Assembly: GCA_964247055.1 (NCBI GenBank)
Contig: OZ176058.1
Span: 3,534,001 to 3,598,000 of the forward strand
Direction: 5' to 3'
From: Paragordius varius
Lineage: Eukaryota; Animalia; Nematomorpha
Length of the DNA: 64,000 nt
Shown piece by piece: positions 1 through 64,000 of the stretch (position 1 is the first letter of the stretch; the number at the start of each line of letters is the position of its first letter). The position numbers and the translations under genes are program-made. The notes below the pieces were generated by a model. The model saw only the letters and a list, made by a program, of their open reading frames with translations. It was not told the origin of the DNA and made no database searches.

Positions 1-149
1 TGGATAAATTTCATATAATTCTTTTGTTATATATTAGGATTAAAGTATCACCTGTTTTTGGTGTAATATGACTAAATTTAATTTTACCAAATTTGTTTAA
101 ATCATAAAATGCTCTCTAAATTGAACAAATTATTGTCTGGAGTAACTAT

Positions 150-1500
150 AGCTCAAGGTGTCAAAAACGGCAAACCTTTTTAAAAACCGCAAAATCACCT
201 TTTTTTATTTAAATTATATTATTTAACCAATTAACCATTTTAAATAGCGTATTTATAATTTTAATCTCGATATATTGTAACATTTTTTTTGTTTAGAATG
301 TGATGTCTTACGAAATACGCAGGACTTCCTTGGCCTACTGTCCAACAAAACTGTATAAATCAATCGGAATGTTTCGGAATTGGGTAATTATTATTTTATA
401 TTTTGTTGATCAGTTTTGAATTAAAAATTTTCAAATTTTTAAATTTAAAACAGTAAAATTTTCTTATTTTAAAACATAAAAAGGCCATTTTTTTAAATAT
501 CTAATAATCTGCTATTTTTTTAAAAAAATTGCTAGAATCATACAAAAAACCGCTATTTTATAAAATATCAGAAGATTTTCACTACAAAATTCTCTGAAAA
601 ACAATTTTCTTAAAAACTACTAAAATTATCTAAAAATGCTAATTATTCTAAATTTAAAACAGTAATTTTTTTTAAAAAAATACAAAATTTTCTAAAAAAC
701 AGTTAAAATATTATAAAAATCGCTAAAACTTTTTAATAACAGCTTAAACTATTGGCTATTTCAAATATTTTATTTAAAAAATCGCCAAAATTTTAAAATA
801 GCTTTTAGTTTTTAAAACACTAACTTTTATTAAAAAACCGCTGTTTATTAAAAACCAATAACCGCTAAATATAAAAGTTTATTGTTAAAAATAGCTAATT
901 ATATTGAAAAACAGTTAATTTTTTATTAAATTTTTTTATAAAGATGCTCTAAATCTTTTCTAAAAACCGATAAAATAAATCCTTTTTTAAAACCGCTAAA
1001 TCTTCTCTAAAAACCGGCCAAAGTTTAAAATTTATTTTTATACCAAAATCTTTGTAAAAAAACTACAAATCATTTAAAAAACCACTATTTTAAAAAAAAA
1101 ACATAAAATTAAAAACCACAAACTTTTTTAAAAACCGCATATAATCCGCTAAATTTTCTTTCAAACCCATTAAATATTATAAAAACCGCCTATTTATATT
1201 AAAAAACAGCAAAATTCTTCTTAAAACCTCTAATCTTTTTAAAGAGAATCACTATTTTATTATTAAAATACCACTAAAATCGTTTCTAAAAGCCGTTAAA
1301 CTTTATTACCAAAAACTTCCACTTGAATGACTACTAACCTTTATTATGAATCTCCAAGGTTTTTAAAAAACACAAAATTCCTTTTTAATATCAGCAAATT
1401 CTTGTATAACCGGAATCTTTTATTAAACAACCCCTATAGTTTAGTTAATATTGGCTAATTTTTTTTTAATTTACCGCTAATTTAAAAAAATTACTAATTT
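150..1500. repeat. Degenerate low-complexity array rich in AAAAACCGC(T/A)AAA motifs
   Basis: Many aaaaccgc/aaaaccac/aaaacagc units on the + strand in A-rich sequence; no fixed period. Confidence 0.6.
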
Positions 1501-2369
1501 TTTTATTAAAATACTGTTTATAATAATCAGATACTATCATTTATTACTATTAAATTGACTATTTATATATTTTTCTTCATTTCATTAATTTATAATGATG
1601 TTGTGTCCGACACAAAAATCGACCCAAAGTTTAACTTAGAATGAAAACAATGTTTACAATATATTTTCCCTAAGTTATCTATTTTGAAAATAATTTTAGG
1701 TTTTTACAAGCGGAAAGTTAAAACCGCATTTTAAAATATGTTTTTTAAATACCTTTATTGTAGAATTGATTAATATTTAACATGTTTTATATATATATAT
1801 ATATATATATCTTAAATTTAATATGTTTTTATATATATTTCTCATTTTTATCAGAAATTATACATTAATTAAATTTAGTATTTACCTTTATTTAACGTTT
1901 TTTCTATTTTATTGCTAGGAAACAGATCAAATAGCCAGTAGCCCGCTAAACAATTAAAGCAAAATAAATATTCAAGTATTTATTTTTTTTCGTTATCTTA
2001 CAATCATATTTTTGTTAAATAGGTTTTAATAAGTTATGTAAAGTTAGTTAGTACAAAAAGGTAGATTTAATACTAATTGCATTTATATCTATCAATTTTT
2101 TAGCGGTTATATGATATTAGTAGGTAGGCGTTTATATAAAATTATTAATTAATTTATCTCTAAAAAATTATTTGCATAAAGTTTTGACGTGTGACTGGTT
2201 TTCAATTTTTTTATGTGTAGCATACGCCTCTAGGAAATGTCTTAAGATCACAATATTATTTGATTCATAAACAGGATTTATTCTATTATATTATTTCTAA
2301 TTTACTTTGGCAAATATAAGATATATCGTTAAATTCCTCTATGTAAAAAATGCGATATAGGTTTAAAGC

Positions 2370-3135
2370 ACTTTAAGGGTTTCGAGTTTGTGGGCTAGGG
2401 TTAGGGTGAGGGATTGGAGTTGGTTCATTTTATTAAAGAAGTCCGCAGGACTTCCTCGGGCTGCGAAGCAGGCCGAGACCCACGCATTTCTTTTTAAATT
2501 AAATCTTTGTCTCAGAATTTTTTAGCTTTTGATTTATTTTAAGGAAGGTTTAATTTTACACCATTTAATATAAACATTATCTAAATTTTATTTGACCGCA
2601 AACTTTTCAATGCACAGATCATATGCTATTTTTATTGCGGTGTTTGGTTGATAGAATATTAAAGCATCCGAGTTTATGGGCTGGGGTTATGTAAATCATT
2701 TATTTTTTAATGGTTTTGTACTAAAATTGCTCTACTAAAGCTGATTTTGGGTTTTAATTATGGAAGTAAACTGCTAATTTGTAAAGTAACCGCAAAGATA
2801 TATATATAAAGTAGAATGATTTTACTGATCGAAATTAAAGGCTTTCGAGTTTGGGTTGGCCTTAGCTAAAGTAAAGGAATTTTTAATAAGTTGCGTATCC
2901 TTATTCCTTGGGTTTTAATTACGGAAATCGATTTCTAAATAACTACTAATTTGTGAAGTAACCGCAAATTTAAATTTTAAAGCGATTTTTTCTGTATTAT
3001 GACGTTTAAATCTCCTAATTTGGTCTTTTCGGGACAATTTAGCTATTTTTTTTTACCGGGTTTGATTAATCTATGTTAAATATTTTAAGGCGAGTTTGTG
3101 GGCTAGGGTTATGCGGGTTGTTTTCATTTTATTAA
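2370..3135. repeat. Old repeated module (about 4 copies of aagg..cgagtttgtgggctagggtt...catttt att, interleaved with taaccgcaaa motifs)
   Basis: Motif recurs near 2375, 2665, 2840 and 3088; a GC hairpin ctcgg-g-ctgc-gaa-gcag-g-ccgag lies at 2455..2477. Repeated at +32012. Confidence 0.55.
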
Positions 3136-3222
3136 TAACTGCCGAATTATAATAAACTGCAAAATGAATTTTATGCTAATATTATCTAACATCGAATCTA
3201 ATAATATTTTTTATACATCAGA

Positions 3223-4045
3223 TGAGAACAAATTGCACAGAAATAAAGCTAACTCACACAAGAATGAATATGAAACTTATGACTACTACGCAAGAATCAC
3301 GCAAGAATGAATATGAAACTAATGATTAACTACTCAAGAAACAAAACTCACTCACACAAGAATGAATAATTCTAAGTCCAAAATTTTTTTTTGAGCGTCC
3401 GGGAGTAAGAGTGCTCAAAACAAAATTTTGGACTTAGGGGCCTGACACTCTCTCTAATGCGAGAAATAAATCCTCCTTCACAAGATTGGGGAAAACAACT
3501 CTCAAATAAGAGCTGATTCTCCCCACTAATGTGAAGGGGGATTTATTCCTCCCATTAGAGAGTTATCAGGCCCAAAAACTCTCCACAAGTATAACGAGAG
3601 TTTCAAGCCGAAGAGTGATCCCATCAATCAGAGGCGCGTTTCTCTCCATAGACTTGTTAGGTTCCGTGGAGGTCCCCGAGAGCTTGCTCCGTTTCAACCG
3701 ATCCCATTTTCCCAATGAGTCAATTCACACCTAAATATTAGGTTTACCTCGTAATCCGTAGGCTCCTCCCGCTTCATGTGTTGTCCCATAATCGGCCAAT
3801 CCCATATCGCCTGCATTAGACCTCCCCAGGGCTTCTGGAATCCGTGTTGTACGCCTTTCCCATAGAGTTTATCCCAATACACCTAAATTATACATTTACC
3901 TCGTAATCAGCAGGCTTTTTTCGGTTCGCTCCTTCATTCACCCACGAATCCTTGGTTGCTAGTCTTGAATCACGTCCCCATCCCTGGTTGCCATTGGAGA
4001 AGAAGGCCTAAAGCCTTCAAATTAGCTTTTTTAATCAGCCTCTAC
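3223..4045. other. GC-rich island of adjacent hairpins and short direct repeats; possible solo LTR or structured ncRNA
   Basis: Stems at 3372..3437 (25 bp, 1 mismatch), 3438..3573 (~65-bp imperfect) and 3576..3603; short tandem repeats caagaatgaatatgaaact (3260-3370); direct repeat cacctaaat...tttacctcgtaatc..aggct (~3727, ~3880). Confidence 0.55.
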
Positions 4046-4666
4046 ATATAAATATTTTTCTGATTGCAATCATAGGTGCTTAGCTTACCCAATATATCCA
4101 TATATCTACTCTTGCTTTCCAAATTACAAATTTCAGAAACAAAGAATTTTATGGACACTCATGCTTGTCTCTTAGATTTTCTTTTTATAAATTCTGCCTC
4201 TATTTGCTAGCTCAATTCTATATTATATGCTCTCTTTATCTATTTAATCAGCGGAATTGGTTGGAATAGCTTATTATATTTTATATCGGATTGTTATATC
4301 TATATGTATCCCCTGCCTAAAATATGATATATTAAATTTTCACATGGAACGCATAAGTTCATTCAATTCATATGAACCACACTAGTAGTTTGGCATATTC
4401 ACATGAAGGGATTTTTATTTCTGCTTTTCAAGATGAAAGAAATTCAACTCCAAAAATACGATGTAATGGCGAAGTGTTATCAAAATACAAAGGAAAATTA
4501 TTTTATTTGCTTGGATAAGATGCATGTTATTTGGATTATACATACACAAAATGCAATTCAAACTAAAAATATTTGAATTTAGCACAAAAATACTCCTTAA
4601 ATTTAAAAAACTTTGATTACATTGAAAACAATAATAGCAATCTGAAATCAAAGCAAATTTTATAAG

Positions 4667-7021
4667 AGTACCCTGGGAATTTCAGCGATATACACTCAGA
4701 CCAATCATTTAATAATTATAATAAGGATAAAAATCAAAATAATTTTATTGGTAATCAGGATCATGATCTGAATAATACAGAAAGGGTAATTTAAAGATTT
4801 GATTTTAACTTTTTAAATATAAATATGATTGATTATTCGAGTTGGGTTTATTTATAAATACATTAAATAGTAAAACTAATTTTGAATTTTAATGTTTTGT
4901 GAAAATATATATATAAGTGACAATGAATTTTTAATATTATTTTATTCATCATAGGTACGAAAAACTTTTTCTTATCAAAATTAATTTTTTATTTTTGTAG
5001 AACAATGTGATGGACATGAATAGCAATTAAAACAAATTATTTTTGAATTGCAATTTTAAAACCAACTTTCTATCTCGGAGGCTTATTATGTGAAAGGAAA
5101 ACTACCAACCATTTCCCCGAATATAGTTGTTGAATACAAGCAAATTGTTTTTACGAAACAAAATATACGTCAAGTTAAACAACGCAAACTGCTTAGAGAT
5201 GTTATGAGGAGGTCGGTAGTTTTTTTTGTTACTGTTTTTTTAATATATCATTTACTTTGAAACAATTAAAAATTTATGAAATACTTGTGCTTTGAATTAT
5301 CAGTTGTGTTTAATTATCAGGTATTTTTTATTAATTACATATTTATTATTTATTTTTAAATATCAGTCTTAAATTTTTACAAAGTTCATCTTTTTTTGAT
5401 TTTAATAATTAATGTTATACAGATAAAAGGAATTAAAAAGCAAATATTTTTTATAACCATGTTTTTTGTAAGCTTGCTATTACTTAATAACTTAAATGAT
5501 AATTATTTTAAAAATATTTGGGTATTTAATTTACATATCATTTTCTTGTTATTAGCCTAGAACAAAAAAAATTGTTTTTAAAAAGTATGGTGTCATCTTC
5601 AAAAAATTCTCTTTTAGTTTTAATTTAGCTCTAACTTTTTATATCGCATATAACTTAATTATATTTTTATCGCGTATAAATATGTAGTGCAATTATAAGG
5701 TATAAATCATTTTTTGCTAAACAGGTTATAAAAAATTTCTTTTGTAAAGTAAAAAATATGGGAACCTTATACAGTAAAAACTATAATTATACGGACAAAA
5801 AGTAAAAATATAAAGACAAATATCTTTTTCTAAAGGCAAATATTTTATATTAAAAGACAACCATAATTTTTGTGTATTGATGATTGTATTTTATAATTTT
5901 TATAGGATAGATTAAGTTTTAAAAGTATTAGTTGTAATGTGTAAATTGGAAACAAAGTGGTTCTTGAAGGAGCTGATTTATAAAAAATAAAAACGGATTA
6001 ATATGCTAATATTTGTACGATTTATAGTAAAAATAATATAAAGACAAATATTTTTTTTCTCAAAGACAACCATGCTTTATTATAGATACCATTTAGAGTT
6101 CTAATTCACCCTTGAACAAATTTGAATTTACCATCAAACAATTTAAATTCACCTTAAAATAAGTTATGTGTTTTTTAAGACTGAAAAAACACAACTTATT
6201 TTGGAATATTTTTAAAATAAGAAATTTTATTTAAAAATATAATGCTGTAATAAACTATGTAGTAAAAATATATTTCCAATTAATAATGATCCCGAAAACA
6301 CATAATTTATTTTTAGGGGGAATTTGAATTGTTCAAGGGCCAATTTGAATTGTAAATGGTATATAAAGTTTCCCATTTATATTTTTACAAATATAAACTC
6401 TATTTCATACTTTGTAATTAAAAACAATTATTTATAATATTTCAGAATCTGAGGATGAAAAAGTTTAATCTTTTAAAATATATGTCCTTATATTTTTACG
6501 CCTTATCCGTATTTAATATTAATTTTATTGTAAATCAGTGGTACGCACTAAAATTTTTGAAGGTCGGAAAATTTTTTTTAATCTTGTCTCAGGAGCTGTG
6601 GACAATATAATATGGGGATAAAATTATATAGTTGTTTAATAACACATTTGTAGATGTTTATACTCAATGATAAATATCCATAAAAAATACCATATGCGGC
6701 CAATGGGCGGTAGTTTAAGTAACACTAATTATTTTAATTTTATACGTTATACAAAGTCGCCTGAGCGAGAGATAATTGCATATAATTAATCTTTGACATA
6801 AACGGAAGAATTAAAAATGTTGAGTATTATTTATATCAAATTTTTATTACGTATTTTTATTTGGATGTATGTAGATTGTTTAGTAAACCTAAAATGTGCG
6901 CTAAGAATGCTGCCCGGTCAGCTTCCGAAAGACAATTTAAAAAGGTTGGAGGACTTAACAAGCAATGGACTTGTTTGAAAGATCCCCTTGGTTTAAAGAA
7001 AAAAATGTGCATGTGTGGAAA
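4667..7021 (+). CDS. Candidate spliced exons of an unknown gene (4667..4785, 5081..5211, 6875..7021)
   Basis: AG/GT-bounded open segments with compatible phases (0 then 2) join without stops: EYPGNFSDIH...NNTER | AYYVKGKLPTISP...RDVMR | RLFSKPKMCAKNAARSASERQFKKVGG...MCMCGK. The third is identical over ~145 bp between copies in otherwise diverged DNA. The 5081 acceptor (gag) is weak. Confidence 0.3.
6086..6362. mobile_element. MITE with ATACCATTTACAATTCAAATT termini and internal aattcaaattcacccttgaac subrepeats
   Basis: Inverted arms ataccattt...aaatggtat; same family at 29579..29848 and 38098..38374, half arms near 16720-16830 and 48065-48160. Confidence 0.7.
6536..6727. mobile_element. Short non-autonomous Buster-type hAT MITE (copy B 38548..38736)
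   Basis: Left end cagtggtacgcactaaaattttt matches the 25111/59264 hAT end; right end gcggcc..gggccgcggtttgagta matches the 61082 end. Preceded by ttgTAaat, but the TSD is not conserved on the right. Confidence 0.6.
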
Positions 7022-7695
7022 GTATATTCGTTAATATTTTTTATACATACAGTTAATAAAAAACTATTAAAACAATGAAGTAAAAATATATGAGCTAGTG
7101 TCGTCTACATTTTTATACTTAATAAATTTCTCTAGCAAAGATAAAATGTTAAATGATTGATTAATTGAGGATTATGTTTCATGATCCCCATAATTATAAA
7201 CTATAAGTGAAATGTTAAAATTACTTGTTACCTATAAACTTTTAAAATCTTTTTTTAGGAACCTAAGGTAAAAATTGTATCCATAAAATAATCCTTAAAT
7301 AGTAAAAGAATGTCGCATTCGTTAAAAAATATCTTGGATTTTACATTAAAAGCAACTCTTTTATATATTTTTTTGAATTAATAATTCTTTTGAATTATTT
7401 AAGGCTGTGTTAATTTAATGATTCGACTAACAAATAAGTTTAAGTAAATGATTTAATTTTGTTATGTTGCTTAAACAAATGTAAAAATCTTCCCATTTTT
7501 GTAATTTATTAAAAGTAAAACAAGACTGTGCTTTTAATAGAAACGTATTTTTAGCCGATATATACTAGGCATAGATGATGAATTTTCTGTGTGTTTAACG
7601 GTTTAATTTATAGGCAAACAAATATTCTTATTTTAACATCTTTAATTAATTTGAGTAAATTAATTAATAATTTATACTTTTAATAATTACTATTT

Positions 7696-7775
7696 AGGAG
7701 TTCGAACCCGCGTGAATCTGATTTTATAGAAGTGCACGAATGTTAACTCTGAAAAGCACTGCAACTCATTAGCCA
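7696..7775 (-). pseudogene. tRNA-derived SINE head or tRNA relic (copy B ~39674..39756)
   Basis: Minus strand has an A-box-like tggctaatgagtt and a B-box ggttcgaactcc about 55 nt apart; no cloverleaf. Confidence 0.35.
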
Positions 7776-8779
7776 TTTTTTTAGTTTTTTCATCATCAAT
7801 CACATTTCTTATTCATATTTAGTTAATCAAAATTATATAAATTATTTAAATAAATAAATTTATAGTAAAAATTGAATTTATACATACAAAACATAAAAAA
7901 CAATACTTTTTTATAACAGAATTTAAAATTATTGCAATTGTAATTCAGCTAAAATTGATTGTTAGAGTAAACTTTAGATTACTACAGGTGTATGTCACAC
8001 GTAAAACATTAAACTAAATAAAATTTAAAGTCAATAAAAAATATTTAACACTTTGATTCAAATTGGGGTATCTAAATACTCCAAATTTAAATCCATATTT
8101 TTATAAACTACGAAGGGTCCCACATTAAATTTATTCTTCCATCCTGATAAAATCCTACAAATAAGCTAAAATATTACATTAAAATTTTAATTTTGAAAAA
8201 CAAGATTTATTTCAGACTACCTCGACGCCATTATTATTATACAAATTTTTTGCAAGATATCGTGTGTTCATTAAATTTTAAAAGTAAAATTAAAGCTAAT
8301 TTTTATTTAAATTGCATCTAACGTTGATAAAAATAAAAAAGTGGTTTATTTGCATTAATTTTCAATTTAGCTAGCCAATGCACACATGTTACGTTGACTA
8401 AATTTTTACCTCTTTGGGTTTCGCCCAGGGCTTGAAACCTGTTCAAAAAAGTGGAACTGAAACCGGGTCGATACCGCGTTGTTTCTTAAGAATTTAATAG
8501 GGAACTTAAACCGGGGTGATTCCTAAAAATTTAGCAAAACCGCTACACTTTACTTTTAGAATTGGTTCCATTTTCGGTTCCTGACTTTTGATTAGTTGAT
8601 TTACTTCAAAAATATTACAATAATAATAATAAGAATACAACGAGAGGGATGTAATATGAAGTGTGGGATATTTATGATGGATTAATAAAGAGGTTCTGTT
8701 GTTTGTTATGCGTTAAATGTTTAGGATAAAACTTCCTAGTTAAAGATGTTTAGTATGAAATCTAACTGTAAACAGACTT

Positions 8780-9560
8780 AAATCAGGTTAATATGCTTGT
8801 CATTGAGAATTTTAAAATAAAAAAATCATTCCATAAAATCATCAAGGCAAAATTTAAAGGGTAGCATGCCTTTCCCTTTATCTAAAAATATAGGAATAAA
8901 AATAGGAAAACAAAAATATAAAGGTAAGTAAATACGGATATAATTTCATTGTTTCAAAATTAATTTGGAAAAAACCAAAGTCATATCAAATGACGCCACA
9001 TGCTCAATCAAAATGGGCTAACACTCTATAGAAACACTAGACAACTATATATATATATTTAGGAGTCAAGATTAATAAATAAAAATAATACAACACCTGA
9101 AATTAAGATTAGCCATATCCAGGGCTAAAATGAAATCAAATCGCAAGATATGGTCTTCACGAAAAATACCAAAACTACCCCAAAATAAATTTAATACAAT
9201 AATATTCCCAAACGCAACCTATGGCTTTAAAAGCTGGGTATGCAAAAATTCTGACCAAAAAATTATACAAGCTTTTAGGCAAACTTGTTGGAGAATGATA
9301 CTTGGTAGAATAATGGACATACAAACTCACTAATAAATGAATCAACCCTAAGATTACATTACTTCAAATGATAACATAATCCACGATAACAAATTGGAAA
9401 TCATTCTTGCTTGGTAGAAGGTAAATTTAAAAGACTCAGAAAAAGTGGTCAAAACAATTTACAGATGACACCCACCTTACAATCTCCAATCTGATCAATT
9501 TATCCTCAGTCAGATCAGCCTACAGAAAATTTGTCCATGAAATCCTGCAAAATGTCTAAT
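8780..9560 (+). mobile_element. RTE-clade LINE relic (RT C-terminal region)
   Basis: Broken frames read TKVI..IETLDNYIYLGVKI..EIKI, then ORF 9130..9333 KIWSSRKI..IIFPNATYGFKSW..KIIQAF..CWRMILG, the typical post-YADD region of RTE ORFs. Confidence 0.8.
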
Positions 9561-12046
9561 ATTAACTACGCTGTGTCATTCATTCGCTCATTCAATACAA
9601 CCAAAATATTAAAAATTATAAATCAAACAATTTATTACAAATTGCCAAATGTAAAGTGAAAAAAAAGTGTAGCATAATAAATGAAACAAATTATAAAATA
9701 TTATAGGGAAATGTATAAGTACAAAGGTATGAGTGTAAAAGAATTATTGCACCAAGCAATTCGCTCTGCTTCTCACGTTTGAAAATATAAAAATTACTTT
9801 TCGAATATACCATCATATTGGCTTGATTCAAATTCCAAAATTACATCTCAAATAAAAACGAAATTATTATTTGTAAGAATTTTTTGACGGAGATAATTTT
9901 CAAAATCATCCACTGTATCATGATTTTTCACAATGATAGTGTCTCATTTAGTTTTTCTTTTATCCAACATAAATAAATGTGGGGGAAGGATGTTTTTCCC
10001 TCAAAATCCTCATTTTTAATCCTTGAAACTATATACACATCTGCGTAAGCCACAGAATTCTTCTGGTTTTCCTGATCACACAGACTGTACGAAAGGAGAC
10101 CAGTTCTATCAACAACATCGCAGGCTCGCCATTCAGAACTTTGTTCGTTTTTCACCATTATGCGTTGGTATATTAAAACGCACGACGTGGACGGGGTGCG
10201 TCTAAGACTGTTGTTTTTGTGTTAATCCAGGTCAGGGTGTTTAGGAGACTCGTTTAAAGAGTAGTTGGAAGGGGGTTTCCTTTGTGGTAGCGGGAATAGA
10301 GTTACGGTAAGACCATAAAGTAGTATTAAAAGCTTCCTCCGGTGTATTAATATAATTTTTGATTTTCCTATACTTGCCCTTTAGGATCCCTACCAACCTT
10401 TCTACCATCCCATTACTTTTAGGATGATAGAGGGTTACCCTCACGTGCTTAATTCCCAAGTTTGTCAGGGTTGATGTAAAGTACGAATTATTGAAATAAG
10501 AAGCGTTATCACTTTCTACCGTCTTCGGAAACCCAAACCTGGCAAAGGTTTCCTCGAGTTTGTGAAATATATTTACCGAATTAACCCGTTTTAACATAAA
10601 CCCTTCCGACCATTTTGATGAGCTATCAATCAACAAAAACCAAAAATACCCGTCAACTGGTCCCGCTATATCGATGTGCAAACGCTCCCATATCGCAGCA
10701 TTTGGATCCCATTGCTAAGTGGGTTTTTTACTAGGCTTGGCTTGTTTCCTTGGCATGAGCTACATTGACTGTACCTTCTTACCAAATCGTTCTCTAATTT
10801 TGGTCAAAAACAGGTAAACCTTGCCATTACTTTCATCGTTTCTACATTATTATGCCCGCTGTGTAAATAATTGACCATATTCGCCTGTCTTTCCGGGATG
10901 ATTCGATCGTTCAAACTTAGCAATCCATATTGGTACAAAATTTCTCCTTTACGGTTGGTGAACTCAGCCAACTCAACATCACTCCAATCTTGATAATTAA
11001 TAGCCTTGATTACCTTTGGCAAAATTTTATCCTTAACTGTTTCTCTTCGGATCTCATCTCGACTTAAATGAACGTTATGACAATTTCGGAACCTAAGATG
11101 TCTCGTTACCATGTAGTCTCTATCAATTGTGTCAACATTATCTTCACCGGGACATTTTGACAAGTAATCGGCTCTATTTTTAGGACCCGCTTGATAACTT
11201 AATTCAAAATCATAATCAGTCAGTCGGTTAACCGATCTTAAAACTTTCGCATTCTGAATTTCTTTCAAATTTCTATCCCTATTTATTAACCTAACCAGTG
11301 GTAAGTGGTCTGTCAAAATTTCAAACTTTCTACCATAAACGAAGTTATGAAACTTTTCTAATGCAAAAACAATAGCCTTTAATTCCTTTTCTATCGTGGA
11401 GTAGTTCAATTCTGCGGTACTACCTTTTCTCGAACCATAGGCAATGGGTTTCCTTTCACCATTTACAACATGAGATAAAATATATCCAAACCCTATATCT
11501 GAGGCATTGGCTTCAATTACTGACTTTGTATCCGGATTGTATGGTGTTAAAAATATTTGTTCACTTAAAATTTCCTTTGCTGCTTTCCAACTTTTCACGT
11601 GTTTTTCCGACGAGTTCCATCTGACGTTCTTACTCGTTAAACTATGTACACTTACAATCAATTGAAGCTTGGGTATAAATCTTTCATGGAACGTTAAAAG
11701 TCATAAAAAACTTCTTAAAGATTTTTAATCCACAGATTTTTAAAATCATTGATTGCTTTTACTTTATTCTTGCATGAACTTATACCTTTAATACTTATTT
11801 CAAATCCCAGATAACTTACTGAAGGTTCACCAATTTTTATTTTATCTTTTCTTAATCTAAAACCTGCTAATTCTGCCCGATTTAAAACATTATTAAAATT
11901 TAATAAATGTTCCTGTTCAGATTTGCCAGTTGCTAAAACATCATCTAAATATAAGTTGAGTGGGTGACGACGAAGTGTTGTTAAATAAGATTCGTGTGTT
12001 AACGTCGTGTGAATAATGAAAGAAAATAAAAATAAATTTATTATAG

Positions 12047-12080
12047 ACTCAAATTTTCGCCCAATGGCATCATCAGGAGT
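12047..12080 (-). ncRNA. Minimal type I hammerhead ribozyme motif (mirror copy)
   Basis: Exact reverse complement of 12604..12637. Confidence 0.7.
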
Positions 12081-12603
12081 TGTTAAAAGAAAAAACTTAA
12101 AATAAAGTATAACCAAGAAAAAAATATAAAATGAAATTAAATGTGAGACAAATCAATGCTTATAAATTGATATAATAGACAAAGGAAAGTAACATAAAAG
12201 AAAACCGTTATAATCTTGAGCGCATGTGCAATATATTTTTTATAAGAACATAAATATATCTACATTAGACAAAACAAACAAATTATAAAAAATAAAAAAT
12301 TTAATTAATATCAATGCTGTCACAAACCAAAATTTTTATAAAAAACCATAATATTTTTATTCCAAAAACTTTATACAGCATTGATATTACTTAAATTTTT
12401 TATTTTTTATAATTTGTTTGTTTTGTCTAATGTAGATATATTTATGTTCTTATAAAAAATATATTGCACATGCGCTCAAGATTATAACGGTTTTCTTTCC
12501 TTTGTCTATTATATCAATTTATAAGCATTGATTTGTCTCACATTTCATTTCATTTTATATTTTTTTCTTGGTTATACTTTATTTTAAGTTTTTTCTTTTA
12601 ACA

Positions 12604-12637
12604 ACTCCTGATGATGCCATTGGGCGAAAATTTGAGT
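12604..12637 (+). ncRNA. Minimal type I hammerhead ribozyme motif
   Basis: actc-CTGATGA-t-gcc(attg)ggc-GAAA-a-t-T-T/gagt: stem I actc/gagt, stem II gcc/ggc, loopless stem III, predicted cleavage after 12633 (UUU triplet). Confidence 0.7.
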
Positions 12638-15600
12638 CTATAATAAATTTATTTTTATTTTCTTTCATTATTCACACGACGTTAACACACGAATCATCTA
12701 AATATGCACAAGTGCCGGGACAACCTTTTATAACATGGTCCATGACCCGTTGGAATATTATTGGTGCTGTTGACAGTCCGAAAGACATCAGCGGTAAAAT
12801 TCCTTGTGAGTTGCAATTGTTAGAAGGTGTTGTTCTTTAGTTATGGGTATTTGTAGATAGGCATATTTCAGATCAATCTTACTGAAAACTTCTTCGCCAA
12901 TCTTACTTACTAAATCATCAAACGTTGGAATGATATGAGAATCCTCAGTCAGCCACTTGTTGATCGTAACTCTATCGCTACAAATTCTTACCTCTCCATT
13001 CGCTTTGAGCACATTGACGGTGGGCGTGCCCCATGTCAGAGGTGTAAGGTTGGGATCTATTGGCCCCAAAATGTCTAACTTTTGTAATCTTAGCAATTCG
13101 TTTTCAACTTTTGCTCTTAGGGGAAACGGTACTCGGCGACAAGGCCAAACTTTGGGTGATGCATTGGGTGCTATATGAATTGTAACTGGCTCAATAGCCT
13201 AATTCCTCTTTAAATAGATTAGGAAAATTTTCAATAATTTTATCAAGTTTAAGAAAATTAATTCTTACCTTAGGAATGTCAATGTTGAATCTTGTGATCT
13301 AATCTAAGCCACAAATGAGCGGTGCCTTTGACATTATTTCTTTCACACAACATTCTGCGTCCCCAAGTTTTGCCCATTGATTTTCCCAGTAGAAGTACTT
13401 TACTATCATTTGGCTTTTACTGGCGGTATGGGTCTAATATTTGGCCTGCCAACTTGTTTCCAGGTGTCAAAGCTGATAACACTGATGTCAGCTCCAGTGT
13501 CATAGATAATTTGTTCTGTGTTGTTTATCATTATTCTTATGGTCCACGGTGAGGTTGGCATTGCTTTTCTATGGATCTGGCGGTTGAACAAATTTTTGGC
13601 AGTGTTTTTTGATCTACACATTTTTGCGAAGTGGTGAGGTTTTCCACATTTATTGCAATTACGGTTCCAGGCAGGACATTTGAATGGTCTATGGCTACTC
13701 CACAACGATTGCATGTTATGGGTTTTGCTGCTGGCTGTCGTGAACGCATGGCCTTATTAATATTATTATTGGTGTTTTGTAATCGATTTAAGATATTATC
13801 CTTGTCATAACTGGTGTAGTCTCATTATGTTATGAAAGCCACCCTAGCAGCCTCGTGTGCTAATGCGAGATACACTATCGTTTCTAGAGGCACGGATTGT
13901 CCGTTGATTCGGCATCTTGAATGTATATCGATTTCCAATTGCGGTTGCCGTAAACCAATGACGAAAGCATCCCGAATACGTTCCTCAATCGAATCATTGA
14001 ATTTGGCCTCTTCGGCTGCGATCTTAACCCGTTCTAGAAATTGGGTGAACGATTCAGTGTTGCTCCGCACAAGTCGAAAAAATTCAAATCTGGTTTGAAA
14101 TTTTGATTTTGTGGTAAATAATTTTAGGCCTGTTGTCATTATCTCGCTCCATGACATCTTTTATTTTTTTGGGATACAGTCGTTGATTTATTTTTTGCAC
14201 AACCAATAGACCACCATGGGCAAGTAAGGTTGTTTTGAGAGCTTGTTCTGTTACAGGGATCTTTCGCCTCCATAACATTTATCATATAATCAACGTATTC
14301 CTCAAACTTAATATTATATTTCTCGATGCATAAGTTAGCGAGATTGGCAAATGGCGTTGTCATGTTCGTACGGATATCGGTAAGATCTTCACTAGCAGCT
14401 TAGTTTGGAATTCGAATTGCCACCAGATGTTAGATAGAACAAAGGTATAAAACGTAAAACTTAAAATGATATATATTCGTCTTATATACTCTTTTTAGGT
14501 TAACATAATTTGCATTATAACCATATGATTTCGTGGAACAAAGGATATAATTTACATAGTACAAAAAATATAAAAATACGACAATTCAAACAGAAAATAT
14601 AATATACAAACAAAATATATATTTAAAATTTGCATGTAATACAAAAAAAAGTCTTACAAATATTAAGCCGATATTAAAAATATGCTATTTATAGTCTTTT
14701 AGGCGCATTATAGATAAAAAATTTATAAAATTAAAAAAATTCTCAACTCAAACTTTTTGCCGCCATTTTTATTTAATTAATTTTATTAAATCACTAAATC
14801 TATATTATGGTAGAAAATGTAAATAATTAATTTTAAAAAGGTTTTAGGCTACAATCTTTATATATGTTATTCTAATATCAGCTACATCAATTGTGTTTTG
14901 GTGCTGCCCCAAGTTTAGATAGAAGTCACATAACTTTTAAAAATATAAGCTTTTTTATAATTGACAACAATGTTTGATACTTTAATCACTAATATAACTT
15001 TTAATATAGTATTTTGTTAACAAAATTAAGCTCTTAATACCCCAAGCAAGAGGTAAAGTAGGACAAGGTAAAAAGGTATGAACATTAACTATTAACATAT
15101 TAAAGAGATGTATATTAAATTGAAAAAAAAATATTTTTTGGAACCAAATAACAAGTGTATTGTTTTTAATATTATTGGATAAAAGACTTTTTGTTTGAGC
15201 ACTGAGAATATTAATAATTATATAATCACATTATGCACATTTTTATGTTGGCCTAATTCGCAATACAGCGGTTGATATAGGTAAAAACAGCAAATGGTTA
15301 AATTAACCAATATTTCCCTATCTAACATGATTATATTTTTTTTTCATTATGGAACAAAATGTTTATACCTTACGCTACAATATAACCAATCAGCTAACAA
15401 TAATATAAATCACCAATATAATTGTGACACTGTATTATATATATATAAATATATATTAGTTCGCTATGATTCAAATTCAATGATAAATAATGCTCAAATC
15501 CTTTTTTGGACGTCATTTATTGGGAAATATATAAATAAATTAAATAACAGTAAAAATCTTTCACCTATGATTAATTTAGTCAATTTATAGTTTCCTTAGC

Positions 15601-16987
15601 TAATTATATTTTAACGACATGCCTAACCATTTCGGTTATCAAGGGAGTTTTAGTTTATCTTTTAATTTAATTATAACATTAGACAAAGAATATTCGTAGT
15701 AATGGAAATTTGCTGAAATTAAATAATTGCAATATATGTTTGAATAATATTATTCTAACAAATACATTAAAATTAACAAATACATTAAAATTATAGGGAC
15801 AAAATTTAAAAATATAAAGACATTTTTTTTCAAAAGACAATCATATCAATCCTATTGAAATCATTTAAAACAATCTTAAAATATGTAGTTGATGTGTTAC
15901 AAAATACATCTCCATTCTATACTTTGTTGTTTAAAACGGGGAGTTATATTTAAAAATCAAGACTCAAAAAGTATGGTTGTGTATTAAAATTATTTGTCCT
16001 TCGTATAATTTCAATTTTACTGTATTTACTTGTTATTTTATTTTATTAAAGGAACTAAGGACTCTATCTACATATTTTATTTTGTAAAAATAAGCAAAAT
16101 TCAGCTAAAATTCTTGGTATTATTACATATTATAAATAAACACTAGTTATATTATAGAGAACTCCATCCATACATACGCATTTCGCAATATAATCAAGCG
16201 AAAATACCTGGAACAACGTGGATGTTTTCTAACAATTTTGATGTTTTTTTTTATAATTGATACATTAAAAAAGGCAGTATAAGTGAGAGCAAAACTGATG
16301 GAAAAATTATTGCTGATACCAGCTAATTTATTTACACAATGAAGGCAATGAAAACGATACTGAAATATATGTATATAAATAAATTGAAGGGGGGGGGGGC
16401 TTTTTATTACTTATTATATTATTAAATAAAAAATCCAATTTTTTTGTGTTAAATTATCACTTTTCCACAAAAATGGGTGGATTCCAGCTACAACGTTGTT
16501 GGCTGTGTTGAATTCCCCTAGAGGTATAATAGATATTTACAAAAAATTTAGCAATATATATCATTCAAACGTCAAATTCATTCTCGAACAATTCGTTTTC
16601 ACTCTTAAATAAATTATGTGTTTATAAATATTGAAAAAAATGCCTATATTTTTTATATTTTTTAAAAGTGTAATTTCGTTTAAAATTTACATATTACAAA
16701 CACTATGCCATAAAGAAATGCCCGAAAACACATATTTTTTTAGAGTGAATTAGACGTGTTTAGTGAGAAATTGCATTGTTTAAGGGTAAATTCGAATTGT
16801 TAAGGTTGATGTTTGAATATATTATACAGAGTTTAGTTAATTCGTAACGAAAAATTATTTTAACTAATTCTCCACCACTGATATATAAATTTTTTAATGT
16901 CATTTCTTTGAGATGGTAAACTTTTTTAAAACTGTTTTAAATTTTTTTGTAAGTATACAAATTTGTATTTTACTATAGAGCATAAAC

Positions 16988-17327
16988 CAGGAGTGGCTAA
17001 CATGCGGGCCGCATGCCTTCCTCCAAAATGTTTCAGCAGCCGCGAGAAATATGATTGCAAAATAAATGAAAAATTTTTAATAAAAAAAAGATTTGCCTTT
17101 TTAAAATGTATATTTATTTGTTAATAACTCTTTCCGTTTAACAATGAGCTATCATAAACTGTTTAAATATTTAGCATTTACAATGTGTTGATTAATTTAT
17201 TTACAGTCTTACGGAATTTTAACAATTTATTATTACCCATATATTATGCGATGAATGCTGCCCGTTGAAATTTTCTGGTTAAAACTGCGGCCCGAAAAAC
17301 CCTTTGTATTGGACAGACCTGCCCTTG
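16988..17327. mobile_element. Charlie/Buster-like hAT MITE, copy A only
   Basis: caggagtggctaacatgcgggccgcatg ... gcggcccgaaa..ttggacagacctgcccttg; flanks gcaTAaac / gcaTAgac (7/8 TSD match). Confidence 0.6.
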
Positions 17328-17563
17328 GCATAGACTAACGATAGGCTATATCAGTATTTTAAACGGCTAAAAGTGTAAATAATTAACATGTCTGTTGCCA
17401 CGTAGGAGATTTTTCATTTTTTATTACATAGTAAATTTAACATTGTATTTCTACTTGTAAAATCTAACTAATAGTAATGAAACATCTAATACAAGGCTAC
17501 TGATATGTATGTATATTATAAAATCCCTTAAAGTCATTTAAATTACAGATATGGTCAATAATA

Positions 17564-17565
<2 letters not shown>

Positions 17566-17629
<64 letters not shown>
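17566..17629. repeat. (TA)n microsatellite (others at ~1789, 20819, 22237, 27167, 33801, 48792)
   Basis: Direct reading. Confidence 0.95.
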
Positions 17630-17642
17630 CATAAAAAATAAG

Positions 17643-20600
17643 ATACAGGAATGAAATTTATTGGCGGAGCAACGGTCAACATTTATTGGAAAAATTGGAA
17701 TGATTGGAAAGAAGAGTCAAACTCAATACCAAAGTGTCAGATTCAACAATTTATTAAGGGCGACTGGGTAAACCTTGACCAAAGTTTTAATTGCACCTCA
17801 TCAGGAAACAAAACTGTTGATAAACTAACATATGTTTATGAACAAATGCACCTTCGAATTCATTTTATGGAAATGAACAAATCTTTGGTTATAGATACCA
17901 GAGGTTAGAATGTCCTTTAGAGTAGAATTAGTATACGTTTCTAATAATTAATTATTACCAGAGAGCATATTCAGCAAAGATGATTCATTTATGACTTATA
18001 GTTATTTATTAACTCTTTACAATTATTGCCCAATATAAATTCTCTCCGCTGTAAGTGTTATCTAGAAATATTTTATTATACTTACTCACACTGTAAAATT
18101 AGTATATGGAATCTAAAAACCTTTATTTTTTAATATAACTTATCACACATTTTAACTTTAAAGTAATTAATCATACGTAAATATACAGTATATATAAGGT
18201 GACCAGACGTCCCGCTTTAAAAATCGCTCATTTTGTAAGTTGATGCCGCCATATCTATTTTTTATGTTTCTGTGTTTCCATATGCTTTGTAATATCATGC
18301 TTGCCGCCATGTGCTAGGGTAAATTATCCCTCGCATATAAGACATTTAACAAATGATTCATTTTTCGTTTTTTTTGATAAAAGGAAAATCTTTCATTAAT
18401 TCGTCGTTGTTACAACCTCTTTTTGTGCTCATATTTATAAACTACTATTAATTAGTATAATAAATATTATATTACCTTAATTTTCTGGAATAAACGTGTA
18501 AGGTACCGATTTGTAGTATCAATTTGTCTTTAAAGCTACCGATTTGTGGTATTAATTTGGCTTTTTGATATGTTAGCAAGTAATAAAACTAAAATATTAG
18601 CATAAATATTATATTACCTTAATTTTCTGAAATAAACGTGTAAACTACCGATTTGTGGTATTAATTTGTCTTTTAATCTAAAGATTTGTGGTATTAACTT
18701 GGCCTTTTGATAATGATGACAGTCGTAGTAGGAAGCAAAGTGTATAATCATATGAATTTGAAAAAAATAAATATTTAATGATAAAAAATTTAAGCGGATA
18801 AAAAATTTATTTGTATTAAAAAAAATTTTTTTTATATAATCGTGAAAAAGCGGGACATTTTAAAAACGTAGCGGGACGCGGGACAAAGTGTGAAAAAGCG
18901 GGACGTCTGGTCACCTTATGTATGGAACATAATTTGTTTAAAAATGATTATTTTAACCATTTCTATCCTACGTATTTTTTTCTGTTGTCCATAATATAAG
19001 TTTTCATTCAATATATTTATTTAATAATGAGACTTCATAAAAAAGTGTCATTGTGCACCGTCTTGTTTTACAAATAATCGTTTCTGTTTGTATAAAACAT
19101 TTTTATATTCTGGCTATTCATTGAGCCTTGTTTTTCTGGATGCTTTATTATATTGCGATTAGGTAATGATATAAAATTATTTTCTAACCTTTTTTGACTT
19201 GGATTTTGACCTTTGTCCTGTGATAAAAAATGATTCTAGGAAATCATATTTTTATAAATATTTCAATGGCTGGCAAAAGAGCTAACCAACATTTCTACAA
19301 TATCCAAGCATTAACATCTATATTTTCCACAACCAGTGGTAATAAATCAGTAGCTGTTTGAATAGCGTTTCGTCTTTATTATTTTTTTCCAGAATATTAC
19401 ATTCACTTTACCCTTTGTTCGTGCACATGTAAATTTATTTAATAAGGTACAAACAACCTGTAAGGTACAAATTTTTTTATATTTATAATGTATGTGTGGT
19501 AAAAATAAATAAATATTACAATGAAAATGATCCCCCCCTCTCAGATTTGTCCCGCTTTTTCCTTCAAAAAATCTGGTCACCTTAAGTATATAGTGAAATC
19601 ATACGGCAACATAAAATTATAAAAAATCATACTTTTTTGCAAGCCTTTAGTTTTCTTATATAATATTTATTTACTATAAAATATATAATATCTTCAGCTA
19701 TTTATCTTTTTTTCATACTTAGCCAATTTATACAATGATAAATAGAAAAACAAGATTTAAAAAGTAGGATTGTCTTTTAGAAATAAATATTTGTTTTTAT
19801 ATTTTTACGTTTTGTCCGTATAATTTCAATCATAACTGTAATTTATAAGAATTATTATAATACATGGATTGCTCTAGTGTTTAACTACAATAAATTTTTA
19901 TAACCAACTGTTATGTAGTATCTAGTAATTTTAATGTAATTTTAACATATCAATATTTGAATAGGAAATTTAGAGTTGAAATCATGAAAAGAATTATTTA
20001 CACTTTAATTGTATTATTTGCCAATAATTATCTTGTTGACTAAATAAAGCTGATCCAGTCAGACCTGTTAATATTTATTTGAGCTTAAAATTGAATTTGT
20101 GCGGAGAAAATGTAATTATAAAGACAAATATTTTTTTCTTAAAAAGCAACAACACACTCTTAAAACCTGTTTTTTTAATATAATCCTTCTTCTAAACTGC
20201 TCAGTATAAAATATGGATGTAAATTGGTAACACAATCAATTAATATATTACGATATAATTTAACGTTTATGACCATTATTGCTTTTTTGGGTAGTTTTAT
20301 TCCCCAGAGTCATTTAAAATGAATATTTTAAAAAGTATTTATGGTATCAAGCATTTTTTAATTTTTAGGCGCAATATGCAAAAAATATTTTAACATCTAA
20401 AATCGTAAAAAAATTTGTTCATGAACCTTTTTTATAGTCATGTTTTTATATAATTTTTTTAGTCCCTAATGCAACACACAATATAATGTTTATTATGGTG
20501 TTTATAACTTGAAAAAATTTCAGGCTACATTTTATTAGCAAAAAATTGAATATATTTTGATTTTATTACTCATTTCAATCGTTTTTGGTAACGTCTTAAT

Positions 20601-22042
20601 TTTGTACTCTAGAACTCACAACTTTATAATATAAGCCTTTTAATCTAATGTGAAGAATGCTTGATAAATATTTAACTCCTTAACTCTATACCTTATTTAG
20701 ATAAGCTCTATAAAACTACCCCAAAATAAACTAGGGCAATAAAGTGAACAGGTAAAGAAATATTTGTCTTTAAATTTTTACGTTTTGTCCGTATATAACA
20801 GTAAAAAGATTATTCAATCTATATATATATATATATATATATATCTTAATTATGGAAAGGAATTAGCGCCTACAAAAATAGACAGAAACAATTAATAGTG
20901 TATTGGGATATCCCAAATTCCGACTATGTTAAATTCTCATTAACTGACGCATGCGGTTCAAATCACGAATTAAAAGATTATGAAAGTAGAAGTTGGGGAC
21001 GCAAAATATTTGATTGGTTTAATTGTTCAAGAAGACAATTAACACTTAAAACTGCCGAGGCAAATGATGATCAATATACATTTGAATATACTGGTATACT
21101 ATAATTTATTTCAATTAATTTTTATTTGAATTAATTAAAATTTATGAGTAAATCTTTAAGGTTATCTTACTAAAGTAATTGGGGAATTTCATGTTCCTTC
21201 TTTAAAAATTTTAATAATTTATAAATGTGCTAGAGCAATCGAATTATATATTATATATTTATATATAAATGCAGTATAAGTATCAGACTAAATAACTATT
21301 AATTTAACAAGTTATATTTTATGAAACAATATTAGTATAAAGAAAGGAAATATAATAAATTAATGTTCTAAGGCTTAGTTTTAGGATACACATATTTCTT
21401 GAACCTGTCGGTTATATGTATCGAAAGGAATGTAAATTAATTATTTTTGTAATTAACACTCAATGTGTGGATAGTTTATATACCAGAAAGATTTGAATAA
21501 CAAAAACATTTTTAATATCAGGCTATATACCTTTTTTAATATATTTCAAAAATATTAAATTGAAAATATTATTTAAATATTTTACTGCAAAACTTGATAT
21601 TAAATTCATTTTAAATTTGAATCGTGTTTATGCGTCCGAAATTCGGTATCTGGAGGTAGGTCACATAATTGTAAAAATTTTTTACAGGAGAAATATGTTT
21701 AATAATAGAAATTAATTAAAATACTACAAGATTGAGCACTGGCATACAAAATTTTCCCAGTATGGCCGGACTAAAAAGTGAAAATATCATAAGGTTTTAT
21801 CATTATAAATACGGGAAAACGGTAAAACACAAAATCATTTATATAAAAAGAACCACTTTTGTGTTAGAGACGATATAAATTAGTAATACACTTTTGATAT
21901 TGCATTTCTAATTAATCAAAGTATGTTAAGATATTGAATTTAATTTTTTTTAACAAATATTGTCATTTGTCCAGATACAACTAGTGAAACGACCGAAACA
22001 CCTCTAGAAATACCCAATCTGGACGATTTTTCCAGCAAATAA
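17643..22042 (+). CDS. Unrecognised gene, last three exons (17643 or 17649..17903, 20899..21093, 21975..22042); two Cys/Trp-patterned, possibly Fn3-like modules and a Thr/Ser/Glu tail
   Basis: All junctions are phase 1 with AG/GT ends and splice to an open frame: ..MKFIGGATVNIYWKNW..IDTR|VYWDIPNSDY..TFEYT|DTTSETTETPLEIPNLDDFSSK*. Open in both copies. 5' exons not identified. Confidence 0.7.
18195..18918 (-). mobile_element. Internal-deletion derivative of the hAT at 62355 (copy B 49388..50118)
   Basis: TIR taaggtgaccagacgtcccgcttt at both ends; contains the 5' ~750 bp of the 62355 element, including the BED finger VKCLICEG.FTLAHGGKHDITKHMETQKH, fused directly to a ~24-bp terminal repeat. Confidence 0.85.
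18919..19584 (-). mobile_element. Second decayed hAT of the TAAGGTGACC family (copy B 50119..50876)
   Basis: End atctggtcacctta at 19584; minus-strand remnants CTLQVVCTLLNKFTCARTK and MLGYCR..LALLPAIE align to the 62912 transposase. Copy B keeps an extra ~95 bp (50567-50661). Confidence 0.75.
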
Positions 22043-22237
22043 TTATGTCATACTTTTGGAGAATCATAATTGCAATTACATTACTTCATATATTTTTATC
22101 AAACGAACATTCGTTTTTCTTATTTAGCTGCTTATGCTTTATTAAAATTTTTAAATATTAGCATATTTTTTGAATTTCATTTTAATATTAAATTTGTAAT
22201 TTTATTATGTTTGGCAACATATTTTTTGCGACGATTT

Positions 22238-22300
<63 letters not shown>

Positions 22301-22464
22301 TAAAATCATTAATTCTGGGTGTTTAAATAAATTTGTTTATATGATTAAATAAATTAATATTCTGAACATATTCTCCTACGTTAATTAAAAAGCTTTTACA
22401 GGTCTTTTACTTTTGTCACGAATTCAGTATCTTGACAACACGATTAAAAGGAACAGGTGATCGA

Positions 22465-22792
22465 CAGTAAATGAATATATACGGACAAAACATAAAGACA
22501 AAATCAGGAGTAGATATAGTTAGTTTACTTAGTTCTGCTGATTTTAAATTATATAGAGAGGGCGTTTTCCGCCATAGACAATCTGACATACTAAAACACA
22601 GACACTTTTTTTACAGGAAAAAAACCATAATCAACACGTCCATTTTTTCCACATATACTAATATTACGAGTCTAAGTGATTTATCTGAGTATAGAATTCA
22701 CATTCTTTCTATTTCCCAAAAAGATGGGTTGTATTTGAATAGATTAAATATTCAATTTATACGTTTTATCCGTATAATTTCAATTTTACTAT
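22465..22792. mobile_element. Tc1/mariner-type MITE (CAGTAAAA..TATACGGACAAAA family; copy B ~53680..54007)
   Basis: Inverted arms; further arms near 5772, 6025, 15790-16022, 19770-19840, 20110, 20755, 28160-28203 and 28365. Confidence 0.6.
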
Positions 22793-23099
22793 AAAATAAA
22801 GAATATATTATATGCAGCTGAGTTAAATTTGGCTTTTTTTGGATAAAAAAAACTGCAAAAAAGATGCAAAAATTAAATTTATTCTTTAAAATAAAAGTTC
22901 ACAAAGCTATTACACAATGTTATTTATAATTAAACAAACATTATCATCCAAGAACATAAAATAAAATGTGTTTTCATTTAATAAGATAGTGAAAAATATT
23001 TGTGTCAAAAAATGTTAAGTTTCCCCGTTTTTGACGGTTTTTGCCCCCTGGAACAAAAAGTATAGAATATTTTAAGTTAATTTTTTTTATTTTGAAGAT

Positions 23100-23330
23100 A
23101 AATTGGTGATCTGTAATAAAATTTGTATTATAAGCATATTATTTGGTGACTTAGCGAAAAATATATACAAACGAGAAAATTTTGGATATGGCTAAATATG
23201 GAAAAAGTCCATATCTCGAAAACGACCTGGGTAAGTAAAATCTTCAAATCTGATCACAATTCCATAAGGAATCAGAAAATATTAATAAATTTGGATCCAG
23301 AAAATTTACCCCAAATTTTGTTGCACAGTG
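23100..23330. mobile_element. CACTG-type (CMC/Chapaev-like) transposon terminus
   Basis: Ends ...tatctcgaaaac...aaattttgttgCACAGTG|taa and truncates the Gypsy 5' flank; partner end not found. Confidence 0.4.
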
Positions 23331-25110
23331 TAATTAGTAATATTCTCATGCTCAAACAAGAAGTTATCCAAAAATAATAAAAACAATACACTTGTTTTTT
23401 ATTCCAAAAAATATTTTTTTTTCAATTTAACATACATCTCTTATTATGTTTATAATTAATATTCAATACCATTTAACCTTTTTGTCCTACTTTACCTTTT
23501 GGGGTACTTTTAAGAGATCAATGTTGTTAATAACTACGATATTGAAAGTTATATTATTATAAATTATATTATCAAACATTGTTGTCAATTGTAAAAAAGC
23601 TTCAATTTCTAAAAGTTTTGTGACTTCCAGAGTTTTAACTCGGGGCCGCTCCTAACCACGATTGAAACAAACAAATAAATATATAAGTTATGTAGACTCA
23701 AACCTTTTTAAAATTAATTATTTACATTTTTACCTTAATATACATTTATTTGCTTGTTGCATTAGCGATTGAAAAAAATTAATGGAATAAAAATGGCGGC
23801 AAAAAGTTTGAGATGAGAATTTTATTAATTTTATAATTTTTTTTATCTATACTGCGACTAATTCGGCTTAATATTTGTAAGACTTTTGTTGAGTATTACA
23901 TGCAAATTTTAAATAGATATTTTGTTTGGATATTATAATTTTCTTTGAATTGTCTTATTTTTATATTTTTTGTACTATGCAAATATGATATACTTTGTTA
24001 CACGAAATTTTATTGTTATAATGCAAATTATGTTAACCTAAAAAAAATAGTATATATAAAGCACAAAAACCCGAATAAATATCCTTTAAGTTTTACGTTT
24101 TATACCATTGTAACCTTCTAACATGGTGGCAATTCAAATTCCGAACTAATCTAGAGAAAGTGGAGGTCTTACCGATATCCGAACGAACATGACAACGCCA
24201 ATTGCCAATCTCGCTAACCTATGCATCAAGATATATATTGTTAATACCAAGTTTGAGGAATACGTTGATTATATAAAAAATGCTATGGAAGCGGAAGATA
24301 TTCCTGTAACAGAACACATTGCTTGCCTATGGTGGTCTATTGGTTGTGCGAAAAATAAATTAACGACTCTGTCCCAAAATAAAAGATGCATCATGGAGCG
24401 AGATACAGGCCTAAAAGTACTTAATTACACAAAATCAAAATTTCAAAGCAGATTTGAAATTTTTTGACTTGTGCGGAGCAACGCTGAATCTTTCACCCAA
24501 TTTTTAGAACGGGTTAAGATCGCAGCCAAAGAGGCCAAATTCAATGATTCGGTTGAACGTATTCGGGATGCTTCCGTCATTGGTTTACGGCAACCGCAAT
24601 TGGAAATTGTATACATTCAAGGTATCCCGATGCCGAGATCAACGGACAACCCGTGCCTCTAGAAACGATAGTGGATCTCGCACTAGCACACGAGGCTGCT
24701 AGGGTGGCCTTCATAACAATAATGAGAATACACCAATTATGACAATGATAGTTTCTTAGATCGATTACAAAACACCAATAATAATATTAATAAGGCCATG
24801 CGTTCACCACAGCCATAGACCATACAAATGTCCTGCCTGGAACCGTAATTGCAATAAATGTGGAAAACCTCACCACTTCGCAAAAATGTGTAGATCAAAA
24901 AACACTGCCAAAAATTTGTTCAACCGCCAGATCTATAGAAAAGCAATGCCAACCTCACCGTGGACCGTAAGAATAATGATAACACAGAACAAACGTTTAT
25001 CTATGACACTGGAGCTGACATCAGTATTATCAGCTTTGACACCTGGAAACAAGTTGGCAAGCCAATTATAAGACCCATACCGCCAGTAAAAGCCTAATGA
25101 TAGTATAGTA
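23331..25110 (+). mobile_element. Third Gypsy copy: 5' flank/LTR, PBS and gag-protease fragment
   Basis: Inverted homolog of 13420..15210; aacaTGGTGGCAATT at ~24121; ORFs 24189, 24471 and 24886 match gag. Confidence 0.9.
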
Positions 25111-26915
25111 CAGTGGTACTCACCAAAAAAATTTGACGGGCCAAATAAAACATATTTTTTTTTCCAGGGCCATGAACCTTATAATTGCAATGTTCCACTA
25201 TTTGACACATACGCATATATTTATACTCTAAATCAGCACAATGAATTTTTTGCGGGTCGCATGTAAATCAAGTTATAAACTCGTTTTGCACCATTTAGTT
25301 TTAAAAATTAAAATATTTTGATAACAACATTTATTTTGATATTAACCAATAATTTTTGACAAATTTGGTTTCCCCTCATGACAAGCCAATCTTAATACGT
25401 CATCCATATGATCATTGGTTAAGCGATTTCTGTATGTATTCTTGATATACTTTATTTTTGAATAGGCCCTCTCACACGTGTAAGTTGATGGAAAAACAGT
25501 TAATAACTTGAGCACATTTTTTATATTTTCTTATTTATTTGGCACATATTGCCAAAACTCTACATATATTTCTTCTCTGCGATTTTCCTTAAATATAGCT
25601 CACAAATTGAAATCATTAAAATCAACTAATTCTTCAAAAAGCGCCTCATCAAAACCGAAAAGCTCATGCTTAATGTTGGATATATCCATATGCCATGGAT
25701 TTTCAACGAGTTTTAAGCAATTTTTAATATTTTTTAATTCTTGAAATCTTCATCTCATTAGATAAAAATGTTAAATGATTGTATATTATTAAATTAATCT
25801 CCGCGGTCCATATTTTCTTTAATCGTTTTAAGTGTTGGAAAAGTAGGAGTGTTTTATATATAAAATCTTGTTATATATATTTTTTTTTTTAAAAAGCAAA
25901 TATATGATTAGCAAATTGGGTATTATTTTGCTCCCTTGAAGACTTGTATTAAAAGTACTAAGTTTATAAATAATGTCGCAAAGGTAGGATGATAAAACCC
26001 ACCATTTGTCACTATTATTTCCTCGTCAAACTTTCTGTTATCTTTTATAAATAATAGAATTTCATGTCTTATAACAAAATATCTATTTAATACTTTGCTA
26101 AGGCTTAGCCATCTCACAGCGGTGTACAAAAGAATATCATCAAACTCACTGTGGATATCTTTCTGAAGGTTTTTGATACGGCGGTTAAATTCTTTGCCAC
26201 GGATGTGGAAAGCCATGGAGATAATAGATTTTTTCTTTCTGGCATAATTCCTTAATCTTTTTATATTTTTCGTTTCTTACCTCATGATTTTCTGTTAATT
26301 TATGAGAATAATGAATTGTAAAATGTATTTCAATATTGTTTTTTTTATAATTATGTTGTCCCTACATATAAGGCAGGTAAACATTTTTATTTAAAACGAC
26401 AAAGAATTTTTCTTCCCATTCTTTTTTAAAGGAACGATTTTCATCGGATTATTTACGTTTTTAGCATTAGATGTCATTTTAATTAATGTTTAAATATTAT
26501 GTAAATGGAATATAATTTGAATTAGGCTATAATGTTGATTGAAAAATATTTTATGGGAATGAGTTATTAAAAATGATGTAGGATAGCAATGAAAATGTAT
26601 ATTCAAGTTTGGGTTCTTGCTTAAATACAAAAAAGAAATGCATTAAAAATAACAAAATAGAAAAGAAAATAGAATACAGAAACAATGTGTGCCAAAATTT
26701 TGAAATCATTTTAATGTAGGGAAATTTTTCTACATTTCCAATTGGCTAAAAAATAAAACTACCAAAATAAAGAAAATGAATTATTAAAATAAGCGAAAAT
26801 TTGTTTATGTTTATGTATATTTTAAAAATTCATCGATAAAAAAAATAATTTAAGTATCAACATGGTCATAGGGCAATTTTAAAGCACTCTTAGGTCCGCG
26901 GTTTGAGTACCACTG
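25111..26915 (-). mobile_element. Buster/Charlie-type hAT, internally deleted (1.8 kb)
   Basis: Perfect 12-bp TIR cagtggtactca/tgagtaccactg; ORF 25923..26216 LLYTAVRWLSLSKVLNRYFVIRHEI; dimerisation domain FPSTYTCERAYSKIKYIKNTYRNRLTNDHMDDVLRLA at ~25385-25510. Confidence 0.92.
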
Positions 26916-27161
26916 ATATAATTATTAACCTCTTTCGAAACAAAGGGTAATAATGTTTACAACAAACAAATATAAGATTATTTTCAATATTGTCAACTTT
27001 ATATCAAGTATAGTAATGATCGTGCTTAAATGTGACACCCAAAAGGTTTATGGGTGTGTTGCTCCTTAAATTTACCCTTATTATGTTTGAATTTTGGACA
27101 ATTCCGTGAGTTTGACATTACGTTGAGAAATTTTCGAATTTTTTAGCATTTAAAGAAATTA

Positions 27162-27203
<42 letters not shown>

Positions 27204-27213
27204 ATTGTGTTAG

Positions 27214-27431
27214 ATGTGAAAAGCTATCCAAACCTCAATGGGAAAAATGTTAGAGTGGATGGAAAAAGCTACACAATTTCAAGTGTTAAAAATGGTATAG
27301 CCATTGGAAACGGACTAATTATAGGAAAGACAAATTCAACATACTTGTTTGTAGTTTGTGATGTGGCAAGCATAAACGAAGTATCCCCACTTGTTGAAAC
27401 CACCATTGCGAAACTAAATGGAATCAAATAA
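27214..27431 (+). CDS. Divergent profilin-like protein, C-terminal exon
   Basis: VRVDGKSYTI..IAIGNGLIIGKTNSTYLFVVCD...VSPLVETTIAKL parallels the profilin pattern (G.kY...iyG..G+++.KT..++++.y....vVE.+a.yL); acceptor tgttag at 27213 (phase 1). 5' exon unresolved. Confidence 0.6.
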
Positions 27432-29578
27432 TTTATTATAACAAATTCGACTAAATTATTTATTAAACTGTTTACTCCTTATCACAACCCTAAATTATTT
27501 TTCGCACTAAAACTTAATGAATATTGTGTTATTTCTAAATAATTCCGCATAAATAAATGTATTTCAAATAACCTTGGTATATAAGTTAGGTTTATTAATT
27601 CAGTGTAATGCATTACGTATAATATGAGTAAAGCTTATCATTGAATCGCTTATTTATACATTATAAAAATCTTAAGCAGTTGAGGGTAGCTTATGCTGCA
27701 AAAGCTACATGTAATAGATATAAAACAAAAAAATGAATTTCAAGGCATTAAATGAGGAGGTGATTATACATTTTGCCCATTATATCAGCGCAATAAATAA
27801 AATTAATGCAAAAGATGGATGCCTCCAAAATGAGATGAAGATTTTTACAATTTTACATTTTTTCTAAAAAAATTTACATCAAGCGCCTAAAAAGGTTAAA
27901 GAGGCATATTTTTAATGGCTATGAAAATATTTTTTTGGATATTTAAATTTTAAATCGCCGTGGGGCATAAAACCACACCCCAAAAGGTCATGAAGTGTTA
28001 AGAGAGTGAAATCTTTTCTACAAACCCAATTTTTCACAGTTAATTTAAACTGAGAAATTGTAAAAAACCTAAAAGATACAAATATTATTTTAATAATCCC
28101 ATACTTTTTAAAATTTAATATTTTAATAAAAAAATGGTGAATAAAAATTTAAATGTTAACCTTTACCTTTTTACGTTTTGCCTGTATAATTCGTTTTCTA
28201 CTGTATTGGAAATTATATAATGGAAAAAATAACCGTTTTTTAACAGAAATTTGGGGAAAAAATATACTTAAATTTTTTAATTTTTATCTTTATAATTTAT
28301 ATTTTTAATCTACCCACTTAATACACAATGACCCCTTTTATCGCAATGAATTATACTAAAATAAAAATTATACGGACAAAACATCAAAACTAAAAGACAA
28401 ACATTGTTTTAATATTTGATATTGCATAGGAATTATTTTAAAATTTTTAATGATATACAATGCTGTATACTTTTATTTAGTAATAAGATTTAATAAATTG
28501 TTCAAGTTGTAAAAAATATTTGTTGAAAAATGGACAAAAACAAGAGCTCTATGAGAAGAATACTATAATTATTTATGAAATTTAACACTTGGATACAACA
28601 CATTCATTTCAATCCTTCGATTCAAATTAGGGTCGTTAGATACCCCAGGCCTGTTAAATATTCAATACTTTAAAAAATGTGGAAGGAATTGAAACCATGG
28701 AAAATGTTTGCATTTATATAACATTAATAAAATGAAATATAAAAAAAGTATTCAGAATACTTGATATTATTCATTTCAAACAAAATCCAAAGTATAAAAA
28801 TTTGGTTATAAATGATATAAATACATTAGCTAAATTTATGAATAATACATAATAAAGCACTTTTTTTGACCTTAAATTTAGAAAAATTAAATAAACACGA
28901 TATAATGTAAAAAATGTGTAAAATAAAATTGCTAGTTTGATATGGAATTTATTTTTCAAAACTAAATTCTATTTAGGTTTTTTATTTATATAATTTTTAT
29001 TAGGATAGAAGCATAAATTTTAATTAGGAACGTTTCTTTCAGTGGTTTTGAAAATATCAATTTGAATAGATTTTAGAATATTTAGATACCCTAATTTGAA
29101 TCTGAGTGTTAAAAATGCCAGGCTGGAAACTGCTTATAAATTTAAACATCATTTATTAGGGGAAATTAAGAAAGATTTGGTTTTTCTTTCATCGCACAAT
29201 CGTTTGAGTTTGATTGTTCCTAGTATAAAAAACTTCTGTTTTTTTTTCAAAATAAAATTTTTATCGTGTTTAAGTTGTGGTAAGTTGTCAAACTCACAAA
29301 TGTATTTTTATTTCATTAAACATTATTTGATAGTATTTTAAAACTTTTAGTCGTATAAAACGCATTCAGTTGATTATGTATTTTTATGAAGAATGCTATT
29401 TTAATATAAATCAACAATATTCATTCAACCTGTTTTCCATTATATATATATAAATATATATATATAGATTATATAAATAGATTTCCATATTTGATCGTTT
29501 ATATTTTTGTTTGAGGTTACCTTTTATTGTGATGTATATTTGAATATATTTTTCTAATAAATGATTTATAATTTTTTT

Positions 29579-29848
29579 ATACCATTTACAGTTCAAATTT
29601 ACCCTTGAACAATTTAATACAACCCTTAATCAATTCAAATTCACCCTTGAACAATTTAAATTTACCCTTAAATAAATTATATTGTAAAATAAATTTTGTT
29701 TAAAATTAATATAATGTGGAAAAAATAATTAAATATGTCATAAAAATATATTTTATATAATGATGAGTTATATAAGCCCGAAAACATTTAATTAATTTTG
29801 AGGATGAATTTGAATTGTTAAAGGGTGAATTTGAATTGTACATGGTAT
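29579..29848. mobile_element. MITE, same ATACCATTTACA family
   Basis: ataccatttacagttcaaatt ... ttgaattgtacatggtat inverted termini with repeated cccttgaac units. Confidence 0.7.
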
Positions 29849-30345
29849 ATCCCAATTTATTTTCATATTCTGCGATTACGAGAATTTATGTTTTATCAAA
29901 TAAATTTAACATCACAATCATTTTTTTTTAAAAAAAAACAAAAATAGCAATAAAAATTTGGTAAAAAAATTATGGTGGATTCAGATAAAAGTTAATATTT
30001 TATTTTTTTTTCCATTTTCCATTAACAATTTTTTCATTTTTTCCATACACGACAGCGTTGCAGATTGGCCTACTGTTGTGTGAAATTAGCAACCATTAAA
30101 ATGCATACTGTATAACACTATTTTTAAATAAAGGGCTAATTATTAGTGTTTTTGCTATGTAAACACATTTTTACAATATAAGATTTTCGCTGACCATCGC
30201 CCACACTTCTTAAAAATTTTTTTTATTAAATATAATTTTTCGTTACTCCCATAGAGCTCTTGTTTTTCCATTCTTTAACAAATATTTTTTACGACTTGAA
30301 CATATCCTTATATGGAAACCATTGAGTAATCCATGTAATAAACTA

Positions 30346-30601
30346 CAGTAAAAATTTAAAATACACGGAAAAAAAAGTAATAATATAAAGACACATATTT
30401 TTTTCTAAAGACAACCATACTTTAAAAATCTTGATTTTTTTAATTATAACTTATTATTTAATGCAAAGTTTGAAATAGATATATTTTACTAACACATTCA
30501 ATTTTATATTTAACAATCATAGTTAAATAGCTTATAAAGGAAATTAAGGTTTGAAAGAGTATGGTTGTCATATGAAAAAGATTGTCTTTACATATTTACT
30601 G
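30346..30601. mobile_element. Tc1/mariner-type MITE, clearest copy
   Basis: TA|CAGTAAA...TTTACTG|TA with inverted aaagacaaccatac/gtatggttgtc arms. Confidence 0.75.
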
Positions 30602-30933
30602 TAAAATTAATCCAATGCCTATTTTCAATTAGGTATTAGGTAGGGCTTCTCACTAAAAAAACCATATATAAATTTAAAACTAATTTTCAAAAAATCTATT
30701 AAACCATACGATTGCTATTTTCTGCAGAAACTCATTTTTACAAAAACTCCTAAAATACTTTAATGATTGCTTCAAACTAGGGTTCCAGGCACAACGGTTT
30801 CACATTCTACATTTCTTAAAAATCTAGCGGTCCGAATAAAAAATATAATCACATGGACATTAATAAATATTTTATTAAAAAAATAAAACTAATATGCATA
30901 TTTCACCCATGTTATTTGCCAACAACTTTTAAC

Positions 30934-30972
30934 TTAACTTTCGTGGCCTTTTGGGGTAATTTTTACCCCAGG
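30934..30972 (+). mobile_element. piggyBac-like terminus
   Basis: ttaa followed by ctttcgtggcc..ggggtaatttttacccc; no partner end or transposase seen. Confidence 0.3.
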
Positions 30973-31158
30973 TCCATTTAAAATTTAAATACTAACACAA
31001 AATACTTTTGACATTGGGCCAAATTAATATACGCTTTTAGCCGCATGTTAAAAATATGAAATTGTAAAAAATCCTCATCACAAACTTTTTCGCTGTTATT
31101 CATTTTAAAATCCCTAATGCATGAGGATATGTATATTATGCTTATAATAAAGAGATAA

Positions 31159-32011
31159 GGGTTTGTAAATATATTTAAACCAAGACAACTTCAAGCTGAA
31201 ATCGCCCCATCCCTAACTCATTGGAATAATCCCGCCACTGCTTTAATCGCAAAAAAGGTTTTAGAGATGGCTCTTTTGAGTATCTAGTCCGTGTATAAAA
31301 TTAAATAATGACAGAGCTCTTGCCTTTTTCCACAAAAGATTCTTTGGATAGCCACCCCTTTCCTCCAATCTTTAAGACGAAGGGAGAATTCAGGTTAATA
31401 ATCACCAAAAAAAAAATACTAGCATTGTTTTCCGATTGCTTCAAAAAATTACCCAAGAAAATCGTAAACAAGTCAGAAAATGCATTATCAAGCACAGAGA
31501 GAACATTTAATAGCTTTTTGTAATAGTATATGATATATAAGAATTGACCCTTTTTCCCCTTTGACTTATGAATTTTGAACCCAAACTATAATAAGAAATA
31601 TAATGCTTATTATATAATACCTTTTTCAAAATGGTAAATAACAACACAAATAGCTTCGACTCCACAAATGGAGAATAGTTATCAAATATACATGAATGAA
31701 GAAATAAAAAATAATCTGTTTATATGCATTACTTTAAAAAATAATTAATGCGTGAATAAATTATTTAGTCCTAACCCAAATCATAGAATCAGCTGTGTTG
31801 TGATTTTTCTATTTTCAATTTACTATTTAGTAAATAATCATTTACAATATATTTAAAGCAAAATAAACATACTTAAGTTTACAGACATAATGTAAAAGGT
31901 TATGGGGATAATTTATAATGCCTATAATAGGATAACTTCCGAGTAGACGATATTCCTCCCAAATTCCGAAATAGTTCACCCATCCCGCCAACGGATCACG
32001 AAATAGATTGA
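31159..32011 (+). CDS. Candidate exons of an unknown gene (31159..31279, 31315..31523; separate terminal-like exon 31931..32011)
   Basis: GC-enriched open frames; removing a 35-nt GT-AG intron joins FVNIFKPRQLQAEI..VLEMALL to KLLPFSTKDS..NSFL*; tag|DNFRVDDIPPKFRNSSPIPPTDHEID*. No recognisable domain. Confidence 0.25.
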
Positions 32012-32729
32012 ATTCATATATGTTTACAATGTAAAAAGATAATAAATATAAGTATCTAAAAATATTTATATCTGTAAAATAGACATAATATAGGCCGTTT
32101 GCCCAAAAAATAATCTAATAAATCTTAGGTTGTTAAAACAATCAACAGAATCATTAACCGAGTCAGCGCACAAAATTTAGGGGCTATATAAAATAGCTCT
32201 ATATATTATATATATTCTGATAGAATATATCCTGAAATTCATGTTGATTTTGGTGTTAAGTCTTACGAGCAATATGAGAAATGAAATTTATTACAATTTT
32301 TGTGGTGGTTACCACTTCAACAAAATATTTGGGCATATTTTCATAAATTAATTTTTTGGCGAAAGCTAGATGCGTCATAAAATATCTAATATTATATATA
32401 TAAAAGGATAACTTTGTTTTTATACAATTTTGAATTGTAAATGGGGGTTACAAAAGCCCAAAATTTGTCGGACTCATCTAAAACGGGACAAACAAATGCT
32501 CGAATACCGGATAAAAGTTAAAAAATTTTAATTCATAAATTATTTTCTCGAAAATTAAATTTTTTGCCTTAAATTTCCATTTATATAGTAAAATTTTGAT
32601 TAAGAAGTATGGTCGAAACGGTAAATATAGTTTATGATATTATGACAACACTTTTCCGATATAATTGTCCAGTGGTATATATAAAGTGTATATATTCTGA
32701 TAGGAAAACGCGGGATATCATGGTGTTAT

Positions 32730-32763
32730 TGACTCGTAGATCATAATTATGATCTACGAGTCA
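32730..32763. repeat. Perfect 34-bp spacerless palindrome
   Basis: tgactcgtagatcataa|ttatgatctacgagtca. Confidence 0.9.
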
Positions 32764-35234
32764 GTTAAGAATGTTTTTTTGTGGCAAGTGCTACAATCAT
32801 AAAATGGTAAATTTGCCATTGAAATAATTTTTTTTGGTGAAAGGTACTTATTTTGATATAATATGACCAAAATATATTTAACTACATGAAACAAAACTAT
32901 ATTTTTAAAAAAGTTAATTTAAGTCCAAAATATTTTCGCTGTTTTAAAATGTAATATAAACGCAAAAATGATCGAATTCTGCGATAAAAATTCCAAATAT
33001 ATCCAAATTTTGATATCAAATAAAAATATTTTAAAAAAATGCAATCTTTTTTTATAATATAATTTTTAACTTTTGTTGAAGAGTTCTTACAGTGAGGATC
33101 GAAGAAACAGTATATAAATGCTTTAAAATTAATACACTTTCCTATTTTATTCGATGATGGTAAACATTTTTAATCGCTTCTTATAATTTTAAAACTCTCG
33201 CTTTAATTTGGGTAAAAACAGCAAAATTCTTCTTAAAACCTCTAATCTTTTTAAAGAGAATCACTATTTTATTATTAAAATACCACTAAAATCGTTTCTA
33301 AAAGCCGTTAAACTTTATTACCAAAAACTTCCACTTGAATGACTACTAACCTTTATTATGAATCTCCAAGGTTTTTAAAAAACACAAAATTCCTTTTTAA
33401 TATCAGCAAATTCTTGTATAACCGGAATCTTTTATTAAACAACCCCTATAGTTTAGTTAATATTGGCTAATTTTTTTTTAATTTACCGCTAATTTAAAAA
33501 AATTACTAATTTTTTTATTAAAATACTGTTTATAATAATCAGATACTATCATTTATTACTATTAAATTGACTATTTATATATTTTTCTTCATTTCATTAA
33601 TTTATAATGATGTTGTGTCCGACACAAAAATCGACCCAAAGTTTAACTTAGAATGAAAACAATGTTTACAATATATTTTCCCTAAGTTATCTATTTTGAA
33701 AATAATTTTAGGTTTTTACAAGCGGAAAGTTAAAACCGCATTTTAAAATATGTTTTTTAAATACCTTTATTGTAGAATTGATTAATATTTAACATGTTTT
33801 ATATATATATATATATATATATCTTAAATTTAATATGTTTTTATATATATTTCTCATTTTTATCAGAAATTATACATTAATTAAATTTAGTATTTACCTT
33901 TATTTAACGTTTTTTCTATTTTATTGCTAGGAAACAGATCAAATAGCCAGTAGCCCGCTAAACAATTAAAGCAAAATAAATATTCAAGTATTTATTTTTT
34001 TTCGTTATCTTACAATCATATTTTTGTTAAATAGGTTTTAATAAGTTATGTAAAGTTAGTTAGTACAAAAAGGTAGATTTAATACTAATTGCATTTATAT
34101 CTATCAATTTTTTAGCGGTTATATGATATTAGTAGGTAGGCGTTTATATAAAATTATTAATTAATTTATCTCTAAAAAATTATTTGCATAAAGTTTTGAC
34201 GTGTGACTGGTTTTCAATTTTTTTATGTGTAGCATACGCCTCTAGGAAATGTCTTAAGATCACAATATTATTTGATTCATAAACAGGATTTATTCTATTA
34301 TATTATTTCTAATTTACTTTGGCAAATATAAGATATATCGTTAAATTCCTCTATGTAAAAAATGCGATATAGGTTTAAAGCACTTTAAGGGTTTCGAGTT
34401 TGTGGGCTAGGGTTAGGGTGAGGGATTGGAGTTGGTTCATTTTATTAAAGAAGTCCGCAGGACTTCCTCGGGCTGCGAAGCAGGCCGAGACCCACGCATT
34501 TCTTTTTAAATTAAATCTTTGTCTCAGAATTTTTTAGCTTTTGATTTATTTTAAGGAAGGTTTAATTTTACACCATTTAATATAAACATTATCTAAATTT
34601 TATTTGACCGCAAACTTTTCAATGCACAGATCATATGCTATTTTTATTGCGGTGTTTGGTTGATAGAATATTAAAGCATCCGAGTTTATGGGCTGGGGTT
34701 ATGTAAATCATTTATTTTTTAATGGTTTTGTACTAAAATTGCTCTACTAAAGCTGATTTTGGGTTTTAATTATGGAAGTAAACTGCTAATTTGTAAAGTA
34801 ACCGCAAAGATATATATATAAAGTAGAATGATTTTACTGATCGAAATTAAAGGCTTTCGAGTTTGGGTTGGCCTTAGCTAAAGTAAAGGAATTTTTAATA
34901 AGTTGCGTATCCTTATTCCTTGGGTTTTAATTACGGAAATCGATTTCTAAATAACTACTAATTTGTGAAGTAACCGCAAATTTAAATTTTAAAGCGATTT
35001 TTTCTGTATTATGACGTTTAAATCTCCTAATTTGGTCTTTTCGGGACAATTTAGCTATTTTTTTTTACCGGGTTTGATTAATCTATGTTAAATATTTTAA
35101 GGCGAGTTTGTGGGCTAGGGTTATGCGGGTTGTTTTCATTTTATTAATAACTGCCGAATTATAATAAACTGCAAAATGAATTTTATGCTAATATTATCTA
35201 ACATCGAATCTAATAATATTTTTTATACATCAGA

Positions 35235-36057
35235 TGAGAACAAATTGCACAGAAATAAAGCTAACTCACACAAGAATGAATATGAAACTTATGACTACTA
35301 CGCAAGAATCACGCAAGAATGAATATGAAACTAATGATTAACTACTCAAGAAACAAAACTCACTCACACAAGAATGAATAATTCTAAGTCCAAAATTTTT
35401 TTTTGAGCGTCCGGGAGTAAGAGTGCTCAAAACAAAATTTTGGACTTAGGGGCCTGACACTCTCTCTAATGCGAGAAATAAATCCTCCTTCACAAGATTG
35501 GGGAAAACAACTCTCAAATAAGAGCTGATTCTCCCCACTAATGTGAAGGGGGATTTATTCCTCCCATTAGAGAGTTATCAGGCCCAAAAACTCTCCACAA
35601 GTATAACGAGAGTTTCAAGCCGAAGAGTGATCCCATCAATCAGAGGCGCGTTTCTCTCCATAGACTTGTTAGGTTCCGTGGAGGTCCCCGAGAGCTTGCT
35701 CCGTTTCAACCGATCCCATTTTCCCAATGAGTCAATTCACACCTAAATATTAGGTTTACCTCGTAATCCGTAGGCTCCTCCCGCTTCATGTGTTGTCCCA
35801 TAATCGGCCAATCCCATATCGCCTGCATTAGACCTCCCCAGGGCTTCTGGAATCCGTGTTGTACGCCTTTCCCATAGAGTTTATCCCAATACACCTAAAT
35901 TATACATTTACCTCGTAATCAGCAGGCTTTTTTCGGTTCGCTCCTTCATTCACCCACGAATCCTTGGTTGCTAGTCTTGAATCACGTCCCCATCCCTGGT
36001 TGCCATTGGAGAAGAAGGCCTAAAGCCTTCAAATTAGCTTTTTTAATCAGCCTCTAC
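35235..36057. other. Second identical copy of the GC-rich hairpin island
   Basis: Lies inside the identical block at offset 32012. Confidence 0.55.
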
Positions 36058-39000
36058 ATATAAATATTTTTCTGATTGCAATCATAGGTGCTTAGCTTAC
36101 CCAATATATCCATATATCTACTCTTGCTTTCCAAATTACAAATTTCAGAAACAAAGAATTTTATGGACACTCATGCTTGTCTCTTAGATTTTCTTTTTAT
36201 AAATTCTGCCTCTATTTGCTAGCTCAATTCTATATTATATGCTCTCTTTATCTATTTAATCAGCGGAATTGGTTGGAATAGCTTATTATATTTTATATCG
36301 GATTGTTATATCTATATGTATCCCCTGCCTAAAATATGATATATTAAATTTTCACATGGAACGCATAAGTTCATTCAATTCATATGAACCACACTAGTAG
36401 TTTGGCATATTCACATGAAGGGATTTTTATTTCTGCTTTTCAAGATGAAAGAAATTCAACTCCAAAAATACGATGTAATGGCGAAGTGTTATCAAAATAC
36501 AAAGGAAAATTATTTTATTTGCTTGGATAAGATGCATGTTATTTGGATTATACATACACAAAATGCAATTCAAACTAAAAATATTTGAATTTAGCACAAA
36601 AATACTCCTTAAATTTAAAAAACTTTGATTACATTGAAAACAATAATAGCAATCTGAAATCAAAGCAAATTTTATAAGAGTACCCTGGGAATTTCAGCGA
36701 TATACACTCAGACCAATCATTTAATAATTATAATAAGGATAAAAATCAAAATAATTTTATTGGTAATCAGGATCATGATCTGAATAATACAGAAAGGGTA
36801 ATTTAAAGATTTGATTTTAACTTTTTAAATATAAATATGATTGATTATTCGAGTTGGGTTTATTTATAAATACATTAAATAGTAAAACTAATTTTGAATT
36901 TTAATGTTTTGTGAAAATATATATATAAGTGACAATGAATTTTTAATATTATTTTATTCATCATAGGTACGAAAAACTTTTTCTTATCAAAATTAATTTT
37001 TTATTTTTGTAGAACAATGTGATGGACATGAATAGCAATTAAAACAAATTATTTTTGAATTGCAATTTTAAAACCAACTTTCTATCTCGGAGGCTTATTA
37101 TGTGAAAGGAAAACTACCAACCATTTCCCCGAATATAGTTGTTGAATACAAGCAAATTGTTTTTACGAAACAAAATATACGTCAAGTTAAACAACGCAAA
37201 CTGCTTAGAGATGTTATGAGGAGGTCGGTAGTTTTTTTTGTTACTGTTTTTTTAATATATCATTTACTTTGAAACAATTAAAAATTTATGAAATACTTGT
37301 GCTTTGAATTATCAGTTGTGTTTAATTATCAGGTATTTTTTATTAATTACATATTTATTATTTATTTTTAAATATCAGTCTTAAATTTTTACAAAGTTCA
37401 TCTTTTTTTGATTTTAATAATTAATGTTATACAGATAAAAGGAATTAAAAAGCAAATATTTTTTATAACCATGTTTTTTGTAAGCTTGCTATTACTTAAT
37501 AACTTAAATGATAATTATTTTAAAAATATTTGGGTATTTAATTTACATATCATTTTCTTGTTATTAGCCTAGAACAAAAAAAATTGTTTTTAAAAAGTAT
37601 GGTGTCATCTTCAAAAAATTCTCTTTTAGTTTTAATTTAGCTCTAACTTTTTATATCGCATATAACTTAATTATATTTTTATCGCGTATAAATATGTAGT
37701 GCAATTATAAGGTATAAATCATTTTTTGCTAAACAGGTTATAAAAAATTTCTTTTGTAAAGTAAAAAATATGGGAACCTTATACAGTAAAAACTATAATT
37801 ATACGGACAAAAAGTAAAAATATAAAGACAAATATCTTTTTCTAAAGGCAAATATTTTATATTAAAAGACAACCATAATTTTTGTGTATTGATGATTGTA
37901 TTTTATAATTTTTATAGGATAGATTAAGTTTTAAAAGTATTAGTTGTAATGTGTAAATTGGAAACAAAGTGGTTCTTGAAGGAGCTGATTTATAAAAAAT
38001 AAAAACGGATTAATATGCTAATATTTGTACGATTTATAGTAAAAATAATATAAAGACAAATATTTTTTTTCTCAAAGACAACCATGCTTTATTATAGATA
38101 CCATTTAGAGTTCTAATTCACCCTTGAACAAATTTGAATTTACCATCAAACAATTTAAATTCACCTTAAAATAAGTTATGTGTTTTTTAAGACTGAAAAA
38201 ACACAACTTATTTTGGAATATTTTTAAAATAAGAAATTTTATTTAAAAATATAATGCTGTAATAAACTATGTAGTAAAAATATATTTCCAATTAATAATG
38301 ATCCCGAAAACACATAATTTATTTTTAGGGGGAATTTGAATTGTTCAAGGGCCAATTTGAATTGTAAATGGTATATAAAGTTTCCCATTTATATTTTTAC
38401 AAATATAAACTCTATTTCATACTTTGTAATTAAAAACAATTATTTATAATATTTCAGAATCTGAGGATGAAAAAGTTTAATCTTTTAAAATATATGTCCT
38501 TATATTTTTACGCCTTATCCGTATTTAATATTAATTTTATTGTAAATCAGTGGTACGCACTAAAATTTTTGAAGGTCGGAAAATTTTTTTTAATCTTGTC
38601 TCAGGAGCTGTGGACAATATAATATGGGGATAAAATTTTATAGTTGTTTAATAACACATTTGTAGATGTTTATACTCAATAAATTTCCATAAAAAAGACC
38701 CTATGCGGCCAGTGGGCCGCGGTTTGAGTAAAACTAATTATTTTAATTTTATACGTTATACAAAGTCGCCTATAATTGCATATAATTAATCTTTGACATA
38801 AACGGAAAAAGAATTAAAATTGTTGAGTATTTATATCAAATTTTTATTACGTATATTTATTTGTATGTATGTAGATTTGGATTCGGTAAACCTAAAATGT
38901 GCGCTAAGAATGCTGCCCGGTCAGCTTCCGAAAGACAATTTAAAAAGGTTGGAGGACTTAACAAGCAATGGACTTGTTTGAAAGATCCCCTTGGTTTAAA

Positions 39001-40869
39001 GAAAAAAATGTGCATGTGTGGAAAGTATATTTGTTCATATTTTTTATACAGTTAATAAAAAACTATTAGAACAATGAAGTAAAAATATATAAGCTGGTGT
39101 CGTCTACATTTTTATACTTAATAAATTTCTCTAGCAAAGATAAAATGTTAAATGATTGATTAATTGAAGATTATGTTTCATGGTCCCCATAATTATAAAC
39201 TATAAGTGAAATATTAAAATTACTTGCTACCTATAAACTTTTAAAACCTTTTTTGGGAACCTAAGGTAAAAATTGTATCCATAACATAATCCTTAAATAG
39301 TAAAAGAATGTCGCATTCGTTAAAAAATATCATGGATTTTACATTAAAAGCAACTCTTTTAAATATTTTTTGAATTAATAGTTTTTTATATTATTTAAGG
39401 CTATGTTAATTTAATGTTTCAACACGAATTAAGTTTAAGTAAATGATTTAATTTTGTTATGTTGCTTAAAAAATGTAAAAATCTTCCAATTAAAAGAAAA
39501 AGAAAACTGTGCTTTTAAAGAAACGTATTTTTAGCCGATATATACTAGGCATAGACGAATTTTATGTCTGTTTTAACGGTTTAATTTATAGGCAAACAAA
39601 TATTCTTATTTTAACATCTTTAATTAATTTGAGTAAATTAATTAATAATTTATACTTTTAATAATTACTATTTAGGAGTTCGAACCCGCGTGAATCTGAT
39701 TTTATAGAAGTGCACGAATGTTAACTCTGAAAAGCACTGCAAGAACTCATTAGCCATTATTTTAGTTTTTTCCTCAATCACATTTCTTATTCATATTTAG
39801 TTAATCAAAATTATATAAATTATTTAAATAAATAAATTTATAGTAAAAATTAAATTCATACACACAAAACATAAAAAATAACAGAATTTAAATAAATCTT
39901 ATCATTATTGCACTTATAATTCAGCTAAAATTGATTGTTAGAGTAAACTTCTGATTACTATAAGTAATCTATGTCAAACATTAATAATAAAACTAAAAAT
40001 TAAAGTACAAATTAAAAATATTTAACACTTCGATTCAAAGGGTATATAAATATTCCAGACTCAATTTAAATCCATATTTTTATAAACTACGAAGGGTCCC
40101 AATTTAAATTTATGCTTCCATCCTGATAAAATTAGACAAATAAGCTAAAATATTACATAAAAATTTAATTTAAAAAAACAAGATACATGTCAAACTATTT
40201 CGACGCCATTATTATACAAATTTTTTGCAAGACATCGTGTTCATTTAATTTTAAAAGTAAAATTAAAGCTAATTTTTTATTTAAATTACATCTAACGTTG
40301 ATAAAAATAAACAAAGTGGTTTATATTGTGTTATTATTCAATCTAGCCAAGGCACACATGTTACGCTGACTAAATTTTACCTTTGGGTTTCGCCCAGGAC
40401 TTGACACCTGTTCAAAAAAAGTGGAAAAATGGATAAAATATAAAGAATTCCTTCAAGAATTTTTCCCAGAAAAAAGACTGAACTTGATTAAAAACGAGTA
40501 TTTACTTACTTGCACATAGAATGGGGTAAGTCGGTCAAAGTATAATTGTATTGTCCACACCAGTAAAAGGTATAAAAAAACAGGCATACAAGTAAAATAT
40601 GTAACGGAATAACAAAGAGTAAACGACACAAATATTTTTTGAAGACAACAAACATATTTTATTAATTCATATAATAACTTTAAGAGCGCTACTAAGGAAT
40701 TATTTTTTTATATTACAACAACCACAGGGATGTAATATGAAGTGTGGGATATTTATGATGGATTAATAAAGAGGTTCTGTTGTTTGTTATGCGTTAAATG
40801 TTTAGGATAAAACTTCCTAGTTAAAGATGTTTAGCATGAAATCTAACTGTAGATAGACTTAAATGAGGT

Positions 40870-41650
40870 TATTATGCTTGTCATTGAGAATTTCAAAATA
40901 AAAAAAATCATTTCATAAAATCGTCAAGGCAAACTTTAAAGGCATGCCTTTCCCTTTATATAAAAATATAGGTATAAAAATAGGAAAACAAAAATATAAA
41001 GCAAAAAAAAGTAAAAACGGATATAATTTCATGGTTTCGTAATTAACTTGGCAAAAACCAAAGTCATATCAAATGACGCCACATGCTCACAATCAAAATG
41101 GGCTAACACTGTATAGAAACATTAGACAACTATATATATATTTAGGAGTCAAGATTAATAATAAAAATAATACAACACCTGATATTAAGATTAGCCATAT
41201 CCAGGGCTAAAATGAAATCAAATCGCAAGATTTGGTCTTTACGAAAAATACCAAAACTACCCCCCAAAAAAATTTAAATACAACAATATTCCCAATCGCA
41301 ACCTATGGCTGTAAAAGCTGTTGGGTATGCAAAAATTCTGACCAAAAAAACTATACACCAAGCTTTTGAGCAACCTTGTTGGAGAATGCTACTTGGTAGA
41401 AAAATGGACAGACAAACTTACCAATAAATGAATCAACCCTAAGATTACATTATTTTAAATGATAACATAATCCACGATAACAAATTGGAAATCATTCTTG
41501 CTTGGTAGAAGGCAAACGTAAAAGACTCAGAAAGATGGTCAAAACAATTTACAGATGACACCCACCTTACAATGTCCAATCTGATCAATTTATCCTCAGT
41601 CAGATCAGTCTATAGAAAATTTGTTCATGAAAGTCCTGCAAAATGTCTAA
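40870..41650 (+). mobile_element. RTE-clade LINE relic, copy B
   Basis: Homologous to 8780..9560 with further frameshifts. Confidence 0.75.
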
Positions 41651-41789
41651 TATTAACTACGCTGTGTCATTCATTCGCTCATTCAATACAACCAAAATAT
41701 TAAAAATCATAAATCAAACAATTTATTACAAATTGCCAAATGTGAAAAAAAGTGTAGCATAATAAATGAAACAAATTATAAAAATATTA

Positions 41790-44700
41790 TAGGGGGAAAC
41801 GTATAAGTACAAAGGTATGAGTGTAAAAGAACTATTGCACCAAGCAATTCGCTCTGCTTCTCACGTTTGAAAATATAAAAATTACTTTTCGAATATACCA
41901 TCATATTGGCTTGATTCAAATTCCAAAATTGCATCTCAAATAAAAACGAAATTATTATTTGTAAGAATTTTTTGACGGAGATAATTTTCAAAATCATCCA
42001 CTGTATCATGATTTTTCACAATGATAGTGTCTCATTTAGTTTTTCTTTTATCCAACATAAATAAATGTGGGGGAAGGATGTTTTTCCCTCAAAATCCTCA
42101 TTTTTAATCCTTGAAACTATATACACATCTGCGTAAGCCACAGAATTCTTCTGGTTTTCCTGATCACACAGACTGTACGAAAGGAGACCAGTTCTATCAA
42201 CAACATCGCAGGCTCGCCATTCAGGACTTTGTTCGTTTTTCACCATTATGCGTTGGTATATTAAAACGCACGACGTGGACGGGGTGCGTCTAAGACTGTT
42301 GTTTTTGTGTTAATCCAGGTCGGGGGTGTTTGGGAGACTCGTTTAAAGAGTAGTTGGAAGGAGGTTTCCTTTGTGGTAGCGTGAATGGAATTACGGTAAG
42401 ACCATAAAGTAGTATTAAAAGCTTCCTGCGGTGTATTAATATAATTTTTGATTTTCCTATACTTGCCCTTTAGGGTCCCTACTAACCTTTCTACCATCCC
42501 ATTACTTTTAGGATGATAGAGGGTTACCCTCACGTGCTTAATTCCCAAGTTTGTCAGGGTTGATGTAAAGTACGAATTGTTGAAATAAGAAGCGTTGTCA
42601 CTTACTACCGTCTTCGGAAACCCAAACCTGGCAAAGGTTTCCTCGAGTTTGTGAAATATATTTACCGAATTAACCCGTTTTAACATAAACCCTTCCGACC
42701 ATTTTGATGAGCTATCAATCAACAAAAACCAAAAATACCCGTCAACTGGTCCCGCTATATCGATGTGCAAACGCTCCCATATCGCAGCATTTGGATCCCA
42801 TTGCTAAGTGGGTTTTTTACTAGGCTTGGCTTGTTTCCTTGGCATAAGCTACATTGACTGTACCTTCTTACCAATTGTTCTCTAAATTTAGCCAAAAACA
42901 GGTAAACCTTGCCATTACTTTCATCGTTTCTACATTATTATGCCCGCTGTGTAAATTATTGACCACATTCGCCTGTAAGCTTTCTGGGATGATGATTCGA
43001 TCGTTCAAACTTAGCAATCCATATTGGTACAAAATTTCTCCTTTACGGTTGGTGAACTCAGCCAACTCAACATCACTCCAATCTTGATAATTAATAGCCT
43101 TGATTACCTTTGGCAAAATATTATCCTTAACTGTTTCTCTTCGGATCTCATCTCGACTTAAATGAACGTTATGACAATTTAGGAACCTAAGATGTCTCGT
43201 TACCATATAGTCTCTATCAATTGTGTCAACATTATCTTCACCGGGACATCTTGACAAGTAATTGGCTCTATTTTTCGGACCCGCCTGATAACTAAATTAA
43301 AAATTATAATCATTCAGTCAGTTAACCCATCTTAAAACTTTCGCATTCTGAATTTCTTTCAAATTTCTATCCCTATTTATCAAGCTAACCAGTGGTAAGT
43401 GGTCGTCAAAATTTCAAACTTTATACCATAAACGATGTTATGAAACTTTTCTAATGCAAAAACAATAGCCTTTATACCTTTTCTATCGTGTAGTAGTTCA
43501 ATTCTGCGGTACTACCTTTTCTTGAACCATAGGCAATGGGTTTCCTTTCACCATTTACAACATGAAATAAAATATCAAACCTATATCTGAGGAATCGGTT
43601 TCAATTACTAACTTTGTATCCGGATTGTATGGTGTTAAAAATATTATTTGTTCACTTAAAATTTCCTTCGCTGCTTTCCAACTTTTCACGTGTTTTTCCG
43701 ACGAGTTCCATCTGACGTTCTTACTCGTTAAACTATGTACACTAATCAATTGAAGCTTGGGTATAAATCTTTCATGGAACGTTAAAAATCCTAGAAACTT
43801 CTTAAAGATTTTTATCCACAGGTTTTTTAAAATCATTGATTGCTTTTATTTTATTCTTGCCTGACTTATACCTTTATTACTTATTTCAAATCCCAGATCA
43901 CTTATCGAAGGTTCACCAGTTTTTATTTTATCTTTTCTTAATCTAAAACCTGCTAATTCTACCCGATTTAAAACATTATTAAGATTTATTAAATGTTCCT
44001 GTTCAGATTTGCCAGTTACTAAAACATCATCTAAATATGCACAAGTGCCGGGACAATCTTTTATAACCTGGTCCATGACCCGTTGGAATATTATTGGTGC
44101 TGTTGACAGTCCGAAAGACATCAGCGGTAAAATTCCTTGTGAGTTGCAATTGTTAGAAGGTGTTGTTCTTTAGTTATGGGTATTTGTAGATAGGCAGCTT
44201 TCAGATCAATCTTAGTGAAAACTTCTTCGCCAATCTTACTTACTAAATCATCAAACGTTGGAATGATATGAGAGTCCTCAGTCAGCCACTTGTTGATCGT
44301 AACTCTATCGCTACAAATTCTTACCTCTCCATTCGCTTTGAGCACATTGACGGTGGGCGTGCCCCATGTCAGAGGTGTAAGGTTGGGATCTATTGGCTCC
44401 AAAATGTCTAACATTTGTAATCTTAGCAATTCGTTTTCAACTTTTGCTATTAGGGGAAACGGTACTCGGCGACAAAACCAAACTTTGGGGGAGGCATTGG
44501 GGGCTATATGAATTGTAACTGGCTCAACAGCCTAATTCCTTTTTAAATAGATTAGGAAAACTTTCAATAATTTTATCAAAGTTTAAGAAAATTAATTCGT
44601 ACTTTAGGAATGTCGATGTTGAATCTTGTGATCCAATCTAAGCCACAAATGAGCGGTGCCTTTGACATTTTTTCTTTCAATCCACAACATTATGCGTCCC

Positions 44701-46560
44701 CTAAGTTTTTCTCATTGATTTGCACTGCGACTGTTGTTACGCCCAGTAGAGGTACTATACTATCATTAGGCTTTTACTGGCGGTATGGGTGTAATATTTG
44801 GCTTGTCAACTTGTTTCCAGGTGTCAAAGCTGATAACACTGATGTCAGCTCCAGTGTCATAGATAATTTGTTCTGTGTTGTTTATCATTATTCTTATGGT
44901 CCACGGTGAGGTTGGCATTACTTTTCTATGGATCTGGCGGTTGAACAAATTTTTGGCAGTGTTTTTTGATCTACACATTTTTGCGAAGTGGTGAGGTTTT
45001 CCACATTTATTGCAATTACGGTTCCAGGCAGGACATTTGAATGGTCTATGGCTACTCCACAACGATTGCATGTTATGGGTTTTGCTGCTGGCTGTCGTGA
45101 ACGCATGGCCTTATTAATATTATTATTGGTGTTTTGTAATCGATTTAAGATATTATCATTGTCATAACTGGTGTAGTCTCATTATTGTTATGAAAGCCAC
45201 CCTAGCAGCCTCGTGTGCTAATGCGAGATCCACTATCGTTTCTAGAGGCACGGATTGTCCGTTGATTCGGCATGTTGAATGTATATCGATTTCCAATTGC
45301 GGTTGCCGTAAACCAATGACGAAAGCATCCCGAATACGTTCCTCAATCGAATCATTGAATTTGGCCTCTTCGGCTGCGATCTTAACCCGTTCTAGAAATT
45401 GGGTGAACGATTCAGTGTTGCTCCGCACAAGTCGAAAAAATTTAAATCTGGTTTGAAATTTTGATTTTGTGGTAAATACTCTTAGGCCTGTATCTCGCTC
45501 CATGATGCATCCTTTATTTTTTTGGGATGCAGTCGTTGATTTATTTTTTGCACAACCAGACCACCATAGGCAAGCAAGGTTGTTTTGTGAGCTTGTTCTG
45601 TTACAGGGATATCTTTCGCCTTCATAACTTTTTTTACATAATCAACGTATTCCTCAAACGATAATATATTTCTCGATGCATAAGTTAGCGAGATTGGCAA
45701 TTGGCGTTGTCATGTTCGTTCGGATATCGGTAAGACCTCCACTTGCTCTAGCTTAGTTCGGAATTCGAATTGCCACCAGATGTTAGAAGGTAACAAGGGT
45801 TTAAAACGTAAAACTTAAAATAATATTTATTCGGTTTTTTGTGCTTTATATATACTCTTTTTAGGTTAACATAATTTGCATTATAACAATAAAATTTCGA
45901 TTAACAAAGGATATAATTTACATAGTACAAAAAATATAAAAATAAGACAATTCAAACAGAAAATTATAATATACAAACATATATATTTAAAATTTGCATA
46001 TGCTCAAAAAAGTCTTACAAATATTAAGCCGAATTTAAAAATATGCTATTTATAGTCTTTTAGGCGCATTATAGATTATTTTTTATATAAAATGTTAATA
46101 ATCTCATAAACTTTTTGACGCCATTTTTTCTATAAATTTTTTAAATCGCTAATGCAACAGGAAATGTATATTATGGTTATAAAATATATAATTTTAAGGT
46201 TTCAGGCTACATATCTTTATATATGTAATTCTAATATCAGCTACATCAATCATGTTGCCCCAGTTAGATAGAAGTCACATAACTTTTAAAAATATAAGCT
46301 TTCTTATAATTGACAACAATGTTTGATACTTTAATTTATACTAATATAACTTTCAATATAGATATTAACAAAATTGAGCTCGTAAAAGTTCCCCAAAAGG
46401 TAAACTAGGACAAAACAATGAACAGGTATTGAATGTTAACTATTAACTCTTAAAAGAGATGTATATTAAATTGAAAAAAAAAATTTTTTTGAAACCAAAT
46501 AACAAGTGTATTGTTTTTAATATTATTGGATAAAAAGCTTTTTGTTTGAGCACTGAGAAT
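41790..46560 (-). mobile_element. Decayed Ty3/Gypsy element, copy B (RT uninterrupted)
   Basis: ORFs 42261-45700 give the same domains; MSFGLSTAPIIFQRVMD..AYLDD intact at 43846..44121; PBS-like motif at 45778, LTR edge at 45781. Confidence 0.95.
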
Positions 46561-48788
46561 ATAATTATATAATCATATAATGCACATTTTAATGTTGACC
46601 TAATTCGCAACACAGCGGTGGATATGGGTAAAAACAGCAAATGGTTAAATTAACCAATATTTCCCTATCTAACATGATTATATTTTTTTTGATGAATAAC
46701 AAAATATTTTATATCTTACGCTACAATATAACCAATCAGCCAACAATAATATAAATCACCAATATAATTGTGACACTGTATTATATATATAAATATATAT
46801 TAGTTCGCTATGATTCAAATTCAATGATAAATAATGCTCAAATCCTTTTTTGGACGTCATTTATTGGGAAATATATAAATAAATTAAATAACAGTAAAAA
46901 TCTTTCACCTATGATTAATTTAGTCAAATAGTTTCCTTAGCTAATTATATTTGATTTAAGGAGCCATGCCTAACAATTTCGGTTATCAAGGGAGTTTTAG
47001 TTTATCTTTTAATTTAATTATAACATTCGACAAAGAATATCCGTAGTAATGGAAATTTGCTGAAATTAAATAATTGCAATATATGTTTGAATAATATTAT
47101 TCTAACAAATACATTAAAATTAACAAATACATTAAAATTATAGGGACAAAATTTAAAAATATAAAGACATTTTTTTTCAAAAGACAATCATATCAATCCT
47201 ATTGAAATCATTTAAAACAATCTTAAAATATGTAGTTGATGTGTTACCAAAATACATCTCCATTCTATACTTTGTTGTTTAAAACGGGGAGTTATATTTA
47301 AAAATCAAGACTCAAAAAGTATGGTTGTGTATTAAAAATATTTGTATTTCCTATAATTTTAATTTTACTGTATTTACTTGTTATTCTATTTTATTAAAGG
47401 AACTAAGGATTCTATCTACATATTTTTATTTTGTAAATATAAGCAAAATTAGCTAAAATTTTTGGTATTATTACATATTATGAATAAACACTAGTTATAT
47501 TATAGAGAACTCCCATCCATACATAAGCATTTCGCAATATAATCAAGCGAAAATACCTGGAACAACGTGGATGTTTTCTAACAATTTTGATGTTGTTTTT
47601 TTATAATTGATACATTAAAAAAGGCAGTATAAGTGAGAGCAAAACTGATGGAAAAATTATTGCTGATACCAGCTAATTTATTTACACAATGAAGGCAATG
47701 AAAATTATATCTAAACGATACTGAAATATATGTATATAAATATTTTGAAGGGGGGAGCTTTTTATTACTTATTTTATTATTAAAATTTTTTTGTGTTAAA
47801 TTATCACTTTTCAACAAAAATGGGTGGATCTTCATCTATTCCAGCTATGTTTGTGTTTTTGAATTCCCCTAGAGGTAATAATAGATATTTAGCTCAAAAA
47901 TATAGCGATATATATCATTTAAACGTCAAATTTATCCTCGAACAATTCGAATTTATCCTTAAATCAATTATGTGCTTTTTAACATTGAAAGCCTATATTT
48001 TTTATATTTTTTAAAAGTGTAATTTCGTTTAAAATTAACATATTACAAACACTATGCCATAAAGAACCCGAAAACACAATTTTTTCAAGGTGAATTTAAA
48101 TTGCTCAAGGGTGATTTAAATTGTATTGTTTAAGGGTAAATTCGAATTGTTAAAAGGTTAAGGTTAAAAAAGTATACCTACTTTTAATTCGTAACGAAAA
48201 ATTATTTTGACTAATTCTCCACCACTGATATATAAATTTTTTAATGTCATTTTTTTAAGATGGTAAACTTTATTACAAAACTGTTTTGAATTTTATTAGA
48301 TCCGATTTAAAACACTATAACTATAATATAGTAACGTATATGACTTATTTTCAGTTTTTTTACCGTACAAATCAAATATTGCTTTATATAAACAATAATT
48401 AAAATTTATTGCTTAAAGAAAATACCCAATCTACTAATAATTTAAACATCAGTTATTATAAAATTAAAATTTGTTATGTTTTCAAAATTAGCTTTTTATG
48501 TATATAAAGGCTACTTAATATATAAGATTATACTTTAGACCTCGTCCTTTTCTACTGAATTTTCTGAAAGTAAACATGATATCACCTTTTTTTGATTATA
48601 GCAGAAATAATTTACATGTCTGTTGTGCCACGTAGGAGATTTTTCATTTTTTATTACATAGTAAATTTAACATTGTATATACTTGTAAAATCTAACTAAT
48701 AGTAATGAAACATCTAATACATGGCTACTGACATGTATGTATATTATACCCTTAAAGCCATTAAAATACAGATATGGCCAATAATACT

Positions 48789-48831
<43 letters not shown>

Positions 48832-48834
48832 AAG

Positions 48835-51800
48835 ATACCGGAATGAAATTTATTGGCGGAGCAACGGTCAACATTTATTGGAAAAATTGGAATGATTGGA
48901 AAGAAGAGTCAAACTCAATACCAAAGTGTCAGATTCAACAATTTATTAAGGGCGACTGGGTAAACCTTGACCAAAGTTTTAATTGCACCTCATCAGGAAA
49001 CAAAACTGTTGATAAACTAACATATGTTTATAAACAAATGCACCTTCGAATTCATTTTATGGAAATGAACAAATCTTTGGTTATAGATACCAGAGGTTAG
49101 AATGTCCTTTAGAGTAGAATTAGTATACGTTTCTAATAATTAATTATTACCAGAGAGCATATTCAGCAAAGATGATTCATTTATGACTTATAGTTATTTA
49201 TTAACTCTTTACAATTATTACCCAATATAAATTCTCTCCGCTGTAAGTGTTATCTAGAAATATTTTATTATACTTACTCACACTGTAAAATTAGTATCTG
49301 GAATCTAAAAACCTTTATTTTTTAATATAACTTATCACACATTTTAACTTTAAAGTAATTAATCATACGTAAATATACAGTATATATCACCAGACGTCCC
49401 GCTTTAAAAATCGCTCATTTTGTAAGATGATGCCGCCATAACTAAACATTTTTTATGTTTCTGTGTTTCCATACATATGCTTTGTAATATCATGCTTGCC
49501 GCCATGTGCTAGGGTAAATTATCCCTCGCATATAAGACATTTAACAGATGATTCATTCTTCGTTTTTTTTGATAAAAGGAAAATCTTTCATTAATTCGTC
49601 GTTGAATTTACAACCTCTTTTTGTGCTCATATTCATAAACTACTATTAATTAGTATAATAAATATTATATTACCTTAATTTTCTGGAATAAACGTGTAAG
49701 GTACCGATTTGTAGTATCAATTTGTCTTTAAAGCTACCGATTTGTGGTATTAATTTGGCTTTTTGATATGTTAGCAAGTAATAAAACTAAAATATTAGCA
49801 TAAATATTATATTACCTTAATTTTCTGAAATAAACGTGTAAACTACCGATTTGTGGTATTAATTTGTCTTTTAATCTAGAGATTTGTGGTATTAACTTGG
49901 CCTTTTAATAATGATTACAGTCGTAGTAGGAAGCAAAGTGTATAATCATATGAATTTGAAAAAAATAAATATTTAATGATAAAAAATTTAAGCGGATAAA
50001 AAAAATTTATTTGTATTAAAAAAAATTTTTTTTATATAATCGTGAAAAAGCGGGACATTTTAAAAACGTAGCGGGACGCGGGACAAAGTGTGAAAAAGCG
50101 GGACGTCTGGTCACCTTATGTATGGAACATAATTTGTTTAAAAATGATTATTTTAACCATTTCTATCCTACGTATTTTTTTCCGTTGTCCATAATATAAG
50201 TTTTCATTCAATATATTTATTTAATAATGAGACTTCATAAAAAAGTCTCATTGTGCACCGTCTTGTTTTACAAATAATCGTTTCTGTTTGTATAAAACAT
50301 TTTTATATTCTGGCTATTCATTGAGCCTTGTTTTTCTGGATGCTTTATTATATTGCGATTAGGTAATGATATAAAATTATTTTCTAACCTTTTTTGACTT
50401 GGATTTTGACCTTTGTCCTGTGATAAAAAATGATTCTAGGAGATCATATTTTTATAAATATTTCAATGGCTGGCAAAAGAGCTAACCAACATTTCTACAA
50501 TATCCAAGCATTAACATCTATATTTTCCACATCCAGTGGTAATAAATCAGTAGCTGTTTGAATAGCGTGTATCTGCTAATGTTTTGATTAAGATTATTCG
50601 CTAAATTGTTAAAAATATTTTTGTACCGCTTCTTGCATCACCCAGCGCACTTTGTGATGATTTCGTCTTTATTATTTTTTTCCAGAATATTACAATCACT
50701 TTACCCTTTGTTCGTGCACATGTAAATTTATTTAATAAGGTACAAACAACCTGTAAGGTACAAATTTTTTTATATTTATAATGTATGTGTGGTAAAAATA
50801 AATAAATATTACAATAAAAATGACCCCCCCTCTCAGATTTGTCCCGCTTTTTCCTTCAAAAAATCTGGTCACCTTAAGTATATAGTGAAATCATACGGCA
50901 ACATAAAATTATAAAAAATCATACTTTTTTGCAAGCCTTTAGTTTTCTTATATAATATTTATTTACTATTAAATATATAATTGCTTCAGCTATTTATCTT
51001 TTTTTCATACTTAGCCAATTTATACAATGATAAATAGAAAAACAAGATTTAAAAAGTAGGATCGTCTTTTAGAAATAAATATTTGTTTTTATATTTTTAC
51101 GTTTTGTCCGTATAATTTCAATCATAACTGTAATTTATAAGAATTATTATAATACATGGATTGCTCTAGTGTTTAACTACAATAAATTTTTATAACCAAC
51201 TGTTATGTAGTATCTAGTAATTATAATGTAATTTTAACATATCAATATTTGCATAGGAAATTTAGAGTTGAAATCATGAAAAGAATTATTTACACTTTAA
51301 TTGTATTATTTGCCAATAATTATCTTGTTGACTAAATAAAGCTGATCCAGTCAGACCTGTCAATATTATTTAAGCTTAAAATTGAATTGTGCGGAGAAAA
51401 TGGAATTATAAAGACAAATATTTTTTCTTAAAAAGCAACAACACACTCTTAAAACTTGTTTTTTTAATATAACCCTTCTTCTAAACTGCTCAGATATAAA
51501 ATATGGATGTAAATTGGTAACACAATCAATTAATATATTACGATATAATTTAACGTTTATGACCATTATTGCTTTTTTGGGTAGTTTTATACCCCAGAGT
51601 CATTTAAAATGAATATTTTAAAAAGTATTTTAATTTTTAGGTGCAATATGCAAAAAATATTTTGACATCTAAAATTGTAAAAAAATTTGTTCTTGAACCT
51701 TTTTTTATAGTCATGTTTTTATATAATTTTTTTAGTCCCTAATGCAACACACATAATGTTTATTATGGTTAAAAAAGTTATTAACTTAAAATTTCAGGCT

Positions 51801-53304
51801 ACATTTTATTAGCAAAAATATATTTTGATTTTTCATTTCAATCGTTTTTGGTAATGTCTTAATTTGAACTCTAGAACTCACAAAATTTTATAATATAAGC
51901 CTTTTAATCTAATGTGAAGAATGCTTGATAAATATTTAACTCCTTAACTCTATACCTTATTTAGATAAGCTCTATAAAACTACCCCAAAATAAACTAGGG
52001 CAATAAAGTGAACAGGTAAAGAAATATTTGTCTTTAAATTTTTACGTTTTGTCCGTATATAACAGTAAAAAGATTATTCAATCTATATATATATATATCT
52101 TAATTATGGAAAGGAATTAGCGCCTACAAAAATAGACAGAAACAATTAATAGTGTATTGGGATATCCCAGATTCGGACGATTTTGATTTCTTATTAACTG
52201 ACTCATGCGGTTCAAATCACGAATTAAAAAAATGTGAAAGTAGAAGTTGGGGACGCAAAATTTTTAATAACTTTGAATGTTCCAACAGACAATTAACACT
52301 TAAAACTGCCGAGGCAAATGATAATCAATATACATTTGAATATACTGGTATACTATAATTTATTTCAATTAATTTTTATTTGAATTAATTAAAATTTATG
52401 AGTAAATCTTTAAGGTTATCTTACTAAAGTTATTGGGGAATTTCATGTTCCTTCCTTAAAATTTTAATTTATAAGATATGTGCTAGAGCAATCGAATTAT
52501 ATATAATATATTTATATATAAATGCAGTATAAGTATCAGACTAAATAACTATTAAAATTTTACAAGTTAAATAGATATTTTATGAAACAGTATTAGTATA
52601 AAGAAAGGAAATATAATAAAATAATGTTATAAGGCTTAGTTGTAGGCTATACATATTGCTTGGACCTGTCGGTTATATGCATCAATAGGAATGTAAATTA
52701 ATTTTTTTGTAATTAACACTCAATGTGTGGATAGTTTATATACCAGAAAGATTTGAATAACAAAAACATTTTTAATATCAGGCTATATACCTTTTTTAAT
52801 ATATTTCAAAAATATTAAATTGAAAATATTATTTAAATATTTTACTGCAAAACTTGATATTAAATTCATTTTAAATTTGAATCGTGTTTAGGCGTCCGAA
52901 ATTCGGTATCTGGAGGTAGGTCACATAATTGTAAAAATTTTTTACAGGAGAAATATGTTTAATAATAGAAATTAATTAAAATACTACAAGATTGAGCACT
53001 GGCATACAAAATTTTCCCAGTATAGCCGGACTAAAAAGTGAAAATGTCATAAGGTCTTATATCATTTTAAATACGGGAATATGGTAAAACACAAAATCAT
53101 TTATATAAAAAGAACCACTTTTGTGTTAGAGACGATATAAATTAGTAATACACTTTTGATATTGCATTTCTAATTAATCAAAGTATGTTAAGAAATTGAA
53201 TTTAATTTTTTTTAACAAATATTGTCATTTGTCCAGATACAACTAGTGAAACGACCGAAACACCTCTAGAAATACCCAATCTGGACGATTTTTCCAGCAA
53301 ATAA
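48835..53304 (+). CDS. Paralog in copy B (exons 48835..49095, 52153..52347, 53237..53304)
   Basis: Same splice sites, except the inner acceptor cag is ccg (the outer aag is retained in frame); 14 amino-acid differences, 13 of them in the middle exon. Confidence 0.7.
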
Positions 53305-55417
53305 TTATGTCATACTTTTGGAGAATCATAATTGCAATTACATTACTTCATATATTTTTATCAAACGAACATTTGTTTTTCTTATTTAGCTGCTTATGCT
53401 TTATTTAAAATTTTTAATATTAGCATATTTTTTTGAATTTCATTTTAATATTAAATTTGTCATTTTTATTATGTTTGGCAACATATTTTTTGCGACGATT
53501 TTATATATAAATATATTAACCAAATCATTAAACATTCTGGGTGTTTTAATTAATTATTTAATATGATTTAATAAATTAGTATTCTGAGACATATTCTCCT
53601 ACGTTAAATGAAAAGCTTTTACAGGTCTTTTACTTTTGTCACGAATTCAGTATTTTGACAAAACGATTAAAAGGAACATTTGAATATATACGGAAAAAAA
53701 TATAAAGACAAAATCAGGAGTAGATATAGTTAGTTTACTTAGTTCTGCTGATTTTAAATTATATGGAGATGGCGTTTTCCGCATAGAATTTCTGACACTC
53801 TAATATACAGACACTTTGTTTTCAGGAAAACCATAATCATTTAAACGTTGATTTTTTCCACATATACTAATATTACGAGTCTACTTGATTTATCTGAGTA
53901 TAGAATTCACATCCTTTCTATTTTCTATTTCCCAAAAAGATGAGTTGTATTTGAATAGATTAAATTTTCAATTTATACGTTTTATCCGTATAATTTCAAT
54001 TTTACTGTAAAATCCGTAAATACCGATAATTTTCTAGTAATTTCTAACTTCAAAGATTACCATAATAAATTATTTATATTATTAATAAAAATATACATTT
54101 TGACTGTTGCATAAGCGAAATAATAAAATTGATGCAAAAGATGGATGACTCCAAAAAAAGATGAAGTTTATTTTACATTTTTTCTAAAAAAATTTACATC
54201 ATGCGCCTAAAAGGCTAAAATAGCATATGTTTATATATGGCATAATGATGAAAATATTTTTTTAGATATTAAAATTTATTGTCTATGGGGTATAAAACCA
54301 CGCCTTAAAAAGATCATGACTTGTTAACAGAGTGAAATCGTTGCAACAAACCCAATTTATCACAGTTAATTTAGACTGACAAATTGGATAAAAAGCATAA
54401 AGATAAATATTATTTAAAAAAGCCCATACTTTTTGAAACTTTATATTTTAATATAACTAATCTTTTAGAGTCGCAAAATGGTGAATAGAGATTTAAATGT
54501 TAACATTTAAAATGTTTGTCTTAAATTTTTTCCATTTGTCGTAATATTTTTATTTTCTGGGTACCCACAAATAAACTGGATACAAAAAAATACAGTGGCT
54601 CCTTTTTTCACAAGAGCTTAATTATAGTAAAAATAAAATTCATACGGAAACATCAAAACTAAAAGACGACCATGTTTTTCAAAACTTGATTATATCCTCA
54701 TGAAATATTTTAAAATTTTTAATGATATACAATGCTGTATACTTTTATTTGGTAATAAGATTTAAAAATTTGTTCAAATTGTAAAAAATATTTGTTGAAA
54801 AATGGAAAAAAACAAGAGCTAGATGAGAGTAAGGAAAATTATGATATTTATTAAAAAAATTTTAGACAAGTGTGGGGGAAGGGCGACGAAAATCTTAGAT
54901 AGTAAAATAATAAAAATAGACTAATAACCAACTCATTATGGAAAATATATATAAAAGTTAAATTAGGATTTATCAGAATTTATAATAATTATTTTTTACC
55001 AAATTTTACTATATTTAATAATTCAATAAAATGATAGTCTTTTCATAATATGATAAGAAACTATTTAACACTTGAAGACAACACCTTTATTTCAATTCTT
55101 CGATTTAAATTGGGGGCGTTATATACCGCAGGCCTGTTTTAAATTCAATCGAAAAATAATATGGAATGAATTGAAACCATGGCAAAATGTGCATTTGATG
55201 AAATATAAAAAGTATTGAGAATATTTGTTATTGCTCATTTTAAAATAAAACTCAATGTTAGAAATTTATTCAACATGACATAAGTGCATTAGCTAATAAA
55301 AATAATACATAACAAATTACTTTTTTGACTTTAATTTTGGCTAAAAAATTAAATAAACACGATATATTGTAAAAATAATGTAAAATAAAAATGGCTAATT
55401 TAATATGGAATTTATTT

Positions 55418-56661
55418 CACTGTGTGCAAAAAAGAGGGTCATTTTGATTTAACGAAAAAAATTTTTTTTATAAGATAGCATATGACCAGTGAATTCATTT
55501 GCCGCAAAAAATATTATTTGTTGACAACTTAGTTTTTGAAATATTGAGAGAAAATCAAAATCGGGCAAACGGTGAAAATTAAGGATAATTAAGGATAATT
55601 CAAAATATAATAAAATTTGAGATATTATGGTTTATTATCATTTTAGAAGATATTTTAATATATAAATAGCATAAAATATTATAGTTAGGTCTATAATATT
55701 TAAGCTCAAAAGATGGCGTTTTTCTTTTAACACACTCACAAGACAAATTTTTTTATTAAACTATTTTAGTATAATTTTTTTAATTAATTACCAGCTAAAC
55801 TCACTTTTAAAATCTTAACATCCATATTTTATTCAGTAAAAAAAACTTATATATCAAAATAAAACCAAAAAATATTGTTTTTATTTTTACATTATTTTCT
55901 GGTTTGTGAGTGTATAAAATATTTGTACTGTTCTATTTTGGAATCTAACATAGGTGCGAATTATAAAGTATATATTTTAGGCATAATAGGATTTAAAAGT
56001 AGTGGAAAATCTACCAAATATCCGTACAAATCCCAATACAAATATTAATTTGTCAAAAACAGACTTGTTACAGGGATATGTAAGGATAGTTGGATAATAT
56101 TCCACTACTTTTGAATCATATTTTGCATAAATTATATCTTAATATTCCCACTCATGTAAGAATCCAAAATAAAACAGTATAAATTTTGTATACACTCATG
56201 AACACGATGACAAAAAAATGCAAAAATAAAAAACAATATTTTTGGTTTTATTTTGATATATAAAGTATCTACTAAATAAAATATAAATGTTAAGATTTTA
56301 ATAGTGAGTTTAGGTAGTAAATAATTAAAAAATATGTTTTAATATAGTTTCATTAAATTTATGTTTTTTAAGTGTTATAAAAGAAAACCACCATCTTTGG
56401 AGTTGAAATTTTATAGGAACCCTAACTATATTATTTGGCTATATATTGAAAATATCTCCTAAAATGTTAATAAACCATAATATTTCAAATTTTATCATTA
56501 TTATTTGAATTCTCCTTAATAATCCTTAATTTCATTTTTTGCCCGAATTCGATTTTCTTTTAATATTTCAAAAACTAGGTTGTCAACAAATAAAAATTTT
56601 TGCGGCAAATGAATACGCTGGTCATAGCTATCTCATAAAAAAAAATTTTTTGAACACAGCG
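55418..56661. mobile_element. Fold-back non-autonomous CACTG (CMC superfamily) element, copy B only
   Basis: Termini CACTGTGT...ACACAGCG; arms ~55418..56034 and ~56073..56661 are reverse complements with ~40-bp spacer. Empty site gaatttatttttcaaaac in copy A (~28945) implies a ~3-bp (ttt) TSD. Confidence 0.85.
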
Positions 56662-57889
56662 TTTTTCAAAACAAAATTTTATTTAAACATTTCGACTTAT
56701 ATAAATTTTATTAGAATAGAAGCATAAATTTAAATTGAGACCGTTTTTTTTGGTTTTTAAAAAATAAAGCTAAGGTTGGAAAATGAAAGGGGAAATTAAC
56801 AAAGATTTGGTTTTTCTTTCATCGTATAATCGTTTGAGTTTTAATATTCCCAGTATTTAAATACTCTGTTTTATTTAAATAAAATTTTTATCGTGAATAA
56901 ATTATTAAATTGTGGTTGTTGAAAAATTTACAAAATTGTTTTTGTACCAAAATATAACATTTTTAAATGCTATATTAACACTTTTAGTCGTATACGCATT
57001 CAGTTTTATGTAATTTTATTTTATTTTAATATAAATTAATAATATTCATTCCACCTATGTTTTCCATTATATATATGAATTATATGAATGGATTTCCATA
57101 TTTGACCTTTTATATTTGAAGATATTATTCATTGTGATTCATTTTTGGACATATTTTTTTGAAAAAATAATTTATATTTATTTTTGTATCTATATATAAA
57201 CATTAATTTTTGTTTTGAGCATTTATATGTTTCATATTTTAAATTTTATCACTATCAATTATTTTCTATAAAAAAATAGCAATAAAGATTTGATAAAATA
57301 ATTATAATGGATTCAGTTAAAAACTAATATTTTATTGTTTTACATTTCCCATTAAAAAAATTTCTATAATTTTTAAAAAAACTACTGCTTTGCGAATTGG
57401 CCTACTTGGCCTACTATTGAAATAAGCAACCAAAATGCATACTGTATAAACAGTATGCATTTTAATGTATGTTCAGTAATTTTAATGCCAGTCCAATAAC
57501 ATAAATGTATCCAATGCGTAAAATACTGACCCACGAAATTATTTCGTAGTACACATATGAAAGAGGATTGACGTGAGAATTAACATAGGCTTTAATTTTA
57601 TGGATATTTTGTAATGTTATGAGAATAATATAGCAATTTATGTTAACATTTGTACTATTGTTGTTACGTATTTAGATGAGGAATTTTGTGGGTTTTTATC
57701 TTTGATAAATTAATAAATAGTAAAATACGTAGTTTAAGATTTTTTATGTTAATTATTCCTAAATTTAATAATATATATTCAACATGCTAAATACCTGTAT
57801 TAATTAATATTGGTATTATAATTTTATATAGTTGTTATTACTAATTAAAAAAACACAGGTAAATATATATATGTGAAAATTTAAGTAGA

Positions 57890-58640
57890 TTTTAGATTTT
57901 TGTCTTTTATGTTTCGCATTGTTAATTATTAATAATTTTTAAGTATTTCAGACATTTTAATCAGGTGGTTTTTAAATTTAATCAAATTTATTTTTTTTTG
58001 TTTTTTTATGTAACATTGTTAATTGTAATTAATTACTACATATTTCGGACATTTTAATAAATACAGGTAAAAATTGCGGTTTTTAACAAATTTAGTAAAA
58101 ATTTAGTTTTTTTGTTTTTTAGGTTTTGCATTGTTAATTGTAATTAATTACTACATATTTTGGACATTATAATAAATACAGGTAAAAATTGCGGTTTTTA
58201 ACAAATTTAGTAATTTTTTTTTTTTATTTTTTAGGTTTTGCATTGTTAATTGTAATTAACTACTACACATTTTGGACATTATAATAAATACAGGTAAAAA
58301 TTGCGGTTTTTAGCAAATTTAGTAAAAATTTATTTTTTTTATTTTTTTAGGTTTTGCATTGTTAAATGTAATTAATTACTACATATTTTGGACATTTTAA
58401 TAATTACAGTTAAAAATTGCGGTTTTTAATAAATTTAGTAAAAATTTAACATTTTTGTATTTTGTATCATTGTTATTTGTTATTAATTAATAAATATTTT
58501 ATAAATTTTAATAAATCGGTTTTTAATAAATGAGTAAAATTTTTAATTTTTTGTTCAACGTTGCTAATTTATTAATTACTATATATTTTTGATACATTGA
58601 TATATACAGGTAAAAATTTCTGTGATTTGCAGTTCTTTAA
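57890..58640. repeat. Tandem repeat, ~115-bp unit, 4 good copies plus decayed flanks
   Basis: ttgcggt recurs near 58074, 58190, 58301 and 58418; unit ggttttgcattgttaattgtaattaattactacatattttggacatt..acaggtaaaaattgcggttttt. Confidence 0.9.
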
Positions 58641-58950
58641 ATTTTTAAGAAAATGATTTTTTTGTTTTACATTGATAACCAATATAATAAATATAGTTAA
58701 CATATCTGAGCATACAGGTAAAAATAGATGTTACGCTTTTAGGTTTGACATTTTTTCAAATCCAACTATGTATATTTTAACAAACACCTTATGTCACCAA
58801 AAATTGAAAATAAGATCAAGATATATAAAACATCTTTTAAAGTATCTGAATATTGCCAAATATAAATAAATTTATTTAAAATATAAATGTGTAATTATAC
58901 AAAATATTCATAATATTATGATTGAAACTAGCTTCTTCTTATTGATATTA

Positions 58951-61570
58951 ATGCAATCGTTGTGGAGTAGCCACATACAAATGTCCTGCCTGGAACTGTA
59001 ATTGTAATAAATGTGGAAAACCTCACCACTTCTTAAAAATGTGTAGATCAAAAAACACTGCCAAAAATTTGTTCAACCGCCAGATCCATAGAAAAGCAAT
59101 GCCAACCTCACCGTGGACCGTAAGAATAATGATAATACAGAACAAACGTTGATCTATGACACTGGGGCTGACATCAGTATTATCAGCTTTGACACCTGGA
59201 AAAAAGTTGGAAAGCCAAATATAAGACCCATACCGCCAGTAAAAGCCTAATGATAGTATAGTACAGTGGTACTCACCAAAAAAATTTGACGGGCCAAATA
59301 AAACATAGTTTTTTTCGAGGGCCATGAACCTTATAATTGTAATGTTCCATAGCTATTTGACACATACGCATATATTTATACTCTAAATCAGCACAATGAA
59401 TTTTTTGCGGGTCGCATGTAAATCCAGTTATAAACTCGTTTTGCACCATTTAGTATAAAAATTAAAATATTTTAACAACATTTATTTTGATATTAACCAA
59501 TAATTTTTGACAAAATTGGTTTGGCCTCATGACAAGCCAATCTTAATACGTCGTCCATATGATCATTGGTTAAGCGATTTCTCTATGTATTCTTGATATA
59601 CTTTATTTTTGAATAGGCCCTCTCACACGCGTAAGTTGATGGAAAAACAGTTAGGATAACTTGGGCACATTTTTTTATATTTTGTTATTTATTTGGCACA
59701 TATTGCCAAAACTCTACATATATTTCTTCTCTACGATTTTACTTAAATATAGCTACCAAATTGGAATCATTAAAATCAACTAATTCTTCAAAGATAAGCG
59801 CCTCAAAACCGAAAAACTCATGCTTAATGTTGGATATATCCATATGCCAAGGATTTACAACGAGTTTTAAGCAATTTTTAATATTTTTTAATTCTTGAAA
59901 CCTTCATCTCATTAGATAAAAATGTTAAATGATTGTCTATTATTAAATTAATCTCCGCCGTAAATTCCATATTTTCTTTAATCGTTTTAAGTGATGGAAA
60001 ATGTAGGAGTGTTTTATTTATAAAATCTTGTTATATATTATTTTTTTTTAAAAAAAGCAAATATATGATTAGCAAATTGGGTATTATTTTGCTCCCTTGA
60101 AGACTTGTATTAAAAGTAATAAGTTTAGAAGTAATGTCGCAAAGGTAGGTCGATAAAACCCACCATTTGTCACTATTAATTTCCTCGTCAAACTTTCTGT
60201 TATCTTTAAATAATAGAATTGCATGTCATAAAACAAAAAATCTATTTAATACTTTGCAAAGGCTTAGCCATCTCACAGCGGTGTACAAAAGAATATCATC
60301 AAACTCACTGTGGATATCTTTCTGAAGGTTTTTGATACGGCGGTTAAATTCTTTGCCACGGATGTTGAAAGCCATGGAGATAATAGATTTTTCTTTCTGG
60401 CATAATTCCTTAATCTTTTTATATTTTTCGTTTCTTACCTCATGATTTTCTGTTAATTTATAAGAATAATGGATTGTAAATGTATTTGAATATTGTATTT
60501 TTTTAATTATGTTGTCCTACATATAAGAGATATAACATTTTTATTTAAAACGACAATTTTCTTCCAATTTTTTTTCAAGGAGCAATTTTCATCGGATTAA
60601 TTACGTTTTTTAGCATTAGATGTCATCCTTTGAATTTATCTAAAATATTATGTATATTTTTTCAGTAAATATGTATAACCTGAATGCTATTAAAAAACAG
60701 GTCGAAATTCAATGACATTGATTTGAAAAATAATGCAGGATAGCATTGAAAAGAATATGTATTGCAAGTTTGGGTGAAAGGCTTGCTTAGATAGAAAAAA
60801 GGAATGCAATAAAAACCTTAAAATAAAATAAGATAGAATACGAAACAGAAACCAGTGCCAAAATTTTGAAATCATTTTAATGTAGTGAAATTCTACATTT
60901 CAAATTGGGTAAAAAATAAAAAAAACCAAAATTTTAAAGAAAATAAATAATTATTAAAATAAGAGAAAATTGTTAAAGTGATTTTAATAATCATCAATTA
61001 AAAATAATTATATGGTCATAGGGCAATTTTAGAGCACTCTTAGGGCCGCATGCGGCCCCGGGCCGCGGTTTGAGTACTACTGGTATAGTACCTCTACTGG
61101 GCGTAACAACAGTCGCAGTGCAAATCAATGAGAAAAACTTGGGAGACGCAGAATGTTGTGTATTGAAAGAAAAATGTCAAAGGCATCGCTCATTTGTGGT
61201 TTAGATTGGATCATAAGATTCAACATCGACATTCCTAAAGTACGAATTAATTTTCTTAAACTTAATTATTGAAAATTTTCCTAATCTTTTTATGGAGGAA
61301 TCAGGCTGTTGAGCCAGTTACAATTCATATAGCACACAATGCCTCCCCCAAAGTTTGGCCTTGTCGCCGAGTACCGTTTTTCCTAGGAGCAAAAGTTGAA
61401 AACAAATTGCTAAAATTACAAAAGTTAGACATTTTGGAGCCAATAGATCCCAACCTTACACCTCTGACATGGGATACGCCCACCGTCAATGTGCTCAAAG
61501 CGAATGGAGAGGTAAGAATTTGTAGCGATAGAGTTACGATCAAAAAGTGGCTGAGTGAGGACTCTCATAT
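58951..61570 (+). mobile_element. Fourth Gypsy fragment (zinc knuckle-protease, then pre-RT/RT start) split by the hAT
   Basis: 58951..59263 and 61083..61570 are contiguous in copies A/B; ORF 61269 contains EPIDPNLTPLTWDTPTVNVLKANGEVRICSD. Confidence 0.9.
59264..61082 (-). mobile_element. Same Buster-type hAT, nested in Gypsy gag-pol with intact 8-bp TSD
   Basis: TIR cagtggtactca/tgagtactactg; TSD gtatagta at 59256..59263 and 61083..61090; single gtatagta at the empty site (minus strand ~44753). Confidence 0.95.
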
Positions 61571-62354
61571 TGAATAAAAATGTAATAAATTTAGAATTAC
61601 GTATTAAGATTTTCCACTAACTTCTCTTTTTCATGAAAATAGAAAAGTTTAGCTAAATAAATAAAAAACGAGTTGAATATATAAAAATTACTTATATAAG
61701 TTATTAGCGGTTAATAACTGATTTATTTTAACATAAGTTGTGCTTTTGATTAGTAATAAAATTAAATATATTTATAGTTTCATTGTGACATGTGTTATGA
61801 TAAAAGCAAATTATTTTTTTGTATGTGTATATTATATGAATATAAATCAAATACCTTAAAAAATTTGCTTGATTAAATACTATTCATTTACTTCATTTGT
61901 TAATTTTTATTGCTAGAAATAAAAATTGATAATGTGATATAAAAAAATTTGCATTACACTGGTGAAGGTGGTATAAGATCTTTTCTGTAAACATTAACGA
62001 TGTGAATCTACTGCTCCTTTTCTTGACTTTTTTGATGAAATTAAAAAACTTTACTCGGAGTGCGATTATTTTTTATAAAATAAATATTAAATATAAATTT
62101 GTGATTTTGCATATGTTTATTTTGACAGTTAATGGAAACTATAATAAAATCGTTAGTTTAATATTTATACACATTTAGGGCAGTTTTTCCAAACTTCTCT
62201 TCTGTATCCAACTTTGAATAGGTAAAATTAGCCAAAAATAACAAATAAACAGACCAAAGGTTCCAACCACATATAAAATTTAAATTATATACATTAAAAG
62301 TTACTAAAATATTTTTTTCTCATATTTTTGTATATGTCAAGTGTGCCCTATACC

Positions 62355-64000
62355 TAAGGTGACCAGACGTCCCGCTTTTGGCGGGACAGTCCCGCTTTTT
62401 CACACTTTGTCCCGCGTCCCGCGACGTTTTTAAAATGTCCCGCTTTTTCACGATTATATAAAAAAAATTTTTTAATACAAATATATTTTTTTATCCGTTT
62501 AAATTTTTTATCATTAATTATCTTTAAAATCTATATAAATTTTAAATTAAAATGTTTTATTTTTAAATTAAAATTTATTTTTTCGAATATATATCATATG
62601 ATAATACACTTTCCTTCCTACTACTACTGTCATCGTTATTAAAAAGCCAAGTTAATACAATCTCTAGATTAAAAGACAAATTGATACCACAAATCGGTAC
62701 CTTACACCTTTATTCCAGAAAATTAAAGTAATATAATATTTATTATACTAATATTTTAGTTTTATTACTTGCCAACATTATTAAAAAGCAAAATAATACC
62801 ACAAATCGGTAGCTTAAATGACAATTTGTTACCACAAATCGGTACCTTACACGTTTATTCCAGAAAATTAATGTAATATAATATTTATTATAATAATAGT
62901 AGTTTATAAATATGAGCACAAAAAGAGGTTGTAAATTCAACGATGAATTAATGAAAGATTTTTCTTTTATCAAAAAAACGAGATGAATCATCTGTTAAAT
63001 GTCTTATATGCGAGGGGGAATTCACCCTAGCACATGGCGGCAAGCATGATATTACAAAGCATATGGAAACAGAGAAACAAAAAAAATGTTTAGATATGGC
63101 CAGCATCATCTTACAAAATGAGCGATTTTTTTCGAAAAACCGCTTTTGGAGAGGAAGAAAAGAATTTGGCACTAGCTGAGGGCGTTTTATCTTTTCACGT
63201 CCTTAATCACAATCATTCCTTTAGATCTATGGACTGTACCTCACAGGTTATTCGCACGTTATTCCATAAAAAATTATTATGTGCCCGTACAAAGGCTGAA
63301 GCCATTGTGTGCAATGTCCTTTCTCACATGCATTTTCTGAAATACAAAAAGATTTGCTGAAAATTAATTTCTTATCCCTATACTCTGATGCATCAAATCA
63401 CACGAAACAAAATTATTTCCCACTTTAATAAGATATTTTGATTCAAAAACCGGAATAAAAATTAAAATTTTAGATTTAATTTCTCTACCCGGTGAAAATT
63501 CCGAAATATTATTTACAATAATGCATATTGAAAAAAATAATTTAAAAGATAAAATTATCGCATATTGCGCTGACAACACCAATACGAACTTTGGTCTAAA
63601 AGCAAGGAGGGGAACAAAAAATATTTTTCATAAATTAACAGATAATCTTAATCAAAACATTATTGGCGTTGGCAGTGCAGCGCATATAATACACAACTCA
63701 AACAGCTGCTGATTTGTTACCCCTAGATGTGCAAAATGTAGTTGCTAAAATATATTCCTATTTTTATATATACACGGTACGTGTTGAAACGCTTAAAGAA
63801 TTCTGTGAAAATGCAGAAGTTCAATATCAAAAAATGCTTGGATATTGTAAAACTCGTTGGTTAGCTTTTACGCCATCTATCGAAAGAATTTTAAAAATGT
63901 AAGATCCTTTAAAATCTTTTTTTATCACAGGACAAATGTCCTACAACTTTAAAAAAGTTTTCTAAAAGTGATTCTTCAAAAATATGGTTAGAATTCTTAC
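62355..64000 (+). mobile_element. hAT transposon 5' end, running off the window
   Basis: TIR taaggtgaccagacgtcccgc with subterminal gtcccgc repeats; transposase pseudogene follows. Confidence 0.9.
62912..64000 (+). pseudogene. hAT transposase pseudogene (frameshifts, stops)
   Basis: MSTKRGCKFN, BED finger CLIC..H..H, CARTKAEAIV, first catalytic SDASNH, YCADNTNTNFG, (C>S)AAH, KTRWLA. Confidence 0.88.

What the first reader, a model, noticed from the sequence alone, without database searches (positions are those of the whole stretch)
20899..21093. One exon is hypervariable between otherwise near-identical paralogs
Versus 52153..52347, I count 22 differences in 195 nt, changing 13 residues, with only 3 silent codon changes and several multi-base swaps (tgg/aac, aaa/gat, gat/aaa, aat/gaa, aga/aac). 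The preceding exon differs at 1 of 253 nt, the last exon at 0 of 68, and the immediate intron flanks are nearly identical. No stop or indel arose. This suggests diversifying selection on one domain, or patchwork conversion from a more distant family member, as in host-interacting surface or secreted proteins. Copy B also loses the N-C-S sequon and gains a Cys.
Basis: partly seen in the sequence, partly recalled or inferred. Interest (0 to 1): 0.8.

Follow-up and report, generated by a model that had tools for sequence, protein, structure and literature searches.

The report
Variable exon in tandem orphan gene
Two neighbouring copies of a small unannotated three-exon gene are almost identical except for three short patches inside one exon; this looks like an ordinary footprint of gene conversion among tandem copies, and selection for diversity is possible but not shown.

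Summary
Exon 2 (20899-21093 vs 52153-52347) differs at 22 of 195 nt with no indel. The introns differ at 1.3% (Fisher p = 1.7e-12).

The window holds copies A and B of a four-copy tandem array. Copies C and D lie just 3' of it, and there are no other copies in the 110-Mb assembly. With C/D as reference, 7 changes are private to A and 15 to B. Nineteen of the 22 fall in three patches of 18, 5 and 25 nt. C/D matches B in patch 1 and A in patches 2-3, so the exon is a mosaic.

dN/dS is 1.4 and cannot be told from neutral (p = 0.42). Silent sites are also about 7 times more diverged than the introns. Other blocks of the locus have conflicting genealogies.

My best reading (about 0.55) is older exon variants sitting in flanks homogenised by gene conversion. 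Diversifying selection may help keep them but is not demonstrated.

The reading frame is kept: exon indels are all in frame and no stop has arisen. The protein has no relatives, no family, no signal peptide and no confident fold, so the "secreted, host-interacting" idea has no support.

The scan reported the same pattern on other DNA of this genome (s1-363580). This is a new member of a known kind.

The parts
17651..17903 (+). Copy A, exon 1 (ATG start, 84 codons + 1 base; donor GT at 17904)
   Evidence: Open frame and splice phase. Four copies in the genome. Differs from B at one base, 17840. C/D carry an in-frame 3-nt insertion.
20899..21093 (+). Copy A, exon 2, the variable exon (2 bases + 64 codons + 1 base; AG at 20897-98, GT at 21094-95)
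   Evidence: Only one frame is open. The splice sites are identical in all four copies. 22 differences from B.
20921..20938 (+). Patch 1: six changes private to copy A in 18 nt (residues 8-13; DFDFL in B/C/D vs YVKFS in A, plus one silent change)
   Evidence: Site patterns A|BCD. This 21-mer occurs nowhere else in the assembly with up to 2 mismatches.
20976..20980 (+). Patch 2: three changes private to copy B in 5 nt (DY -> KC)
   Evidence: Site patterns ACD|B; protein alignment.
21008..21032 (+). Patch 3: ten B-private changes and one A-private change in 25 nt (DWFNCS(K/R) -> NNFECSN, with two silent changes); includes the lost N-C-S sequon
   Evidence: B's 26-mer occurs nowhere else in the assembly with up to 3 mismatches.
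21975..22042 (+). Copy A, probable exon 3 (68 nt, ends in TAA)
   Evidence: The phase fits and the acceptor is good. Identical in A, B and C. D has two in-frame 9-nt insertions with the stop kept.
48843..49095 (+). Copy B, exon 1
52153..52347 (+). Copy B, exon 2 (15 private changes)
53237..53304 (+). Copy B, probable exon 3

Best explanation
The window holds copies A and B of a four-copy tandem array (C and D lie 4.5-28 kb beyond the window's 3' end). The gene is a small, lineage-restricted, three-exon gene of about 171 codons. Repeated gene conversion or unequal crossing-over between the copies has homogenised most of the gene region. Three short patches inside exon 2 have kept, or received, older and strongly different variants. 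A carries one variant of patch 1. B carries the other variants of patches 2 and 3. C/D is a recombinant of the two. The result is paralogous proteins with one shared scaffold that differ by 13 mostly radical, charge-changing residues in three patches.

Shown: the local excess, its tract structure, the mosaic with C/D, the discordant genealogies of neighbouring blocks, the intact reading frames and the absence of any other copy.

Inferred: that the patches are older than their flanks rather than newly evolved, and that they persist because selection favours different copies and/or because dense mismatches stop conversion tracts.
For: (1) Relative to C/D, 7 exon-2 changes are private to A and 15 to B, and only 1 separates A+B from C+D. 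C/D equals B in patch 1 and A in patches 2-3.

(2) 19 of the 22 changes sit in three patches of 18, 5 and 25 nt (permutation p = 4e-4), and five codons carry 2-3 changes each.

(3) All 3 silent changes lie inside or beside the patches. Silent divergence is 0.092 against 0.013 in the introns: 0.45 silent changes expected, 3 seen, Poisson p about 0.011 (my arithmetic). So the exon looks older, not merely selected.

(4) The locus is demonstrably a patchwork. Blocks that separate A+B from C+D (17754-18122, 20187-20477, 21100-21163) alternate with blocks identical in all four copies. D has a 1.1-kb 3' block only 82-83% identical to A/B/C, although C and D are otherwise about 99% alike.

(5) A-B substitution divergence elsewhere in the 31-kb units reaches 10-14%. 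Exon 2's 11.3% matches these old blocks.

(6) The gene is real enough to matter. The three exon indels are 3, 9 and 9 nt, whereas only 14 of 50 intron indels are multiples of three. About 40 exon substitutions made no stop (p about 0.02, derived from the 9.3% stop fraction).
Against: There is no outgroup, so the 'private' states cannot be polarised. The same data fit recent change in A and in B. No donor for either private tract exists in the assembly. The silent-site excess rests on three changes that adjoin non-synonymous ones and could come from multi-nucleotide mutation events. It is unexplained, without selection or mismatch-blocked conversion, why both A's and B's tracts fall inside the same 195-nt exon of a 4.4-kb gene. 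Splicing and expression are unverified.
Confidence: 0.55

Rival explanations
1. Accelerated evolution in place. After the A/B region was last homogenised, positive (diversifying) selection drove 6 amino-acid substitutions in A and 13 in B at a few surface patches of exon 2.
For: Non-synonymous changes outnumber silent ones 19 to 3, and dN/dS is 1.4-1.5 in every pairwise comparison. The replacements are radical and charge-changing, and they lose a sequon and gain a Cys. No donor sequence exists anywhere in the assembly. Both lineages changed the same exon and no other. Exons 1 and 3 also change mostly non-synonymously.
Against: The 19:3 ratio is what random mutation gives in this AT-rich frame (82% non-synonymous expected; p = 0.42). 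Measured against the intron rate it would require dN about 12 times neutral in B, plus a 7-fold excess of silent changes, which selection does not explain. Triple and double hits within single codons at 1.3% background divergence are hard to reach by stepwise substitution.
Confidence: 0.22
2. Neutral mutational clusters. A few multi-nucleotide or template-switch mutation events happened to hit a weakly constrained exon, with no selection involved.
For: Changes are tightly clustered. dN/dS cannot be told from 1. An indel-associated private cluster also occurs in intron 2 at 21216-21224.
Against: At least three or four separate clusters in two lineages all fall in one 195-nt exon, with none of similar size and without indels in 3.3 kb of intron. 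No direct or inverted template was found on either strand of the whole assembly. The frame stays open (about 12% by chance for 22 hits).
Confidence: 0.12
3. Assembly or consensus artefact. The patches are polishing errors or a chimera of haplotypes, or A and B are two haplotypes wrongly placed in tandem.
For: No reads could be examined. The array is a complex nested duplication that is hard to assemble.
Against: The differences are 22 substitutions without any indel, they respect the codon frame, and they are absent from every other copy, so they cannot be cross-mapped reads from A-D. Units A and B differ by many transposon-sized indels and by blocks of up to 14% divergence, unlike a simple haplotig duplication. 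Even under this rival the variants would be real allelic sequence.
Confidence: 0.06

Closest known systems
Segment switching in exons of snake three-finger toxin genes (ASSET; Doley et al. 2008, PMC2474615)
   Same: Members of a three-exon multigene family have highly similar introns, while short segments inside exons are replaced by distinctly different sequence of similar length. Here, patches of 18, 5 and 25 nt are 33-60% different within otherwise identical exon and intron sequence.
   Different: No toxin fold, signal peptide, gland expression or any homologue is known here. Only four copies exist. The mosaic with C/D points to shuffling of existing variants, which the ASSET papers left open.
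Conotoxin genes: hypervariable mature-peptide exon with conserved introns and signal exon (Wu et al. 2013, PMC3862624)
   Same: Substitution rates differ greatly between exons of one gene. One exon collects point changes and in-frame (trinucleotide) indels while the introns stay conserved.
   Different: Conotoxins show significant positive selection across many species and are secreted prepropeptides. Here dN/dS is not significantly above 1, no leader peptide was found, and there is no comparative depth.
Concerted evolution of tandem paralogs with unconverted islands (MHC-type mosaic gene conversion; established population-genetic knowledge, not tested against a specific paper here)
   Same: Flanks are homogenised, short old variant tracts are retained or exchanged, and genealogies are discordant along the locus.
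   Different: No functional evidence says that the variable patches bind anything. There are no population data.
Earlier scan finding s1-363580 (same genome, another contig)
   Same: Two near-identical gene copies differ only in a patch around one exon that looks older than its surroundings.
   Different: A different gene: my exon searches found only the four copies on this contig. That patch was ~0.4 kb and extended around the exon, whereas here the differences stay inside the exon.

Membership tests
Fast-evolving tandem gene family with exon divergence above intron divergence (venom/effector-type 'accelerated evolution') | Coding exon more diverged between paralogs than the adjoining introns | tested here: met
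   Exon 2: 11.3% vs 1.33% in the introns, p = 1.7e-12. Not true for exon 1 (0.4%) or exon 3 (0%) between A and B.
Fast-evolving tandem gene family with exon divergence above intron divergence (venom/effector-type 'accelerated evolution') | dN/dS significantly above 1 | tested here: inconclusive
   dN/dS is 1.42 (19 non-synonymous, 3 silent). The probability of at least 19 of 22 under the intron mutation spectrum is 0.42. Four sequences are too few for site models.
Fast-evolving tandem gene family with exon divergence above intron divergence (venom/effector-type 'accelerated evolution') | Secreted product (signal peptide) | tested here: not met
   The modelled N-terminus is not hydrophobic. No ATG-started hydrophobic exon with a phase-1 donor lies in the 3 kb upstream. 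Exons joined by ultra-short introns were not modelled.
Interlocus gene-conversion mosaic | Discordant genealogies in adjacent blocks of the aligned copies | tested here: met
   AB|CD blocks, all-identical blocks, an ABC|D block of 1.1 kb, and A-private and B-private tracts.
Interlocus gene-conversion mosaic | An identifiable donor for each converted tract | tested here: not met
   Only four copies by protein and DNA search. The private 21-mer and 26-mer are unique in 110 Mb, on both strands. No donor is needed if the flanks, not the patches, were converted.
Interlocus gene-conversion mosaic | Silent sites in the tract as diverged as replacement sites | tested here: met
   dS 0.092 vs dN 0.132 in the exon, against 0.013 in the introns. 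This rests on 3 silent changes.
PAN/Apple domain proteins (best hit of the exhaustive search) | Significant match to the PAN profile and its conserved cysteine pattern | tested here: not met
   Pfam finds nothing in either exon even at E = 10. The hit (E = 1.9e-4) sums five weak 29-residue stretches of a five-repeat protein. The exons have 2 Cys each.
Diversity-generating retroelement-type targeted mutagenesis | Differences confined to adenines of a template copy | tested here: not met
   The 22 differences include all substitution classes. Adenine is on the A side at 8 sites and on the B side at 8.

The most novel reading that the evidence does not exclude
The four-copy array encodes a lineage-specific, cysteine-paired beta-rich protein of a parasitic worm. 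Its exon 2 carries three recognition loops that are kept different between copies by diversifying selection and reshuffled by very short conversion tracts. That would make it a small combinatorial variable-surface system of the ASSET or MHC-microconversion type in a phylum where none is described.
Probability: 0.12. Interest if true: 0.55.

Novelty: new member of a known kind. Interest (0 to 1): 0.3.

Why it matters
If the patches are functional loops kept diverse, this would be a compact natural example of an identical scaffold with swapped patches, in an unstudied animal lineage. It would also be a handle on which proteins of this probable parasite evolve fastest. As it stands, it mainly shows that tandem arrays in this genome evolve as conversion mosaics, a pattern the scan has now met twice. 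It also shows that unannotated orphan genes with kilobase introns exist there.

Tried and rejected
- Pfam on both exons at E up to 10: nothing.
- Word-index protein search with B's 111-aa open frame, so that proteins of up to 194 aa were eligible: nothing.
- Exhaustive HMMER search of 1.84 billion representatives with exon 1: two marginal hits inflated by repeats (PAN repeats, choline-binding repeats). I judged both spurious.
- ESM Atlas: no usable hit.
- Exact-product look-up for other assemblies: none.
- AlphaFold2 on single exons: exon 2 pLDDT 57, unusable for mapping the sites. Exon 1 pLDDT 66, all-beta. Foldseek against PDB gave only generic beta-sandwich rows at E of 0.07 or worse.
- Internal repeat between exons 1 and 2: not supported (BLASTP E = 3.2).
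- Signal-peptide exon upstream: none found.
- Template-switch or micro-donor search: a 9-mer scan was uninformative noise in this AT-rich DNA. The whole-genome 21- and 26-mer searches with mismatches were clean negatives.
- DGR-like adenine mutagenesis: rejected from the substitution spectrum.
- All protein work was done exon by exon, by reference.
- I did not verify the organism. Earlier notes call it a horsehair-worm relative.

Full report
**The observation**

The two stretches were read and aligned. A 20899-21093 and B 52153-52347 differ at 22 of 195 positions without any indel. The 64 full codons differ at 13 residues. Nei-Gojobori counting gives 3 silent and 19 replacement differences.

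No A/B substitution occurs in the 293 nt upstream (20623-20915) or in the 107 nt from the last variable site to 21176. Exon 1 (17651-17903) differs at one base, and the 68-nt exon 3 (21975-22042) at none.

Against 44 A/B differences in 3305 ungapped intron columns (1.33%), the exon's 22 in 195 gives Fisher p = 1.7e-12.

**Setting**

The window is AT-rich (21-38% G+C). It is part of a 110-Mb, 44-contig assembly.

A self-comparison shows a ~31-kb segmental duplication. Fetching the neighbouring DNA shows two more copies of the same gene, C and D, 4.5-28 kb beyond the window's 3' end, in 17.5-kb units that are 98% alike.

Protein and DNA searches of the whole assembly find exactly four copies of exons 1 and 2, and no fragment elsewhere. 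The rest of each unit is mostly Gypsy-type and other transposon remains.

A-B substitution divergence varies by block from 1.2% to about 14%. So 'near-identical' describes the gene region only.

**Is it a gene?**

- The three open frames join with matching phases (1 | 2+1 | 2) at GT-AG sites that are identical in all copies.
- All three indels in exons are in frame: 3 nt in exon 1 of C/D, and two of 9 nt in exon 3 of D, with the stop codon kept. Only 14 of 50 intron indels are multiples of three.
- About 40 exon substitutions among the copies made no stop. From the 9.3% stop-creating fraction, the chance of that is about 0.02.

So the frame is under selection. Amino-acid replacements are not resisted: exon 1 between A/B and C/D, and exon 3 of D, also change almost only by replacements.

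The product has no relatives. Pfam was blank, the word search blank, and the exhaustive HMMER search gave only two repeat-inflated marginal hits that I reject. The Atlas was blank.

Single-exon folds are of low confidence: pLDDT 57 for exon 2 and 66 for exon 1, the latter all-beta. They have no significant structural neighbour.

No signal-peptide exon was found. The spliced protein itself was neither searched nor folded, so exons were handled separately.

**What the four-way comparison shows**

C and D are identical in exon 2. Of the 23 variable exon sites, 7 are private to A, 15 are private to B, and 1 separates A+B from C+D.

- Six of A's seven private changes lie in 18 nt (20921-20938).
- B's lie at 20976-20980 (3 changes) and 21008-21032 (10 changes), plus three singles.
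- The clustering is significant (p = 4e-4), and five codons carry two or three changes each.
- C/D equals B in patch 1 and A in patches 2 and 3.

So the exon is a mosaic. It can be described as two old variants (A-type and B-type) plus a recombinant (C/D).

The three silent changes all sit in or beside the patches. Silent divergence (0.092) is about seven times the intron value: 0.45 silent changes expected, 3 seen, p about 0.011 by my own Poisson arithmetic. That is what an older tract predicts, and what pure positive selection does not.

dN/dS is 1.4. With 82% of random hits expected to be replacements, 19 of 22 has p = 0.42. Positive selection is therefore not shown.

**The locus as a whole is a patchwork**

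Blocks where A+B differ from C+D by 4-12% (17754-18122, 20187-20477, 21100-21163) alternate with blocks identical in all four copies. From 21161 on, D alone is 17-18% different from A, B and C over 1.1 kb of intron 2 and exon 3, although C and D are otherwise about 99% alike.

The simplest history is an old duplication followed by repeated conversion. For example, C's 3' part was probably overwritten by the A/B type. Exon 2 lies exactly where a block homogenised across all four copies meets a block homogenised only within pairs.

Its 11.3% divergence equals that of the least-homogenised parts of the A/B units.

No donor for either private tract exists in the assembly, on either strand. None is needed if the flanks, rather than the patches, were the converted part.

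**Why the patches persist is inferred, not shown**

Selection against homogenising them, and the known tendency of dense mismatches to stop heteroduplex extension, are both plausible. The fact that A's and B's tracts both fall inside the same 195-nt exon of a 4.4-kb gene argues that something more than chance is at work.

**Rivals**

- Recent adaptive change in place (0.22) fits the absent donor and the radical replacements. It needs a replacement rate about 12 times the intron rate, and it leaves the silent excess unexplained.
- Neutral multi-nucleotide events (0.12) do not explain the repeated hits on one exon.
- An artefact (0.06) is unlikely for indel-free, frame-respecting substitutions that are absent from all other copies. 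No reads could be checked.

**Comparison with known systems**

The pattern matches two published cases. One is the segment-wise exon change with conserved introns described for snake three-finger toxin genes (PMC2474615). The other is the exon-specific hypervariability of conotoxin genes (PMC3862624). It also matches mosaic conversion in tandem immune-type families.

Membership in a toxin- or effector-like class is not supported: there is no leader peptide, no significant dN/dS and no homologue.

An earlier agent of this scan reported the same kind of 'old exon patch in young flanks' in a different gene on another contig (s1-363580). That is a lead that this may be a recurrent feature of the genome's tandem families. 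It is not independent proof.

Earlier notes also call the genome a horsehair-worm relative's. I did not test that.

**Verdict**

This is a real, statistically strong and neatly delimited feature. It is best read as a conversion mosaic that preserves old exon variants in an orphan tandem gene: a new member of a known kind, of modest interest until expression, population and structural data exist.

Noticed in passing
L011:6700-7800 (copy D; about 90.7-91.8 kb in extended window coordinates): Copy D has a private 1.1-kb block (intron 2 + exon 3) only 82-83% identical to A/B/C, although C and D are otherwise ~99% alike. D's exon 3 has two in-frame 9-nt insertions and keeps its stop. C's 3' part was probably overwritten by the A/B type.
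   Followed up: partly
window 17647 vs 48839: The AG three bases upstream of the exon-1 ATG (a possible acceptor for an unseen 5' exon) is CG in copy B only. A second AG six bases further up is kept in all four copies.
   Followed up: no
window 17558-17630 and 20826-20845: (TA)n microsatellites, length-variable among the four copies, lie directly upstream of exon 1 and 55 nt upstream of exon 2. They account for several of the intron indels.
   Followed up: no
window 11800-12900: Rfam finds no hammerhead or any other family here at E up to 1, and nothing in the whole window at gathering score. This does not support the neighbouring note (s1-326657) of two hammerhead ribozymes in a Penelope-like insertion.
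   Followed up: partly
window 27147-27428 (+): A 94-codon open frame with protein-like composition (29% G+C), downstream of the gene. It was not searched.
   Followed up: no
L014, about 1.8-4.2 kb upstream of the window start: A tandem array of diverged repeats (self-matches at offsets of roughly 130-1000 nt, 75-80% identity), probably a satellite.
   Followed up: no
window 9931-14400 (-), 24150-25068 (+), 25926-26276 (-): Open frames that look like degraded transposon genes: pol and gag pieces of an LTR retroelement, and a frame resembling a hAT-type transposase C-terminus. Judged by eye only. They make up much of each duplicated unit.
   Followed up: no
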